From an uncultured Acidimicrobiales bacterium (lineage in GTDB: Bacteria > Actinomycetota > Acidimicrobiia > Acidimicrobiales > DATKAS01), in assembly GCA_963747215.1 (NCBI GenBank), contig CAVVET010000029.1:320115-384114 (forward strand): a DNA stretch of 64,000 bases. Reading direction: 5' to 3'. Positions 1 to 64,000 of this stretch are shown piece by piece; the first letter of the stretch is position 1; each line of letters begins with the position of its first letter. The notes below the pieces were generated by a model. The model ran no database searches, was not told the DNA's origin, and worked only from the letters and a program-made list of their open reading frames with translations. The position numbers and the translations under genes were made by a program.

Positions 1-1
1 C

Positions 2-1285
2 GCGCTCGACCAGCCGATCGCCGCGATCGGCATCACCAACCAACGGGAGACCGTCGTGGTGTGGGACCGCCGGACGGGTGAGCCGCTGCATCGGGCGATC
101 GTGTGGCAGGACCGGCGCACGGCGCCCCGCTGCGACGAGCTGCAAGAGGCCGGTCATCTCGATCTCGTTCGGGCCCAGACCGGGCTCGTGCTCGATCCCT
201 ACTTCTCGGCCACGAAGCTCGAGTGGATCCTGCGCTCCGGTCACGTTGACGTCGGCGCCGACCTGGCCTTCGGCACCGTGGACAGCTGGGTGCTCTGGAA
301 CCTCACCGGCGGAGCGGTGCACGCGACCGATCCTTCCAACGCGAGCCGCACGATGTTGTTCGACATCGGACGGCTCGAGTGGTCCGACGATCTCCTCGCG
401 TTGTTCGACGTCCCGCGCTCGTGTCTGCCCGAGGTGCGGCCATCGAGCGGTCGACTCGGAACGACCGTCGCGGATGTGGGCGTTCCCGCGGGCATCCCGG
501 TCAGCGGCATCGCCGGCGATCAGCAAGCGGCGCTCTTCGGCCAAGCGTGCTTCGAACCCGGGATGATGAAGAACACCTACGGCACCGGCTCGTTCGTGCT
601 GATGAACATCGGCTCCGAGCTGCCGCCTCCCGTGGAGGGGTTGCTCACGACGGTGGCGTGGACGCTCGACGACGGCACGACCACGTACGCGCTCGAGGGA
701 GCGATCTTCGTCACCGGTGCGGCGGTCCAGTGGCTGCGTGACGGTCTCGGCCTCATCGAGTCGGCGGCCGAGATCGGCCCGCTGGCCGAGTCGTGTCCCG
801 ATCCGGAGGGTGTCTACGTCGTGCCGGCCTTCACGGGTCTCGGCAGCCCTCATTGGGATCCGTACGCGCGCGGCACGATCGTCGGCATCACTCGCGGCAC
901 CAGCCGCGCTCACCTCGCGCGGGCCGTCGTCGAGGCGATGACGTACCAGACGCGCGACGTCGTCGAGGCGATGGAGGCCGCGTCCGGTCGCGGACGCGTG
1001 GCGCTGCGCGTCGACGGCGGTGCGGCCGTCATGGATCTGCTCTTGCAGCTGCAAGCCGACCAGCTCCACGTCCCTGTGGCCCGTCCCACCGTGCCCGAGA
1101 CCACCGCGCTCGGCGCGGCCTACCTCGCGGGGCTCGCGGAAGGCGTGTTCGGATCGCTCGACGACATCGCGTCCCACTGGCAGCTCGACCGGGAGTTCCA
1201 TCCCGATGCCGAGGCGGCAGCGGCCGATCAGCGCTACGCCGGATGGAAGCGAGCCGTCGAGCGCTCCCGCAACTGGGCGACCTAG
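2..1285 (+). CDS. glpK: glycerol kinase (FGGY family), 5' end cut by window edge
   Basis: Frame is open from nt 2. Translation [22 protein letters not shown]...[13 protein letters not shown]...[10 protein letters not shown]...YGTGSF carries GlpK/FGGY signature blocks. Ends at TAG 1283-1285. Confidence 0.92.
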
Positions 1286-1319
1286 CCCCCGTTCAGCCTC
1301 CCTCTCGGCTTCCTGTTTC

Positions 1320-1348
1320 AGTAACCGGCCACAGTCTGGCCGGTTACT
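1320..1348. terminator. bidirectional terminator-like hairpin between convergent genes
   Basis: Perfect 11-bp inverted repeat AGTAACCGGCC-N7-GGCCGGTTACT in the 100-nt gap between glpK (+) and the ACT-domain gene (-). Confidence 0.55.
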
Positions 1349-1386
1349 CGCGAGAAGGCGAGGGGGGTCGTGAGGGTCGCGAGGGG

Positions 1387-2028
1387 TCAGTGGAGGGCTT
1401 GCCAGCGGGTGTCGGCGATGCGGGCGAGCGCCGCGAGCTCGCGGCGCTCCCGTCCCCGGAGCGGACGTCCCTTGCGGCCGAGCACCAGCTCATGACCCGC
1501 GGCCGGGAGCGGCGCCCACGCCACGTCGTCGGGGCCCGCGGCACCGGCGGCGACCGCCTCCGACACTCTGCTGCCCTCGAGGAACGCGACGAGCCACGCC
1601 GCCTCAGGCGGAGCCCCGACGGCATGGCTCAACGACGTGTCCGCCTGGTGCAGCACCGCGCACCAGTCCGCATCGAAGTCCGCGAACGCGTCCGCGCAGA
1701 GAACGGTGAAGAGCGCCTCGACATCCGGCGCTTCAACCAGTCGCGTCGCCGTCTCGAGCGCGTCGAGTCGGGCGTCGCGGGTCGGGTCGGCGATGAGCCG
1801 AACGTCCTCGACATCGACGTCTTCGACTTGGGAGATCTCGTTGACGAGCAGGTCCACGAGCCCTGATTCGGGAAGGGCGACGATCAGCTCGTCGATCGCT
1901 CGGCCTGCGCCCCGCTCGAGGATCTCGATGCCGACCACGTCGCCCCGCACGGCACCGATGCGGCTCGCGACCTGGCCGAGTGCACCGGGGCGATCGGGCA
2001 GCCACACTCGAACCGTGTAGTGCTCCAC
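1387..2028 (-). CDS. ACT domain-containing protein
   Basis: 213-aa ORF. The N-terminus YTVRVWLPDRPGALGQVASRIGAVRGDVVGIEIL fits the ACT ligand-binding fold pattern. The rest is of unknown function. Confidence 0.6.
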   Translation of the reverse strand: MEHYTVRVWLPDRPGALGQVASRIGAVRGDVVGIEILERGAGRAIDELIVALPESGLVDLLVNEISQVEDVDVEDVRLIADPTRDARLDALETATRLVEAPDVEALFTVLCADAFADFDADWCAVLHQADTSLSHAVGAPPEAAWLVAFLEGSRVSEAVAAGAAGPDDVAWAPLPAAGHELVLGRKGRPLRGRERRELAALARIADTRWQALH

Positions 2029-2069
2029 GTCCGCACCCTACGGGGCGTGCATGAACACGATGTTTCCTG

Positions 2070-3263
2070 TCAGAGCTTCGGCAGCGCTTTTCGAAGGTTG
2101 CGCACGGCCTGGTTGATCCGCTGCTCGTTCTCGATCAGCGCGAACCGCACGAACCCGTCGCCGCCCTCTCCGAAGCCGATGCCGGGCGATGTCGCAACGT
2201 CGCCCTCCCGCACGAGGAAGGACGAGAACTCGAGCGATCCCATCTCGCGGTACGGCTCGGGGATCGGTGCCCACACGAACATCGTCCCCTTCGGCTTCGG
2301 GAACTCCCAGCCGATGCGGGCGAGGCCGTCGCAGAGTGCGTCGCGCCGGCCCTGATAGATCGCGTTGACCTCACGCGGGTAGTCCGGAGCCTCGTTCATC
2401 GTGACGGTGGCCGCGATCTGGATCGGCTGGAACGTGCCGTAGTCGAGATACGACTTCAGCTTCGCAAGCGCTCCCACGACCTCTGCGCTGCCTGACATGA
2501 ACGCGATCCGCCATCCGGCCATCGAGAAGCTCTTCGTCATCGAGTAAAGCTCGACCGCGCAGTCCTTCGCTCCGTCGGCCTGCAGGATCGACGGGGGCCG
2601 GTATCCGTCGAACCCGACGTCGGCGTACGCGAAGTCGTGCACCACGACGACCTCGTGCTCGAGCGCGAAGTCGACGAGCCGCTGCATGAACGCGAGATCG
2701 ACGCAGGCGGTCGTCGGATTGTGGGGAAAGCTGACCACGATCACGCGGGGCGCGGCCATCCGGTGCGGAACGCCCGATCGAGGCTCTCGAAGAAGCCGTC
2801 GCCGCTCTCGATGTCGCCCGACGCCATGCCCATCGGGATCTCTCGGATCTCGGCTCCGGCAAAGAGCGGCCCGTAGATGTGGATCGGATAGGACGGGCTC
2901 GGGCACGACCGCCGCGTCGCCCGGCGCGAGCAACACCCACATGAGATGGGAGAAGCCTTCCTTCGCGCCGATGGTGTTGATGATCTCGGTCTCGGGGTCG
3001 AGCACGACACCCCAGTTCCGCTCGTACATCGCCGCGACGGCTTCACGGAGCTTGGGGATGCCCTTGCTCAACGAGTAGCGGTGGTTGCGAGTGTTGCGGG
3101 CCGCCTCGGCCAGCTTGTCGACCGCGATGTCGGGCGAGGGGATGTCGGGGTTGCCGAATCCGAGGTCGATGACGTCTGCGCCGGCTCGCCGTGCCTCGAT
3201 CTTCAGACCGTTGATGATCGTGAAGACGTACGGAGGCAGGTTTGTGATCCGGCGGAACTCCAT
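2070..3263 (-). CDS. class I/II pyridoxal-phosphate aminotransferase (AlaA/AspC-like), with an internal off-frame segment
   Basis: LPPYVFT..., HRYS..KGIP.LREA, FPHNPT and the PLP-lysine block YSMTKSFSMAGWRIAF. ORF-track residues ~120-170 (EPVLSDPHLRAALCRSRDPRD...) are off-frame. The proper sequence PSPSYPIHIYGPLFAGAEIREIPMG...GWPRP lies in ORF 2741..3046. Frame changes are at ~2902 (GGG run) and ~2748 (GGGG run). Confidence 0.85.
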   Translation of the reverse strand: MEFRRITNLPPYVFTIINGLKIEARRAGADVIDLGFGNPDIPSPDIAVDKLAEAARNTRNHRYSLSKGIPKLREAVAAMYERNWGVVLDPETEIINTIGAKEGFSHLMWVLLAPGDAAVVPEPVLSDPHLRAALCRSRDPRDPDGHGVGRHRERRRLLREPRSGVPHRMAAPRVIVVSFPHNPTTACVDLAFMQRLVDFALEHEVVVVHDFAYADVGFDGYRPPSILQADGAKDCAVELYSMTKSFSMAGWRIAFMSGSAEVVGALAKLKSYLDYGTFQPIQIAATVTMNEAPDYPREVNAIYQGRRDALCDGLARIGWEFPKPKGTMFVWAPIPEPYREMGSLEFSSFLVREGDVATSPGIGFGEGGDGFVRFALIENEQRINQAVRNLRKALPKL

Positions 3264-3286
3264 GCCCCGAGGGTACCCGGGGCAGA

Positions 3287-3823
3287 ATGGCGCTCATGGG
3301 TGATTCGACGCCGGGAACGCACGTCACGGCCGAGAGCGAGACGATCGACGTCGTCGTCGAGATCCCGCGCGGAAGCCGTAACAAGTACGAATACGACCAC
3401 GAGCGCGGCGTGATGCGGCTCGATCGTCGGTTGTTCTCCGCGACGGTGTATCCCGCCGACTACGGCTTCATCCCCGACACCTTGGGCCTCGATGGCGATC
3501 CGATCGACGCCCTCGTGTTGCTGGAGGATCCGACCTTCCCCGGCTGTTGGGTGCGTTCGCGCCCGGTGGGCATGCTGGTGATGCAAGACGAGGCGGGCGA
3601 GGACGCGAAGGTCATCTGTGTTCCCCCCGACGATCCGCGTTACGACAACATCCGCGAGGTCACCGATCTGTCGGCGTCCCTGCTCGCAGAGATCAAGCAC
3701 TTCTTCGACGTCTACAAGCTCATCGAGCCCGGGAAGATGGCGCACACGGGGGAGTTCGAGGGACGCGAAGCCGCGTGGCGCGAGATCAACGACGCTCGGG
3801 CCCGCTACGTGCCTCACGGCTGA
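3287..3823 (+). CDS. ppa: inorganic pyrophosphatase (family I)
   Basis: EIPRGSRNKYEYD, YPADYGFIPDTLGLDGDPIDALVL, DAKVICVP, HFF..YK: canonical soluble PPase blocks. Confidence 0.93.
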   Translation: MALMGDSTPGTHVTAESETIDVVVEIPRGSRNKYEYDHERGVMRLDRRLFSATVYPADYGFIPDTLGLDGDPIDALVLLEDPTFPGCWVRSRPVGMLVMQDEAGEDAKVICVPPDDPRYDNIREVTDLSASLLAEIKHFFDVYKLIEPGKMAHTGEFEGREAAWREINDARARYVPHG

Positions 3824-4790
3824 GCAAGTCCGCGGCGATCGTCGCCGCACCCATCGCACCTGCGCGTTCGCCGAGCACCGCCGCGACGAGCTGCGGCCGG
3901 GGTCGGTGCGCCGGTGCGTAGAGGAGACCTTCGTACATCCGCTCGATCGGTTCGAGGAGGAGGTCGGCCTCGGAGACGAGCCCGCCGCCGAGGACGAGCA
4001 TCTCCGGATCGAGAAGGTTCGTGAGGTTCACCAGACCGAGCGCCAGCCACCACGCCCAGTCTTCGATGACCTGTTGTGCCTCGGGATCGCCTGCTCTCGC
4101 GGCCTGCGTCACGTGTTCGCCCCGGACCGACTCCGGATCTCCGCCGGCGGCGGCGACGACGGCAGACGCACGTCCGCCGAAGGCGGCGTCTCGTGCGAGC
4201 CGTGCCAACCCGCTGCCCGATGCGTACCGCTCCCAGCACCCCCGCCGCCCGCACACGCACGGCGGGCCGTTCGGATCGATGACCATGTGACCGGGCTCGC
4301 TCGTGAAGCCGTTCGACCCCCGTTGCAGCTCTCCACCCGCGACCACGCCGCCCCCGATACCGGTGCCAAGGGTGACGAGCACGACGTCGTCCACACCCTT
4401 CGCCACCCCGTGGCGCCACTCCGCGACCAGGGCGCACGTCGCGTCGTTGTCCACCGTCACGGGCATGCGGAGGCGGTCCGCGAGCTCGTCGCGGATCGGC
4501 ATCTCGGTGACACCGACGAGGTTGGGCGCGGCCCGAAGCACGCCGCGGTGGTCCACGAGTCCGGGGGCGCCTACTCCCACCGCCGCGGTCGAGATGCCGC
4601 CGCGCGAAGAGAGCGCCTCGACGACCGCAACGACGGTGTCAGCGAGATTCGACGCTCCGTGCGGTGTCGGAACTCGCTCCTCGGCGAGCACGTCGCCGTC
4701 GGATCCGAGCAGGACTCCGAGGCACTTCGTGCCCCCGATGTCGACGCCCGCGACGACCGATCTGCGAACGTCAGTAGCGGAGGAGGGCAC
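3786..4790 (-). CDS. ROK family sugar kinase (glucokinase-like)
   Basis: VAGVDIGGTK phosphate-1 motif, LGTGIGGG, and the ROK zinc motif GHMVIDPNGPPCVCGRRGCWERYASG. Tail overlaps ppa convergently. Confidence 0.85.
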   Translation of the reverse strand: MPSSATDVRRSVVAGVDIGGTKCLGVLLGSDGDVLAEERVPTPHGASNLADTVVAVVEALSSRGGISTAAVGVGAPGLVDHRGVLRAAPNLVGVTEMPIRDELADRLRMPVTVDNDATCALVAEWRHGVAKGVDDVVLVTLGTGIGGGVVAGGELQRGSNGFTSEPGHMVIDPNGPPCVCGRRGCWERYASGSGLARLARDAAFGGRASAVVAAAGGDPESVRGEHVTQAARAGDPEAQQVIEDWAWWLALGLVNLTNLLDPEMLVLGGGLVSEADLLLEPIERMYEGLLYAPAHRPRPQLVAAVLGERAGAMGAATIAADLLSREARSGPERR

Positions 4791-5896
4791 CGATCCCCCC
4801 CATCACGTCGAGATCCGCGTTGGCGACACAGACCTCGACGCGACACGACTGCGCGACGGCCTCCTCGATCGCATGCTCGACGATGTCAGACGTCTGCTCC
4901 ATCGGCTGGCGGCACGCCGGGCACGAACGGCCGACGCGGCCCAGGTATCCGCACGCGTGGCAGTGCCAACCCGGCGACCGGAAGCCCTGCGACACGAGGA
5001 GGTGCTCGACCCGTCGCTCGACGAGCGCCTCGAGCGTCGCGGTCAATCCGCTCGCTCCTCGACGGCCGGATCCGATCGCGCCCCGAAGTCGCTCGACGAG
5101 CGCCTGCTCCTTGCGACGTTCGACCTCACGTTCGACTTCGAGTGCGACGGTGCGCACCTGCTCGTCGGTCGCGGTCACCGGGACCGCGATGCGCTCGACC
5201 ACACGCTCTCGGAGATATGGGTGCAGGCACCCGACGAGCTCGGCGGCGACGTCGGATGGAGCTCCGACGACGAGATGGTCGAACTGCTGCTCCTGAAAGA
5301 CGTGAAACGCGACATCCGCCGCGTGGCGGAGGTGTTGGTGCTTCACCTCGTTGGTCTGACCGGCGACCCGCGTCTTGACGAGGACGTGTCCTTTCACATC
5401 CTCGCGATGGGTGATCTCATCGAACACCTCGCTGCGATCGATGAGCTCGCCGAGCTCGAAGACCAGCATGCGGGCTCGCTGGCGATCGGCGAGCAGCACG
5501 CCGAAGCGCTCGTACTCGTCCAGCAGGGATTCGAGCTGACGGACGTGCGGGGACGATTCGACCACGACTTGACTCGACACCCGCACAGGAAGCTCGATCA
5601 CCTCCCAGAGACCCGTCGGCGAAGCACGAGAAGAACGCGAGCCCGCGCACACGCGACCGATCGAGGCCACCGCGCACGTGGTTCTCGATGCGCTGCAGGT
5701 CGCGAGCGACGGAGTACGAGTGGTCTCCGTTCAGCTCGGCCCGCGCGCGGCGCAGGAGAAGGTCGAGCTCGTGGAGATAGTCCTGATGCCGAGGGAATCG
5801 CCGACCGTCGACGTCGAGATAGCAACTGGTCACGGGAGCAGTGCGCCCCCTGTATCCGGCAAGGGAGCGAACAGTGTCCGTCGTGAGCGCTGGCAC
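4771..5896 (-). CDS. bacterial eRF1/Vms1-like release-factor-fold protein (baeRF-type) with embedded zinc ribbon; one frame change
   Basis: The N-terminal piece is ORF 5417..5896 (MPALTTDTVRSLAGYRG...LAFFSCFADG). It continues as LWEVIELPVRV... in ORF 4771..5670 after removal of one base in the GGG run at ~5613. C-terminus: WHCHACGYLGRVGRSCPACRQP then VEVCVANADLDVMGGIGALLRY, an eRF1 domain-3-like ending. Confidence 0.6.
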
Positions 5897-5947
5897 GACA
5901 CCTCCTGGGCGGGGGACCGAGGCTGGCGTGACCCTCGGCGCCCGATG

Positions 5948-7759
5948 CTATTCGGACGTCGCTGATCCTGCGTCAGAGATCATCGACAGTCCGCCCCGCT
6001 CGGGAGGCAGCCCCGCCGCCCAGTGCACCACCTGCGGGTCGTCGGTCAGATACACGACGTGCAACGAATCCGCGAGGTGGTCCAACCGAACGAGCAGCGC
6101 ATCGAGGTCGCCCGCCGACACGTGCCGGTACACGTCGTCGAGGACGATCGGGAGGGGATCGGCCAGCGGATGCTGCCCGCGTGCGGCCAACCAGCCGAGA
6201 AGGTGCCGGTCGAGCTCATCGAGCGATCCCCGACCGTCGCCGTCTGCCTGCGGGCTCGGGTCGCTTGCGGTCTCGAGCGCAGGGTCGCCGGTCGATGCAG
6301 CGTCGGTGGTCGATGTGGGCTCGTCCGCGTCGGCAACGAGGCGTGCCTCGGCGAGGCGCTCCTCGGCTTCGTCCTTACGCACGGCGAGCTCTGCGAGCTT
6401 GCCTTCGACGGCGGCGATGTCGGCCGCCGCGAGCTCGTACGCGGCCCGGGCGGCGGCCTCGGCTGCCACTGCGTCGTCGCGGGCTCGCGACGCTGCGACG
6501 AGGCGGGCCTCGGCCGCCCCGTGGCGCTCCCGCCGCCGTACCTCTGCCGGCGTCGGCCGCGGGGGCTGGCGCACCGCCTTGGCTACCTGCTGCGGCGCAG
6601 GCTCAGGCTCAGGTTCGGGCTCAGCAACCGGGACAGGAACGGGTCGCGGTGCGGGTGCGGGCGCCGCCGCCGCCCGCTCCCGTGCCTCACTCAGCTCGCC
6701 CTCCGCACGGAGCAGCTCGGTGCGTGCGATCTCCATCCGGAGCTCTGCGCTCGGATCGGTGGAGCCCATGGACGACCGCAGCAGGAAGTCGCTGTAGGAG
6801 TCGAGTCCGAGCCGATCCAGCACCGCCCGCTCGAAGGACTTCGCCTCGTCGAGCTTGCGGCGAGAGGCGGCGCCCCCAAATCGTCGCTCGGCGCGCTCAT
6901 CGGCATCGAGCACCGCCTCGTGCGCCGCTTCGAGCTCGGCTCGCTGGGCCGCGTCGAGTCGCGCCGGGTTGGCGGCTCGCGCCGCTCGGTCCACTTCGTC
7001 CCGTGCTGCGACGACCTTTGCCTCGGCGGCGTGGACCGCATCGAGCGCAGCCTTCGCGCTCGCTTCGTCGGCGGCGTGACGGGCCGCCTCGTACTCCTCG
7101 TCTCCGTCGATTGCGGCTTCCCGTTCAGGCGAGGCGGACACCGGGGCGTCGTCCTCGAAGAGATCACCTTCGTCCGAGGCGGCCAGCTCATCGGCAAGGT
7201 CATCGTCGCCGACGTCTTCTTCCGGGCTTCCCTCGATCTCGGCGAGTGCGTCAGACGCCGACTCGACGGCACGCTCGGCGGCCTCGCGCGATGCCACCGC
7301 GTCTTCGAGTGACTGCTCGGCTTGTCGGTGAGTCGGGCTGCGTGCGCGTCGCGTTCCTCGGCGGCGCCTCGCAGGGCGACCTCGACCGCGGCCAACACCT
7401 CGGCGGCGGCATCGACCTGCCTGACGGGCGGGTCCACGAGCCCGCTCGTGCTCGACGGCGGCGTCGTCCGCCGTTCGGCGCGGCCGCCCGGCAAGCCCGG
7501 AGGCCTCGGCCGGGAGATCGTCCGCGCCGAGCACCATCTCGACGTCGCCGTCGAGATCGAGAAGGCGCAGTCCCTCGCGGTCGAGATCGAGGATGATGCC
7601 GTGCGCCTCGACGAACCCGGCGGTGCCGTTGCCTCCGCGGAGGGCGGCGGTGAGCGCATCCACGAGCGCTCGGCGCGCCGATTCTTCGGCGTGGACGACG
7701 GCCAGCCTCGGATGCAGCTCTACCGTCACGCCCGGAGAGCGGAGCTCGAGGAGCCTCAT
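5948..7759 (-). CDS. SMC/RecN-like coiled-coil protein with degenerate ATPase head motifs; internal off-frame segment
   Basis: The N-terminus LELRSPGVTVELHPRLAVVHAEESARRALVDAL sits where a P-loop is expected. There is about 400 aa of Ala/Glu/Arg-rich heptad-like sequence plus a PAPAPRPVPVPVAEPEPEPEP linker. The C-terminus PLPIVLDDVYRHVSAGDLDALLVRLDHLADSLHVVYLTDDP is Walker-B/D-loop-like. Residues ~108-145 of the listed ORF are off-frame, and the proper LVDPPVRQVDAAAEVLAAVEVALRGAAEERDAHAARLTDK lies in ORF 6691..7659. Frame changes at ~7442 and ~7327. Confidence 0.5.
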   Translation of the reverse strand: MRLLELRSPGVTVELHPRLAVVHAEESARRALVDALTAALRGGNGTAGFVEAHGIILDLDREGLRLLDLDGDVEMVLGADDLPAEASGLAGRPRRTADDAAVEHERARGPARQAGRCRRRGVGRGRGRPARRRRGTRRARSPTHRQAEQSLEDAVASREAAERAVESASDALAEIEGSPEEDVGDDDLADELAASDEGDLFEDDAPVSASPEREAAIDGDEEYEAARHAADEASAKAALDAVHAAEAKVVAARDEVDRAARAANPARLDAAQRAELEAAHEAVLDADERAERRFGGAASRRKLDEAKSFERAVLDRLGLDSYSDFLLRSSMGSTDPSAELRMEIARTELLRAEGELSEARERAAAAPAPAPRPVPVPVAEPEPEPEPAPQQVAKAVRQPPRPTPAEVRRRERHGAAEARLVAASRARDDAVAAEAAARAAYELAAADIAAVEGKLAELAVRKDEAEERLAEARLVADADEPTSTTDAASTGDPALETASDPSPQADGDGRGSLDELDRHLLGWLAARGQHPLADPLPIVLDDVYRHVSAGDLDALLVRLDHLADSLHVVYLTDDPQVVHWAAGLPPERGGLSMISDAGSATSE

Positions 7760-8025
7760 GACAGCGTGATGTGCTCGATCGGCGGGTCGCCCTGATCGTC
7801 AGCGTCGCGGTCGCCGTTGGCCCTCGTGCCGGTCGGGTCGACGGTCTGCATCACGGCCTTGGCCATTGCTCCGACCGTCACCACCGCGGTGCGAACTGCC
7901 TCGGGGTTCTCGACGACACGCTCAGCGGCCTCGAGGAACGCGCGGGCTGCCGCGATCATCTCCCGTGCGGCCGCCTGCAGGTGGGCGACCCCGTCGTTCG
8001 GTTCGCTGCCGATCGCCTCCCCCAT
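7756..8025 (-). CDS. small hypothetical protein (89 aa)
   Basis: ATG at 8025 preceded by GGGGGAGG. MGEAIGSEPNDGVAHLQAAAREMIAAARAFLEAAERVVENPEAV... Its stop overlaps the start of the coiled-coil gene. I recognise no family. Confidence 0.5.
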   Translation of the reverse strand: MGEAIGSEPNDGVAHLQAAAREMIAAARAFLEAAERVVENPEAVRTAVVTVGAMAKAVMQTVDPTGTRANGDRDADDQGDPPIEHITLS

Positions 8026-8049
8026 CAGGTTGCCTCCCCCATCAGGTTG
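8016..8049 (+). repeat. perfect 17-bp tandem duplication (CCTCCCCCATCAGGTTG x2) at a gene junction
   Basis: Copies at 8016-8032 and 8033-8049. On the coding (-) strand each copy carries TGATG plus GGGGGAGG, that is the ArsA stop, the start of the next gene and its RBS. Confidence 0.9.
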
Positions 8050-9215
8050 CTGCACCGAACACGACCTCGAGGCGGCCACCGTGCACGACCGCATCGGTCA
8101 CTCGTCGACGACGCAGCGAATCCGGCAACAGGATCGCGCGTCGCTGGCCTCCGAGGGTGACAAGCAGCTCATCGCCCTTTCGGCTGAGGGCCACGTCCTC
8201 CCGCTCCGCGAAGGGGAGCTCCAACGCCAACACCCACGCGCCATCCCGTTGGGTCACCTCCAGGACCGATCCTTCGTGCATCGCGACCGAAGGGTCCTCC
8301 TCCCCGAACAGCTCCCGGCCGAGGCCGCGCAGGGCCTCGACGCCGGCCAGCTCACGTTCGGCGAGACGGGCCTTGAGCACGGGGAGGGGGGCGAACGCCT
8401 CTCGGATCTCGGCGAGATGCGCCGCGTGGGTCGCCTTCCAGCTGTCGAACCAGGGATCCGCGACGTCGTCGGGCAGCAATCGGTTCACCACGACCGCGTC
8501 GACTCTGTAGCCGAACAGCGAGAGATAGGTGTAGGTGCGACGCGCCTCGGCGATGACCATACGTTCGGGGTTCACGACGAGGCGGACCGATGTCTGTGCC
8601 GGGTCCGAGAGCACGGACCGCACCGATTCGATGCGGTCGTAGAACCGCTTCGAGCGCGTCGAAGACGTCGCTGTCGGGCACCGGCATCGCCGTCACCAGT
8701 CCGACCGACGGCGCGAGCAGCCTGCTGAGCTGACGGCCGATCGGGAACAGGCGCTCCATCCACCACGACAGGATCTCGGGCAACGACAGCAGCCGGAGCG
8801 TCTCGGCCGTGGGCGCGCAGTCAACGACGATCACGTCCCACTTGCCGGACACGACGTGCTCGTGAAGATCACTCAACGCGAAGACCTCGTCGAGGCCGGG
8901 GAGCACGGAGAGCTCCTCGGCCTCGATGGCCTCGATGCCCGCCCAGCGAAAGAGCGACGCGAGGTAGGCACGCAGCGTCGACCATGAGGTCTCGAGGCGA
9001 GCCTGTGCATCGAGCTGCTGGCCGGAGAGGGAACCTGTGATCACCGTCGGCTCGGGGCCGAGCGCCATGTCGAACGCATCGGCGAGCGAGTGGGCGGGAT
9101 CGGTCGACAACACGAGGGTGCGGTGACCGCAGTCGGCAGCGAGGAGGGCGGTCGCTGCCGCCGTCGTTGTCTTGCCGACTCCCCCTTTGCCGGTGAGCAG
9201 CAGGATCCGCGGCAC
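8042..9215 (-). CDS. ArsA/Get3-family ATPase; one frame change
   Basis: ILLLTGKGGVGKTTTAAATA deviant Walker A, LVLSTDPAHSLADAF, VIVVDCAPTAETLRLL. At ~8645 the frame moves from ORF 8352..9215 to ORF 8042..8623 (DVFDALEAFYDRIESVRSVLSDPAQTSVRLVVNPE... after removing one base of a CC run). Confidence 0.85.
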
Positions 9216-9673
9216 TACTGCTCGACTCGAGCCTTCAGCTCCAAGAGGCTGTGCAGGATGCGCACCTCGGCTCGCCGCTTCACGAAGCCGGGCAAGGGAA
9301 CGACGACTTCGACGCTGAGGTCGTAGGTGACGTCAGTGGAGCCGGGGCTCATCACTGACGGGACGAACTGGTAGTAGCCCTCGAGCGTCTTCATGATGTC
9401 GCCCTGCACGAGCGACCAGGCGAGGCGCTCGGGGGCGCCGGAGTAGTCGTACTGCAGCGTGTAGTTCGCGCTGCGACCCATGGCTGCGGCCGTGAACTCG
9501 ACCTCGCTCGGACGGTCGTTCTCGTCGCGACTGAGCACGACGGCGCGCTTGATGTCCTTCGCCCACTCGGGATAGCGCTCGAACTCGAGCGCGACATCCC
9601 AACATTCCTGCGGCGGAGCGTCGATCGTGATGCGCTCGGTCGCCTGATCCGTCATCCCTGCATTCTGCTCCAT
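9215..9673 (-). CDS. SRPBCC-fold protein (polyketide cyclase/dehydrase-like)
   Basis: 152 aa. ITIDAPPQECWDVALEFERYPEWAKDIK... is a typical START/SRPBCC N-terminal pattern. Its stop overlaps the ArsA start by 1 nt. Confidence 0.65.
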   Translation of the reverse strand: MEQNAGMTDQATERITIDAPPQECWDVALEFERYPEWAKDIKRAVVLSRDENDRPSEVEFTAAAMGRSANYTLQYDYSGAPERLAWSLVQGDIMKTLEGYYQFVPSVMSPGSTDVTYDLSVEVVVPLPGFVKRRAEVRILHSLLELKARVEQ

Positions 9674-10099
9674 CTACCCCTCGGGCTCGAAGCCTGACAC
9701 CGCCCTCGGGGGGAACGATCCGTGGTAGGCGCCCCACAGCCCACAGAGGCCCAAGCCGTACAGCGGGACGAGCATCCCGAAGGCCAGGCTCGTGAACGGC
9801 CTCGCCGACGCGGTGGCGAACGCAACGACGACCTCGACGCCGAGAGAACCGAGGAGATGGACCTGCACCGCGCGCGGTGCGGATCCGGCGAGGAAGTACA
9901 GGCCGCCGATCCCGATGTCGACTTCGCGGCTCCGGCCGACTGCATGCACGAAGGCGACGAGAAACACCACCGTGCCGACTGCGAACAGGACGAGGGCGAC
10001 CGCGAGCGCGACCACCTCGAACGTGTCGGGGGAGATCGCGGCCGCCACGGCCGTGACGGCGAACACGGCGGTGCCCGCCCACGAGGCTCTGACGATCAC
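9674..10099 (-). CDS. small integral membrane protein (about 4 TM, 141 aa)
   Basis: GTG at 10099, 14 nt after the GT4 stop. Hydrophobic blocks AGTAVFAVTAVAAAI, VVALAVALVLFAVGTVVFLVAFV, LLGSLGVEVVVAFA, LAFGMLVPLYGLGLCGLWGA. The upstream part of ORF 9674..10549 is Arg/Ser-rich noise overlapping the GT4 gene. Confidence 0.55.
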   Translation of the reverse strand: MIVRASWAGTAVFAVTAVAAAISPDTFEVVALAVALVLFAVGTVVFLVAFVHAVGRSREVDIGIGGLYFLAGSAPRAVQVHLLGSLGVEVVVAFATASARPFTSLAFGMLVPLYGLGLCGLWGAYHGSFPPRAVSGFEPEG

Positions 10100-10112
10100 C
10101 TGGGCCCGACGA

Positions 10113-11229
10113 TCATCGGAGGGTGAGCGCGTCAGCGAGCCGAGCGGCGAGCTTGTCGTAGTCGAACTCGGCAACGGCGCGATCGCGCGCGGCGCGGCCC
10201 ATCCGTGTCCGTACGTCGGGGTCGTCGACAAATGGCGCGAGCGCAGCTGCGACCGCGATCGGGTCGTCACCGTGAACGACACGACCGGTGACGCCGTCGA
10301 CGACGGCCTCGTCGGAGCCTCCGCTGTGGCCCGCGACTTGCGGGATGCCGCAAGCCGCTGCTTCGAGGAAGACGATGCCGAAGCCTTCTTGTTCGAGGCC
10401 GAGCCATCGGTCGCGACAGAGCATCGCGAACACATCGGCGGCCCCGTAGAGCGAGGGCAGGTCCGCGTCCGGAACTCGTCCGAGGAAGCGCACCGGGGCC
10501 CCCTCGCGACGAGCGAGCCGGGCGAGCCGGGCCGCGTCACGCCCCCCACCCGCGATGGCGAGCTCGACGCCGGGTCGGGTCGCCCCGAGACGTGTTCCGG
10601 CTCGGACCAGCGTGTCGAAGCCTTTCCGTGGCACGAGCCTGCTCACACCGAGCACGACGCAGGAGGCGGCGCTCAAGCCGAAGCGGGCACGAGCAGACGC
10701 ACGCTCGTCCGCGTCGAGCGGCCGGAAGCGCTCGGCATCGACACCCGGTGGGACGACCACGATGGGCAGGTCCGCGCCCCCTGCGCGTCGGGCTTGCTCC
10801 GCGGGATACCCGCCGGCGGCGACGATGACGCGGGCACCCCGCAGCACCGAGCGCAGCACAGATCGACTCACGGGGAGGCGCCCTGGCACCGTGACCTCAG
10901 CGCCGTGCAGCACCAACCCGTAGGGCTTGGCCAGCCGCGGTCCGAGCAGCCCGACCGGCAACGCGGGGTCGAGCATCACGAGATCGGCGGAGACATCACC
11001 CGCGAGCTGGTCGATGCGACGAGCGAGCCCAGGAGTGGGAAGCAACACGCGGTCGCGGTCGCGCACCACACGAAACGGCTGCTTCGCATCCCACGCCGCG
11101 GCGTCGCGATGGGGTGTCGGTGAGGACGGTGATCTCGTCGGCAGGCAAACGCCGCCACAGCTCCCAGAGGTACGCCTGGATGCCGCCATGCTTGGGCGGG
11201 AAGTCGTTCGTGACGAGCAGATGGCTCAC
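10113..11229 (-). CDS. GT4 glycosyltransferase (PimB-like mannosyltransferase); one frame change
   Basis: The N-terminus VSHLLVTNDFPPKHGGIQAYLWELWRRLPADEITVLTDT is in ORF 10996..11313. It continues HRDAAAWDAKQPFRVVR... in ORF 10113..11189 after a -1 in the GGGG run at ~11112. C-terminal GT-B block EQEGFGIVFLEAAACGIPQVAGHSGGSDEAVVDGVTG. The GTG start overlaps the queG stop (GTGA). Confidence 0.8.
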
Positions 11230-12329
11230 AGCTCGGCGAGCACGAGCGCGCTCTGATCTCCCTCGACGAGCGCGAGGAGATCGATGCGTCCGAGCTGCGT
11301 GCACGCCCAGCACGCATGGGCGCGCAGGAGCTCGTCCGGGTCGGTGAGGTAGCGACGGAGCGTGATTTCGACCTCAGGATCACTGCCGTCGCCAACGTTG
11401 CCGAGGATCACGAGCGCGTTGCGACGGACGTAGCGAAGATCGCGGTCGGGGATGTACCAGCGTCCGTGCCGCGCGAGCAGCTCCTCGTCGGATGCGGCGA
11501 GCAGCTCGAGCACGTCGACGCCCCGATCGGGCTCGACGTCAGAAGCGGCCGAACCGCCGGACCGACGTCGATCGACGACGAGGTTCGGGGGGCACACCTC
11601 CTGGCACTCGTCGCAGCCGTACAGCCGATCACCCAGCGCCGCACGCGCCTCCACCGGGAACACCCCCGGCGCTTGGAGCAGCCAGGCGAGGCACCGGCGC
11701 GCGTCGACGACGCCCGCTTCGACGATGGCGCCGGTCGGACACGAGTCGATGCATCGGTGACACGATCCGCAGCCGTCGTCGACCGGCGCGCGGGAGGGCG
11801 TCAGCGGCGCGTTCGTCACTACGGAACCGAGCACGAACCACGACCCGCGTCCCGGCAGCAAGATGTTCGCGCTCTTCCCGTACCAGCCGAGGCCGGCGCG
11901 GTACGCCGCTTCTCGGTCGACGAGGGAGTTGTCATCCGCGATCACACGCGCTTTCCACCCGGCCGCCGTCAGGTGCGCGGCGACGGCGCCCAGCCCATCG
12001 GCGAGGAGTCGGTAGTGATCGCGTCGGGCGTAGCGGGCGACCGTCGCAGTGGGACGGTTCGACGGCGCCCGTCGTGGGCCTCCGCCATACGAGAGCGCTC
12101 CGACCACGATCGCACGCGCCCCATCGAGCGCCGCGCCGGGATCAGTGGAGCGAGCGGGGTTCTTGTAGGTGAACGCCATGCCGCCGTGCAGCCCGGCGGC
12201 CTTCCGCGATTCGAGCGCAGCGCGAGCGCGCGTGAACGGCCGCGCCGGTGCGACGCCGATCGCATCGAGGCCCGCGCCGCGCCCAGCCGCGAGAGCACCC
12301 TTCGTGAGTGAGCTCGTGGGCGCGCGCAC
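11226..12329 (-). CDS. queG: tRNA epoxyqueuosine(34) reductase
   Basis: Two ferredoxin-type clusters CGSCHRCIDSCPTGAI and CDECQEVCPPN, the GLGWYGK block, and a C-terminal HEAT-like region: QueG architecture. Confidence 0.85.
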   Translation of the reverse strand: MRAPTSSLTKGALAAGRGAGLDAIGVAPARPFTRARAALESRKAAGLHGGMAFTYKNPARSTDPGAALDGARAIVVGALSYGGGPRRAPSNRPTATVARYARRDHYRLLADGLGAVAAHLTAAGWKARVIADDNSLVDREAAYRAGLGWYGKSANILLPGRGSWFVLGSVVTNAPLTPSRAPVDDGCGSCHRCIDSCPTGAIVEAGVVDARRCLAWLLQAPGVFPVEARAALGDRLYGCDECQEVCPPNLVVDRRRSGGSAASDVEPDRGVDVLELLAASDEELLARHGRWYIPDRDLRYVRRNALVILGNVGDGSDPEVEITLRRYLTDPDELLRAHACWACTQLGRIDLLALVEGDQSALVLAEL

Positions 12330-12365
12330 CCGCGCACGGTACCCGGCCGTCGCCGTCGAGCCGGC

Positions 12366-12557
12366 TCAGCGGGCCACATGTCGGAGCGGTGGGACGAGGC
12401 CGGCCTGACCGAGCAGCCTCACCGTGCGAGCGGTCTCGAGATCGAGCACGACCGCCCCGCGCTCGGACCGGTCGAGGAGGAACGTGACGACGCAGTCGTC
12501 GCACGTGTTCGTGTCGCGCATCGCGCACTCGTCACAGCTGATCGTGAACGTCTCCAC
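12366..12557 (-). CDS. small Cys-rich protein (63 aa)
   Basis: GTG at 12557 with GAGGAGG 5 nt upstream. VETFTISCDECAMRDTNTCDDCVVTFLL... (CxxC...CxxC). The rest of ORF 12366..13484 is off-frame noise over the NYN gene. Confidence 0.55.
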   Translation of the reverse strand: METFTISCDECAMRDTNTCDDCVVTFLLDRSERGAVVLDLETARTVRLLGQAGLVPPLRHVAR

Positions 12558-12621
12558 TGATCCTCCTCGTCTCTGGCTCCGCTGCGAGGAGTGTGCGCCG
12601 GGGGTGGGACATTCCCGACGG

Positions 12622-13866
12622 TCAGAGGATGGCGAGCAGCTGCTCCGCGGTGATGGTGTTGGCTCCGAGACGCCACGCTCCCTCGGTGACCTCCCGGTCC
12701 GACGACGCCACGACCACGGGCCGCTCACGCGGGATCGTCTGGACTCTGCGGAGGATCTCGTCGTCGGCGGTGACTCCGACGGGTGTGAACACGACACGGA
12801 ACGGCTGACCCTTCGACGCGCCGACATCACCTGACTCGGTGCCGTCGAACACGACCCACGACTCCACCCGTGTCCGTGCGTACAGCTCGGCGAGGCGGTT
12901 GAAGAGCCGTGCCCGCTGCTCGGCGAGGACCGGCAGGTCGGGCCAGCCCCGCATCGCGACGTTGTAGCCGTCGATCGCGAGCACGACGTGCCGGAGCGAG
13001 ACGAGGTAGCGAGCGGCCTCGACCGAGTCGTCGTGGACGCCCCCGGGCAACGGCGAGGGGCTCCGCCGAGCGTGCTTCTCCTTGCGCAGGCGACGCTCCG
13101 AGGTGGGTCGCGACGAGGTCGGCGCCGGATCATCCGCGGGCAGGTCGGCCTCGATCGACTGCAGCGCACGCTCGAGCGCGGCCAACGCGCCGTGCGCACT
13201 GCCGAGCGCGGCGACGATGCCGCTCGCATCAAAGGGGTCGGGCGGGGCCTCCGCGGGCGACTGCTGCGGGTCCGACTGTTGCATGTCAGCGAGTGCACGC
13301 TGCAGGTCCGAGCGCTCCTCGCCCCAGCTGGTGCTCGCCTCTTCGAGCTCGCGCACGCGCACCCGTAGGTTGTCGATCTCCCACGTGAGGCTGTGCGCCG
13401 TCGTGTCGGCTTGACGCCGGGCGGCTCGCTCTTGCTCGAGGGTGGCGCGGACGCGTTCGAGCTCCGCCGTGATCTCTTGCACACGCCCTTCGGCCTTCTC
13501 GCGCGCTTGCTCGGCGGCCTTCAGCTTGCGCTGCGCGCTCTTCTCCGCCCTCGCCTCACGACTGTCGTCGAGCGCCTTCGCCTCCTCTACCGCGAGCAGC
13601 TCGAGCTCTTCCTCCCAACCGTCGGGCCGCGTGAGAAGGAGCACCGACGGTCGGTCGACCGCGTCGAGGTTGACGGACTCGGCCACTCGCTTGCGAAATG
13701 CGTCGTCGGTGTCGAGCACCTTGCGCACGACCGGCATCGCCGCCGGCGGCATCTTCTGGAAGTTCAGGAACTTCTGCAGGGGCTTGGGAGCATTCGCGCG
13801 GTCGGCGATCGCGACGATCAACGCGGCCTCGAGCGCCGTGCGTACGAGCTCGTTCGGGATCGTCAC
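12622..13866 (-). CDS. NYN/PIN-like nuclease-domain protein with central coiled coil
   Basis: The C-terminal VVLAIDGYNVAMRGWP...VVFDG...VVFTPVGVTADDEI...VVVASSDREV matches the YacP/NYN pattern. The middle section is Glu/Arg/Ala coiled coil. Confidence 0.6.
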   Translation of the reverse strand: MTIPNELVRTALEAALIVAIADRANAPKPLQKFLNFQKMPPAAMPVVRKVLDTDDAFRKRVAESVNLDAVDRPSVLLLTRPDGWEEELELLAVEEAKALDDSREARAEKSAQRKLKAAEQAREKAEGRVQEITAELERVRATLEQERAARRQADTTAHSLTWEIDNLRVRVRELEEASTSWGEERSDLQRALADMQQSDPQQSPAEAPPDPFDASGIVAALGSAHGALAALERALQSIEADLPADDPAPTSSRPTSERRLRKEKHARRSPSPLPGGVHDDSVEAARYLVSLRHVVLAIDGYNVAMRGWPDLPVLAEQRARLFNRLAELYARTRVESWVVFDGTESGDVGASKGQPFRVVFTPVGVTADDEILRRVQTIPRERPVVVASSDREVTEGAWRLGANTITAEQLLAIL

Positions 13867-14129
13867 GGCGAATCGGCGGTCTCGCCGTCAGGGAGGACCT
13901 GCACCGACCCGGCGGGGCCACACCACCGGCACGTCACGGACTCCACGGCCTCCTCGAGCACCTGCTCGTCCTCGATCGACAGCTCGCCCGACACGGCGAA
14001 GTGGTGAAACGCCGTCGTCCGTCGGGTGGTCACCACGTCGAAGCGGGTGAGGTTCCCGCATGCCGCGCAGCGGTAGCGGGTGGCCGACACGGCGCTCACC
14101 CTACCCTGTGCCTCCCCGCGCCCGAACAC
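13863..14129 (-). CDS. small zinc-ribbon protein
   Basis: YRCAACGNLTRFDV ... VTCRWCGPAG (two CxxC pairs). The stop overlaps the NYN gene start (GTGA). The true start may be the internal GTG at ~14096. Confidence 0.5.
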   Translation of the reverse strand: MFGRGEAQGRVSAVSATRYRCAACGNLTRFDVVTTRRTTAFHHFAVSGELSIEDEQVLEEAVESVTCRWCGPAGSVQVLPDGETADSP

Positions 14130-14170
14130 GTGTTCTTGTCATCGAACGTCTGTTCCCTTATCGTCGATCC

Positions 14171-15848
14171 GTGCAACGCACCTTTGACGACCTCGGCACA
14201 CCGCTCTCGCAGGTGACGTTCTGCGTCGTCGACCTCGAGACGACGGGCGGCTCGGCCGATCGTTGCGGCATCACCGAGGTCGGCGCCGTCAAGGTGTGCG
14301 GCGGCGAGTTCCTCGGCACGTTTCAGTCGCTCGTGAACCCCGGCGTGCCGATTCCGCCGGAGATCACAGTGCTCACCGGCATCACGCAGGCGATGGTGAT
14401 ACCCGCACCCCGCATCGAGCCGGTGCTGGCCGCGTTCGAAGAGTTCAGCGCGGGCACCGTCATCGTCGGCCACAACGTGCGATTCGATCTCTCCTTCTTG
14501 GCCGCGGCACGCCGTGCCTCGGGATGGGCCCCGATGACGAACCCGTGGGTCGACACGTGCGCGCTCGCTCGCCGGCTCGTGCGTGACGAGGTGCCGAACT
14601 GCCGGCTGTCGACGTTGGCCAGTCGCTTCCGCCTGTCACATCAGCCATCGCACCGCGCGCTCGACGACGCGCTCGCGACGACCGACTTGCTGCACCTGTT
14701 GCTCGAGCGCGCCGCGGCGTTCGGCGTGCTCGGCCTCGACGACTTGCTCGCGCTTCCCGCATCAACGGCCATCCGCAGGCGGCGAAGCTGCGACTCACCG
14801 ATCGGCTCCCCCGCCGGCCCGGCGTGTACCTGTTTCGTGACGCCGGTGGCCGGCCGTTGTATGTCGGCAAGGCGACGAACCTTCGTCAGCGAGTCCGCTC
14901 GTACTTCTCGAGCGACGATCGACGCAAGATCGGTCAGCTGCTCCGCGAGACGCAGCAGATCGACCACATCCAATGCACCGGTCCGCTCGATGCCGCCGTG
15001 CTCGAGGTGCGGCTCATCCATCGTCTGCAGCCTCGCTTCAACCGCCAGGGCAAGCAGTGGGGCAAGTACAGCTACGTGAAGCTCACACTGAACGAGCGAT
15101 TCCCGCGCCTCGCGGTCGTGCGCCAGGCCAAGGCCGACGGGGCGAGGTACGTCGGGCCGCTGCCCTCTGCCGGCGCGGCGCGGCGTGTCGTCGAGGCGAT
15201 CGAGACCGTGATGCCGTTGCGGCGATGCACGGCGAACCCGGCGAAGGGCGACCGGACCGCTCCCTGCGCGCCGGCACAGCTCGGGGTCGCCACCTGTCCG
15301 TGCTCGGGAGCGATCTCCGAAGCGGACTACCGGGTGATCGTCGACCGTACGGAACGCGGGCTGACGGTCGATCCGGAAGTGCTGCTCGACCCGTTGCGCG
15401 GGCAGATGACGGCGCTCGCCGACGCGGAGCGCTTCGAGGAGGCGGCCGACGTCCGTGACCGTGCTGGAGGCGCTGGCGGGCGCGCTCCGTCGACAGCGGC
15501 ACATCGACCAGCTGCGGCACGCGGGCACTGTCGTGGTGGAGCGACCGGGCGCGTTTCGTGCGGAGGTGCGCGACGGGGTGCTGCTCGGGTGCTGGCCGGT
15601 CGACGCCGATCCGACCCTGGCGGGCCTCGACGGTCTCGAGCACCCACCCGCCGGACCGGCGGCAGGCCTGCCGCTGCCCGCAGATCTCGTCGACGAGATG
15701 GGCTGCATCGCCCGATGGCTCGACGCCGAAGCGGAGCGCGTCCGGGTGGTCCACTGCGAAGGGGGCCTCGCGTCCGGCGTTCCCGCCCATCGCGTCCATG
15801 TCGCCGCGGGTGCGAAACCGCAACCACGGCTTCGACCGCGCTCGCTAG
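14171..15848 (+). CDS. DEDD (DnaQ-like) 3'-5' exonuclease fused to GIY-YIG nuclease domain (Rv2191-like); 2-3 frame changes
   Basis: FCVVDLETTGG (Exo I), IVGHNVRFDLSFL (Exo II), HRALDDALATTDL (Exo III). After a frame change at ~14760: INGHPQAAKLRLTDRLPRRPGVYLFRDAGGRPLYVGKATNLRQRVRSYF (GIY-YIG). Second change at ~15462 into ORF 15455..16213. The 3' end is uncertain, and I placed it at TAG 15846-15848, 10 nt before the next start. Confidence 0.75.
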
Positions 15849-15858
15849 CCTGGTCCCC

Positions 15859-16431
15859 GTGGGAGCAGTCCTGTGGGCTGTGGGCATTGGCGTCGCTGCG
15901 TTCGTCGCGGTCAGCGTCCTGTTCGTGCGCAGCCTCCGTCACTCGAATCGCGTCGGCGTGCGCGGCAAGAGCTCCGCTCCGTTGCGCTGGCTGTTCGATC
16001 CATCGGGCTCTGCTCGCCTTCACCGCCGCTTGCGCCGCGTCGTGGCGTCCGTCCGCCCGTGGCTGCCTCGACGCACCCGGCGCAGCGAGGAGCAGTCGCC
16101 GATCGCGCTCATGGCCAGCGACATCGAGCTGCACGCAGTGGTGCTCGACCGAGACGTCGTCACTGCATCGCGGGCGGCGTCCTCGCATCGCCGGATGCTG
16201 CTCGCCGAGCTGACGGAGCAAGTCGTCGGCCTCGAGTCGCTCGCGGCGCGAGTGGTCACCCTCGGCTCCGCGCAGCACCAGCTCACCGAGCCCACTCGGG
16301 AAGCGATCGCGCGGATGAACATGCAGCTCGATGCCCTCGAAGAGGCGCACGACGAGATCGCTCGCTTGGAAGCGTCGCTCGGTTGGGAGCCGCGCTGGCA
16401 GCCCGACCCTGGCCGCGACTCCACCGCGTAG
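15859..16431 (+). CDS. membrane-anchored hypothetical protein
   Basis: GTG at 15859. One N-terminal TM (VGAVLWAVGIGVAAFVAVSVLFV), then a basic and helical C-terminal region. It shares the frame of ORF 14824..16431 but is a separate gene. Confidence 0.45.
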   Translation: MGAVLWAVGIGVAAFVAVSVLFVRSLRHSNRVGVRGKSSAPLRWLFDPSGSARLHRRLRRVVASVRPWLPRRTRRSEEQSPIALMASDIELHAVVLDRDVVTASRAASSHRRMLLAELTEQVVGLESLAARVVTLGSAQHQLTEPTREAIARMNMQLDALEEAHDEIARLEASLGWEPRWQPDPGRDSTA

Positions 16432-16447
16432 TCGCGCCTCCTCTCGC

Positions 16448-17264
16448 TCAGGTGCGGTCGATCACCGCGCCCTGATGATCGAGTCCGAGCACGCGCGCCT
16501 GGCCGGTCGCCGGCAAGGCGGCCGCCACGTCGCGAGCCGTCTTCGGGTCGGCCATCGCCGCCACGGTCGGGCCCGAGCCCGAGAGCCACGAGCACCACGC
16601 GCCGGCCTCGACCGCGACGGCCATCGCGCGACGGCTCTCCGGAGCCGATGCCAGTCGGACGTCCTGATGGAGTCGATCGGCGGTGGCTGACCGCAGCGCG
16701 TTGCGGTCGCCTGCCGCGAGCGCCGCAACCAGCAACGCGGTGCGCCCGATGTTGAAGGACGCATCGGCGAGCGTCACTGACGACGGCAGGCGCCCTCGGG
16801 ACTCATCGGTCGACGTCTTCGCCGTCGGCACCCAGACCACGATCGCGGGTTCGAACCCGAGCGGGACCTTCACCGCGCGGCCGCCGGCAACGGCGACCAC
16901 CCCGCCGTAGAGCGACGCGGCCACGTTGTCCTCGTGGCCCTCGAGCACGGCCGCGCGCGCCAAGGTCTCCGACGCCAGCTCGGTGACCTCGGTGCAACCA
17001 CCGCGTCTGCTGGGCGAGGGCGGCGAGCACACCCGCCACACGTGCCGCTCCGGAGAAGCCGAGTCCGCGGCCCATCGGGATCTGCGACCGAACCGAGATC
17101 GGCCCCTCACCGCCGGCTGAGACGAAGGCGACGAGGGCAGGATGCCCATCCGCGAGGCCTTCGCCCTTTCCGAGCTTCACCTCGAGGTACATGCCGAGCG
17201 CGAGGCCGAGCGCGTCGAAGCCGGGACCGATGTTGGCCGACGACGCGGGGACCCGGACGAGCAC
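16448..17264 (-). CDS. thrB: homoserine kinase; one frame change
   Basis: VPASSANIGPGFDALGLAL and GHMP motif PMGRGLGFSGAA in ORF 16803..17264. Continues ...GGCTEVTELASETLARAAVLEGHEDNVAASLYGG in ORF 16448..17149. Frame change at ~17012. Confidence 0.85.
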
Positions 17265-17275
17265 GGAGGCGGAGG

Positions 17276-18583
17276 CTAGTGGCCTCCGACGTCGTCGCCG
17301 TTGAGACGACTGAGCGCGTCAGCGATCACCGCGCCGCCTTCCTCGGCCTCTTCGAGCGTGATCGACAGCGGAGGCGCGACGCGCAAGCAGTTGCCGTACA
17401 GACCGCCCTTGCCGACGAGCACCCCGTTCGCCTTGCACGCTTCGAGGCACGCCGCCGCGCGTCGTGGGCTCGGCGTCGTGCCGTCTTCCTCGACGAGCTC
17501 GATGCCGATCATCAACCCGCGACCTCGCACCTCGGCCACCGTTGACAACCGGTCGGCGAGGGGCCGCAGCCGTTCGAGGAGGTACGACCCGACTCGGAGC
17601 GCGTTGCCCTGCAGGTCGTTGTCGAGCAGGTAGTTCAGGTTCGCGAGCGCGCCGGCGGTCGCGAGAGGGTTGCCGCCGAACGTCGAGAGCGAGTTCGCGT
17701 TCAGCGAATCCATGAGGTCGGCGCGGGCGACGAGACCGGCGATCGCGAGTCCGTTGCCGAGACCCTTCGCGAACGTCAGGGCGTCGGGCACGACACCGTG
17801 CGCTTCGTAGCCCCAGAAGTGCTCGCCGGTGCGACCCCAACCCGTCTGCACCTCGTCGGAGATGAAGAGGATCTCGTACTCGTCGAGCACCTTCTTCATC
17901 GCGCCGAAGAAGCCGTCGGGCGGTACGCAAAAGCCCCCCACACCTTGGATCGGCTCGACGATCATCGTGGCGACGTCACCCGAGGTCGTGGTCTCGATGA
18001 CGTTGCGCAGGTCGTCGGCGCACGCGTCGATGAAGCCGGCGTCGTCGAGGTTGCCGAACGGTGAGCGCAACCGGTACCCGTTGTGCACGTAGTGCACGCT
18101 GAACGGGCTCAAGCTCGACGGCGACCAGCCGCGGTTGCCGGTGATGCCGATCGTGGCGAACGACCGACCGTGATAGCTGTTTCGCAGCGCGATCACCTGG
18201 TTCGATCGCCGGTACGAGGACGCGAGGAGCAGTGCGGTCTCGTTCGCCTCCGAGCCCGAGTTGACGAAGAACACCTTCGCGTCGGGGATGCCGGAGAGCC
18301 CCGCGATGCGCTCGGCCAGCTCCACCATCGGACGGATCAGGTAGAGCGTCGAGCTGTGCAGCATCTTGCCGGCCTGCTCGCGGATCGCGTCGACGACCTC
18401 AGGGACGGAGTGGCCCGTCATCGTGGTGAGGATCCCGCCGAACAAGTCCAGGTAGGTGCGGCCTTCGGCATCGGTGACGCGGCGGCCCGACCCGCTCACG
18501 AGCTCGATCGGCGACTCGTAGTAAAGGGTCAACCATGAGGGCATCACCGCACGGTGGCGGTGGAGCAGCTCGGAGCCGGCCAT
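17276..18583 (-). CDS. class III (omega/acetylornithine-type) PLP aminotransferase
   Basis: Intact 435 aa. FFVNSGSEANETAL, EPIQGVGG, LFISDEVQTGWGRTG, TFAKGLGNG (PLP lysine). Confidence 0.85.
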   Translation of the reverse strand: MAGSELLHRHRAVMPSWLTLYYESPIELVSGSGRRVTDAEGRTYLDLFGGILTTMTGHSVPEVVDAIREQAGKMLHSSTLYLIRPMVELAERIAGLSGIPDAKVFFVNSGSEANETALLLASSYRRSNQVIALRNSYHGRSFATIGITGNRGWSPSSLSPFSVHYVHNGYRLRSPFGNLDDAGFIDACADDLRNVIETTTSGDVATMIVEPIQGVGGFCVPPDGFFGAMKKVLDEYEILFISDEVQTGWGRTGEHFWGYEAHGVVPDALTFAKGLGNGLAIAGLVARADLMDSLNANSLSTFGGNPLATAGALANLNYLLDNDLQGNALRVGSYLLERLRPLADRLSTVAEVRGRGLMIGIELVEEDGTTPSPRRAAACLEACKANGVLVGKGGLYGNCLRVAPPLSITLEEAEEGGAVIADALSRLNGDDVGGH

Positions 18584-18655
18584 GCCTTGCCTCCATCGTC
18601 GGTGCTCCGCGGGCTTCCGAGAGCGACGCGGGCTTATCAGGGCGGAGGGGGCTTG

Positions 18656-19707
18656 TCAGGGCAGTTGTGACGCGGCAACGAGCCGGTCGAGCGCCGCAGC
18701 CGCCCGGCCGTCGTCGATCGCCGCCTCCGCCTGGGCGATGCCGTCCGCGACCGCGACCGCGGTTCCGGCGGCGACCAGCGCCGCGCCGGCGTTCAGCACG
18801 ACGACGTCGCGGGCGGGTCCCCGGTCTCCGCCGAGCACCCCACGGGCGATCGCGGCGTTCGTCGCCGGGTCGCCGCCCCGCAGGTCCTCGGGCTTCGAGA
18901 GGGGGAGCCCGACGTCGGCTGGATCGAGGATCCACGTGCGCACGGCGCCGTCCGCGAGCTCGTGCACGGTCGACGTCGTGGTTGTCGTCAGCTCGTCGAG
19001 GCCATCGTGGCCGTGGACGAGCAGCACGTGCTCGGAGCCGCGCGCCGCGAGCACACCGAGCATGCGCTCGGCCATCGACGGGTCGCTCACGCCCACGAGC
19101 TGGCGACGCGCCCGCGCCGGGTTGGCCAAGGGGCCGAGAAAGTTGAACGCGGTCGGGATGCCGAGCTCACGGCGCGGCGGACCGGCGTGGCGAAGCGCCG
19201 GGTGGAAGTTCGGCGCGAAGCAGAACCCGATGCCGGCTCCGACGATGCAGCGCGTCACGCCCTCGGCGTCGAGAGCGAGGTTCACCCCGAGCGCCTCGAG
19301 GAGGTCGGCGGCGCCGCACGATGACGACGCGGCCCGGTTGCCGTGCTTGCACACCGGCACGCCCGTGCCCGCCACGACGAGCGCCGCCAACGTGGAGACG
19401 TTGATCGAATGGCTGCGATCGCCGCCGGTGCCGACGACGTCGACGAGTCGCGACTGCATCTCGAGGGGCACCTCGACGAGCGCCGCGACACCGAGCATCG
19501 CGTCGAGGAGCCCGTCGAGCTCGTCGACGGTCTCACCCTTCATGCGCAGCGCGACGGCAAACCCGGCGATCTGCGCGGGGCTCGCCGCGCCTTCCAGGAT
19601 CTCGGCCATCGCCGCGCGCCTTCGTCGTGGGTCAGGTCACCACCGGACGTGAGTCGGCCGAGCACCGTTCGCCATCCGCCCAGCGCTTCGAGGCTCGGTT
19701 CCCCCAC
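18656..19707 (-). CDS. trpD: anthranilate phosphoribosyltransferase; one frame change near the 5' end
   Basis: VDVVGTGGDRSHSINVST, CKHGNRAASS, FCFAPNFHPA. The true N-terminus VGEPSLEALGGWRTVLGRLTSGGDLTHDEA (GTG 19707, AGGAGG upstream) joins RAAMAEILEG after removing one base of a CC run at ~19620. Confidence 0.88.
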
Positions 19708-19729
19708 GGCCCCTCCTGGGACGGCTGGT

Positions 19730-19963
19730 TCAGGCAGTGCGCCGGCGCTGGCGGATGATCCGGCGCCGCTCCCGCTCGGTGGCGCCGCCCCAGATGCCTT
19801 CCTTCTCGCGATGCGTGATCGCGTGTTCGAGGCAGGACTGGCGGACGGTGCACTCGGCGCAGATGTTCTTTGCGGTCGCTTCCTCTTGCTCGGAGACGGG
19901 GTAGAAGACCTCGGGATCGAGGCCGCGGCAGGCGGCCTGATCGCGCCATGACGGGTTGCTCAA
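19730..19963 (-). CDS. WhiB-family Fe-S transcriptional regulator
   Basis: 77 aa. AACRGLDPEVFYP, CAECTVRQSC (four Cys), GIWGG turn, basic tail RRRIIRQRRR. Confidence 0.92.
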   Translation of the reverse strand: MSNPSWRDQAACRGLDPEVFYPVSEQEEATAKNICAECTVRQSCLEHAITHREKEGIWGGATERERRRIIRQRRRTA

Positions 19964-20074
19964 CGGGGGTTCTCTTCCGGAGGGGCCAGTTACGGGCCCC
20001 CGAAGGGGCCAAGGTCAATCTACGGGTTGATTTCCGCGTTCGGCCAACCCGAAACCGTGCGGTACCGAAGGTGC

Positions 20075-21094
20075 TCAGCGAGTGAGAAGTGACGTCAGGT
20101 TCAGGTCACGGCCAGCCGAGAACGCGCGGGCGAGGGTCGCCTCGGCATAGGCATCGGTGTAGGCGCTGCGCCGAGCGGACTCGCCGCCCATCCAGATCGG
20201 GGCCCGGAGGGCGAGGACCGCACCCAGCCCGTACCCGCGCTGTGCATCGTCAGCGTCGATGCCGAGGGTCGCGTGGTAACGCCCGAGCCAGGCCTCCTCC
20301 ATGTGCCTGCGCAAAGCGACGGGTACGCCCAGGATCACGAGCCAGGCAACGTCGAGCAGCCCGTTGCGAGCGGCGACCAGCTGCCAGTCGATGATCGCGA
20401 CCGCCGCCGAGGGGTGACCGAACATCAGGTTGGGACAGCCCGGGTCGCCGTGCGCGAGAGTCGACGGCAGCGCGGCCGCCTCGACGATGCACCGAGCGAG
20501 GTGCTCGGTGACGAGCTCCGCCAGCCTCACGTCGGCGGGACTGAGCCGTGACCCGAACCGGTCGAGGAAGCGCGGCAGGCGCTCCTCGAGATCAGCCGCC
20601 CATCGTGACGCTTCCGCGGGTGTCGATCGCCAGAGCCCGAGTGCATCGAGCTCGCCGCTCCCCCACCAGGCTGCGTGCATCGCGGCCATCGCGTCGAGCG
20701 CGTCGGAGGTCTCCGATGCGGAGAGCCCGACCGCGAACGACGCCGCGACCGCCGGAGCGAGATCCTCCATCAGGAGGAGCACAGGCGCCTCGTCGTCTGG
20801 AGCGATGTAGACGCACCCGGGCGTGCGCACCGGCACCCGCGCCGCGATGTCGCTGTAGAAGGCGAGCTCGCGTGCGTACATGCCGAACGCTTGTTGCCGG
20901 CTCCGCGTTACGGGATCGCTGTGGCCCTGCTTCGCGATCAGCGTGGAGCCGTCGTCGAGGTGGACACGGCTCAGAACCCCTGACACTCCCTGGTCGCGGA
21001 GCGGCTCGACGCGACATCGTGACACCGTCCGGCCGAGCGCGTTGCTCAGCCAATCCGGCGTCAGGACCTCAGCCGCCGATGGCGCCGCCCGCAT
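20075..21094 (-). CDS. phosphotransferase (APH/choline-kinase-like) family protein
   Basis: Catalytic loop HGDPGCPNLMF and IIDWQLV (DxD-type metal site), 339 aa intact. Confidence 0.7.
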   Translation of the reverse strand: MRAAPSAAEVLTPDWLSNALGRTVSRCRVEPLRDQGVSGVLSRVHLDDGSTLIAKQGHSDPVTRSRQQAFGMYARELAFYSDIAARVPVRTPGCVYIAPDDEAPVLLLMEDLAPAVAASFAVGLSASETSDALDAMAAMHAAWWGSGELDALGLWRSTPAEASRWAADLEERLPRFLDRFGSRLSPADVRLAELVTEHLARCIVEAAALPSTLAHGDPGCPNLMFGHPSAAVAIIDWQLVAARNGLLDVAWLVILGVPVALRRHMEEAWLGRYHATLGIDADDAQRGYGLGAVLALRAPIWMGGESARRSAYTDAYAEATLARAFSAGRDLNLTSLLTR

Positions 21095-21108
21095 CGACCG
21101 ATCCTAGG

Positions 21109-22763
21109 ATGACTCCCGTGGCGCTCCCCCCGTTCGATCGCCCGACCGCGCTCGAGCGTCTGGCCGCTGAGCACTTCGACGTGCTCGTCGTGGGCGGGGG
21201 CATCACCGGCGTCGGTGTCGCGCTCGATGCGGCGACACGAGGCCTGCGTACAGCGCTCGTCGAACGTCACGATTTCGCCGCGGGCACGTCGTCGAAGTCT
21301 TCGAAGCTCGTTCACGGCGGGCTGCGGTACCTCCAGCAGCGGGAGTACGCGCTCGTCTACGAGGGACTGGCCGAGCGCCAGCGGCTCCGCAAGACCGCGC
21401 CGCATCTCGTGCGGGTTCTGCCGTTCCTCATCCCGATCTTCTCGCGCGATGGCCTCATCAACCCGAAGGTCGCGGCGGGCCCTCGGCTCGGCGATGTGGA
21501 TGTACGACCTCACCGGGGGGCTGCGCATCGGCAAGCTGCACAAGCGACTGACCAAGGAAGCCGCGCTGGCGCACATGCCCACGATGCCGGCCGAGCGCCT
21601 TGCCTCCGCCTACCTGTACTACGACGCGCAAGCCGACGACGCCCGTCTCACGCTCACGATCGCCCGGACCGCGGCAGCCCACGGGGCCGCAGTCGCGAAC
21701 TACGCCGCCGTCCGTTCCCTCACGAAGGACGCCGACGGCAAGGTGGTGGGTGCCACGATCGCCGCTGACGGCGTCGAGATCGCGGTGCGCGCCCGAGTCG
21801 TCGTGAACGCGACAGGAGTGTGGGCCGACGAGCTGCGCGCGCTCGACGAGGGACGAGGCTCGGAGACGATCCGCCCGGCCAAGGGTATCCACATCACGAT
21901 TCCGTGGGCCAAGACCCAGAACGACGTCGCGGTCGTCATCCCCGTGCCGAAGGATCGGCGCTCGCTCTTCGTCGTTCCGTGGGGAGACCTCGCCTACGTC
22001 GGTACCACCGACACGGATTACGACGGCCCGCTCGACGATCCGCAGTGCACACCAGAGGACATCCAGTACGTCCTGCGTGCGCTCAACGCGTCGGTGACGA
22101 CCGGTGTCACCGAGGCGGACATCCTCGGGACCTGGGCCGGGCTGCGACCACTCGTGAAGGACGCCGTCAGCGCGAAGACCGCCGACCTCTCGCGCCGTCA
22201 TTCGGTGCACCGCTCCGCGAGTGGAGTCGTGACGATCACGGGCGGCAAGCTCACGACCTATCGGCGCATGGCGGCCGACACGGTCGACGAGGTGGCGGGC
22301 GTGCTCGAGGTACGGCGTCGCAGCTCGACGAAGCACGTGGTGCTGCTCGGAGGCGAGGACTTCGACCCAGACCGGTCGCGCGACCGGGCTCGACGCGCAC
22401 CTCGCGTCGCGGTACGGCACCGAGGCCACCGAAGTTGCGCGGCTCACGACGGCCGACGACGACCTCGCCCGCGCGCTCGTCCCCGGTCTGCCGTACATCC
22501 GCGCCGAGGCGGTGCACGCCGTGCGCCACGAGATGGCCCGAACGCTCGACGACGTGCTCAGCCGGCGCACTCGGGCCCGCCTGCTCGCCCGCGACGACGC
22601 GGGGCGGGCCGCGGACGAGGTGGCGGCGCTGATCGCGCCCGAGCTGGGCTGGTCGGAGGAGCAGCGGCTTCAACAGGTCGCCGACTTCCGCGAGGCGCTG
22701 ACCGCCGAGCGCACGTCGGCCGCGCTGCCGGAGACCGCGCTCGACGCGACGATCGGAGCGTGA
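21109..22763 (+). CDS. glpD: FAD-dependent glycerol-3-phosphate dehydrogenase; two frame changes
   Basis: DVLVVGGGITGVGVALDAATRG, GTSSKSSKLVHGGLRYL, GGKLTTYRRMA. Pieces lie in ORFs 20548..21768, 21215..22771 and 22512..22763. Frame changes at ~21475 (GG run) and ~22380. Confidence 0.88.
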
Positions 22764-22767
22764 GGCG

Positions 22768-24288
22768 GTGACGGCCGTCGGTGGGGAGCGTCCCTCCCCC
22801 GGCGCGCCGGTTGCCCCCATCGAGCTGGTCACAGACGGGGCAGTGCGTGCACGCATTCCCGCCCGGCGGGTCACGGTCGGCGACGCCACGCTCGGCCGGC
22901 TGCGAGATGCGTGCGCGTCGGTCACGGTCGACGAGCGCGCGGTCGCCGAGGCCAGCCGCGACTGGTGGCCGCTCGCGATGCAGTGGGCGCTCGAAGGTGC
23001 CGTGCCCGGGCTGGCGTCGGCGGTGGCAACCCCCCGCTCGGCGGAGGAGGTCGCCGCCGTTCTCGCGGTGTGCAATGCCGACCTCGTCCCCGTGACCGCG
23101 GCAGCCGGTCGCAGCGGGGTGTGCGGCGCCAGCGTTCCTGTCCACGGTGGCGTCGTCTTGGACCTGTGCGAGCTGTCAGGAGTCGTCGACGTCGACGACG
23201 AGTCGCTCGTGCTCGACGTGCGCCCGGGCACGTTCGGCGAACCGCTCGAAGCCGAGCTGCGCGCCACCTACGGCGCCACGCTCGGACACTGGCCGCAGTC
23301 GGTCGCGATCTCGACCGTCGGCGGCTGGCTCGCCTGTCGCGGCGCCGGCCAGCTGTCCACGCGATACGGGAAGATCGAGGACATGGTGGTCGGGCTGGAC
23401 GTCGCGCTCGCCGACGGGCGCCGCATCACCACCGGCGGAGCGCCTCGAGCGGCCGCCGGTCCCGACCTCACGCAGCTGTTCGTCGGATCGGAGGGCACGC
23501 TCGGCGTCATCACCGGTGCTCGTCTCCGACTGCATCCCGCACCGGCTGCAGAACGACGTGACGCGTGGACCTTCTCCACGTTCGTCGACGGCCTCGACGC
23601 ATGCCGCCGCATCCTGCGCCGCGGCGCGACGCCCGCGGTGCTTCGTCTCTACGACGACGTCGAGGCCAACCGCAGCTATCAGACCGGTGATCGTCACGTG
23701 CTCCTCGCCTACGACGAAGGTGACCCGACGCTGATCGACGCGGTGATGCGTGTCGTGGCCGAGGAGTGCGACTCCGCGGGCGGCGAACGAGGCGACGTCG
23801 GTCTCGTCGATCGGTGGTTCCACCATCGCAACGAGGTGAGCGCACTCGAGGCGCTCACCCGCCGCGGCATCGTGGTGGACACGATGGAGATCGCCGCACG
23901 GTGGCGCGACCTGCCGAAGATCTACGACGCGACGACGGCGGCGATCTCGGCCGTTCCGCACGCGGTGAACGCGACCGCGCACCAGTCGCACGCATACAGC
24001 GACGGCGCCTGTCTCTACTTCACGTTCGCGGGTCGGCCGCCGGCCGACGAGCGCGAGTCGTTCTACGTCGCCGCGTGGGATGCCGGCACCCGGGCCGTCC
24101 TCGAGAACGGCGGCGCGCTCTCCCACCACCACGGGGTGGGGCTGAACCGCAGCCGGTTCATGGCCGAAGCGCTCGGCGGCGCGTTCGACGTGCTCCGCTC
24201 GATCAAGCGAGCACTGGACCCGAACGGCATCCTCAATCCCGGCAAGCTCGGGCTCGACGGACCCTTCGGGGAGGTGCCGTGGCCATGA
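22768..24288 (+). CDS. FAD-linked oxidase (PCMH/FAD_binding_4 fold; GlcD/alkyl-DHAP-synthase-like)
   Basis: Intact 506 aa. VPVTAAAGRSGVCGASVPVHGGVVLDL, GPDLTQLFVGSEGTLGVIT, C-terminal HHHGVGLNR. Confidence 0.8.
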   Translation: MTAVGGERPSPGAPVAPIELVTDGAVRARIPARRVTVGDATLGRLRDACASVTVDERAVAEASRDWWPLAMQWALEGAVPGLASAVATPRSAEEVAAVLAVCNADLVPVTAAAGRSGVCGASVPVHGGVVLDLCELSGVVDVDDESLVLDVRPGTFGEPLEAELRATYGATLGHWPQSVAISTVGGWLACRGAGQLSTRYGKIEDMVVGLDVALADGRRITTGGAPRAAAGPDLTQLFVGSEGTLGVITGARLRLHPAPAAERRDAWTFSTFVDGLDACRRILRRGATPAVLRLYDDVEANRSYQTGDRHVLLAYDEGDPTLIDAVMRVVAEECDSAGGERGDVGLVDRWFHHRNEVSALEALTRRGIVVDTMEIAARWRDLPKIYDATTAAISAVPHAVNATAHQSHAYSDGACLYFTFAGRPPADERESFYVAAWDAGTRAVLENGGALSHHHGVGLNRSRFMAEALGGAFDVLRSIKRALDPNGILNPGKLGLDGPFGEVPWP

Positions 24289-24686
24289 GGATCGATTGGC
24301 CGGCGCTCTGGGCGGGGGTGATCGTGGCGGTCGTGATCTGCGTCCCTGCCGCACTGATCGGACAGGCCCTCGACGACGGTGGCGCGAACGACGATCCCTC
24401 GGGCGCGGCGCTGCTTCTCGTCTTCGTCGTGCTCGCGGGCCTCGTCATCGGTGCGGCAATCGCGGCGCAACGCCAGGACGTCGGCGCACCCCTCGTGCAC
24501 GGCATCGCGGCCGCGCTGGTGTCGTTCGCGCTCGTGCAGGGGATCGGCATCGTGCGGCAGCTCACGGTGAGCGAGGACATCTCGTGGGGCGGCGTGCTCT
24601 CGAGCGCGCTGCTCTCCATGGTCGCGGGCAGCGTCGGAGGGCTCATCGGCGCGCGGCTCCAGCGGCACGCGGGGCAGGAGCCGTGA
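24285..24686 (+). CDS. small integral membrane protein (133 aa)
   Basis: ATG 24285 overlaps the previous stop (ATGA). The hydrophobic stretches include ALWAGVIVAVVICVPAALIG, AALLLVFVVLAGLVIGAAIAA and ALLSMVAGSVGGLIGA. Confidence 0.55.
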   Translation: MRIDWPALWAGVIVAVVICVPAALIGQALDDGGANDDPSGAALLLVFVVLAGLVIGAAIAAQRQDVGAPLVHGIAAALVSFALVQGIGIVRQLTVSEDISWGGVLSSALLSMVAGSVGGLIGARLQRHAGQEP

Positions 24687-26129
24687 GCATCCTCGTCGTC
24701 GATGTCGGCACCAGCGGTGTGCGGGCCGCGATCGTGCGGCCGGACGCCACGGTCACGCACTCCCACTACCGCGCGGTGTTGCCGTCGTCGCCCTCGCCCG
24801 GCCTCGTCGAGTTCGACGCGCGCGTCATGGCCGACGCTGCGCTCGAGGTCGCGGCCGCCGCGCTCGCCGCAGGAGGACCAGTCGACGCGGTCGGCATCGC
24901 CAACCAGCGCGCCTCGACGATCCTGTGGGATCGCACGACCGGTCAGCCCGTCGGTCCGGGAATCGGCTGGCAAGACCTCCGCACGGCCGGTACGTGTCTC
25001 GTGCTCGCCGCCGAGGGCACGAAGTTCGCGCCCAACCAATCCGCGACGAAGCTCTCGTTCCTCCTCGACGCGGTCGACCCTGACCGCACCCGTGACGACC
25101 TCTGCTTCGGCACGGTCGACACGTGGATCGCGTGGAAGTTGAGCGCAGGCTCCGTCCACGTCACCGACCAATCGAACGCGGGCGTCACGGGTCTCGTCGC
25201 ACCATGACGGAAGCGGCTGGGACGATCACGTGCTCGACCTCCTGCGCATCCCACGGAGCGTGCTCCCGACGATCGTCGACTCGACCGGCGTGGTCGGTGA
25301 GGCCACCGCGCTCGATGGTGCGCCTCCGATCGCGGGCTTGGCCGGAGATCAGCAGGCGTCGCTGATCGGCCAAGGATGTGTGCGCCGCGGCCTGGCGAAG
25401 GCCACGTTCGGCACAGGGGGCATGCTCGACCTGTGCCTCGACGGTGAGCGGCCCTCGTTCGACCGACGCGGGCCGACCGGCTGCTTCCCGATCGTGGCGT
25501 GGCAACGCGACGGCGAGATCACGTGGGGCGTCGAAGCGATCATGCTGACCGCGGGAACGAACGTCGAGTGGCTGCGCGACGACCTCGGGGTGATCGCGAC
25601 CGCGGCGGAGTCACACGACGTCGCCTCCCAGTGCACCGACACTGATGGTGTCGTGTACGTCCCCGCGTTGCTCGGTCTCGGCACGCCCCGCTGGGACTAC
25701 GGCGCCCGCTCCGGGTTCTTCGGCCTGACGCGCGGCTCGACACGAGCCCATCTCGTGCGTGCCGTGCTCGAGGGCGTCGCCCATCGAGGGGCGGATCTCG
25801 TCGAGGCCGCGGAAGCCGACACGGGCCTCGCCATCGACCATCTGCGGGTGGATGGAGGCATGACCGAGAACCCGACGTTCCTCGCCGCGCTCGCAAACGC
25901 GTCGCAGCGTCCGATCGAGGTGTCTCCCGTCACCGAGGCCACGACGCTCGGCGCCGCGTTCCTCGCGGGCCTGGCGACCGGCACGTGGGCCGGCCTCGAT
26001 GACATCGCTGCCACGTGGCGACCCCGTACTGTCGTCGAGCCAGCAGCCAAGCTCGATCGACTCAAATGGCTCGAGGCCCGCAACCGAGTCGAGGGCTGGG
26101 TTGCGGAACTGTCAGCGCTCGACTTCTAG
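24683..26129 (+). CDS. second FGGY-family carbohydrate kinase (glycerol-kinase-like); one frame change
   Basis: ILVVDVGTSGVRAAIV, GIANQRASTILWD, FGTVDTWIAWKLS in ORF 24296..25207. Continues DGSGWDDHVLDLLRIP...GDQQASLIGQG...FGTGGM...VDGGMTEN in ORF 25230..26129. Frame change at ~25202. The GTG start overlaps the previous stop (GTGA). Confidence 0.82.
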
Positions 26130-26141
26130 AGTGCCCCGGCA

Positions 26142-26675
26142 ATGAAGGAGAGGCTGATGCCCCGACGTCGAGACCGAGCGTTCGCCGCAGGCGTCGCCTT
26201 GGTGCTCCTCGCGACGCTCTCAGCCTGCGGCGACGACCCGAGCGACGAGGGCGAGCCCGCCGGCGGGGGTACGACTGCGGCCGCTTCTGCGGAGGGGGAA
26301 AGCGAGAGCGCGGCGACCACCGCCGCCCCGGCGACCACCGAAGGTGCCGCGTCGACGAGTGCGGCCGCGAGCAGCACATCAACGGCGGGTACGAGCACGA
26401 CTGTGGACGAGGCGGGCGCCCCGCCCGAGGTGACGGTGATCGACTTCGCGTTCCTACCCGAAGAGCTGCAGGTCGCCGCGGGCACCGAAGTCATCTGGAC
26501 CAATAGAGACGACTTCGCGCACCGGATCGTCGCCACCGACTCGGAGAACCCGTTCCCGGGCGACGGCACGATCGACACCGGCGAGACCTACACCGTGACC
26601 TTCGCCGAGGCCGGCACCTATGAATACTTCTGTGGCATCCACAACTCGATGACCGGGAGCGTCGTCGTCACATGA
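26142..26675 (+). CDS. cupredoxin-like (type-1 copper) lipoprotein
   Basis: Lipobox LLATLSAC, a low-complexity Ala/Thr/Ser linker, then a cupredoxin end with Cu-ligand spacing ...FAHRIV...YEYFCGIHNSMTGSVVV (C-x2-H-x3-M). The start could be ATG 26156. Confidence 0.75.
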   Translation: MKERLMPRRRDRAFAAGVALVLLATLSACGDDPSDEGEPAGGGTTAAASAEGESESAATTAAPATTEGAASTSAAASSTSTAGTSTTVDEAGAPPEVTVIDFAFLPEELQVAAGTEVIWTNRDDFAHRIVATDSENPFPGDGTIDTGETYTVTFAEAGTYEYFCGIHNSMTGSVVVT

Positions 26676-27280
26676 GCACCGACATCTCACCTTCTCGACG
26701 TCATCTTCTCGTCGGGGCCGGCCTGGGGGCCGCGGCGCTCGCCGTCGGCGCGGTCCCCGTGTTGAGCGGCGTCGCCCACGCGCAGGAAGACAGCAACCTC
26801 TCCGGTGAGGATCTCGCGCTCACCCTCTTCCACCGATCGATGGAGCTCGCGTTCGTGGCCATCTACGACGAGGCGATCGACAAGGGGCTGCTCGACGACG
26901 AGCAGACCGCCCAAGCGGTGCAGTTCCGCACGCATCACAACGAACACGCTGCGTCGGCGACTGCGTTGAGCGGTATCGCCATCGGGCCGAACCAGGCGCT
27001 GATCTCCGACTTCACGAGGCAGGTGCGTGCGGCGAACACGGTCGACGCGCTCTTCGACGTGTTGTTCGAGCTCGAGTCGCGTGCCACTGCGACGTACCTG
27101 CAGGCGTGTGGCACCTACGAGCTTCCACGAGCGGCCGACCTGGCAGGGGCGATCCTGTCGGTGGAAGCGCAGCACGCGACGGTCATCGGGCAGGCGGCGA
27201 GCCTCCCGGTCGAGGAGTGGATCCCGTCCTTCGAGTCGGTCGTGGGTGCGTTCACCCCCGCCGAGTTCCCGGTGCTCTGA
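26672..27280 (+). CDS. exported ferritin-like domain protein (twin-arginine signal)
   Basis: SRRHLLVGAGLGAAALAV Tat-type leader. Helical E/H-rich pairs (FRTHHNEHAAS, ELESRATATYL, SVEAQHATV). The start overlaps the previous stop. Confidence 0.5.
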   Translation: MSTDISPSRRHLLVGAGLGAAALAVGAVPVLSGVAHAQEDSNLSGEDLALTLFHRSMELAFVAIYDEAIDKGLLDDEQTAQAVQFRTHHNEHAASATALSGIAIGPNQALISDFTRQVRAANTVDALFDVLFELESRATATYLQACGTYELPRAADLAGAILSVEAQHATVIGQAASLPVEEWIPSFESVVGAFTPAEFPVL

Positions 27281-28053
27281 TGGCGACCGAGTTCGGCATG
27301 TATCGAGATGAGCTGCGCCGCCAGATGCGCGAGGCCGAAGAGGCGCAACGCGAGTCGATGGGTCCGTGGCGCGACGCGCTGATGCGCTTCGCCTCCGGTG
27401 ATGGATCGATCGACCGACGCCGGCTGTTCGTGCTCGGGGGCGGCGGACTGCTCGCTGCCGCGGTGCTCGCCGCGTGCGGAGGCTCCGACCCCGAGCCTCA
27501 GATCCCGCAGGGCGGCGACGCGGTGCCGACCACGGTCACGGTCGAGCCGCCACCTGTCGACGACGTCACGCTGCTGCGCACGTCGTCGTCGCTCGAACAT
27601 CTCGCCATCGACGCGTACCAATCGGTGCTCGACATGGGGCTGTTGACGACGCCGGCGCTGATCGACGCGGTCGAGCTGTTCCAGCGCCAGCACCGCGAGC
27701 ACGCCGCGTTGTTCGAAGCGGCGACGACCGAGGCCGGTGGGCAGCCGTTCACGGAGGCAAACCCCAACCTGCAGGTCGGCTTCGTCGAGCCGAGCCTCGA
27801 GACGCTCACCGACGAGATCAGCGCGGTGAACTTCGCGCTCGAGCTCGAAGACACCGCGGGCGCGACCTATCAGGTGTTCGTGCCGATGTTCGCGACGCGT
27901 GAGCTGCGCCAGACCGTGCAGTCGGTCGGCGGCGTGGAGCGCCGGCACTCGGTGATCCTGACCGCCGTCATCCCCGACGAGGCGCTGTTCCCCTCGCCGT
28001 TCGGCATCGTCACGCTCGCCGTCGGCCCCGCCAGCTACATCCCGCCCGAGTAG
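27280..28053 (+). CDS. ferritin-like domain lipoprotein, paralog of the preceding gene
   Basis: ATG 27280 overlaps the TGA of the previous gene. RRRLFVLGGGGLLAAAVLAAC leader/lipobox. LEHLAIDAY, FQRQHREHAALF, LELEDTAGATY, GVERRHSVIL parallel the upstream protein. Confidence 0.5.
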   Translation: MATEFGMYRDELRRQMREAEEAQRESMGPWRDALMRFASGDGSIDRRRLFVLGGGGLLAAAVLAACGGSDPEPQIPQGGDAVPTTVTVEPPPVDDVTLLRTSSSLEHLAIDAYQSVLDMGLLTTPALIDAVELFQRQHREHAALFEAATTEAGGQPFTEANPNLQVGFVEPSLETLTDEISAVNFALELEDTAGATYQVFVPMFATRELRQTVQSVGGVERRHSVILTAVIPDEALFPSPFGIVTLAVGPASYIPPE

Positions 28054-28153
28054 CTGGGCGGACGGGCGCGCCGACGCCAGCCAGCCGCCAACTGGCACCG
28101 CAGCGGCCCTATAGGGGCCACGCCGGTGCAAGTTGACTGGCACACTGGGAAGC

Positions 28154-28532
<379 letters not shown>

Positions 28533-28534
28533 AC

Positions 28535-31500
28535 CACCAGCGGGAACCCAGCGTTCGTGTCTCTGACCTGCAGATTTGGTGCTCACTGGTTGTCGACCGT
28601 CCTCAACGTTTCTCATCGTTCTGAGGCCCGACTGAGGCCCACGGCCTTTGGTCGACGATGGATGCCCGCTCCCAAGAGCACCCTGTGATCGGCGCGCGTG
28701 CGGGCATACGGTTGCGGCGTGCGTTCGGGAGTACGTCGTCGGTGACGACCGAGAACGTGACGGTGTTGTTCACCGACATGGTGGAGTCGACCGCCCTCGC
28801 GTCGACGCTGGCGCCCAATGTCGCGGACGAGCTGCGTCGGGCGCATTTTGCGATCTTGCGTCAGGCGGTCGCGGAGGCGGGCGGCACCGAGGTGAAGCAT
28901 CTGGGTGACGGACTCATGGTCGTGTTCGGCGCCCCGTCGGCGGCGTTGTCGTGCGCGGTGGCGATGCAACAGGGCATCGACCGCGACAACCGGGGACGTG
29001 AGCGTCCGGTGGGGTTGCGGGTCGGGCTGAGCGGCGGCGAGGTCAGTCGAGAGGACGACGACTACTTCGGCGACCCGGTCGTCGAGGCGGCCCGGCTGTG
29101 CGCCTGCTGTGAGAGCGGGCAGGTCCTGGCCGCGGACATCGTGCGGTTGACGGCTGGGCGTCGCAGCCGACACGAGTGCCGTTCGCTCGGGGAGCTCACC
29201 TTGAAGGGCCTGCCCGGATCCGGTCGAGACCGTCGAGGTGCTGTGGCAACCTCCCGACCGGGCCGAAGCCGGGCCTGTTGTCCCGCTGCCTGGGCGTCTG
29301 GCGGTGCGTCCCGCAACGGGGGTGGTGGGCCGGGAGGCCGAGACGGCGGCGATGGTGGATGCGTACAAGCGCGTCGCTGAGGGCGAAGTCCGGGAGGTGT
29401 TCCTGGTCTCGGGTGAGGCCGGTCTCGGCAAGACCACGCTGGTCGCGGCGACGGCCCGGGCCGCGTTCGACGGCGGGGCGTGTGTGTTGTTCGGGCATTG
29501 CGAAGAGGACCTCGCGACGCCCTATCAGCTGTTCGCGGAGGCGCTCGGCCACTTCGTCATCCACGCCAGCGAGGAGCAGCTCGTCGCGCACGTCGACGCG
29601 CATGGTTCGGCGCTGGCCCGGCTGGTCCCGGCGCTTTCCCGCAGGCTGCCGGGCCTTCCGCCGTCGACGGCGACCGACGCTGACAGCGAGCGTTACCAGC
29701 TGTTCGCCGCGGTGGTGGGGCTGCTGGTCATGGCGTCGGAGCATCAGCCGGTCGTGGTCGTGCTGGAAGACCTGCAGTGGGCCGACAAGGCGAGCCTGCA
29801 GTTGCTCGGCCACGTGATCACGGCCGACCAGCCGATGCGGCTGCTGGTGCTCGGCACCTACCGCGACAGTGAGCTGTCACGCTCCCACCCGCTGCTCGAC
29901 ACACTCGCGGCCCTGCATCGACAGCACAGTGTCGTGCACATCGAGCTGACCGGACTCGACGACACCGCCGTCATGTCGCTCATGGAAGCCGCCGCCGGGC
30001 ACACCCTCGAAGACGCCGCCATACGTCTCGCCCATGCGGTGCAGCGCGAGACCGACGGCAACCCGTTCTTCGTGACCGAGGTGCTCCGTCACCTCGCCGA
30101 GACCGGGGCGATCTACCAAGATCCCACCGGCCGATGGGTGGCAGCCGACACCGTCGAGCAGATCGCCTTGCCCGCCAGCATCCGTGCGGTGATCGGCGCA
30201 CGCGTCGGGCGGCTGGGACCAGACGCCGAGCGGGTGTTGTCGCTCGCCGCGGTGATCGGCCGCGACTTCGACCTCGACGTGCTCGCCCGCGCCAGCCAAA
30301 CATCGGAAGACCAGCTGCTCGACATCCTCGACGCCGCCACCGCTGCGGCCCTGGTACGCGAACTCACCGACACACCCGGGCACTACAACTTCGCCCACGC
30401 CCTCATCCAACACACCCTCTATGAGGATCTCGGACTCACCCGGCAGGCCCGGGCGCACCGTCGAGTAGCCGAAGCCCTCGAAGACCTGTACGGCGACCGC
30501 CCCGGCGAACGGGTCGGCGAACTGGCCCGCCACTGGATCAACGCCACCCAACCCATCGACCTGGCCAAAGCCATCGACTACTCCCGCCAGGCCGCCGACG
30601 CCGCGCTCGGCGCCCTCGCCCCCGCCGACGCCCTCCGCTACTACACCCAGGCCCTCGACCTCTACGCCCAGACCGACCACCCCGATCCGACCCTGGGCAT
30701 CGACCTGGCCGTCGGGCTCGGCACCGCCCAACGCCAAACCGGAGACCCCGCCTTCCGCGACACGCTCCTCGACGCCGCCCGACGGGCCGCCGACCTCGGT
30801 GACACCGACCGTCTCGTCGCCGCCGCCCTGGCGAACTACCGGGGCCTCTTCTCGAACCGCTGGCAACATCGACGCCGACAAGGTCGAGATCCTGGAGATG
30901 GCCCTCGATCGGCTCTGCCCCAGACGACCCGCGACCGGGCGCTCGTGCTCGCGCACCCTGTGCGCGGAACTCACCTACGGGAGTCCCCTCGAGCGTCGCC
31001 AGGCGCTCGCCGACGAGGCCATCGCCATCGCCAGGTCCTCCGGCGACGACGCCACCATCGTGCGAGTCCTCACACACCGTCTGGAACCCGCTCGCCGTTC
31101 CGGCACTGCTCCAGCAGTCGTGGATTGGACGACCGAGGCTCTGGTTCGGGCCGAGCGGCTCGGCGACCCCGTCCTGCTGTTCTGGGCCGCGTGGAGTCGC
31201 GCCGGCACTGCCGCCCGCGCCCTGGACATCGACGAGATGGACCGCTGCTTGGAAATCATGGGGTCGCGCGCCGCGCAGCTCGACCAGCCCATGTTGAACT
31301 GGGTACACAGCTACGCGCGTGCCGTGCGAGCGCAGATCGCCGGGGACACCGACCAGGCCGAACAGTGGGCCACCGAAGGCACTCCAGATCGGCACCGACA
31401 GCGGCCAACCCGACGCCACCCTCTTCTACGGCCTCCAGCTCGGGGCCGTGAGCCTCCAACGCGGAACGTATGGCGAGCTGGCCCCACTCCTCGAGCAGAT

Positions 31501-32082
31501 GGCCGTCGACGCTCCCGACCTCGCCGGAGTGTTCGTCGCGGCGCTTGCGCTGGCCCATGTCGAAGCAGGCCGGATCGACGACGCTCGTCGCCTGCTGGAG
31601 CAGGCCGCTGCCGCCGACTTCGATGTTCCGCTCGACGGGACTGGCTCAGCACTCTGGCCTACGTACGCCGAGGTCGCCATCGCGTGCCGAGACCCGAAGT
31701 GTTCCCGGACGCTGTTCGACCGCCTCGCGCCCTGGGCCGATCAGGCGCCGTATCCGGGCCTAACAATTGATAGTCCCGTCAGCCACTACCTGGGCGGCCT
31801 CGCCACCGTCCTCGGCCGCTACGACGAAGCCGACACCTACTTCGCCCACGCCGCCGCGTTGAACGACCGAGCAAACGCCAAGTTCTTCGCCGCCCGCACC
31901 AACCTCTCCTGGGCGAAGATGCTCGCCGAACGCCACGCCCCCGGCGACAACGAACGGGCACGAGACCTTCTCACCAAAGCACACACCGCCGCAGCGGCTC
32001 ACGGATACGCCAGACATCGAACGACGCGCCGCCGAAGCACTCCAACACCTGGCTTGATTGCTCGCCGATTGCTGAGAGGCGT
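28535..32082 (+). mobile_element. 3.55-kb insert in the 3' end of rnpB bounded by 29-bp direct repeats (integrated-element remnant, no recombinase inside)
   Basis: Bounded by the two exact repeats. It contains only the cyclase-ATPase-TPR gene plus 123 nt of leader and 25 nt of trailer. Confidence 0.6.
28658..32057 (+). pseudogene. class III adenylate/guanylate cyclase - AAA/STAND ATPase - TPR protein (Rv0386-type but without a C-terminal HTH), multiply frame-shifted
   Basis: Cyclase domain VTVLFTDMVESTALAS...GTEVKHLGDGLMVVFG...LRVGLSGGEV...DYFGDPVVEAARL. ATPase VFLVSGEAGLGKTTLV, VVVVLEDLQWADKASL. Long TPR-like tail ending ...AAAHGYADIERRAAEALQHLA* at TGA 32055-32057. Frame changes at ~29215, ~30852, ~31378 and ~32012, plus probably 2-4 more between 30920 and 31130. 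Confidence 0.7.
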
Positions 32083-32111
32083 ATCCCGCCTACAGGCCGA
32101 CTCACCGTCAC
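32083..32111 (+). repeat. direct repeat copy 2 (att-like partial rnpB 3' end)
   Basis: An exact copy of 28506-28534. The flanks on both sides are unrelated to the rnpB flanks. Confidence 0.95.
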
Positions 32112-32112
32112 T

Positions 32113-32640
32113 CCGGCCTGACATCTCTACGAGTCTTCGACGTGGACCCGCGGCGCCGGCTGCGCACGGACACGTGCGTCCCGACGTCCACGGTTCGAGG
32201 CTGATCGCGTCCGGCAGCGGTCAGGCACCCGGACGCAGGTCGCTTGAAGCCGGAATCCAACGTGCTGGCCGCGACCGGAACCGGCACGTCGCCCAAGCCG
32301 TCGTCAACCGCGGACAAGAGCATGAGCACGCGCACCGGGGTCCGAGGCCAGTACGGCGCAGGGAGGTAGGCGTTCCTGTCTCGGCACCTGAAGGCCGACG
32401 TAGGCTCGGAGGCGACCGGAATACGATGGCCTGACGCCTTGGGCGCGCGGATGCAGTCGGCGTGCTACGGCGGACCACAAGCGCCGATGTCACCAGATCG
32501 TCGAAATCGACGAATCGAAGCCGGCAGACCTCGGAGGAAGGTCCCCACTGGCGTTCCGCCGGTATTCGCTGAGCCTCGTAGGAGCGGCTGATCGCGTCGA
32601 GACCATCGCCGCGCTCATGACGGAACTCCATGCCAGCACT
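32113..32640 (-). pseudogene. decayed tyrosine recombinase (integrase) C-terminal remnant
   Basis: The minus-strand translation has no credible start and needs three frames. It gives WGPSSEVCRLRFVDFDD..ALVV (compare XerC GLRLSELVGLDIKHLDL..EVWV), then KASGHRIPVASE / LRAYVGL (compare KGSKERRLPIG....WIEHWL), then a weak RVLMLLSAV..GLGDV (compare HKLRHSFAT...SGDL). The catalytic residues are not preserved. The C-terminal end points at repeat copy 2. Confidence 0.4.
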
Positions 32641-32790
32641 CTTCCCTAGCTTGGAACTCCGGACTCGACATCCTCCGAGCGGCCACGGCCGCGGCACCGC
32701 ACGAGGTTGAGGCATCGGGAGGCTGCTCGCTCCCTTCACATCCGCGGGCGCGATGCGAGACTCGGCGCCGACGAACAACGAGGAGGTGAC

Positions 32791-33579
32791 ATGAGCGAGC
32801 TGCGCTATGAGGTCGAGGATCCGGTCGCGCTCATCACACTCGACCGGCCCGACAAGCTGAACGCACTGACCTACCCGATGCTCGCCGCGTTCCGCGAAGC
32901 CGTGAACGAGGCGGCGAACGATCCCGCGGTGGTGGGCATCGTCGTCACCGGCGCAGGACGCGGCTTCTGCTCGGGACTCGACTCGACGGTGCTGAGCGAG
33001 ACCACGACGGCGGGTTCGTCGTCACGGCCGAAGACCGAGGACGTGCCCGGTCTCTTCACGTGGCTGCTCGCGGTGCCGAAGCCAATCATCGCTGCCGTCA
33101 ACGGTGTGGCCGCGGGCGGTGGCTTCGTGCTCGCCGTGCTGGCCGACGTGCGCATCGCATCGACTGCGGCCTCGTTCACGACGATCTTCTCGAAGCGCGG
33201 GCTGATCGCCGAGCACGGCACTACGTGGATCCTCCCCCGCCTCATCGGCACGGGCGGCGCGCTCGACCTGCTTTGGACGTCGCGCAAGTTCGACGCAGCC
33301 GAGGCACACCGCGTCGGGCTCGTGCAGCAGGTCGTCGAGCCCGAGGACCTGATTCCCGCTGCCCGCCGGTACGTGACCGAGCTGGCCGAGAACGTGTCGC
33401 CGGCATCGCTCGCCGACACCAAACGTCTCGTCTACCGCCACCTCGGCGTGGGCTACGAGGACACGCTGCGCGAGACCGACGAGGTGCAGTACGCCGCTCT
33501 CGACCGCGTCGACGCCAAGGAGGGGGCAGCCGCGCTCCTGGAGAAGCGTCCGCCGTCGTTCCCCCGCCTAGGCGGGTGA
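32791..33579 (+). CDS. enoyl-CoA hydratase/isomerase (crotonase) family protein
   Basis: GAGGAGG RBS before ATG 32791. ITLDRPDKLNALT, VVTGAGRGFCSGLD, IIAAVNGVAAGGG. Confidence 0.85.
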   Translation: MSELRYEVEDPVALITLDRPDKLNALTYPMLAAFREAVNEAANDPAVVGIVVTGAGRGFCSGLDSTVLSETTTAGSSSRPKTEDVPGLFTWLLAVPKPIIAAVNGVAAGGGFVLAVLADVRIASTAASFTTIFSKRGLIAEHGTTWILPRLIGTGGALDLLWTSRKFDAAEAHRVGLVQQVVEPEDLIPAARRYVTELAENVSPASLADTKRLVYRHLGVGYEDTLRETDEVQYAALDRVDAKEGAAALLEKRPPSFPRLGG

Positions 33580-33586
33580 GCCACCG

Positions 33587-34294
33587 ATGAGCTGGATCCG
33601 CTTGCGACAGGTCGCGCTCGTCGCCCACGACCTCGAGGCAGTCCTGCGCGACCTCCACGACGCCCTCGATCTCGAGGTCGCGTACCGCGACCCGGCCGTC
33701 GATGCCTTCGGTCTGCAGAACGCGGTGCTGCCCGTCGGCACTCAGTTCATCGAGGTGGTTTCACCGACGAGGGACGGCACCGCCGGCGGTCGCCAGCTGG
33801 AGCGACTCGGCGGAGACGGCGGCTACATGGTGATCTGCCACACGGACGACCATCCGATGGCCAGGCGGCGCATCCAGGACCTCGGCGTCCGCACGGTCAT
33901 CGACACCGAAGACCACGGCTACCGCATCATGCAGCTGCACCCGAGCGACACCGGCGGCTCGTTCCTCGAGATCGACTTCCAACCAGGAGGCGAAGACGCG
34001 GAGGGCCCATGGATGCCCGCCGGCCCGAACTGGCAACGCGCCTGCCGCACCGACGTCGTGAACGGCATCACCGCGGTTGCCGTGCAGTGCAAGGACCCGG
34101 ACAAGACCGCGGCGCGCTGGGGCGAGATCACCGCGCTCGACGTCGCGGACCGCGTGCTCCAGCTCGACAACGCGACGGTCACGTTCGTCGACGGACCACT
34201 CGACTCGCTCGTCGGAGTCACCTTGTCGGCGACCGACGCGACCCGCACCGGCGAACGACACACGATCGCCGGGGTGACGTTCACGCTCGGCTGA
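33587..34294 (+). CDS. VOC/glyoxalase-like two-domain protein
   Basis: 235 aa. LRQVALVAHDLEAV...GTQFIEVVSP...GGYMVICHTDD is a beta-alpha-beta-beta-beta VOC-type pattern. No catalytic assignment is possible. Confidence 0.5.
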   Translation: MSWIRLRQVALVAHDLEAVLRDLHDALDLEVAYRDPAVDAFGLQNAVLPVGTQFIEVVSPTRDGTAGGRQLERLGGDGGYMVICHTDDHPMARRRIQDLGVRTVIDTEDHGYRIMQLHPSDTGGSFLEIDFQPGGEDAEGPWMPAGPNWQRACRTDVVNGITAVAVQCKDPDKTAARWGEITALDVADRVLQLDNATVTFVDGPLDSLVGVTLSATDATRTGERHTIAGVTFTLG

Positions 34295-34373
34295 GGCCCC
34301 GCCCTCACGAGACTTTGAGGGTACGCACAGTGGTCCCCCAAATGCGGAGAGTGCTCACCTACCGTTCGTTCGC

Positions 34374-34658
34374 GTGCCGAGCAAATTCGTCACCCGGAGC
34401 GAACGTTGTCCCGACTGCCATCGCGAGACCGTTGTGGTCACGGTCGAGCAGCTGCTGACTGAGCGCGGCGAGGTCATTGCATCGATCGTGGTCGCAAAGG
34501 ACCCATGCACGACGGACGGCTGCGTCGGGTCGAGGCCAAAGCCGCGCTCGATCGCGAACTCACTGCGCTCGCGCGGGAAACAGTGGGCAGGACGAAGTCG
34601 CTGCTCGTGGCGCTCGGGAGGAGACGACCATGTCGGAACGATCGGGAGGCCCCGCTGA
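34374..34658 (+). CDS. possible small Cys-rich protein, frame uncertain
   Basis: FVTRSERCPDCHRETVVVTVEQLLTERGEVIASIVVAKDPCTTDGC looks coding. From ~34505 a different frame (RVEAKAALDRELTALARETVGRTKSLLVALG) looks better. No clean stop was reconstructed. Confidence 0.2.
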   Translation: MPSKFVTRSERCPDCHRETVVVTVEQLLTERGEVIASIVVAKDPCTTDGCVGSRPKPRSIANSLRSRGKQWAGRSRCSWRSGGDDHVGTIGRPR

Positions 34659-35304
34659 CGATCCGTTCGGTGGTCGGCAGCCAACGAGCCACGAACAGAG
34701 GACGGGACAGCCCTGGGACGCCTCGTACCACGACGGCCCGGCGCCCTGGGATGTCGGCCACCCCCAACCGGCCGTGGTGCGTCTGGCATCCCGAGGCGCG
34801 TTCGTCGGGGCGGTGCTCGATGCGGGCTGCGGGACCGGCGAGAACTCGCTCTACCTCGCCTCGCTGGGATTGCCCGTTCTGGGCATCGACGTTGCCGAGA
34901 CGGCACTCGCGATCGCCCGAGCAAAGTCCGACGAGCGTGGGCTCGAGGTCGAGTTCGCGGCGGCGGACGCGTTGCAGCTCGAACGCTTGGGGCGCACGTT
35001 CGACACCGCGCTGGACTGCGGCCTCTTCCATTCCTTCGACGGCGACGAGCGATCCGCGTACGTCGCGAGTCTGGCGACGGTGACCGAGCCCGACGCGACT
35101 GTGCATGTGTTGTGCTTCAGCGACGTCGGTCGCGACGTTGGCCCGCATCCCGTCAGTGAGGAAGAGCTGAGAGCGGCGTTCGACCCGAGCACTGGATGGA
35201 ACGTCGTCGCGATCGAACCGGACCGCGTGCAGACGAGATTCCACGATGACGACGGCGCACCCGCTTGGCTCGCAACGGTCAAACGGATCGAGGCGACGCC
35301 GTAG
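34630..35304 (+). CDS. class I SAM-dependent methyltransferase
   Basis: GGGAGGAG RBS before ATG 34630. APWDVGHPQP..., motif I VLDAGCGTGENSLYLA, post-I VLGIDVAE, ALDCGLFHSF. Confidence 0.8.
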   Translation: MSERSGGPADDPFGGRQPTSHEQRTGQPWDASYHDGPAPWDVGHPQPAVVRLASRGAFVGAVLDAGCGTGENSLYLASLGLPVLGIDVAETALAIARAKSDERGLEVEFAAADALQLERLGRTFDTALDCGLFHSFDGDERSAYVASLATVTEPDATVHVLCFSDVGRDVGPHPVSEEELRAAFDPSTGWNVVAIEPDRVQTRFHDDDGAPAWLATVKRIEATP

Positions 35305-35338
35305 GCTCGTTGGCTCACGCGGAGCAGCTGGAGGGCAA

Positions 35339-35551
35339 GTGGCCGGGTTGCAGTTCTTCAAGGATTGGGCCGAGACGATCGACAAGGAGTGGATACGCCT
35401 CGACAAGCTCGCAACCATCAAGGTCACCGACTGGCCTGACGGCGGCTATGCCGTGACGGGATACATGGCGTCCGACGGCTCACCGGTGATCCTCGGGATC
35501 TTCGCCGGCGAAGAGCAGGCCGAGAAAGCGGTGCGCTACGTGCTCGGTTAG
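35339..35551 (+). CDS. small hypothetical protein (70 aa)
   Basis: GTG 35339 after GGAGGG. VAGLQFFKDWAETIDKEWIRLDKLATIKVTDWPDGGYAVTGYMASDGSPVILGIF... I recognise no family. Confidence 0.4.
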   Translation: MAGLQFFKDWAETIDKEWIRLDKLATIKVTDWPDGGYAVTGYMASDGSPVILGIFAGEEQAEKAVRYVLG

Positions 35552-35985
35552 CTCAGCACCGTCTGGGTCTGCGTCGTCAGACTGATCAAGCGGCCTGCGT
35601 CGTCTCGTACCTCGGTCTGCAACACGATCGTGGAGCGACCGACATGCACCGGTGTCGACGTCGCGGTGACCTTGCCCTCCTTCACCGCACGGATCATGTT
35701 GGTCTTCGACTCAAGGGTCGACGTACGCGCGCCAGCAGGCAGGTTGAGGAACGCGCACACCGCACCGGTCGTGTCGGCCAAGGACATCAGCGCTCCGCCG
35801 TGGAGGATGTCGGCCGTCGTGCACAGATCCGGCCGGTGCTCGAGCGTTGCCGTCACCGCCTCGGCCGACGCACTCGTGATGTCGATGCCGAGCAGTGTTG
35901 CAAAGGGCATCAACTTGACGATGTCGGAAGTCTCCATCTCCGCGAACGTAGGCGACGCGCCGGCGCCCCCTCCGACCTGCACCAA
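35548..35985 (-). CDS. PaaI/hotdog-fold thioesterase
   Basis: PFATLLGIDI..., ILHGGALMSLADTTGA, VHVGRSTIVLQTEV: PaaI family pattern. Confidence 0.8.
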   Translation of the reverse strand: MVQVGGGAGASPTFAEMETSDIVKLMPFATLLGIDITSASAEAVTATLEHRPDLCTTADILHGGALMSLADTTGAVCAFLNLPAGARTSTLESKTNMIRAVKEGKVTATSTPVHVGRSTIVLQTEVRDDAGRLISLTTQTQTVLS

Positions 35986-36076
35986 CGCGACGGTTGTCGA
36001 CTGAACGGCCGATCAGTTCAATAATGCTCGAGGGGACTGCGATCCACGTCATCTTCAGCCAAGGCCTGAGGGGGCG

Positions 36077-36778
36077 ATCACGACGTTCACCGTCGACAGG
36101 AAGAGCAGAGCTCGAGCCCTCGTCGCCGACAGCGACCGCGAGGTCAGAGCGCAGCTCCGCGACGCCTTGGAGCGGGCCGGCTTCGAGGTCCGATTGGTCG
36201 GTGATGGCGTCTCTGCCCAGTCCTTGATCGGCCGCTTCGCACCCGACGTCGTGGTGCTCGACATGAACCTGGCGCTGATCGACGGACCGGAGCTGTGCGC
36301 TCGCTGGCGGGCACAGGGCATCCACACACCGGTGCTGTTCATCGCCCGCCGGGCCCGGTTGGAAGAGCGGCTCCGCGCTCTCGACATCGGCGGTGACTGC
36401 GTCCTGATGAAGCCACTCGTCATCGACGAGCTCGTCGCGCGGATGCGTCGCCTGCTCTGGCGCGTTGCCGTCGCGCAAACGGGCGGTGAGCAGTGCGGCA
36501 CGATCGTCCTGGATGAGCGCGCCCGCAGGGCCCTGCATCGCGGCCGTCCTCTGCAGTTGTCGGCGACCGAGTTCCGTCTGCTGCGCTTCCTTCTCGTGAA
36601 CCGCGGGCAGGTCCTGAGTCGCACCCAGATCCTCCAGTCCATCTGGGGTCCGAACCATCCATCGCGAAAGGCCGTCGACGTCTACGTCGGCTACCTGAGG
36701 CGCAAGCTGCCGGACTCGGTGTCGATTCGCACCGTGCGATCGCTCGGCTACGTGCTCGAGCCCACGACGTTCGCGTGA
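36077..36778 (+). CDS. OmpR/PhoB-type response regulator, orphan and atypical; start codon unresolved
   Basis: Receiver RALVADSDREV...PDVVVLDMNLALIDG...PVLFIARRA...GGDCVLMKPL, then wHTH LSATEFRLLRFLLVNRGQVLSRTQILQSIWG...VDVYVGYLRRKL...IRTVRSLGYVL. The frame is open from 36005, but the first ATG/GTG/TTG in frame is 36167, inside the receiver domain. Confidence 0.75.
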   Translation: MTTFTVDRKSRARALVADSDREVRAQLRDALERAGFEVRLVGDGVSAQSLIGRFAPDVVVLDMNLALIDGPELCARWRAQGIHTPVLFIARRARLEERLRALDIGGDCVLMKPLVIDELVARMRRLLWRVAVAQTGGEQCGTIVLDERARRALHRGRPLQLSATEFRLLRFLLVNRGQVLSRTQILQSIWGPNHPSRKAVDVYVGYLRRKLPDSVSIRTVRSLGYVLEPTTFA

Positions 36779-36850
36779 CGCCTGGCGCGATCGGACGCTT
36801 CCCAGCCGTCTCTCACGTCGCGAACCTCGCAGATCTAGCCTGCCGCGACC

Positions 36851-37802
36851 GTGAGCTCGTTCGTGATGGCGGCTGTGCAAGCGGCGCCCGTGTTCCTCGA
36901 TCCCGCGGCGTCGACGAAGAAGGCCTGTCAGCTCATCGAAGACGCGTCCGGCGCGTGGTGCGGACCTCGTCGCGTTCAGCGAGACGTGGCTGCCGGGCTA
37001 CCCCCGATGGGTCAACGCGCCGGTGGCGGTCGCGCTCAAGCGAGAGCTGGGTGGTCGATATCTCAGCGCCTCGGTCAGCGTTCCGGGGCCCGAGATCGAC
37101 GAGATCTGCTCGACCGCGCGGCGCTGCGGCGTCGACGTCGTGATGGGCGTCGCCGAGATCGACCCGATCTCGCGGGGCACGACGTACTGCACCCTCGTCT
37201 TCATCAGCGCGGAGGGCGAGCTGCTCGGCAAGCACCGCAAGCTCAAGCCGACCTACGGCGAGCGGTTCGCATGGGGCGAGGGCGACGGCAGCGGGCTGCT
37301 CGTCCACGACCGCCCGTACGCGTCGATCAGCGGCCTCAACTGCTGGGAGCACAACATGGTGCTGCCCGGCTACGCGCTCATGGCGCAGGGCACCCAGGTG
37401 CACGTCGCCGCGTTCCCGGGCTACGAGTCACCCGGCGGAGGCACCCGCCAGACACTGCTCGCACGCGCCTTCGCCTCGCAGGCCGCGGCCTACGTGATGC
37501 TGGTCGGCGGCGTGCTGCGCCCGGATGACATCGCCGACGCCGACGTGCGTGCCGTCGTCGCGTTGCTCCCTCCGCTCACCGGCGACAGCTGCATCGTCGA
37601 TCCGACTGGCGAGGTCATCGCGGGCCCTGCTGTGGCTGAGGAGACCCTGCTCGCGAAGGGCTCGCTCGATGTCGTCCGGACCGCGAAGGCGCTGTGCGAC
37701 GTCGGCGGCCACTACTCCCGTCCCGACGTCTTGCGGCTCGTCATCGATCGTCGACCCGCCCGGCGTCTCGTCGAGCAGATCGAAGAGGGCGATAGCGACT
37801 AG
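36851..37802 (+). CDS. nitrilase/cyanide-hydratase family carbon-nitrogen hydrolase; one frame change
   Basis: MAAVQAAPVFLD... in ORF 36851..37528. After ~36956 it continues GADLVAFSETWLPGYP (Glu), HRKLKPT (Lys), LNCWEH (Cys) in ORF 37023..37802. Confidence 0.85.
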
Positions 37803-38935
37803 CCCTCCGCCTCCGCATCCGGATCCGCGTCGGGACGCTGGGCGCGTTGACGCAACCAGACGAGCACCGCTGCGGCACCGGCGGACGCGGCGACGATCGG
37901 CACCACGGCGCCGCCGCCGCCACCACCCGTCTCACGGGGGGGCCCGGCCGCGACCAGATCCCCGCCCGCAGACGTGGCCTGAGCCGACGCAGTGGTCGAG
38001 GCAGCGGTCGAGGACGTGGAAGCTCCCGTTGTCGTGGCCGCGTCGGAGGAGGCCGCAGCCGTCGAGGATGGGCTCGTGGTCGACGATGCCGCCGTGGTTG
38101 GCGGCGTGGTCGGCGCGGGCGTGGTCGGCGCGGGTGTGCTGCTTGGGGGCGCCGTCGTCGCCGGTGCGGTCGTAGCGGGCGCCGCCGTCGCGGGCGCGGA
38201 CAGCGAGCCGCTGCGCACGGCTTGGACATCGCGTTGGAGTCCGTTGTGCACGTACGGGTAGAACGCGTTGCCGGGACACGCGGTGGTCGACATGTCACGG
38301 TGACCCGCGATCGTCGCGGTCGTCACCGCGGCGCCAACCGGCCAGCGGTTCGATCCACGCGACGTGAAGCTCACCGTCGCGCCGGCTGCCGTCGAGACGC
38401 CGTAGCGCTGAGCAAGCCAGGCCAGCGTGCGGGTGCCAGCGGCGAGCGCGGCGGCGCTCGGTTGCTCGCCCGTGAAGTCACCGATGAAGCAGACCAGTTG
38501 CGCGAACCCTTGACTTCCGCCGGTCGCGTCGGCGGCGACGGGTCCGGCGAGGCTGCCCGCTCTCCCCTCCCAGACGCCGCCCTCGCGGTCGACGAGGAAG
38601 TTGTACGCGATGTCGGGCCACCGCTTCTCGCCGGTGTGGAAGCGATACATCGCCCCGAGCAGGCCGGGCACATCGCTCGCACGATGCTGCGTGCTCGCCG
38701 CCGTGTGATGGACGAGAAGAAACCGCACCTCCTCCGCCGCGAGCGGTCCAACCGGCGGGCCTGGCGCCCAGGCCTCGCGTGGCCAGATCGCGAGTCCGTC
38801 GCCGACAGCGACCGGCGCGGCGGGCAGCGAGAGGGCCTGCGCTCGTCCACCGACTCCGAGCACGGCCGCGCTCGGCGACTGCGGCGCTGCCCACGAGCAC
38901 CGCACGGCGACTGACCCCCAGGGCCGCCGACTCAC
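37799..38935 (-). CDS. PGRP/amidase_2-type N-acetylmuramoyl-L-alanine amidase with low-complexity linker and C-terminal TM anchor
   Basis: FLLVHHTA, DIAYNFLVDREGGVWEGR, GHRDMSTTACPG (Zn ligands). About 100 aa of Ala/Thr/Pro/Ser-rich linker. TM AVVPIVAASAGAAAVLVWL followed by RQRAQRPDADPDAEAEG. GTG 38935 overlaps the regulator stop (GTGA). The N-terminal SRRPWG is only weakly Tat-like. Confidence 0.8.
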   Translation of the reverse strand: MSRRPWGSVAVRCSWAAPQSPSAAVLGVGGRAQALSLPAAPVAVGDGLAIWPREAWAPGPPVGPLAAEEVRFLLVHHTAASTQHRASDVPGLLGAMYRFHTGEKRWPDIAYNFLVDREGGVWEGRAGSLAGPVAADATGGSQGFAQLVCFIGDFTGEQPSAAALAAGTRTLAWLAQRYGVSTAAGATVSFTSRGSNRWPVGAAVTTATIAGHRDMSTTACPGNAFYPYVHNGLQRDVQAVRSGSLSAPATAAPATTAPATTAPPSSTPAPTTPAPTTPPTTAASSTTSPSSTAAASSDAATTTGASTSSTAASTTASAQATSAGGDLVAAGPPRETGGGGGGAVVPIVAASAGAAAVLVWLRQRAQRPDADPDAEAEG

Positions 38936-41900
38936 ACACGAGCGGACGGCCCCGAGTCGACGATGCGAGCCTCTGCTTGTCGCACCAGCATCTGGGTCGA
39001 CGGTTCCGGATCGACGCCGAGGTCGCGCAGCATCTCCTCGACTTCGGCGAGCGCGCGTTGCAGCCCTTCTGCGTCGCGACGCTGCAGCTGCGCCGCGATC
39101 ACCAACCTCCGCGCTCGCTCGGAGTACGGCGCCGCCCCGACCGCCCGGTGAGCACATGCGAGCGCGGCGTCGAACCGCCCCGCGACAAGGCGCAGCTCAC
39201 CGAGCCGAAGCGTGGTGTCGACCAAAGACCGCGCGACTTCCTCCACTGCCGGGACGAGCTCGTGGAGCGCGGTCACGTCTGAGCACGGCTCCCCCCGCCA
39301 CAGGGTGCACGCGGCTTCCAGATGTGCAAGCGCGCGTTCGGCGTCGCCGTCATGCTGTGCGGCCTCGACGCCGGCAACGTGATCACGAAGCTGCCAAAGG
39401 TCCGACTCGATGTACGGACGGCCCGCGATCGCGATCCACTCGCTGTCCATACGCAGCGACAGACAAGGCTCGCCGGCATGGCGATCCGGTTCGAGCAGGT
39501 GTCGAAGGCGAGACAGAGTGACGCGGAGGTTTCGCGCTGCTGACTCGGGATCGAGCTCGGGCCAGATCAGCTCCATCAGCCGTTCCCGCCGGAGCGGCCC
39601 GGCGAGCACGAGGAGCCCGAGGAGCATGCGGACGCGCACCCGGCGGGCCTCGGCTCGGTCGACGACGACGCCGTCGACGGCGATCTGGAGGGGACCGAGG
39701 ACGTCTACCCGCAACGATCCCCGTGTCGGATCTGGTACGAGCCCGCGAAGCGTGCGAGCCCCGGTTGCGACGTCGTCGTCCGCGCTTGTCACGAGCCAGT
39801 CGAACTCGTGCCAGAGCTGCGCTCCCGTCCATTCCGCCAGCTCGCTCACTCGCGCGACCACGCCAGGGCAGCCGGCTGCGCTGGCGCGTGCGAGAACCTC
39901 GGCTGTCCAGGGCAGCGGCATGGCGGTGATGAGCGCGGCAATCTCGGGGAGCTCGCGTTCCGCGCTCGATGCGTCCCGCACGACCATCGAGGAGCAGACG
40001 TGCGACCCGCACGCATCGGTCGTGCGACGGTCCGACGGGGTGGTCGTCCCAGTGCTCACGCACATCCTGGCTGCACACATACGCGATCGCGGGGCCGCGA
40101 CGCAGGAAGACCTCGGACACACGAACAGTGAGAGGAAATGACGCGACGTGAGATGCGAGCTCGGCGACAGCGTCGTCCTCCCGGTGGGCGAGCACGAGGC
40201 GCGCCGCGTTGGCGATGGTGACGATCGCGCTGTCTCGTCCGTCGAGATGTCCGGCGGCGGTCCGGTCGAGAACTGGCCGCATCGCCTCCGCACCGTCCCG
40301 GTCGCCGACCGCCGCGTAGAGAGCGGTGTTGAACGCGGCTCGGAAGAGCTCATCTCGAAGGTTCGTGTCGGGCGGCGGGTCATAGGGCGGTCGGTTCAGC
40401 TTGAACGCTGAGGGGTCACCGGCCGCCCAACGCACCTGGCCGGGCATGCCACTGACGTAGGCGTTGGCCGAGCCGAGCAGGCGATCGCTGACGGGGATCG
40501 CTTCCTCGGCGCGTCCCGCGATGACCAACATCGCGACGTGGAGCCGAGTCACGAGCTCGGTGACCGCGTGGGGTACCTGCGAGAACGGCAGCGCGTCGAT
40601 CTCGGCCAGTGAGCGCTGCACGTCGCCGGAGAGCCCTGCGAGCGCGGCGCTGACGGCCCCAGTGAGAAACCGGAGAAGCGGCTCGCGTCGCGCGCCGGGC
40701 AGCGCCTCGACTTGCTGAGCGAGCATGAACAGCCGTACCTCGTCGCCTCGGCCGTGCGCGATCACGGTGCCCAACGCGAGGGGCACAGCCCGATCCTCGA
40801 CAGGGAACTGCTTGACGAGCACATCGATGTCATGGTCGAGATCGGGATCGTCGAACCGCAACGACTGGCGCACCGCCAACGACAGCAGCTCGAGCTCGGG
40901 CGACACACGGGCCGTCCTCGGCGCCTCCGAGAGCCAGCGCGAGGCGGTCGCGACAGGAAGAGCCCCGAAGCTCGTCCGGACGAGGTTGTAAGCCGCCCGC
41001 TGCAGCGCCTGCTCGTCTCCCCAGCGCAGGGCGAGCCATCCGCCTCGCGCGGGCTCGCTGCGGTCGCGAAGCAGCTCCAGGGCTCGTTGCCTCATCCGCT
41101 GCACGTCATCGGCCGCGAACAGCCGCTCGACCGCGTCTTCCCAGAGCCGATGAGCCGCGAAACGTCCATCGTCCTCGACACGCAACAGCGGCACCCTCGC
41201 GACCAGGCCATCGAGGTCGCCGTCGTCGCCCGCGACGCGATGCAGATCCTCAGCGGACGCGGATCCCATCGTCGCGACTGCAAGGAGCATCCGCTGATCC
41301 CGGGGCGACAGCGCGCCGACGATCTCCTCCCACAGGAACTGGGGCGCCGCGTCGGTGGGCGCGGAAAGCGCGAGCCGCACGAGTGACGGCCACCCGGCGA
41401 GGCCGTCGACGCCGACCGCGTCGCGACCATGGAGGTCGGCCAGCGTCTCGACCTCGCCGACGGTGAACGCGAGCGCGTCGGCACCGATCTCCACGAGCCT
41501 CCCGCCGGCGCGCAGCCGGGCGAGGGGAACAGTCAAAGGCTCACGACTGGCAAGGACGAGGTGCGCGTGCGGGGGCACGTTACGGACGAGGTCGGCGAGC
41601 AGCCGTGCCGACGACGACGCCGGCCGAAGCTCGTGGAGGTCGTCGAGCACCAGGCACACGTCGAGGGGGGCGAAGTCGCCGAACGCGGTCAGCACGGTCT
41701 CGGCGGGCGACCGCCGACCACGGGCGGGCGTACCGCCGAGGGCGGCGGCGATCACCCGCGCCAGCCGCGGGGCATCCTCGTCGCCGGGCTCGCACGACAC
41801 CCACGCGTCGATGCCCCGAGGCTCGACCTGGTTGGCACGGATCGCCTGTCCGAGCAGTGTGCTCTTTCCGAATCCCGCGCCGGCGACGATCGTCGTCACT

Positions 41901-42019
41901 GGGACCTCGAAGCGCCGCGTCAGCTCCTCGATCAAGCGGGCGCGCACCAACTCGCCCGTCAGGGGAAGCGGCGGCGCCGGAGCCCGGCGGGCGGGGACCG
42001 CCCAGTCGTTCTCGGCCAC
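38932..42019 (-). CDS. MalT-type STAND NTPase with C-terminal SARP (winged-helix + BTAD) module; one frame change
   Basis: Walker A GAGFGKSTLLGQ, Walker B CLVLDDLHEL, GWPSLVRLAL, then about 450 aa of helical repeats (ORF 39383..42019). After ~40040 it continues in ORF 38932..40383 with LRVDVLGPLQIAVDG...LIWPELDPESAARNLRVTLSRLRHLL (SARP wHTH) and LWRGEP...PYSERARRLVIAAQL...LGVDPEPST (BTAD). About 1029 aa in total. Confidence 0.75.
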
Positions 42020-42360
42020 TGATCAAAAGCCTAGGCCGCGGCAGGTCGCGACCCGGGTAACGAACGGGTAACGGCGGGATCGGATCGTCCTCGAAATGAA
42101 GACCGAGATCGATCTGCGAGACGACGCGGCCGAGCTACGGGTGGCCGCGCCCGTGGTGCGCGAGGCGCTGGAGGCGGACAGCGCCGCGCCGCCCGTTCAG
42201 CGGCCTGTCGGGCAGCCGGTGAGCCGGCCCGCGCGCGGTACGCGCCGCGACTACGCGTCCTGAGCAGGAGACATTCATGGCCGCCGTGATCGCCGCGGTC
42301 ACCCGAGGGCTCTGGACCTCTGGCTAGCGGGCTCCGACTCCCGCCTGAGCGGCGGGCACA

Positions 42361-42597
42361 ATGGGCGACATGGCGCGCTGGCGGATTCGCAGCTGGGTTC
42401 GTCCCGAAGTGCTTGCCAACAACCACTGCCCCGTGTGCGGGACACCCGTCGTCGTCGGTCCGACGACCCGGCTCGGACGCGCCCTCGCGGGGCCGATGTT
42501 CGCGCCGCCGCCGCAGGCCGAGGTCGCCGGCGCGTGCGCGATCCACGGACGCTTTCCTTGGAACCGCGCCACGAAGCGCCTCCGGGACCAGCAGTGA
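42361..42597 (+). CDS. small zinc-ribbon-like hypothetical protein (78 aa)
   Basis: High third-position G+C, consistent with coding. NHCPVCGTPVVV ... GACAIHGRFPW. Lies 45 nt upstream of the hydrolase gene on the same strand. Confidence 0.35.
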   Translation: MGDMARWRIRSWVRPEVLANNHCPVCGTPVVVGPTTRLGRALAGPMFAPPPQAEVAGACAIHGRFPWNRATKRLRDQQ

Positions 42598-42642
42598 CCC
42601 GGCTCCCGCCGCCATACTGCTCGCCATCGAGGAGGCGCAGCA

Positions 42643-44050
42643 ATGGATGACGGGCAAGCACGAGCCGAGGTGACCGGACCGGTCGAGGGGGGATCGCACG
42701 GCTGGGCGTTCGGCGGTCCGACGGTCGACTTCGCGCAGCACGGGTTCTCGTCCGAGGAGTTCTTCCTCGAGGGCACCGCTGTCCGCTACCAGCTCCAAGG
42801 CGCGACGTCGCCGAGTCGAGATGGGAGATGGGCGGCCGAGCCGTGTGAGTCCGCTCCGTTCAAGACGCGCTTCGTCGTCTACCGCCCGACGGACCCCGCT
42901 CGCTTCAACGGAACGGTGATCGTCTCGTGGAACAACGTGAGCGCGGGACACGACCTGTTCGGTGGCGAGAGCCGCGAGATCCTCGAGGAGGGGTACGCGT
43001 TCGTCGGAGTGACCTCTCAGCGCGTCGGCGTCCACGGCATCGCGCCGATGAACCTCGGCCTCGTCGACTGGGACAAGGAGCGCTACGGCACGCTGTCGAT
43101 CCCGAGCGACGACTACTCGTTCGACATCTACACGCAGGCCGCGCGTGGCCGTGGGGCGCGACCGCCCCCGCGGCGACGTCGACCCGATGGGCGGTCTCGA
43201 CGTTCAGCGACTGATCGCGCTCGGCGCTTCGCAGTCGGCGGGGCGCCTCGGCACCTACGTGAACGCGATCCATCCGCTCACGCGGGCCTTCGACGGCTAC
43301 CTGCTGCAGATCTACTTCGGCAGCGGATCACCGCTCGAGGTCGGCGACTTCGTCGTCAACCTTGCCGCGCCGAGCATGTCGGCCGGCACCAACACGAGAT
43401 TGCGCGGCAACAACCTTCTCCGCGATGACCTCGATGTCCCGGTGATGGTCGTCAACTCCGAGCTCGAAGCGATCGCCTGCTACGAGGTGCGTCAGCCCGA
43501 TACCGATCTGTTCCGGTACTGGGAGTCGGCAGGCACCTGTCACGTCTCAGAACAGGGTCAGCGCGCCCGCTCGCCGAAGTACGAGCGGGACTTCGGCGCC
43601 CCGATGCAGGTGACACCGGGCATCAACCGCGTGCCGATGGTCCCCCTGTTCGACGCCGCGATCCACGCCCTGCACGGCTGGGTGAGCACGGGGAAGCCTC
43701 CCCGCAGCCAACCGCTCGTCACGTTCGCGGGCGAACCGCCGGCGATCGTGCGGGATGAGCACGGCATCGCCAAAGGCGGGATCCGCCTTCCCCAGGTCGA
43801 GGTGCCCCTCGCGACGAACAGCGCGATCCCTCTCGCCGCCGACGTGTACAGCGTCCTCGGCGGGTCGAGCGAGCCCTTCCCGCCCGAGAAGGTCGCAAAG
43901 CTCTATCGAAACCGTGGGGAGTATCTCGAGGAGTTCGCCATCGCGGGGCGCGCCGCGCAATCCGCCGGAGTGCTTCTCCCACGTGACGTCGCCGCGCTCG
44001 TGGAAGAGGCCGCCACCGCGTACGACGCCGCGGCGGCTCCGACAGGCTGA
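42643..44050 (+). CDS. alpha/beta-hydrolase-domain protein; one frame change
   Basis: GAGGAGG RBS. FNGTVIVSWNNVSAG... in ORF 42643..43428. After ~43147 (GG run) it continues AVGRDRPRGDVDPMGGLDVQRLIALGASQSAGRL (nucleophile elbow G-x-S-x-S/G) in ORF 43145..44050. Confidence 0.6.
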
Positions 44051-44055
44051 CGGTC

Positions 44056-44571
44056 TCAGGTCATCCAGCTCAGCTTCTGGCGGATGCGTCGAAGCGCGAC
44101 CGACACGATCGAGGGCGAGACTCGCAACACCGTCGCGACCTCGCGTCCCGTGTAGCCGGCGGCAAGGGCCAAGGCGATGAACTGGTCGCGTGCCTTCAGA
44201 CGCGCGACCGAGTGGCCGAGATCCGCCACCGCCTCGACCACCTCGTAGCCCGGCTCGACACAGCCCGGATCGGGATCCTCGCGGCGGTCGTCCGAGGTGA
44301 GCGGGACTTCGCGCATGTGCACGCTGCGCCGCCACCGAGTGAGTCGGCGGAGCTCGTCGACGGCCGCGCTGCGACCCATGAGATAGGCCGCGGCACCGTT
44401 GGGCCGGGAAGCGTCGCCTCGTCGCCCGTCGGGCCAGTGGCGCGCAAGTCGCTCGAGAGCGGCCGCCTCGCACTCCTCCGCGACCCAACCTTGCAGTCGG
44501 AGCGACCGGGCGCCCGCGAGCGTGTCGCTCATCGCCTCGTGCAGATCAGCTGTTCGTAGTTGACGGTCCAT
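44056..44571 (-). CDS. ECF-type sigma-70 family RNA polymerase sigma factor
   Basis: 171 aa. Region 2-like AAAYLMGRSAAVDELRRLTRWRR. Region 4 HTH LKARDQFIALALAAGYTGREVATVLRVSPSIVSVALRRIRQKL. No adjacent anti-sigma gene is visible. Confidence 0.75.
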   Translation of the reverse strand: MDRQLRTADLHEAMSDTLAGARSLRLQGWVAEECEAAALERLARHWPDGRRGDASRPNGAAAYLMGRSAAVDELRRLTRWRRSVHMREVPLTSDDRREDPDPGCVEPGYEVVEAVADLGHSVARLKARDQFIALALAAGYTGREVATVLRVSPSIVSVALRRIRQKLSWMT

Positions 44572-44838
44572 CGCCGGCCTTGTTTGCCGCCCGGTGAACC
44601 GCCATCAAAATGTCGAACGAAAGCTGGTGGTGCTGTTGATGAATCGTGCGTTGGTCCGTCATGTGGACCCTGCAGTGTCGAAAGCCATGAGCAGTCATTG
44701 CCTTCCTGCCGAGGGATCCGAGGAAGGTAGCGGCTTCTCGGACGAGGTCGGGGGACGGTCCGAGAACTTCCAATGTGACCTGGGCGAACGCATGCAGCGC
44801 GCGCGGTTGACCACGTGTTGTAGCCAATCAGAACGAGG

Positions 44839-46444
44839 TCACAGAACGAGTGCCTGGTGCATCGCATCGGCGAGCCCTTGTCGCGGATCGTGCGCGAGCA
44901 CCGGTGATCGCCACGCGACGAAACCATCCGGTCGCACGAGCACCGCGCCCGACGCGTCGACGCCGTACGCGTCGGGGAACCGCTCGTCGAGGTCGATCAC
45001 GTCGTTGCCGACGCGGTACGCGTCGATGCCATGCTCGAGCGCGGCGTCGTACCACTGCTGTCCGTCGGTTCCCACGAGGAGCACGAACGAGTGACCGAAC
45101 AGATCCAGCGTCGACCGCCGCTCGCCCTCGCGCTCGATCCACAGATGCGGAGCTCTCGATCCGGGACGACCACGCGTCGCGCGGGGATCAGCGTGCACCG
45201 CGCCGTCGGCGTCCGAGTCCGCGTCCGCGGCGACTGCCACTGACCGGTAGAGGTACCCGAGCTCGATCTCGAGGTCTGGCAGCAACGGCTCGTAGTCCGT
45301 CGCGTTGAGGTAGGTGGCAGTCCGCGTGACGTACCTCGTGTACGCCTGCTCGACAGTGAGCCGGCCGACGGGGCGCCGCTCCTGTTCGTAGGTCGAGAGC
45401 AGGCCCGCACCCGCGTCACCCCGGAGAGCGCACGCGAGCTTCCACGCAATGTCGTACGCGTCGTGGATGCCCGTGTTGCCCCCGAACCCGCCGTTCGGCG
45501 GCATGACGTGCGCGGCATCGCCGACCAGGAACACGTGACCATTGGCGTAGCCGGCCGCGACGTCCGAGCTCGCCCGCCATCGCGCGACGCCGTCGATGCG
45601 CACCTTCAGACCGGGGACGCCCGCGGCGGCTCTCACCAGCTCGACGAGGCGGGACTCGCTCGTGTCCTTCGCGGCATCCGCGACGTCCGGGTTCGTCTTC
45701 GGATCGCCGATCGTGTTCACCACGAGGAACCCGGACTGGCAGTCCTTGTCGAGCCGGAAGAAGCCGCCCATCACCTCGTTGCTGATGTAGATCACGCTCA
45801 ACGGCTTGCCGAGCATCTGCGGCGCGAGGTCGGCGGTGAAGTAGATGGTCATGCTGTTCGAGAACACACCCCGGCCCTCGAAGGAGATGCCCGAGCGCGT
45901 CACGCACCTTGCTGTGCGCGCCGTCCGCGCCGACGAGGTATCGAGCGCGGACCCGCCGGGCCGCACCGCCGTCCGCATCGGCGATCGACACGTCGACGCC
46001 CTCAGGGTCCTGGGAGACCCGGACGACCTCACTCCCCTCGATCACCTCGGCTCCCGCTTCCCGGGCGCGGCGTCGGAGGATCGGCTCGAGTCCGCGCTGA
46101 GTGATGAACAAGCGGCGGCACGGGCTGAGGGCGTCGTCGATCCCGACGTTGAGACCGGGGATGATGTCGGCGAGCTTGCGGCCCGCCAACGTGTCCATGC
46201 TGATGATCGCGCCCTCAGGGAGGAACTCCTCCGCCGATCGCGCCGTCACCTCCTCCTCGATGCCCGCCGCCCGGAACAGCTCGATCGTGCGCAGGTGGAA
46301 GTGAGCAGCGCGAGGCACGGGCGAACCGCCGCGCAGCCGCTCGATCACGAGCGACGGCACGCCGTGCTGGGCGAGGAACATGGCGGTCGAGAGCCCGACA
46401 AGGCCCCCGCCGGCGATCACGACGCCCTGGTCGCGCTCGGCCAT
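44839..46444 (-). CDS. FAD-dependent aromatic-ring monooxygenase (PHBH fold); one frame change
   Basis: VVIAGGGLVGLSTAMFLAQHGV (GxGxxG), YLVGADGAHSKVR (DG motif) in ORF 45416..46492. After ~45891 (CCC run) it continues GISFEGRGVF...FLVGDAAHVMPPNGGFGGNTGIHDAYD (GD motif) in ORF 44839..46032. Confidence 0.82.
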
Positions 46445-46502
46445 GTGCGCACTCTCGCGCAATCCGGCGCGCGGAGACGCGCCTCGTAGCATTCGCTCCC
46501 GA

Positions 46503-48410
46503 ATGGAGAGCCGCCAACATCTCCTTCCTCACGAACCTGCGCTCGACGGGATGCGCGCGCTCGCCGTCGTCGCCGTCTTGCTCTACCACGGACACGTCTC
46601 GTGGATGCCGGGTGGGTTCCTCGGTGTCGACGCGTTCTTCGTGCTCTCCGGCTTCCTGATCACCTCGCTGCTGCTGGCCGAGTGGAACGCGCGCGGCGCA
46701 GTCGACCTTCGTTCCTTTTGGTCGCGCCGATGTCGGCGCCTTCTCCCCGCGATGCTCGTCGTCGTCGCGGCGGTGAGCGCCTACGCGGCGGTGCTGGCCG
46801 CCCGAGACGAGCTCGACGAGCTCCGCTCCGACACGCTCGCAACGCTCGGGTACGCCGCGAACTGGCGGGCCATCGCCGTCGGCGACCAATACGGCGATCT
46901 CTTCTCGGTGCCCTCCCCCCTGCAGCACACGTGGTCGCTCGCGATCGAAGAGCAGTGGTACCTGTTGTGGCCGCTGCTGCTGCTCGGTCTGCTCTTTGCG
47001 GCAAGACGGCATGCAGCGATCCCGCTCGCCGCAATCGGCACGTTGGTCCTCGGCTCAGCCGCGCTGATGGCGTGTCTCTACGACCCCGCCGACCTCGCCC
47101 GCTCGTACTACGGCACCGACACGCGCTGCCAGTCGTTGCTCGTCGGGGCCGGTCTCGCGCTGCTGGCGCGCCACGTGCGCGTCGGCAAGTGGATCCCAGT
47201 GCTCGCGATGGCGGCTCTCGCGTGGCTCTGGACGACGACGCCGCTCGATGCGAGCTGGCTGTACCACGGCGGCTTCCTGCTCTGCGCGGCGCTGGTCGCG
47301 CTCGTGATCGTCGCCGCGATGCGTCCGGGGCCGGTGCGCTCGTTGCTGTCAGTCCGCCCGCTGCCCGAGATCGGCCTCATCTCCTACGGCCTCTACCTGT
47401 GGCATTGGCCTGTGTACGTCGTGCTCTCGTCGTCACGCACGAACCTCGACGGTTGGTCGCTCCTCGTGCTCCGCGTGTGCGTGACCGGCATCCTCGCGGT
47501 GGCCAGCTACGTCCTGATCGAGCGGCCGGTGCGCGCCGGCACCTTCCGCCTCCCGCGCCCCGCGCTGAGCGTTCCCGCCGTCGTCGCGGGTGTCGCCACC
47601 ATCGCGCTCGTGGCGACGAGCGGCGGCCAGCCCAGTGTCGTGTTCGCCACACCCGCCGCACCGCCCACCTCTCCCCCCACGACGGCTCCAGCCGATTCTC
47701 TTGGCGCAGGCGGGGCTCTGACACCCGAGAGCGCCAAGAAAACCAGCCGGGAGCCGACCCGGGTCGCGGTCGTCGGTGACTCCGTCGCGCTCGTGATGGG
47801 TGAGGGGCTCATGCGGGTCGGCCCCTCGTTCGGGTTGGACGTGTGGGATCAGGGGCTTCTCGGGTGCGGCGTGCTGCGCGGCACCATGTGGATCGAGGGA
47901 GCCGCCCACGAGGTGTCGCCGGTGTGCTCGGGCTGGCCCACACGATTTCGCGAGATCGTCGACATGTGGGAGCCCCAAGTGGTGGTGCTGCTCATCGGCG
48001 CATGGGACGCCTACGACGTCCAGATGGACGGCGAGTGGGTCGAGTTCGGGACGCCACGGCATGACGAGTTCGTGCTCGGCGAGATCCGACACGCCATCGA
48101 CGTGCTCCGCTCACGCGGCGCGGAGGTCGTGCTCCTGACGACGCCGTACTTCGAACCGCGCCGCGACGTCGTCGATCGTGACCGCACCGCGTTCAACCCC
48201 GCCCGCGTGGACCATCTGAACGGGCTACTGCGCCAGATCGACGGCGTGTCGCTCGTCGACCTCAACCGCTTCCTCGACCCCGATGGTCGATTCACGAGCG
48301 AGGCGATGCAGGTTGTCGACGCCCGAGGCGACGGCGTGCACTTCACCCATGAGGGCGCCGACCTCGTCGGGAGCTGGTTGGCACCGCAGCTCGCGGCGCT
48401 CGCCCGCTGA
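46503..48410 (+). CDS. acyltransferase_3 (OafA/YrhL-type) membrane O-acyltransferase fused to SGNH hydrolase-like domain
   Basis: LDGMRALAVVAVLLYH, FFVLSGFLIT, HTWSLAIEEQWYL, about 10 TM. C-terminal VAVVGDSVA ... DGVHFT (SGNH blocks I and V). Intact. Confidence 0.85.
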   Translation: MESRQHLLPHEPALDGMRALAVVAVLLYHGHVSWMPGGFLGVDAFFVLSGFLITSLLLAEWNARGAVDLRSFWSRRCRRLLPAMLVVVAAVSAYAAVLAARDELDELRSDTLATLGYAANWRAIAVGDQYGDLFSVPSPLQHTWSLAIEEQWYLLWPLLLLGLLFAARRHAAIPLAAIGTLVLGSAALMACLYDPADLARSYYGTDTRCQSLLVGAGLALLARHVRVGKWIPVLAMAALAWLWTTTPLDASWLYHGGFLLCAALVALVIVAAMRPGPVRSLLSVRPLPEIGLISYGLYLWHWPVYVVLSSSRTNLDGWSLLVLRVCVTGILAVASYVLIERPVRAGTFRLPRPALSVPAVVAGVATIALVATSGGQPSVVFATPAAPPTSPPTTAPADSLGAGGALTPESAKKTSREPTRVAVVGDSVALVMGEGLMRVGPSFGLDVWDQGLLGCGVLRGTMWIEGAAHEVSPVCSGWPTRFREIVDMWEPQVVVLLIGAWDAYDVQMDGEWVEFGTPRHDEFVLGEIRHAIDVLRSRGAEVVLLTTPYFEPRRDVVDRDRTAFNPARVDHLNGLLRQIDGVSLVDLNRFLDPDGRFTSEAMQVVDARGDGVHFTHEGADLVGSWLAPQLAALAR

Positions 48411-48412
48411 GG

Positions 48413-49240
48413 TCAGGACGTCAGGAACGGTGCGACGACCGAGGCGACCTCCGCCGGCCGCTCGTAGAGCGCCATGTGTCCAGCCTCGGCGGTGACCTCG
48501 AGGCGAGCCCCGGCGATCAGCCGCTTCCACTCGGCGGCGTAGGCCACGGGCAGATAACGGTCGTCGTCGCCCCACACCAGCAGCGTCGGGTTCGTGATGC
48601 GGTAGATGCGCTTCGAGAGCTGACGGTCGGGGATCGGGAAGAGGATCTTCCCGGCCGTGCCGAGTCGCCGGCTGTTGCCGATCAGGAACGTCTTGATCGC
48701 CTCGGTGTCGTTGAAGTCGAGCCCGCCGGCCATGAGCGCGGTGCCCGCGGCCACATCGTGGAAGAGCAGCGGCGGAAACTCGAACGGCAAGAGCGAGTAG
48801 ATGTCGGGAACAGGACTGTCGTCGAGCCACAGGCCGAGCGGAGCGATCAGCACGACCCACGCGTAGTCCCGAGGTGCGGCCGCGGCCATCTCCGCCGCGA
48901 TCATCCCTCCCATCGAGTGTCCGATGAGGTGGGGACGCGACAGACCGAGCGCGTCGACCACGTCGGCGCCGTGCAGGGCGAAGTCCTGCATGTCCTCGAG
49001 GACTTCCTCTCCGCTGGCCTCGCCATAGCCCGGCCACACGGGCGCGAACACGGCGAATCGGGTGGCGAGCTCCGCGAGCATCGACTCACCACCGAGGTGA
49101 CCGGCAGCGCCATGGAAGCTCACGATCGATCCTTCGGCCTGTCCCGAGGCGGGCGCACCCGTGAGCACCTCGCAGGTGATGCCGCGGCGAGTCGTCACCG
49201 TCGTCCGCGACAACGGAGGCGCCGCGGTCATCTCGCTCAT
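48413..49240 (-). CDS. alpha/beta hydrolase
   Basis: ATG 49240 overlaps the upstream stop (ATGA). HLIGHSMGGMIAAEMA nucleophile elbow, LLVWGDDD, AGHMALYE (His). Confidence 0.8.
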   Translation of the reverse strand: MSEMTAAPPLSRTTVTTRRGITCEVLTGAPASGQAEGSIVSFHGAAGHLGGESMLAELATRFAVFAPVWPGYGEASGEEVLEDMQDFALHGADVVDALGLSRPHLIGHSMGGMIAAEMAAAAPRDYAWVVLIAPLGLWLDDSPVPDIYSLLPFEFPPLLFHDVAAGTALMAGGLDFNDTEAIKTFLIGNSRRLGTAGKILFPIPDRQLSKRIYRITNPTLLVWGDDDRYLPVAYAAEWKRLIAGARLEVTAEAGHMALYERPAEVASVVAPFLTS

Positions 49241-50514
49241 CGCTGCGGCTCGGCGTGATCGCGCGCGTGGGCGAACGTCTCGTCGGCGTGCACCCGCTCC
49301 TCCATGGGGTGGATCCACCACCGGTCGTCGCCTTCGTGATCGGGCCACATGTTGCGCAGGCTCGGCATGACCTTCTCCGCGAACAGTCGAGTCGAGTGAC
49401 GTGTCTTCCAGTCCGGCTGGTTGCCGTTGTGCATGAGGCAGAACACATGACCGAGACGCAGCGAATGGATCATGTCTTCCATGCGATCGCGGACCGTGTC
49501 GGGCCCGCCGGCGATCACGAAGCCGCCATCGATGAGGTCCTTCCACGTCAGCTTCGTCCATCGGTCGCGGTTCTCGGCGCGGAACTGGTCGAGCACACCG
49601 GCCTTGATCGTCGAGACGGTGCGATACCCGGCTGGATCGGAGAAGCCCGGGTACACGTGGAGGCACCGGTTGAAGAAATACAGGATGTGCTCGGCGTAGA
49701 GCTTCTCGGCCTCGGCGTCGGTGTCGGCCACCGCGATGATCTGGGCGAACGCAGCGCGGTACGGAGAGTCGTCCTTGTCGCGGGCCGCCACACGCTCCCA
49801 GTAGCCGTCGAGAAGCTTCTTGCCGGCGAGATAGCCGCCGAAGCTGAGGTAGGAGTAGTTGTAGTCGTAGTCGAGGCAGAAGTCCCACGTCTCGATCGAG
49901 CCGCCGCCCGGGATGTAGACGGGCGGGTGCGGCTGCTGGATCGGCCTCGGCCAGATGTTCACATAACGAAGCTGCGTGTACTTGCCGTTGAACGCGAACG
50001 GCTCGGGCTCGGCCCACGCCTTCATGATCAGCTCGTGCGCCTCGCGGTACTTGTCGCGCGTGAGCGCGGGGATCTGGCCGTAGCAGAAGTTCGTGTCCAT
50101 CGGCGTGCCGACCGGGAACCCGGCGACAAGTCGTCCGCCGCTGATGCAATCGAGCATCGCGAACTCCTCAGCGACGCGAACGGGCGGGTTGTACAACGCG
50201 ATGGAGTTCCCGATGACGCAGATGGCGGCGCGACTCGTCCGACGAGCGAGACCGGCCGCGATGATGTTCGGGCTCGGCATGATGCCGTAGCCGTTCTGGT
50301 GGTGCTCGTTGACGCCGATGCCGTCGAAACCGACCGACTCGGCGTACTCGAGCTGGTCCATGTACTCGTTGTAGACGCGGTTCGCGACCTTCGGATCGAA
50401 GAGCGATGTCGGGATGTCGACCCACACGGACCGTTGCGTGTCGCGGAAGTCGTCCGGCAGGTGCGGCCACGGCATCAAGTTGAACCAGGTGAACTTCACA
50501 CTTGCACCGTACAA
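49237..50514 (-). CDS. luciferase-like (LLM class) flavin-dependent oxidoreductase
   Basis: 425 aa. [25 protein letters not shown], and a TIM-barrel LLM pattern. The start may be GTG ~50496. Confidence 0.75.
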
Positions 50515-51470
50515 CCATCACGCGGAAGGCTGACCAGATCGACGTCCCCGATCTCACCGGCAAGCTCGCCGTCGTCACGGGTGGCAACAGCGGCATCGGA
50601 CTCGAGACGGCACGCGCGTTCGCCGGGGCGGGCGCGTCGGTGGTGCTGGCGGTTCGCAACCCCGAAAAGGGTGCCGCCGCGGTCGCCGACATCGGTCGCA
50701 GCAATCCCGACACCGATGTGACCGCGTTGCACCTCGACCTCGCCAGCCTCGCGTCGATCGAGTCGTTTGCGAAGGAGGCGCTCGTCTCGGGACGGCCGAT
50801 CGACATTCTCGTCAACAACGCCGGAGTGATGGCCGTGCCCACGCGTCACGTGACCGAGGACGGCTTCGAGATGCAGTTCGGCACGAATCACCTCGGCCAC
50901 TACGCGCTGACCGGAAGGCTGCTCCCCCTGCTACGCGCCGCACCACACGCACGCGTCGTGACCGTGAGCAGCGGGGCGCATCACACCGGGTCGATCCGCT
51001 TCGACGATCTCCAGCTCGAACGCGGTTACTCGCGGTGGCGCGCGTATTCGCAGTCGAAGCTCGCGAACCTCTTGTTCGCGTTCGAGCTGCAGCGGCGGAG
51101 CACCGCGAACCGCTGGGGCCTGCTCAGCAATGCTGCGCACCCGGGATCGACACGCACGAACTTGCAGTCGACCGGGCCCAACATGGGTACGGCGGGCGGT
51201 GGCGCGAACTACCTCGAACGCTTGATGCGTCTTCCCGGCGCGTCACAGAGCGCGGATCGCGGCGCCCTCCCGACGATCTATGCGGCCACCGATCCGAGAG
51301 CAGTCGGCGGCGGCTACTACGGTCCCGACGGGCTGATGGAGATGACCGGGAAGGGTGTCTCGGAGGCGAGGCGATCCCGGCGGGCACGCGACGAGGCCGA
51401 CGCCGCTCGCCTCTGGCAGGTCTCCGAGGAGCTGACCGGCGTGGTCTACCCAACGGCAGAGGCGGCCTGA
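50502..51470 (+). CDS. short-chain dehydrogenase/reductase (SDR)
   Basis: [24 protein letters not shown], catalytic [13 protein letters not shown]. Confidence 0.85.
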
Positions 51471-51472
51471 CC

Positions 51473-51835
51473 ATGGCCCAGAACGTCCTCGGCACGGATC
51501 TGCAGCCGTGCTCGTATGACCCGCTCACCGGCTTCTACCGCAACGGGTGCTGCGACACGGGCGGCGACGACCTCGGAGTGCACGCCGTCTGCGTGCGCAT
51601 GACGGCCGAGTTCCTCGCGTTCAGCAAGGGCGCGGGCAACGACCTCTCGACGCCGCAGCCCGCGTTCGGCTTCCCCGGCTTGCAGCCCGACGATCAGTGG
51701 TGTGTGTGCGCCGATCGATGGGTGGAGGCGCTCGAGGCAGGGGCGGCTCCTCCCGTGGTGCTGGAAGCAACGCACATCCGGGTGCTCGAGTGGGCGAGCC
51801 TCGGCGATCTGCGCGACCACGCCGTGCAGAGCTGA
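51473..51835 (+). CDS. DUF2237-like small Cys-rich protein
   Basis: 120 aa. NVLGTDLQPCSYDPLTGFYRNGCCDTG..DLGVHAVC...WCVCADRW matches the conserved pattern I associate with DUF2237. Confidence 0.6.
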   Translation: MAQNVLGTDLQPCSYDPLTGFYRNGCCDTGGDDLGVHAVCVRMTAEFLAFSKGAGNDLSTPQPAFGFPGLQPDDQWCVCADRWVEALEAGAAPPVVLEATHIRVLEWASLGDLRDHAVQS

Positions 51836-51842
51836 CCCAGCC

Positions 51843-52647
51843 TCAGCGGCCCTCGAACTTCGGAGCACGACCTTCGACGCGTGCGGCAAACGCCTCGCGG
51901 GTGTCGTGCAACGTGAACATCCGCAGGTGTCGCTCGCTCTCGAGCGCCACGTAGCCGGCGAAGTCCATGCGCTCGGCGTCGACGAAGTTCGCTTTGAGCG
52001 TCTTGAGCCCGATCGGTGCCGCGGACGCGAGTCGATCGACGACCGTCCTGGACCTCGGCCTTGAACTCATCGTCGGGGAAGACCCGGGAGACGAGGCCGA
52101 TGCGGAGGGCTTCGGCGGCGTCGAACTTCGCGGGGAGCATGTAGAGCTCGCGCGCCCGGGCCGGTCCGACGATCCGGGCGAGCGTCCACGGTCCGCCCAT
52201 GTCCCCGGCGATGCCCACCTCGAGGAATGCGGTGTTGAACCGGGCCGACGCCGCGGCGAACCGGAAGTCGCACGCGCAGGCCCAACCGAACCCGGCTCCC
52301 GCGCAGGCCCCGTTCACGGCGGCAATCGTGACCGCCGGCATCTGATGCAGGAGCACGGGAGCGCGGAAGTCCGACGGGCTCAACGGTTCGTCGGCGATCG
52401 TCCCGCCCGCCACCGCCTGCAGGTCGGCGCCTGGGCAGAACGCAGATCCGGCGCCGGTGAGCACGAGCACCCGCACGCTCTTGTCCTCGGCCGCCATCGC
52501 GAGCGCGTCGCCGACCTCTCGCACCATCCGGTTCGTCATCGCGTTCTTGCGGTCGGGACGGTTCATCGTGATCGTCACGACCGGGCCGTCCTGCTCGAAG
52601 AGGATCGTCTCGAACGTCGCGTCGCCCACTGGTGTCGATGCTTCCAC
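51843..52647 (-). CDS. enoyl-CoA hydratase/isomerase family protein; one frame change
   Basis: ITMNRPDRKNAMT, LTGAGSAFCPGADL, IAAVNGACAGAGFG in ORF 51694..52935. After ~52047 it continues TVVDRLASAAPIGLKTLK...AFAARVEGRAPKFEGR in ORF 51843..52070. The start is GTG 52647 or 52629. Confidence 0.82.
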
Positions 52648-52706
52648 AGTCGTGCCGTCGTCTGTGCCCTCGTCCGTGTCCTCGTCGGTGTCACAGCAGT
52701 TGTGTG

Positions 52707-53716
52707 ATGCTCGACGCGATGGCTGATCCGACCTATCCGGCCGACGTCGCTGACACGGTGCGGTCATGGCTCGAGCAGACCTACGGCAGCCCGGTCCGCG
52801 ACGCGGTCGCGCCCACCGCGATCGGCACGGGTTTCTCGACGCTGATCCACTTCGTGCAGTTCGCAGGCTCGGGACTGCCCCCAGAGTGGCGTGCACCCCT
52901 CGTGGTGCGCATCCATCAGTCCGTGGACCAAGCATCGGTCGCGCGACGCGAGGCCGAGATCCAGACGTGGTGCCACGACCGTGACTACCCGGTGCCTCGC
53001 GTGCTCAGGGTGTTCGAGCCCGACGAGCTGCTGCCGTTGCCCGTGCAGGTGATGGAGCGGGCGCCGGGCACGACGATGCTCGAAGCGATCATGAAAGCCC
53101 CATGGCGCGCCGGCGCGCACGCTCGAACGCCTCGCTGACCTGCACCTCCGGCTGCACGCGATCCCGATCGATGGGTGGCCCGAGGCCAAGGAGGCGGGTC
53201 TCGCGGCGCGCCGGCTCGCGTTGGTGCGCCGGTCGCTCGACCGACACGAAGATCCCGAGCTGCGCGACGCCCTCACTCGCGCCGAGCAGCTGCTGCCCGA
53301 GCTCTACGCGGCGGAGCGGGTGCCGTGCCACGGTGACTTCCACCCGCTCAACGTGATGGTCGATGGCGACCACGCGACGGTCATCGACTGGACCGACGCG
53401 GGATTGGGCGATCGGCACGGCGATGTCGCCCGCACGTACCTCCTCTTTCACGTCGCCGCGATCGCGGCGACGACACGCGTCGAGAAGGCGGTCGTTGAAG
53501 GCGTCCCACGGATGGCTCGCCGGCCGGTATCGGGGAGCCTACGAGCGCGTCCACCCGCTCGATCCTGAGCGACTGCGCCACTGGGAGGCCCTGCACCTGC
53601 TCCACGGGTGGGCGCAGGTCGTCGATGCCCATCGCGAGGGCTCGGCGGCCGCGTCTCGTGCGCCATTGGACCTCGTGACGTGGCTGCGCGCGCGGTTCGA
53701 GGAGGCGGTCACCTGA
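52707..53716 (+). CDS. aminoglycoside/choline-kinase-type phosphotransferase; two frame changes
   Basis: Three frames are needed. MLDAMADPTYP...VMERAPG (ORF 52632..53138), RTLERLADLHLRLHAI...PCHGDFHPLNVMV...VIDWTDAGLGD (53221 frame), LKASHGWLAGRYRGAYERV...LHLLHGW (53363 frame). Frame changes at ~53112 and ~53487. Confidence 0.72.
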
Positions 53717-53773
53717 TCGGGCCGAGTCGTGCGGACGAGGTGGCGCGACACCGTCGCTTGTAACGTCGCCGCG

Positions 53774-54658
53774 ATGAAGTACGGAATCATCTTTGCGAAC
53801 ACGATGCGCTGGTCCACCGGAGAGGGCGCGGTCGCTTCCGCTCGTGCGGCTGACGCTGCGGGGTTCGAGTCGATGTGGACCGTCGAGCACGTCATCTATC
53901 CCGACGACTACTCGTCGCCCTACCCCTACAGCCCCGACGGCAAGATGCCCGCCCGCGCGGACACGCCGATCCCGGACCCGCTGATCTGGCTCGCCTACAT
54001 CGCATCGGTCACCACCACGTTGCGACTGGCGACCGGCATCCTCATCCTCCCTCAGCGCAATCCGGTCGTCTTGGCGAAAGAGCTCGCGACGCTCGACCAC
54101 CTGTCGGGTGGTCGCGTCGAGCTCGGCATCGGCGTGGGCTGGCTCGAGGAGGAGTTCGACGCGCTCGGCGTGCCGTGGGCTCGTCGCGGGGCGCGCACCG
54201 ACGAATACGTCGCGGCGATGCGCGCGCTCTGGGCGTCCGACGGCGCCAGCTTCGACGGTGAGTTCGCGTCGTTCACGCGGGTGTCGTCGAATCCGAAGCC
54301 GGCGCAGGGCTCGATCCCGATCGTCGTCGGGGGACACTCACGCGCGGCCGCTGAACGCGCCGGTCGTCTGGGCGACGGGTTCTTCCCCGGGAAGGGGACG
54401 CCGGCCGAGCTCCGCGAGATGATCGACATCGTTCACCAGTCCGCCGCGAAGCACGACCGCGACCCGAGCGCGATCGAGGTCACCGCCGGCTGTCCCGGCA
54501 TCTTCGGCGACGACCCGGTCGGCGCGGCCGAGGAGATGGCCAGCATCGGGGTGGGCCGGATCATGGTCCCCGCGTTCCTGTTGGTGAAGCCGAACGAGAC
54601 CGAAGCGATGGACGCCTTCGCCGACCGGGTGATCCGTCCGACCGCCACAGTCGGGTGA
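53774..54658 (+). CDS. LLM-class (probably F420-dependent) oxidoreductase
   Basis: MKYGIIF..., FESMWTVEH, LATGILILPQRNPVVLAKELATLDHLSGGRVELGIGVGW, IPIVVGGHS. Confidence 0.75.
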   Translation: MKYGIIFANTMRWSTGEGAVASARAADAAGFESMWTVEHVIYPDDYSSPYPYSPDGKMPARADTPIPDPLIWLAYIASVTTTLRLATGILILPQRNPVVLAKELATLDHLSGGRVELGIGVGWLEEEFDALGVPWARRGARTDEYVAAMRALWASDGASFDGEFASFTRVSSNPKPAQGSIPIVVGGHSRAAAERAGRLGDGFFPGKGTPAELREMIDIVHQSAAKHDRDPSAIEVTAGCPGIFGDDPVGAAEEMASIGVGRIMVPAFLLVKPNETEAMDAFADRVIRPTATVG

Positions 54659-54669
54659 CCCGGCTGGCC

Positions 54670-54699
54670 TTGCCGCCTGTGGCGCGTTGTCTGTAGTCT
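54670..54699 (+). promoter_or_regulatory. sigma-70-like promoter candidate
   Basis: TTGCCG (54670-54675), 18-nt spacer, TAGTCT (54694-54699), about 28 nt upstream of ATG 54728 with an AAGGGGGA RBS. Confidence 0.3.
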
Positions 54700-54727
54700 G
54701 CAAGCATCTCGACAAGGGGGACCAGAG

Positions 54728-55297
54728 ATGTCTGACAAGCCTTCGTACCTCGGGCTGCTCAACGCGATCGCCAACGGCGAGAGCCAGGCCGAGTGCTACC
54801 TGGACGCGTGGGCTGCCACGACACCCGACGACGGCGTGCGCCAGGTGATCTCGACAGTCGCGCTCCGCGAGGGCGAGCACGGCAAGGCGTTCGCGAAGCG
54901 GCTGTGCGAGCTCGGGTACACCGTGCTCCCCCGCGAGGACCCGAAGTTCGACGAGAAGATGACGATCGCGGGCGACAAGCACCTCACCGATCGCGAGAAG
55001 TTCGAGAAGCTCGGGTTCTCGCCGGCTGAGCGCAGCGAGCCGTCGGGCCCCGACTTCTTCTCTCGCATGTTCGAGGACAAGTCGATCGACATCCAGACGG
55101 GCGCCCTGCTCGGCCGCTACATCGCCGAGGAGCGCGACAGCGGACGGATGCTCTCCTCGTGCTATCGCCAGCTGTGCGCAGCGGAGGACGGGCACTCGGT
55201 CACGAACGGCGACGGCGGCGATCTGTCCGCGCAGCTGGGCCGCATCGAGGACCTGCTGGAGAAGCTCGTCGGCAAGAAGGCCCGAGCAACCCGCTAG
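54728..55297 (+). CDS. hypothetical protein, possibly ferritin-like/di-iron fold
   Basis: 189 aa. E-x-x-H-type pairs (ALREGEHGKAFAKRL; YIAEERDSGRML). I cannot name a family. Confidence 0.35.
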   Translation: MSDKPSYLGLLNAIANGESQAECYLDAWAATTPDDGVRQVISTVALREGEHGKAFAKRLCELGYTVLPREDPKFDEKMTIAGDKHLTDREKFEKLGFSPAERSEPSGPDFFSRMFEDKSIDIQTGALLGRYIAEERDSGRMLSSCYRQLCAAEDGHSVTNGDGGDLSAQLGRIEDLLEKLVGKKARATR

Positions 55298-55301
55298 GTC
55301 C

Positions 55302-55327
55302 GTGTCTCAGGTCAGTGTCTCAGGTCA
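55302..55327 (+). repeat. perfect 13-bp tandem duplication (GTGTCTCAGGTCA x2, plus GTG)
   Basis: Copies at 55302-55314 and 55315-55327 between convergent genes. The second copy contains the stop codon of the minus-strand gene 55320..55754. Confidence 0.9.
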
Positions 55328-55754
55328 GTGACTCGACCGTCTGATTGATGCGACGAGCGCGAGTGTCGGCGCGCTTCGCCTCATCGATCCACCTCACAGA
55401 CTCGCGCTGACGGCTGAAGCTCAGGGCGTCGAACGCGGCGCGCGCCTTGGCCTTGCGCAGCGCCGCGGCGAGGTCACTCGGCACCGCGATCATGCGGGGG
55501 CCTTCCTCTCGGGTCACGACGACGGAGATCTCGTCACCGACGTCTTTTCCGAGCTGCGAGCGGATCGCCTTGAGCACGCCCAGGCACGGTCCGGCGCCCA
55601 TGTTCACGATCGACCCGCGGTACGGCACGCCCTCGAAGGTGGCTTCGACGGGGATCCGTCCGCCTCCGCCCAACGCCCGCACGACGCGCTCGGGCACCAG
55701 GACGTACGCCCCTCCGCCGCGGGCGGCGACGATCTCGGCCCTGAACCTCGGCAC
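55320..55754 (-). CDS. DUF1905 + YdeI/OmpD-associated domain protein
   Basis: FRAEIVAARGGGAYVLVPERVVRALGGGGRIPVEATFEGVPYRGSI (DUF1905 pattern). C-terminal FDALSFSRQRESVRWIDEAKRADTRARRI (YdeI-like). Confidence 0.65.
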   Translation of the reverse strand: MPRFRAEIVAARGGGAYVLVPERVVRALGGGGRIPVEATFEGVPYRGSIVNMGAGPCLGVLKAIRSQLGKDVGDEISVVVTREEGPRMIAVPSDLAAALRKAKARAAFDALSFSRQRESVRWIDEAKRADTRARRINQTVESLT

Positions 55755-55783
55755 CCGCGCAGCCTAGGAACGAGGATGGAGGC

Positions 55784-56877
55784 ATGCCTCACGAGCCCGA
55801 GTGCGTGATCTGCGCGGGTGGCGGGCCGTCGGACGTGCTCGTCGAGCTCGACGCGTCGGACGTCACGGTCCCGCTCGAACCGGCGTCGCCGGACTACGCA
55901 TGCGTCGTCTCACGCTCGCACGTCGTCGAGCCATTCGATCTCCCCGGCCTCGCGCGTCGGAGATACCTCGAAGAGGTGCTGCTCACCGCCCGGGCCCTTC
56001 GGGACACCACCGGCGCGACGAAGATCAACTACGAGATCCACGGCAACACGATCCCGCACCTGCACACGCACCTCTACGCGAGGTTCGCAGCCGACCGCCC
56101 GATCACCACTCGCGAGTCGCTTGCCAACGCGATCCTCGCTGCGCACGACCCCGCGTCGTTCTCGTCGTCGGTCAGCGACGTGCCGGCGTTGTACGACACG
56201 ATGGCCGATTGGTTCGACCAGCAGACCGAGTCGAGCTTCTACAACGCGCACTACGACCGACCCGCCGTGCTGGACGCGGCCGGCGATGTCACGGGGCTGC
56301 GCATCGCGGATCTCGGATGCGGGCCGGGCGTCTACCTCGCCGACCTTCGGGAGCGGGGAGCCGACGTGGTCGGGGTCGACGGCAGCGCTCGAGCTGCTCG
56401 CGCGGGCGCGCGCTCGGCTGGGCTCCGACGTCGAGCTGCACCACCACGATCTCGAGCAGCCGTTGCACATGTTCGACGACGAGTCGCTCGACGGTGTGGT
56501 GAGCGCGCTCGTGTACCACTACATCCACGACCGCATGGGTGTGCTCAGAGAGATACGCCGCGCGCTGCGCCCCGAAGGCTGGCTCGTGCTCTCGACGAGC
56601 CACCCCGTGCGCGGATTGGCTCGACGCCGGCGGGAGCTACTTCGCGGTGGAGTGGACCGAGGCCGTGTTCGACCGCCCTGAGGGCGGATGGACCGTCCCG
56701 TTCTGGAGGATGCCGCTCGGCGTCCTCGTGGACGAGATCCTGAGTGCGGGGTTCGTGCTCGAGCGCATCGTGGAGCCCGTGCCGCCAGCAGACCGCGAGT
56801 CTCACGACCCGCGTCGCTACCGCCGGCTCACCCGTGAGCCCGCCTTCATCGTCATTCGAGCGCGCAAGGGTGCCTAG
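55784..56877 (+). CDS. HIT (histidine triad) domain fused to class I SAM methyltransferase; two frame changes
   Basis: CVICAG..., NTIPHLHTHLYARF (HIT motif). In the same frame follows YDTMADWFDQ...LRIADLGCGPGVYLADL (motif I). Then LELLARARARL...LDGVVSALVYHYIHD...LRPEGWLVLSTSHP (55818 frame) and ADWLDAGGSYFAVEW...GFVLERIVEP (56539 frame). Frame changes at ~56385 and ~56608. Confidence 0.7.
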
Positions 56878-56910
56878 GGAGCCTGACCTCGGCTTTGCTA
56901 CCTTGCCCTG

Positions 56911-57675
56911 GTGACTGGGGGTACGGGGGTTCTCCGTCGGCGCGTCGCCATCGTCGGCGCGGCGCTGCCGTTGCTTCTCGTGCTCGCGGCCTGCGGCGAC
57001 GACTCATCGGGCGAGGCCACGAACATCATCGAAGCCGGCCAGGTGAACATCCAGCTGCCCGACGGGTACGTGCTGTCCCGGCCCGGCGACGAGCCCGCCG
57101 CACCCGCCGACGAGCCCGCGGCGGCACCGGGCGAAGGCGAGGCTGCAGCGGCCGCGCCTCCGGGCCAACCGGTGGCAGCGGGCGCGGCGACCACGGCGGC
57201 GACCGACGACACCATTCCCCTCGCCGAGGACGACCCGGTGACGAAGCTCTTCAGCGCCTTCTCCGAGTTCCGCTCGTGCCTCAAGGCCGACGGCGTCGAG
57301 TTCATCGGCCCTCCGGACCCGAACGACCCCGAGTCACCGACGAACGATCCTGCCTACGTGAAGGTGCTGAGCACCTGCGCCGCCCGCAGCAACATCCTCC
57401 AGGCCTTGCAAGAGGTGCAGGCGGCCCAGGCGGACCTCACGCCCGAGGAGATCGAGGCGCAGAACGAGGGCTACCTCGTCTGGCGCGACTGCATGATCGA
57501 CCGAGGGTGGAAGATCCCCGAACCGGTTCCCGACGCGGACGGACGACTGCTCTCGTTCGGCGGCAGCAACACGCCTCAGATCGAAGGTCCCGCGGGCGAG
57601 GACCCGTTCGACAGTCCTGACTTCTCAGAGTGCGGTGCCGAGGCCCAGCGCGAGGTGGAGGCCGCGGGCGACTGA
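56911..57675 (+). CDS. secreted lipoprotein, unknown function
   Basis: Signal plus lipobox LLLVLAACGDD, a Pro/Ala/Glu-rich linker, and a C-terminal domain with four Cys (FRSCLKADG, LSTCAARS, WRDCMIDRGW, FSECGAEA). The stop overlaps the adaptor ATG. Confidence 0.6.
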   Translation: MTGGTGVLRRRVAIVGAALPLLLVLAACGDDSSGEATNIIEAGQVNIQLPDGYVLSRPGDEPAAPADEPAAAPGEGEAAAAAPPGQPVAAGAATTAATDDTIPLAEDDPVTKLFSAFSEFRSCLKADGVEFIGPPDPNDPESPTNDPAYVKVLSTCAARSNILQALQEVQAAQADLTPEEIEAQNEGYLVWRDCMIDRGWKIPEPVPDADGRLLSFGGSNTPQIEGPAGEDPFDSPDFSECGAEAQREVEAAGD

Positions 57676-60114
57676 TGAAGGCATCTTCGAAGAAGTGGAT
57701 CGGCGCGGGCGCCGTCGTCGCGCTCGGTGTCGTCGGGATCATCGCGCTCACCACCAGCGGCAGCGACGGCGCCGAGGACAACGATCTGATCATCACCGCG
57801 GCAGTGGAGCGTCAGACCTTGGTCGACGAGGTCGCGCTCAGCGGCACACTCGGCCGCGTCGAGCAGCGTCAGGTGAACGCGGCGTCCGAAGGCCGCATCA
57901 GCCGCGTGTTCCTCGACGACGGCGTCGAGGTCGCAGCCGACCAGGCCGTCCTCGCGGTCGACGGACGTCAGGCCGTCGCGGTGCCGGGCGAGTTCTCCTT
58001 CTACCGCTCGCTCGACGTCGGAGCAGAGGGCCCCGACGTTCGCCAGCTCGAGCAGATCCTCGCGGCCGCTGGGTACAGCCCGGGCTCCGTCGACACTCTG
58101 TACACAGAGCAGACCCGCTTCGCGCTCGCGCAATGGCAAGCGGCCCACGAATATCCGGGCGCAAGCGAACAGACGGCGAAGACGGTCACGGTCAGCCTGC
58201 AACCGAGTGCGAGCGGCTACACGGTCGGTCCGCAGAACACCGCAGCGGTGACGATCGGGCCCGAGCTGGGCGCGCCGCAAGGTCCCGTCGGTCGGGCGCG
58301 CGGGACTCGGACCAGCCTCCGTCAGACCGGGAGCCTGCCCCGCCTGTCGATACGCTCTGTGAGCAACCGGACCGTCGAAGGCACGCCGGCATCGTTCGTG
58401 GTCGAGGTCGACAGCGACACCACGAGCCCGATCGAATTCACGATCGAGATCGGCAGCAGCGCCACAGCTGACGATGTCATCGCACCCGTCGGGAACATCA
58501 CCATCCCGGCCGGCGCCCGGCAGTACTCACTCCAGATCCCGACTGTGGCGGACGGCGCGGCCGAGGGCGACGAGGAGCTGCTCGTGCGGCTCGTCGACGG
58601 CGCCAGCTACGACGTCGGCGATCCGGCTTCGGCCAGCACGCTCATCACGTCGGGCGACCTCCCCGAGGTCTCGATCACGGGTGGGGCCGTCGTCAACGAG
58701 GGCGGCACAGTCAAGCTCGCCCTGAGCGGTGGAGACGCCGGCGGAGACGTGCAGGTCGCGCTCACGATCACCGGCACCGCCACAGCGGCCACCGACTTCA
58801 TCCCGATCACGCCGGTCGTGACGCTGGACAACGGCACCAGCGCGACCTTCGACGTCACGACACTGACCGACACCATCATCGAGCCCGACGAGACGATCAT
58901 CGTGTCGATCGCGCAGTCTCCGAACTACAAGGTGGCGAAGATCTCGAGTGCGGTCATCACGATCAAGGGCGCGTCGGGTGACGCGGCGAAGCCCACGTTC
59001 ACGCTGACACCGCTGACGACGAACGTCACCGAAGGCAATCCCGTGCAGCTCAGCCTGAGCGCGAGCGCCTCGGTTGCCGTTGACGTCGAGCTGTTCCTGC
59101 AACTGAGCGGCTCCGCGAGCACCGGCATCGACTACCTGCGCCCGGCCGGACGGCTCGTCGTCCCTGCTGGCCAATCGTCGACTCACCGTCTCGGTGCCCA
59201 CGGTGCAGGACGAGGCCGTCGAGCCCGACGAGGTGATCTCTGTCTTCCTCGCGCCGAGCGACCGATATCTGATCGGCAACCCCGCGGGCGGCAATATCAC
59301 GCTCGAATCCGAGGACCTACCCGAGCTGCAGCTCATGGGGGGCACGAGTCGGGTGGTGGGTGGTTCGGCGAGCCGGCTGACGATCGTCGCTGATCAGGCC
59401 CCGGCCCAGGACACGACGGTGAACTACAGCGTGCAGGGCAGCGCGCAGCCGGGACAGGACTTCCGGCCACTCACTGGCACCACCATCCTGCGTGCGGGGC
59501 AAACATCGGTCGGCGTCGCCGTCGTGACGGTCGACGAGACCGTGGTGTTCCATCCCACCGACATGATCGTCGGCACCTGGCCGACGCGGCTCGGGCAGGT
59601 GCTCGTCGACGAGGGCCAGTTCGTCCCGACGGGTACGCCGCTGCTGTCGCTCACCGAGACGGGCTTCACCGTCACGCTGTCCGCGTCGGCGTCCGACCGC
59701 ACGAAGCTCGAGGTCGGCCAGGCGGTCACCGTCTCGTTGGTCGGGAGCACCGAGACCGCGCCGGGCGTGATCTCCGAGCTCGACGAGAGCGCAACCGTCG
59801 ACGCCGAGACCGGGCAGCAGAGCTATGAGGGCAAGGTCGAGCTGAGCGGTGACCTCGGCGCCGCCGACGGGGCACTCGTCAGCATCGACGTCGTCATCGA
59901 GGAGCACGTCGATGTGCTCACCGTGCCGATCGCGGCCGTGAAGCAAAACGGCCAAGGCCAAGATGTCGTTCGGGTGATCGACATCGAGGGCGGCGGGAAG
60001 GTGACCGAGGTGCCGGTCGAGACGGGCCTCAGCGAGGGCAGCTTCATCGAGATCACGAGCGGCCTGGAGGGTGACGAGGTCGTGATCGTCGAAGTCGACA
60101 CGCCGGCGACGTGA
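57675..60114 (+). CDS. HlyD/MacA-type periplasmic adaptor carrying a peptidoglycan-binding domain and four Calx-beta-like repeats; one frame change
   Basis: TM WIGAGAVVALGVVGIIAL. Lipoyl-like VALSGTLGRVEQRQVNAASEGRISRVFLDDGVEVAADQAVLAVDG. PG_binding_1-like GPDVRQLEQILAAAGYSPGSVDTLYTEQTRFALAQWQ. Four repeats of the form G(S/T)A....D(F/Y/V)......(V/I).(I/L/V)PAG......(V/I)....D...E.DE. C-terminal adaptor barrel VGQAVTVSL...LTVPIAAVKQNGQGQDVVRVI. Frame change at ~59173 joins ORFs 57630..59393 and 59194..60114. Confidence 0.75.
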
Positions 60115-60818
60115 CCGCCCGACGCAACCTCCTCGAGCTCGAAGGTGTGACCCGCACCTACGGCACCGAGGTCAAGGTGCATGCGCTGCGCGACGTGTCG
60201 CTCACCATCGCAGCCGGCGACTTCGTGTCGATCGTCGGTCCCTCCGGATCGGGCAAGTCGACGATGCTCGGCCTCCTCGGGTGCCTCGACCTGCCGAGCG
60301 AGGGGGTCATCCGCGTCGGCGGCGTCGATGTCACGACGCTCGACGACGCCGACCGGTCGAAGCTCCGGGGCGACTCGATCGGCTTCGTCTTCCAGCAGTT
60401 CCACCTCATCCCCCACCTGACCGCACTCGGGAACGTGGAGACCGCGCTGCTCTATCGGGACATGAAGCCCTCCGCACGACGAGAGAAGGCCAAGTTCGCG
60501 CTGCAGCAGGTCGGCTTGGCCGAGCGCGCTCATCACCGTCCTGTCCAGATGTCGGGCGGTGAGCAGCAGCGCGTGGCGATCGCACGCGCCATCGTCACCG
60601 ATCCGCTGATGGTGCTCGCCGACGAGCCGACCGGAGCGCTCGACACCAAGAACGCGGCGAACGTCATGGACATCTTCCGCGCGCTGCAATCGCCCGAGCG
60701 GGCGGTGGTGATCGTCACCCACGACATGGGTGTCGCGGATGCGGCCGAACGCCGCGTCTCGATGCGCGACGGTCAGGTCGTCGGCGACGAGCGCCGTCCC
60801 CCTCCGTTGGCCCCATGA
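60111..60818 (+). CDS. ABC transporter ATP-binding protein (MacB/LolD type)
   Basis: [47 protein letters not shown]. The start overlaps the adaptor stop. Confidence 0.92.
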
Positions 60819-61999
60819 GGGACCTGCGGGATCTCCTCGGCGTCGCGTGGTCGGGCCTCTCGTCGCGCGTCGTGCGCACCGTCCTCATCATGTTGGGGCC
60901 GATCGTCGGCGTCGCCGCGATGGTCGGCGCGGTCGGTCTCACCGAGAGCGCGAAGGGCGACCTGAAGCAGAAGCTGTCGGAGCTCGGAACGACGCTGATC
61001 GTCGCCACCGCTGGTGGATCGTTCGGCGACCAGAGCCCGACGCTTCCCACCGATGTCGTCGATCGGGTCAGTGCTGTCGGATCGGTCACGAGCGCGTCCG
61101 CGGTCGCGGAGATCGAAGGCGTCGTCTCGGTGCCGCACGAAGGCGCGAGCGACTTCTTCCAGGCGATACCCGTCCCGGTGCTCGCCGCGGACACGAACCT
61201 TCCCGGGGTGCTCGAGGTGCCGGTGATCGCCGGTCGATGGTTCGACAATGCCGACATCGAGGGCGCCAGCCGACCGGCGGTGATCGGCACGGGCCTCGCG
61301 CAGCAGTACGGCTACCTGCCGGGCGAGATCCGCACGATCCGCCTCAACGGGGTCGACTTCGGCGTCGTTGGTGTGCTCGGCAACGTCGACCTCGACCCCG
61401 GGCTCGAGAACGCGGTGTTCATCACGCTCGCCGACGCCGAGAACGACTTCGGCACCGAGGGCGAGCCGACCAAGGTGTACATCCGCAGCGAGGACGGCAC
61501 CACGCCTCGTACGGCGACGATGATCCCCACTGCGATCTCCCTCGGCGGCACCGACGAAGTCGCCGTCGAGGTGCCGAGCGACGCGCTCAAGGCGAGCGCG
61601 CAAGCGGACAAGACGCTGCAGCAAACGGCGCTCTTCGCGGGCTTGCTCGCCCTCGCAGTCGGCGGCCTCGGGATCGCGAACGTGATGTCGATCTCGGTCA
61701 TCCAGCGCTCATCGGAGATCGGCATCCGCCGCGCCCTCGGTCACACCCGCAGCACGATCGCGGCCCAGTTCCTGCTCGAGGCGCTGTTCGTCGGTCTTCT
61801 CGGCGGGCTCATCGGTGCGGGCCTCGGCGTGTTGATCGTCAACCTGATCTCGTCGTTGGCGGACTGGGTCGTGGTGATCGACTACGGCCAGATGCCGCTG
61901 TGGATCGGGCTCGCCGTCGCGGTCTCGATCGTCGCGGGTCTGTATCCGTCCGTGAAGGCGGCTCGCCTCGAGCCGCTGGAGACGCTGCGCCTCGGCTGA
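60815..61999 (+). CDS. ABC transporter permease (FtsX/MacB type)
   Basis: N-terminal TM, about 200-aa extracytoplasmic domain, and a C-terminal FtsX block GGLGIANVMSISVIQRSSEIGIRRALGHTRSTIAAQFLLEALFVGLLGG. ATGA overlap with the ATPase gene. Confidence 0.9.
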   Translation: MRDLRDLLGVAWSGLSSRVVRTVLIMLGPIVGVAAMVGAVGLTESAKGDLKQKLSELGTTLIVATAGGSFGDQSPTLPTDVVDRVSAVGSVTSASAVAEIEGVVSVPHEGASDFFQAIPVPVLAADTNLPGVLEVPVIAGRWFDNADIEGASRPAVIGTGLAQQYGYLPGEIRTIRLNGVDFGVVGVLGNVDLDPGLENAVFITLADAENDFGTEGEPTKVYIRSEDGTTPRTATMIPTAISLGGTDEVAVEVPSDALKASAQADKTLQQTALFAGLLALAVGGLGIANVMSISVIQRSSEIGIRRALGHTRSTIAAQFLLEALFVGLLGGLIGAGLGVLIVNLISSLADWVVVIDYGQMPLWIGLAVAVSIVAGLYPSVKAARLEPLETLRLG

Positions 62000-62028
62000 C
62001 CGCTGGTGGTGCCGTCACCGTCACTTTC

Positions 62029-62057
62029 TTGATGCCCGCAAGCAATGGTCATACTCT
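62029..62057 (+). promoter_or_regulatory. sigma-70-like promoter candidate
   Basis: TTGATG (62029-62034), 17-nt spacer, TACTCT (62052-62057), 130 nt upstream of the nitroreductase ATG. Confidence 0.3.
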
Positions 62058-62104
62058 CGGCACCGGTGCCTCCATCGCACCCACCACACCGGGGGCTCCG
62101 ACGT

Positions 62105-62142
62105 GGGTCGCCGCTCACCCCACCCCAAACGAGCGGCGACCC
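62105..62142. terminator. strong GC hairpin (terminator or leader structure)
   Basis: Perfect 12-bp stem GGGTCGCCGCTC / GAGCGGCGACCC with a 14-nt C/A-rich loop. No U-tract follows on the + strand. Confidence 0.45.
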
Positions 62143-62186
62143 ACGAACCCCGGTCTGATTTCCTCCCGGTGTGATTTGCTGCGGGG

Positions 62187-62777
62187 ATGGACACGCTCGC
62201 GGCAATCGAACTCCGACGGTCGACCGGTCGGCTGTCCGAGCCGGCGCCGACCGACGCGCAGCTCACCACGATGCTCGACGCGGCATCGTGCGCTCCCGAT
62301 CACGGCACGCTTCGTCCGTGGCGGTTCATCGTTCTCGAAGGTGAGCCCAAGGTGGAGTTCGGCGACGTGCTCGCCCGCGCGTACACGGAGCGGTGCCGCG
62401 CAGAGGGTGCCGAGGTCGTCCCCGCGAAGCTCGAGAAGGAACGGACGAAGCTCGGACGCGCGCCGATGGTGGTCATCGTCGCCACGGTGCCGGTGAGCGG
62501 TTCGATCCCGACGATCGAACAGGTGAGCGCGACCGCCGCCGCCACCCAGAACCTTCTGCTCGCCGCGACCGCGCTCGGTCTCGGCTCGATGTGGCGGACG
62601 GGCGACCCCTGTTACGACCCGATGGTGAAGACAGCGCTCGACTTGCCCGAGGAAGCGTTGCTGATCGGCTTCGTGTATCTGGGCACGGTTCCCGACGCCG
62701 CGACGACCGCCGAACGTCCCGCGCGGTCCGCAGCGGACCACGTCCGCCGTCTCAACGCAGGTGCGCGACCTCGTTGA
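62187..62777 (+). CDS. nitroreductase family protein
   Basis: RRSTGRLSEPAP..., APDHGTLRPWRF, ATQNLLLAATALGLGSMW: the usual nitroreductase blocks. Confidence 0.82.
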   Translation: MDTLAAIELRRSTGRLSEPAPTDAQLTTMLDAASCAPDHGTLRPWRFIVLEGEPKVEFGDVLARAYTERCRAEGAEVVPAKLEKERTKLGRAPMVVIVATVPVSGSIPTIEQVSATAAATQNLLLAATALGLGSMWRTGDPCYDPMVKTALDLPEEALLIGFVYLGTVPDAATTAERPARSAADHVRRLNAGARPR

Positions 62778-63321
62778 AGCTGCGCAGCACCGGTCCCGCG
62801 GGCCTGATGGAGATGCGGGTGATCGACGCGGGGTCGAGATGCGAGCGCCACGCCACTTCCGGACCGACGCCGAGTGCCCACGCCAGAGCCGCTTTCACCG
62901 GCGACACATGGCTGACCACAACCACCGTGCGTTCCCGCGCGTCGTCACACAGGTCTTCACACGCCGCGTGCACGCGCGCCGTCAGCTCGGCGATCGATTC
63001 ACCTCCCGGCGGAGCGAACGTGGGGTCGCTTCGCCACTTCGCCCACGTCGCCTCGCCGAGCTGCGCGGGCGCAAGCCCGTCGAACTCGCCGTAGTCGAGC
63101 TCGGCCCATCGCTCGTCGATCTCGACCGGCGCGCCGAATGCGGCCGCCGTCTCCCGAGCGCGTTGGAGCGGGCTCGAGACGACGCGATCGGCATGTCCCA
63201 CCTCCGCGGCCAACCGACCGGCCTGCTCGATCCCGAGCAAGTCGAGGGGCGGATCCTGTCGCCCGAGCAGCAGCCCAGCAGCGTTCGCGGCAGTGCGCCC
63301 GTGGCGCACGACGATCAGCAC
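62752..63321 (-). CDS. histidine phosphatase (phosphoglycerate-mutase-like) family protein
   Basis: LIVVRHGRTAANA (RHG motif), SSPLQRARETA, VVVVSHVSPVKA (second His). Confidence 0.85.
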   Translation of the reverse strand: MLIVVRHGRTAANAAGLLLGRQDPPLDLLGIEQAGRLAAEVGHADRVVSSPLQRARETAAAFGAPVEIDERWAELDYGEFDGLAPAQLGEATWAKWRSDPTFAPPGGESIAELTARVHAACEDLCDDARERTVVVVSHVSPVKAALAWALGVGPEVAWRSHLDPASITRISIRPAGPVLRSFNEVAHLR

Positions 63322-63324
63322 GAC

Positions 63325-64000
63325 TCAGGGACGAACCACGATGCGACCACACGGCTCGCAGTGCACGAGCGCATCCGGAGGCTCGCGTCGGATCCGCTCG
63401 CACTCCATGGCCGCGAGCGTCGTGTGACATCCGGTGCACGTCGTGCCGACGAGCTCACTCACCGCGACGCCGTCGAGCCGGGCTCGCAGCCGCTCGTACT
63501 CCTTGAGCAGCGGGTCCGCGATTGCGCCGGCTGCAGCCGCTCGCTGCACCTCGGCGTCGCGCAGCTCGGCGTCCACCGTGCTCTCGGCAGCGGTCAGCGC
63601 GGAGCGGGCGACGTCGAGGCGGCCGCTCAGGTCGCGGTGCTGCTCCTCCGAGGACGCGAGCTGGGCGGCCACGGGCTCGGCGAGCTCCATGACCTCGAGG
63701 AGCTCGTCCTCGAGCGACCGTTGGCGTCTCCGCAACGAGTCGCCCTCGTCCATGAGCGCCTGCAGCTCGCGCGGCACCGTTCCCCCGGCCAGCTTCCGGT
63801 CGACCTCCGCGCGCTTCTGCTCGACCGAGGCGACCTCGTCCTCCAGCCGCTGCTGGCTCCGGGAGAGATCGGTGTGCCGGCTCCTCAGCTTCTCGAGCTC
63901 GGCTTCGACGTCGGCGAGCGCCGCTTCGAGCGACTGCACGTCGGCGCGCTCGGACAGGTGGGCGCGACGGTGACGGAGCTGATCGAGGTGAGTGTCGGAG
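63325..64000 (-). CDS. coiled-coil plus C4 zinc-ribbon protein (COG1579-like), 5' end beyond window
   Basis: The frame stays open to nt 64000 (…LDQLRHRRAHLSERADVQSLEAAL…). Long heptad-like region, then CTGCHTTL...VHCEPCGRIVV. Confidence 0.7.
   Translation of the reverse strand, partial: SDTHLDQLRHRRAHLSERADVQSLEAALADVEAELEKLRSRHTDLSRSQQRLEDEVASVEQKRAEVDRKLAGGTVPRELQALMDEGDSLRRRQRSLEDELLEVMELAEPVAAQLASSEEQHRDLSGRLDVARSALTAAESTVDAELRDAEVQRAAAAGAIADPLLKEYERLRARLDGVAVSELVGTTCTGCHTTLAAMECERIRREPPDALVHCEPCGRIVVRP

Follow-up and report, generated by a model that had tools for sequence, protein, structure and literature searches.

The window (the whole 64,000-nt stretch of DNA analysed here) carries on its minus strand a regulator gene followed by an amidase gene, and on its plus strand a small gene that diverges from the regulator. 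The open reading frame list gave three minus-strand frames at this locus (39383–42019, 38932–40383, and 37799–39157). Read from 42019 to 38932, the sequence is a single gene for a predicted transcription activator with the layout of MalT/LAL-type regulators and a conceptual length of 1028 aa. The first frame (39977–42019, minus strand), which begins in the frame list with a GTG start at 42019, encodes residues 1–681 and showed 84% identity with residues 2–684 of the intact protein P0001 of a sister species (genome L001). The second frame (38932–39975, minus strand), placed by alignment to P0001, encodes residues 682–1028 and ends in a TGA stop at 38934–38932; its identity with P0001 residues 685–1024 was 78–80%.

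The N-terminal part of the regulator is a predicted MalT-type NOD, residues about 13–337 (41009–41983, minus strand), delimited by profile comparison with the PDB, Foldseek, and invariant alignment columns. It contains a Walker A motif (GAGFGKST) at residue 47, a Walker B motif (CLVLDDLHE) at residue 122, the motif GWPSLVRLAL at residue 209, and a conserved His in AHRLWED at residue 290, which was seen among the invariant columns. The family profile matched the MalT NOD (8BOB) with an E value of 4e-25 over residues 13–337, and MalT 8BOB was also the rank 1 match when Foldseek was run with the AlphaFold model of the regulator (pLDDT 84.7 for the whole model). The sensor, residues about 338–764 (39727–41008, minus strand), was assigned from AlphaFold2 and Foldseek and includes the frame break discussed below. 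A structure prediction of this region had been called for in the initial annotation, and the AlphaFold2 model was entirely helical from about residue 300 to 760, with pLDDT values mostly between 85 and 97; Foldseek also matched the regulator to the STAND-TPR protein 6MFV. The C-terminal SARP module (38977–39726, minus strand), recognized by Pfam, the family profile, and Foldseek, comprises an OmpR-type winged helix (residues about 765–870) and a BTAD domain (873–1014). Over residues 764–1011, the family profile matched EmbR 2FEZ (E 4.5e-16) and AfsR 8HVR (E 1.3e-11) in an alignment spanning both the winged helix and BTAD, and Foldseek matched the module to AfsR 8K60/8HVR with a TM score (target) of 0.76–0.77.

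Of the domain scans proposed earlier, those for BTAD (62 bits, cut-off 22.1) in the regulator and for Amidase_2 in the downstream gene exceeded their cut-offs, whereas that for Trans_reg_C (18.6 bits, cut-off 26.2) stayed below its own, as did the AAA_22 match (25.5 bits). The NCBIfam MalT equivalog matched residues 17–198 with 38.6–47.5 bits, far under its cut-off of 537, and the AfsR equivalog scored 36.5 bits (cut-off 1430). No GerE/LuxR match was found in the regulator with Pfam or NCBIfam, and its C-terminus is winged helix plus BTAD. The located motifs, together with the profile and Foldseek matches to 8BOB, EmbR, and AfsR, bear out the view that a MalT-like NTPase comes first and a SARP module last. 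The label "inverted AfsR" does not fit the protein, because its NTPase belongs to the MalT clade and not to NB-ARC, and because its order is the normal one of MalT/LAL regulators with the LuxR HTH swapped for a SARP module.

Upstream of the regulator we identified a candidate operator (42055–42072, minus strand) by its conservation. It consists of two GTTACCC heptamers (GTTACCC-N4-GTTACCC) spaced 11 nt from start to start, and it is conserved in L001 and in L099–L102. In the branch that comprises Acidimicrobiia and Micromonosporaceae, the heptamer reads CGTTAsC. A degenerate form of the pair was present in 12 of the 76 family upstream regions, which come from species-representative loci; of the spacings from 6 to 25, 11 was the only one at which it turned up. 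Other branches must therefore use other sites. The 4.69-Mb assembly contains a single copy of the degenerate pair. On this basis, we propose the GTTACCC pair as a new, family-specific candidate operator. Its orientation differs in L024 and L102, and which promoter it controls therefore stays uncertain. A likely -10 element, TAGGCT (42028–42033, minus strand), was recognized from the actinobacterial TANNNT consensus and from conservation: CCTAGG(C/G)T is shared by the window, L001, and L095, and a similar TAGGGT is found in L101. This element lies 21 nt below the candidate operator, as compared with a spacing of about 8 nt between classical SARP boxes and the -10, and the interval from the candidate operator to the -10 was searched for a further in-phase heptamer, without finding one. 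It lies 8 nt above the GTG start, which suggests that the regulator transcript is leaderless or near-leaderless.

The divergent gene (42096–42327, plus strand) was recognized by translation and by its match in L001. It encodes a predicted protein of about 70 aa with the C-terminus QETFMAAVIAAVTRGLWTSG, and is frame-broken near 42245–42260; the 69-aa gene of L001 matches it in two frames. Its own -10 is poor (GATCGT). A homologous 71-aa gene is divergent from a 57%-identical regulator in L099/L100, where the candidate operator lies 22–23 nt from the ATG of the 71-aa gene. When 79 loci were searched for the C-terminal motif of the small protein, it was found only in the nearest branch, in L001/L016 and L099/L100. 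This gene of about 70 codons, newly described here, is co-inherited with the regulator.

The amidase gene (37799–38939, minus strand; conceptual 379 aa) was defined by Pfam and orthologue alignment. Its Amidase_2/PGRP domain (38734–38267, minus strand) scored about 50 bits in Pfam (50.8, cut-off 26), and its best relatives in the PDB were animal PGRPs (E 1e-16); the NCBIfam search returned no family for it. The motifs FLLVHHT, AYNFLVD, IAGHRD, and ACPG are present, and we take the series HHT...Y...GHRD...CPG to be the His/His/Cys zinc ligands and the catalytic Tyr of the family. At the N-terminus, a putative Tat signal (38939 to about 38834, minus strand) was placed from orthologue N-termini and motif coordinates. 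If an indel at 38875 is disregarded, the N-terminal sequence is VCESAALGVSRRAVLVGSAAVASAAVLGVGGRAQA/LS, with a twin-arginine, a hydrophobic stretch, and an AxA site; orthologue N-termini read SRRAVLAGGAAVASAAVLGVGGRAHA, and the orthologues start with MCES. The indel is a second one-base insertion (38874–38875, minus strand; GTCGCCGAG vs GTCGCGAG in the alignments), which leaves the Tat signal-peptide codons in a different frame from the main part of the amidase. A low-complexity Ala/Thr/Pro/Ser linker of about 100 aa lies between the Amidase_2 domain and a C-terminal TM helix (37909–37853, minus strand; motif coordinates). Amidase identity across Acidimicrobiia was 60–94%, and the gene is, from these comparisons, an ancestral and highly conserved Acidimicrobiia enzyme of PGRP type, predicted to be Tat-exported and C-terminally membrane-anchored.

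Three-frame translation and alignment with L001 showed that the amidase start and the regulator stop share an 8-nt overlap, GTGTGTGA (38932–38939, minus strand), with the amidase GTG at 38939–38937 and the regulator TGA at 38934–38932. The initial annotation had correctly placed the stop of the regulator over the start of a PGRP-type amidase, although the GTGA start that it chose is out of frame with the amidase, for which the orthologues point to GTG 38939 as the start. The overlap reads ATGTGTGA in the sister genome and is thus kept in both genomes that have the regulator–amidase pair; no Shine-Dalgarno sequence was found ahead of the amidase start. The overlap makes it probable that regulator and amidase share a transcript and are coupled in translation. 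The genome L095 carries an in-frame deletion scar: 11 regulator codons, kept together with the GTG, the -10, and the operator, are joined to the last 5 codons, leaving a 16-codon upstream ORF that ends in the same ATGTGTGA overlap as in the sister genome. The conservation of the overlap in both paired genomes and its retention behind the 16-codon ORF of L095 indicate that amidase expression may depend on the upstream regulator unit.

The regulator belongs to a large family, with 577 protein matches and 214 loci among species-representative genomes. Since there are hundreds of members, already auto-annotated by pipelines as "BTAD domain-containing putative transcriptional regulator" or "MalT/SARP", the architecture cannot be called unusual, and the regulator is one ordinary representative of the MalT/SARP hybrids, a family that has gone unstudied. 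The survey of the regulator–amidase pairing across relatives recovered the pair in the sister genome, and did not find it widely conserved. In a Pfam neighbour scan, to which the L016 amidase, missed by a GC3-based gene caller, was added by hand, an Amidase_2 gene lay downstream in 1 of 72 family loci, and none of the 61 upstream neighbourhoods contained one. By tblastn, the sister genome alone (one match) had the pair. At regulator identities of 57%, 55%, 52%, and 50%, the pair was absent. Amidase orthologues without the regulator were found in L095–L098, and in three of these, close orthologues (L095, L096, and L097), the amidase stands between Abhydrolase_10 and CN_hydrolase genes in the same synteny. 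Neighbour clustering across the family revealed lineage-specific partners only and no family-wide partner. The 1/72 count, the three orthologues standing alone in the same synteny, and the deletion scar in one of them speak against a dedicated regulator–amidase module; as judged from these genomes, the position of the regulator ahead of the amidase is a recent accident in one small lineage and not a dedicated lysis device.

The break between the two regulator frames consists of one extra base in or beside a G run (gcGGGac) at 39975–39980 (minus strand), as seen in the sequence and in DNA alignments, and not at about 40040, where the frame change had first been placed. DNA alignments showed a 1-nt gap in L001 opposite the break, and omission of base 39976 gave a 1028-aa product equal in length to P0001. 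In the sister species, the 1028-aa ORF is intact, in agreement with the earlier view that a single gene runs across the junction, which on this comparison does not appear to be a real stop dividing two genes. Programmed +1 frameshifting was considered and rejected, since the same kind of insertion occurs in unrelated adjacent genes and since no shift interrupts the ORF in the sister species. A real frameshift would make the regulator a fresh pseudogene, or would yield two products, a STAND sensor of about 690 aa without an output and a separately initiated SARP protein. The break is indeed present in the assembly as given, and further family members are annotated as split, for example P0004 and a 273-aa BTAD ORF in L100; however, split homologues come from long-read MAGs too, and where the SARP module begins there was no evident in-frame start with a ribosome-binding site nearby. 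The dN/dS values were 0.11 upstream of the break and 0.16, without stops, beyond it. Within 9 kb, isolated one-base insertions hit five different genes (36949, 38875, 39980, 43148, and 45893), and in the alignments the extra base belongs to the window in all five; 6 of 18 syntenic genes are split across two frames. We therefore regard a real frameshift as quite improbable. The insertions found in five or more neighbouring genes, the intact sister gene, and the dN/dS values of 0.11–0.16 in both halves identify the split of the regulator as, probably, a one-base insertion error of long-read assembly. A paralogue of the regulator on contig C1 is likewise fragmented, shortened family members came from ENA and NCBI assemblies and none from JGI, and related MAGs stem from a Nanopore-only project with one Medaka polishing round (PMC12313526). 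Given the frequency of one-base insertions, split genes in this assembly should not be taken for biology.

Other accounts concern the relation between regulator and amidase. The pair could be a purpose-built module for wall remodelling or autolysis, in which a signal raises transcription of the operon and coupling raises amidase output. The conserved 8-nt overlap, the missing Shine-Dalgarno sequence, and the coupled upstream ORF kept by L095 after regulator loss agree with such gating, as does the uniqueness of the operator in the genome, by which the regulator operon may be the only target. What makes this account unlikely is the distribution of the genes: the pair is confined to 1 of 72 loci and missing at 57–50% regulator identity, conservation is much stronger in the amidase than in the regulator, close relatives have the amidase on its own, one of them having deleted the regulator and kept the amidase, and it is the divergent small gene, not the amidase, that co-travels with the regulator. 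Also improbable is the proposal that a mobile cassette, made up of the small protein, the operator, and the STAND–SARP regulator, captured a housekeeping Tat-exported peptidoglycan amidase behind it, and that the amidase would now need the promoter of that cassette and termination–reinitiation at GTGTGTGA, a coupling that the 16-codon ORF of L095 would preserve. If this were true, wall hydrolysis would be signal-gated in one Acidimicrobiales lineage. By far the least probable account is an anti-phage, Avs-like STAND device that acts by abortive infection and lyses the cell through the amidase, a possibility raised in the initial annotation as infection-triggered lysis. A STAND NTPase does adjoin a lytic enzyme here, and Avs4 appeared at Foldseek rank 14, as for any STAND protein. 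PADLOC, however, gave a trivial P-loop match (HEC-04, E 3e-4) for the regulator, which is no defence-system match, and was blank for the amidase and the small protein; the regulator has an output domain for activating transcription and a candidate operator, the amidase belongs with conserved exported enzymes of housekeeping type, and the neighbours are metabolic genes without the context of a defence island.

We favour, with a probability of roughly 75%, the joint reading of a single STAND–SARP regulator gene with an artefactual break, a candidate operator, and the amidase as an accidental neighbour. By analogy with MalT and AfsR, binding of a ligand and ATP would free the NOD from a closed state, and the freed regulator would multimerize. 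Its SARP modules could then bind head-to-tail on the two GTTACCC heptamers, 11 bp apart, within the 76-bp divergent promoter region, and the bound regulator would activate the near-leaderless promoter from which it is itself transcribed, or the divergent gene of about 70 codons, or both. On this reading, the cassette that joins small gene, operator, and regulator came to stand before the amidase in the small clade of the window, with the coupling of the latter as a by-product of cassette position rather than an evolved regulator–hydrolase module.

The importance of the locus is modest, as it represents no new kind of system and the reading of a sensor wired to a lysin is unsupported. It does draw attention to a MalT/LAL chassis with SARP output in hundreds of Actinomycetota, including the cultivable Actinoplanes, Micromonospora, Lentzea, and Saccharothrix, and the candidate operator CGTTAsC-N4-CGTTAsC offers a concrete DNA target for one branch of the family. 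Around a conserved amidase, the locus further offers a clean natural case of genes being captured and lost, among them an in-frame deletion that left a coupled mini-ORF.

In the published classes of SARPs (small, medium, large, and SARP-LAL), the SARP module is always N-terminal (bioRxiv 10.64898/2026.09.02.748808). The module of the regulator lies at residues about 765–1014 of 1028 and is thus not N-terminal, and our literature search on the C-terminal SARP architecture found no published study. AfsR and the other large SARPs (SARP, NB-ARC NOD, TPR) have in common with the regulator the DNA-binding and activation module and its linkage to a STAND switch. Direct heptamer repeats with an 11-bp period near the -35 region are the type of site to be expected for SARP regulators. 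In AfsR, however, the module is N-terminal and the NOD is of the NB-ARC type, whereas in the regulator the module is C-terminal and the NOD belongs to the MalT clade. EmbR of Mycobacterium tuberculosis (SARP plus FHA) was the best solved match to the winged helix and BTAD of the regulator (2FEZ, E 4.5e-16), but unlike the regulator it has a C-terminal FHA and no NTPase and is controlled by phosphorylation. The downstream gene shares the Amidase_2 domain match and the HHT...Y...GHRD...CPG motifs with PGRP/T7-lysozyme-type amidases, while the Tat signal, the linker of about 100 aa, and the C-terminal membrane anchor are its own features. MalT and the LAL regulators show the same order as the regulator, with an N-terminal NOD bearing Walker A and B motifs, a helical sensor, and a C-terminal DNA-binding output, and no structure matched the regulator NOD better than that of the MalT NOD (8BOB), whether by sequence or by fold; the two differ in their output, which is a LuxR-type HTH in MalT/LAL and a SARP winged helix plus BTAD in the regulator.

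Minus-strand ORF listing revealed three long open frames at the regulator and amidase genes (39383-42019, 38932-40383, and 37799-39157). The first encoded good protein for ~680 residues and Arg/Pro-rich noise thereafter, and the second started as noise and gave good protein from about 39975 downwards. The closest relative of the regulator, P0001 (84% identical), is encoded in a sister species by a single 1028-aa ORF, on a contig of 3.37 Mb, and window-to-locus alignment showed exactly one net frame-changing gap, with one extra window base within or adjacent to a run of G (gcGGGac, minus strand) at about 39975-39980. Conceptual translation omitting base 39976 gave a 1028-aa product. The initial annotation had placed a single frame change at ~40040; the single change was borne out, but its position was about 60 nt off. 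Comparison with the sister gene gave dN/dS values of 0.11 for the part before the break and 0.16 for the part after it, and stops were absent.

Base-level comparison with the sister genome revealed that five different genes within 9 kb each have an isolated insertion of one base (36949, 38875, 39980, 43148, and 45893), with the extra base in the window in all five cases, mostly adjoining an identical G or C. Across the syntenic 19 kb, 6 of the 18 sister-encoded proteins matched the window in two frames. These neighbouring indels and split genes, together with the low dN/dS and the intact sister ORF, indicate that the regulator is probably one gene, as initially proposed, and its break a sequencing artefact (about 85-90% confidence). 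Counting the break near 42245-42260 in a small divergent gene, at least five or six genes are broken within ~9 kb. The assembly is a MAG of 41 contigs (4.69 Mb) with an estimated completeness of only 74.8%, and its relatives are 'MFD' MAGs. Another of its contigs (C1) carries a regulator paralogue in three pieces and reading frames (182125-185120; 32-48% identical). A linker frameshift gives the annotated sister-genome amidase P0128 (locus L001, 11853 onwards) an Arg/Pro-rich nonsense C-terminus, and the near-identical P0129 continues to a TM anchor; the sister MAG therefore has indel errors as well. Unless reads show otherwise, split ORFs in the window's assembly are best regarded as artefacts.

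Amidase orthologues (P0122 and P0127-P0129) begin with MCES(A/T)(V/A)HG(I/V)SRRAVLAGGAAVASAAVLGVGGRA(H/N)A(L/V)S, which reads as a textbook twin-arginine signal. In the window, the signal peptide and the main amidase ORF are coded in different frames, with a one-base insertion at 38874/38875 (minus strand; GTCGCCGAG versus GTCGCGAG in the alignment), and orthologue comparison placed the true start at a GTG (38939-38937, minus strand; ATG in relatives). The 'VSRRPWGS...' N-terminus previously read from a GTGA overlap is in the wrong frame, as the orthologues start MCES.... The regulator stop and amidase start do overlap, but over 8 nt (38932-38939, minus strand; GTGTGTGA in the window, ATGTGTGA in the sister genome) rather than as GTGA. 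The mature product contains a PGRP-type Amidase_2 domain (Pfam, 50 bits, cut-off 26, in frame 37799-39157) with animal PGRPs as its best PDB relatives, intact HHT, Y, GHRD, and CPG motifs, an Ala/Thr/Pro/Ser-rich linker of about 100 aa, and a C-terminal TM helix. Its catalytic domain is 60-94% identical across many Acidimicrobiia, a conservation far above that of the regulator. Synonymous divergence from the sister genome was about 0.39 for the amidase (38201-38872) and 0.82-0.85 for the regulator (38935-42019), a gap that may stem from tighter constraint on codons or from separate histories of the two adjacent genes, for example through recombination.

Pfam analysis of the regulator detected BTAD (62 bits, cut-off 22) in frame 38932-40383, with Trans_reg_C and AAA_22 only below their cut-offs. 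We then searched PDB sequences with a family profile built from 16 sequences, which matched the MalT NTPase part (NOD; 8BOB, E 4e-25) over query residues 13-337 and, over the winged helix and BTAD (residues 764-1011), EmbR (2FEZ, E 4.5e-16) and AfsR (8HVR, E 1.3e-11). In the AlphaFold2 model of P0001 (mean pLDDT 84.7), an alpha/beta NTPase precedes a stretch of uninterrupted helices (about 300-760), which leads into a small winged helix with beta structure and then a helical BTAD. Foldseek ranked MalT 8BOB first, followed by STAND-TPR 6MFV, AfsR 8K60/8HVR (target TM 0.76-0.77), and EmbR. The regulator carries Walker A (GAGFGKST), Walker B (CLVLDDLHE), and GWPSLVRLAL motifs, as well as the family-invariant His in AHRLWED. 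Profile matches, model, and structural search all upheld the predicted order of a MalT-like NTPase, a helical sensor, and a terminal SARP module.

The regulator GTG (42019) is separated by 76 bp from the divergent small gene (42096-42327, plus strand, ~70 aa), which is frame-broken in the window. Within this intergenic region lies a candidate operator of two GTTACCC heptamers, 11 nt start to start (42055-42072), which is kept in the sister genome; GTTACCC-N4-GTTACC also occurs upstream of the 57%, 55%, and 52% relatives. A perfect 7-mer repeat at spacing 11 was present in 14 of 76 species-representative loci, and other spacings mostly occurred at 0-3 loci (9 at 18 and 6 at 19). The degenerate pair G[CT]TA[ACG]C was found at spacing 11 in 12 of the 76 loci, at other spacings from 6 to 25 in none, and only once in the entire 4.69-Mb assembly, at 42055-42072. 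A GTTACCC-type operator was absent from the 300 nt upstream of the C1 paralogue. At L095, a relative's locus that has lost the regulator, the heptamers are altered (TTA to TGA) and spaced by 12. The paired heptamer in the regulator's own upstream region is thus family-specific. A conserved TAGG(C/G)T 21 nt below the operator lies 7-9 nt above the regulator start codon, which suggests a leaderless mRNA. The small-gene ATG and the operator are 22-23 nt apart in the window, L001, and the loci of 57%-identical regulators (L099/L100), and the C-terminal motif RExF(M/L)AA..A..T.G of the small-gene product is common to both branches.

The initial annotation had suggested that the regulator and amidase could form a module for regulated autolysis or cell-wall remodelling and called for a survey of the pairing. 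Using tblastn with the amidase, we found it adjoining a regulator only in the sister genome, and a Pfam scan of the nearest called neighbours of family regulators detected Amidase_2 once among 72 downstream genes and never among 61 upstream genes. No amidase adjoined the regulators next in similarity (57%, 55%, 52%, and 50% identity). Amidase orthologues of 94%, 78%, and 76% identity share the same synteny, Abhydrolase_10 (-), amidase (+), and CN_hydrolase (-), without the regulator, and a 61% orthologue at a different location also lacks it. Upstream of its amidase (94%), L095 keeps the regulator operator, putative -10, GTG, and first 11 codons (VTDNDWAVAAR), joined in frame to the regulator's last five codons and the ATGTGTGA overlap in a 16-codon ORF; the divergent small gene is missing as well. 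These first codons are similar to the N-terminal end of regulators without an amidase neighbour (P0002), so the regulator body was lost by deletion. The sister-only pairing, the lone amidases in the same synteny, and the L095 scar together indicate a single origin of the pair in a small clade, already undone in one member, and neither a conserved pair nor a dedicated sensor-lysin module is borne out.

Other neighbours vary between branches. The small gene and the Abhydrolase_10 gene flank a 75-aa ORF with a zinc-ribbon-like CPVC...C..H pattern (42371-42598, plus strand), and this region is conserved in L095. In L102 (52% identical; 1091-1924, 5332-8328), a PG_binding_1 protein is encoded divergently next to the regulator, the operator lies about 205 nt upstream in the opposite orientation, and the regulator is followed in tandem by a second full-length paralogue. 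A divergent pyruvoyl-dependent arginine decarboxylase gene lies upstream in seven Acidimicrobiia loci (L017, L020, L030, L032, L035, L039, and L093), and a same-strand S-adenosylmethionine synthetase gene in Lentzea loci L050-L068; these neighbours may hint at a tie to polyamine or SAM metabolism in those branches. In about 20 Lentzea/Saccharothrix loci (e.g. L050-L084), a 160-180-aa RTX (HemolysinCabind)-repeat protein is encoded directly downstream as a conserved convergent neighbour of the regulator.

Sequence and structure comparison thus showed that a MalT-type NOD, whose ATP-binding motifs are intact, is followed by a helical sensor and a SARP output, and that the regulator stop and the amidase start overlap by 8 nt. 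By analogy with MalT, ligand- and ATP-dependent opening would lead to multimerisation, and two SARP modules could bind the heptamers in tandem, as in AfsR complexes. This would activate the regulator's own promoter, that of the small gene, or both, with read-through and termination-reinitiation presumably delivering the amidase.

The architecture had been considered unusual, but a protein search with the regulator returned 577 matches, nearly all about 1000-1050 aa with AAA_22 and BTAD, under pipeline names such as 'BTAD domain-containing putative transcriptional regulator', 'LuxR family ... MalT', and 'DNA-binding SARP family'. Relatives are encoded at 214 loci of species-representative genomes, including Acidimicrobiia MAGs and cultured Actinoplanes, Micromonospora, Lentzea, Saccharothrix, and Amycolatopsis. 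Our literature search found no paper describing a MalT NOD with a C-terminal SARP, and all SARP classes listed in a recent AfsR preprint have N-terminal SARP modules (bioRxiv 10.64898/2026.09.02.748808). The regulator is a MalT/LAL chassis with a SARP output, common in databases and unstudied in the searchable literature. The earlier label 'inverted AfsR' does not fit, because the NTPase is of the MalT clade and a C-terminal output is the usual MalT order; 'MalT/LAL with the LuxR HTH replaced by SARP' is the better description. With AfsR it shares the SARP module, whereas the AfsR NTPase is NB-ARC; with MalT/LAL proteins it shares the NOD-first, output-last order, with SARP standing where the LuxR HTH would be.
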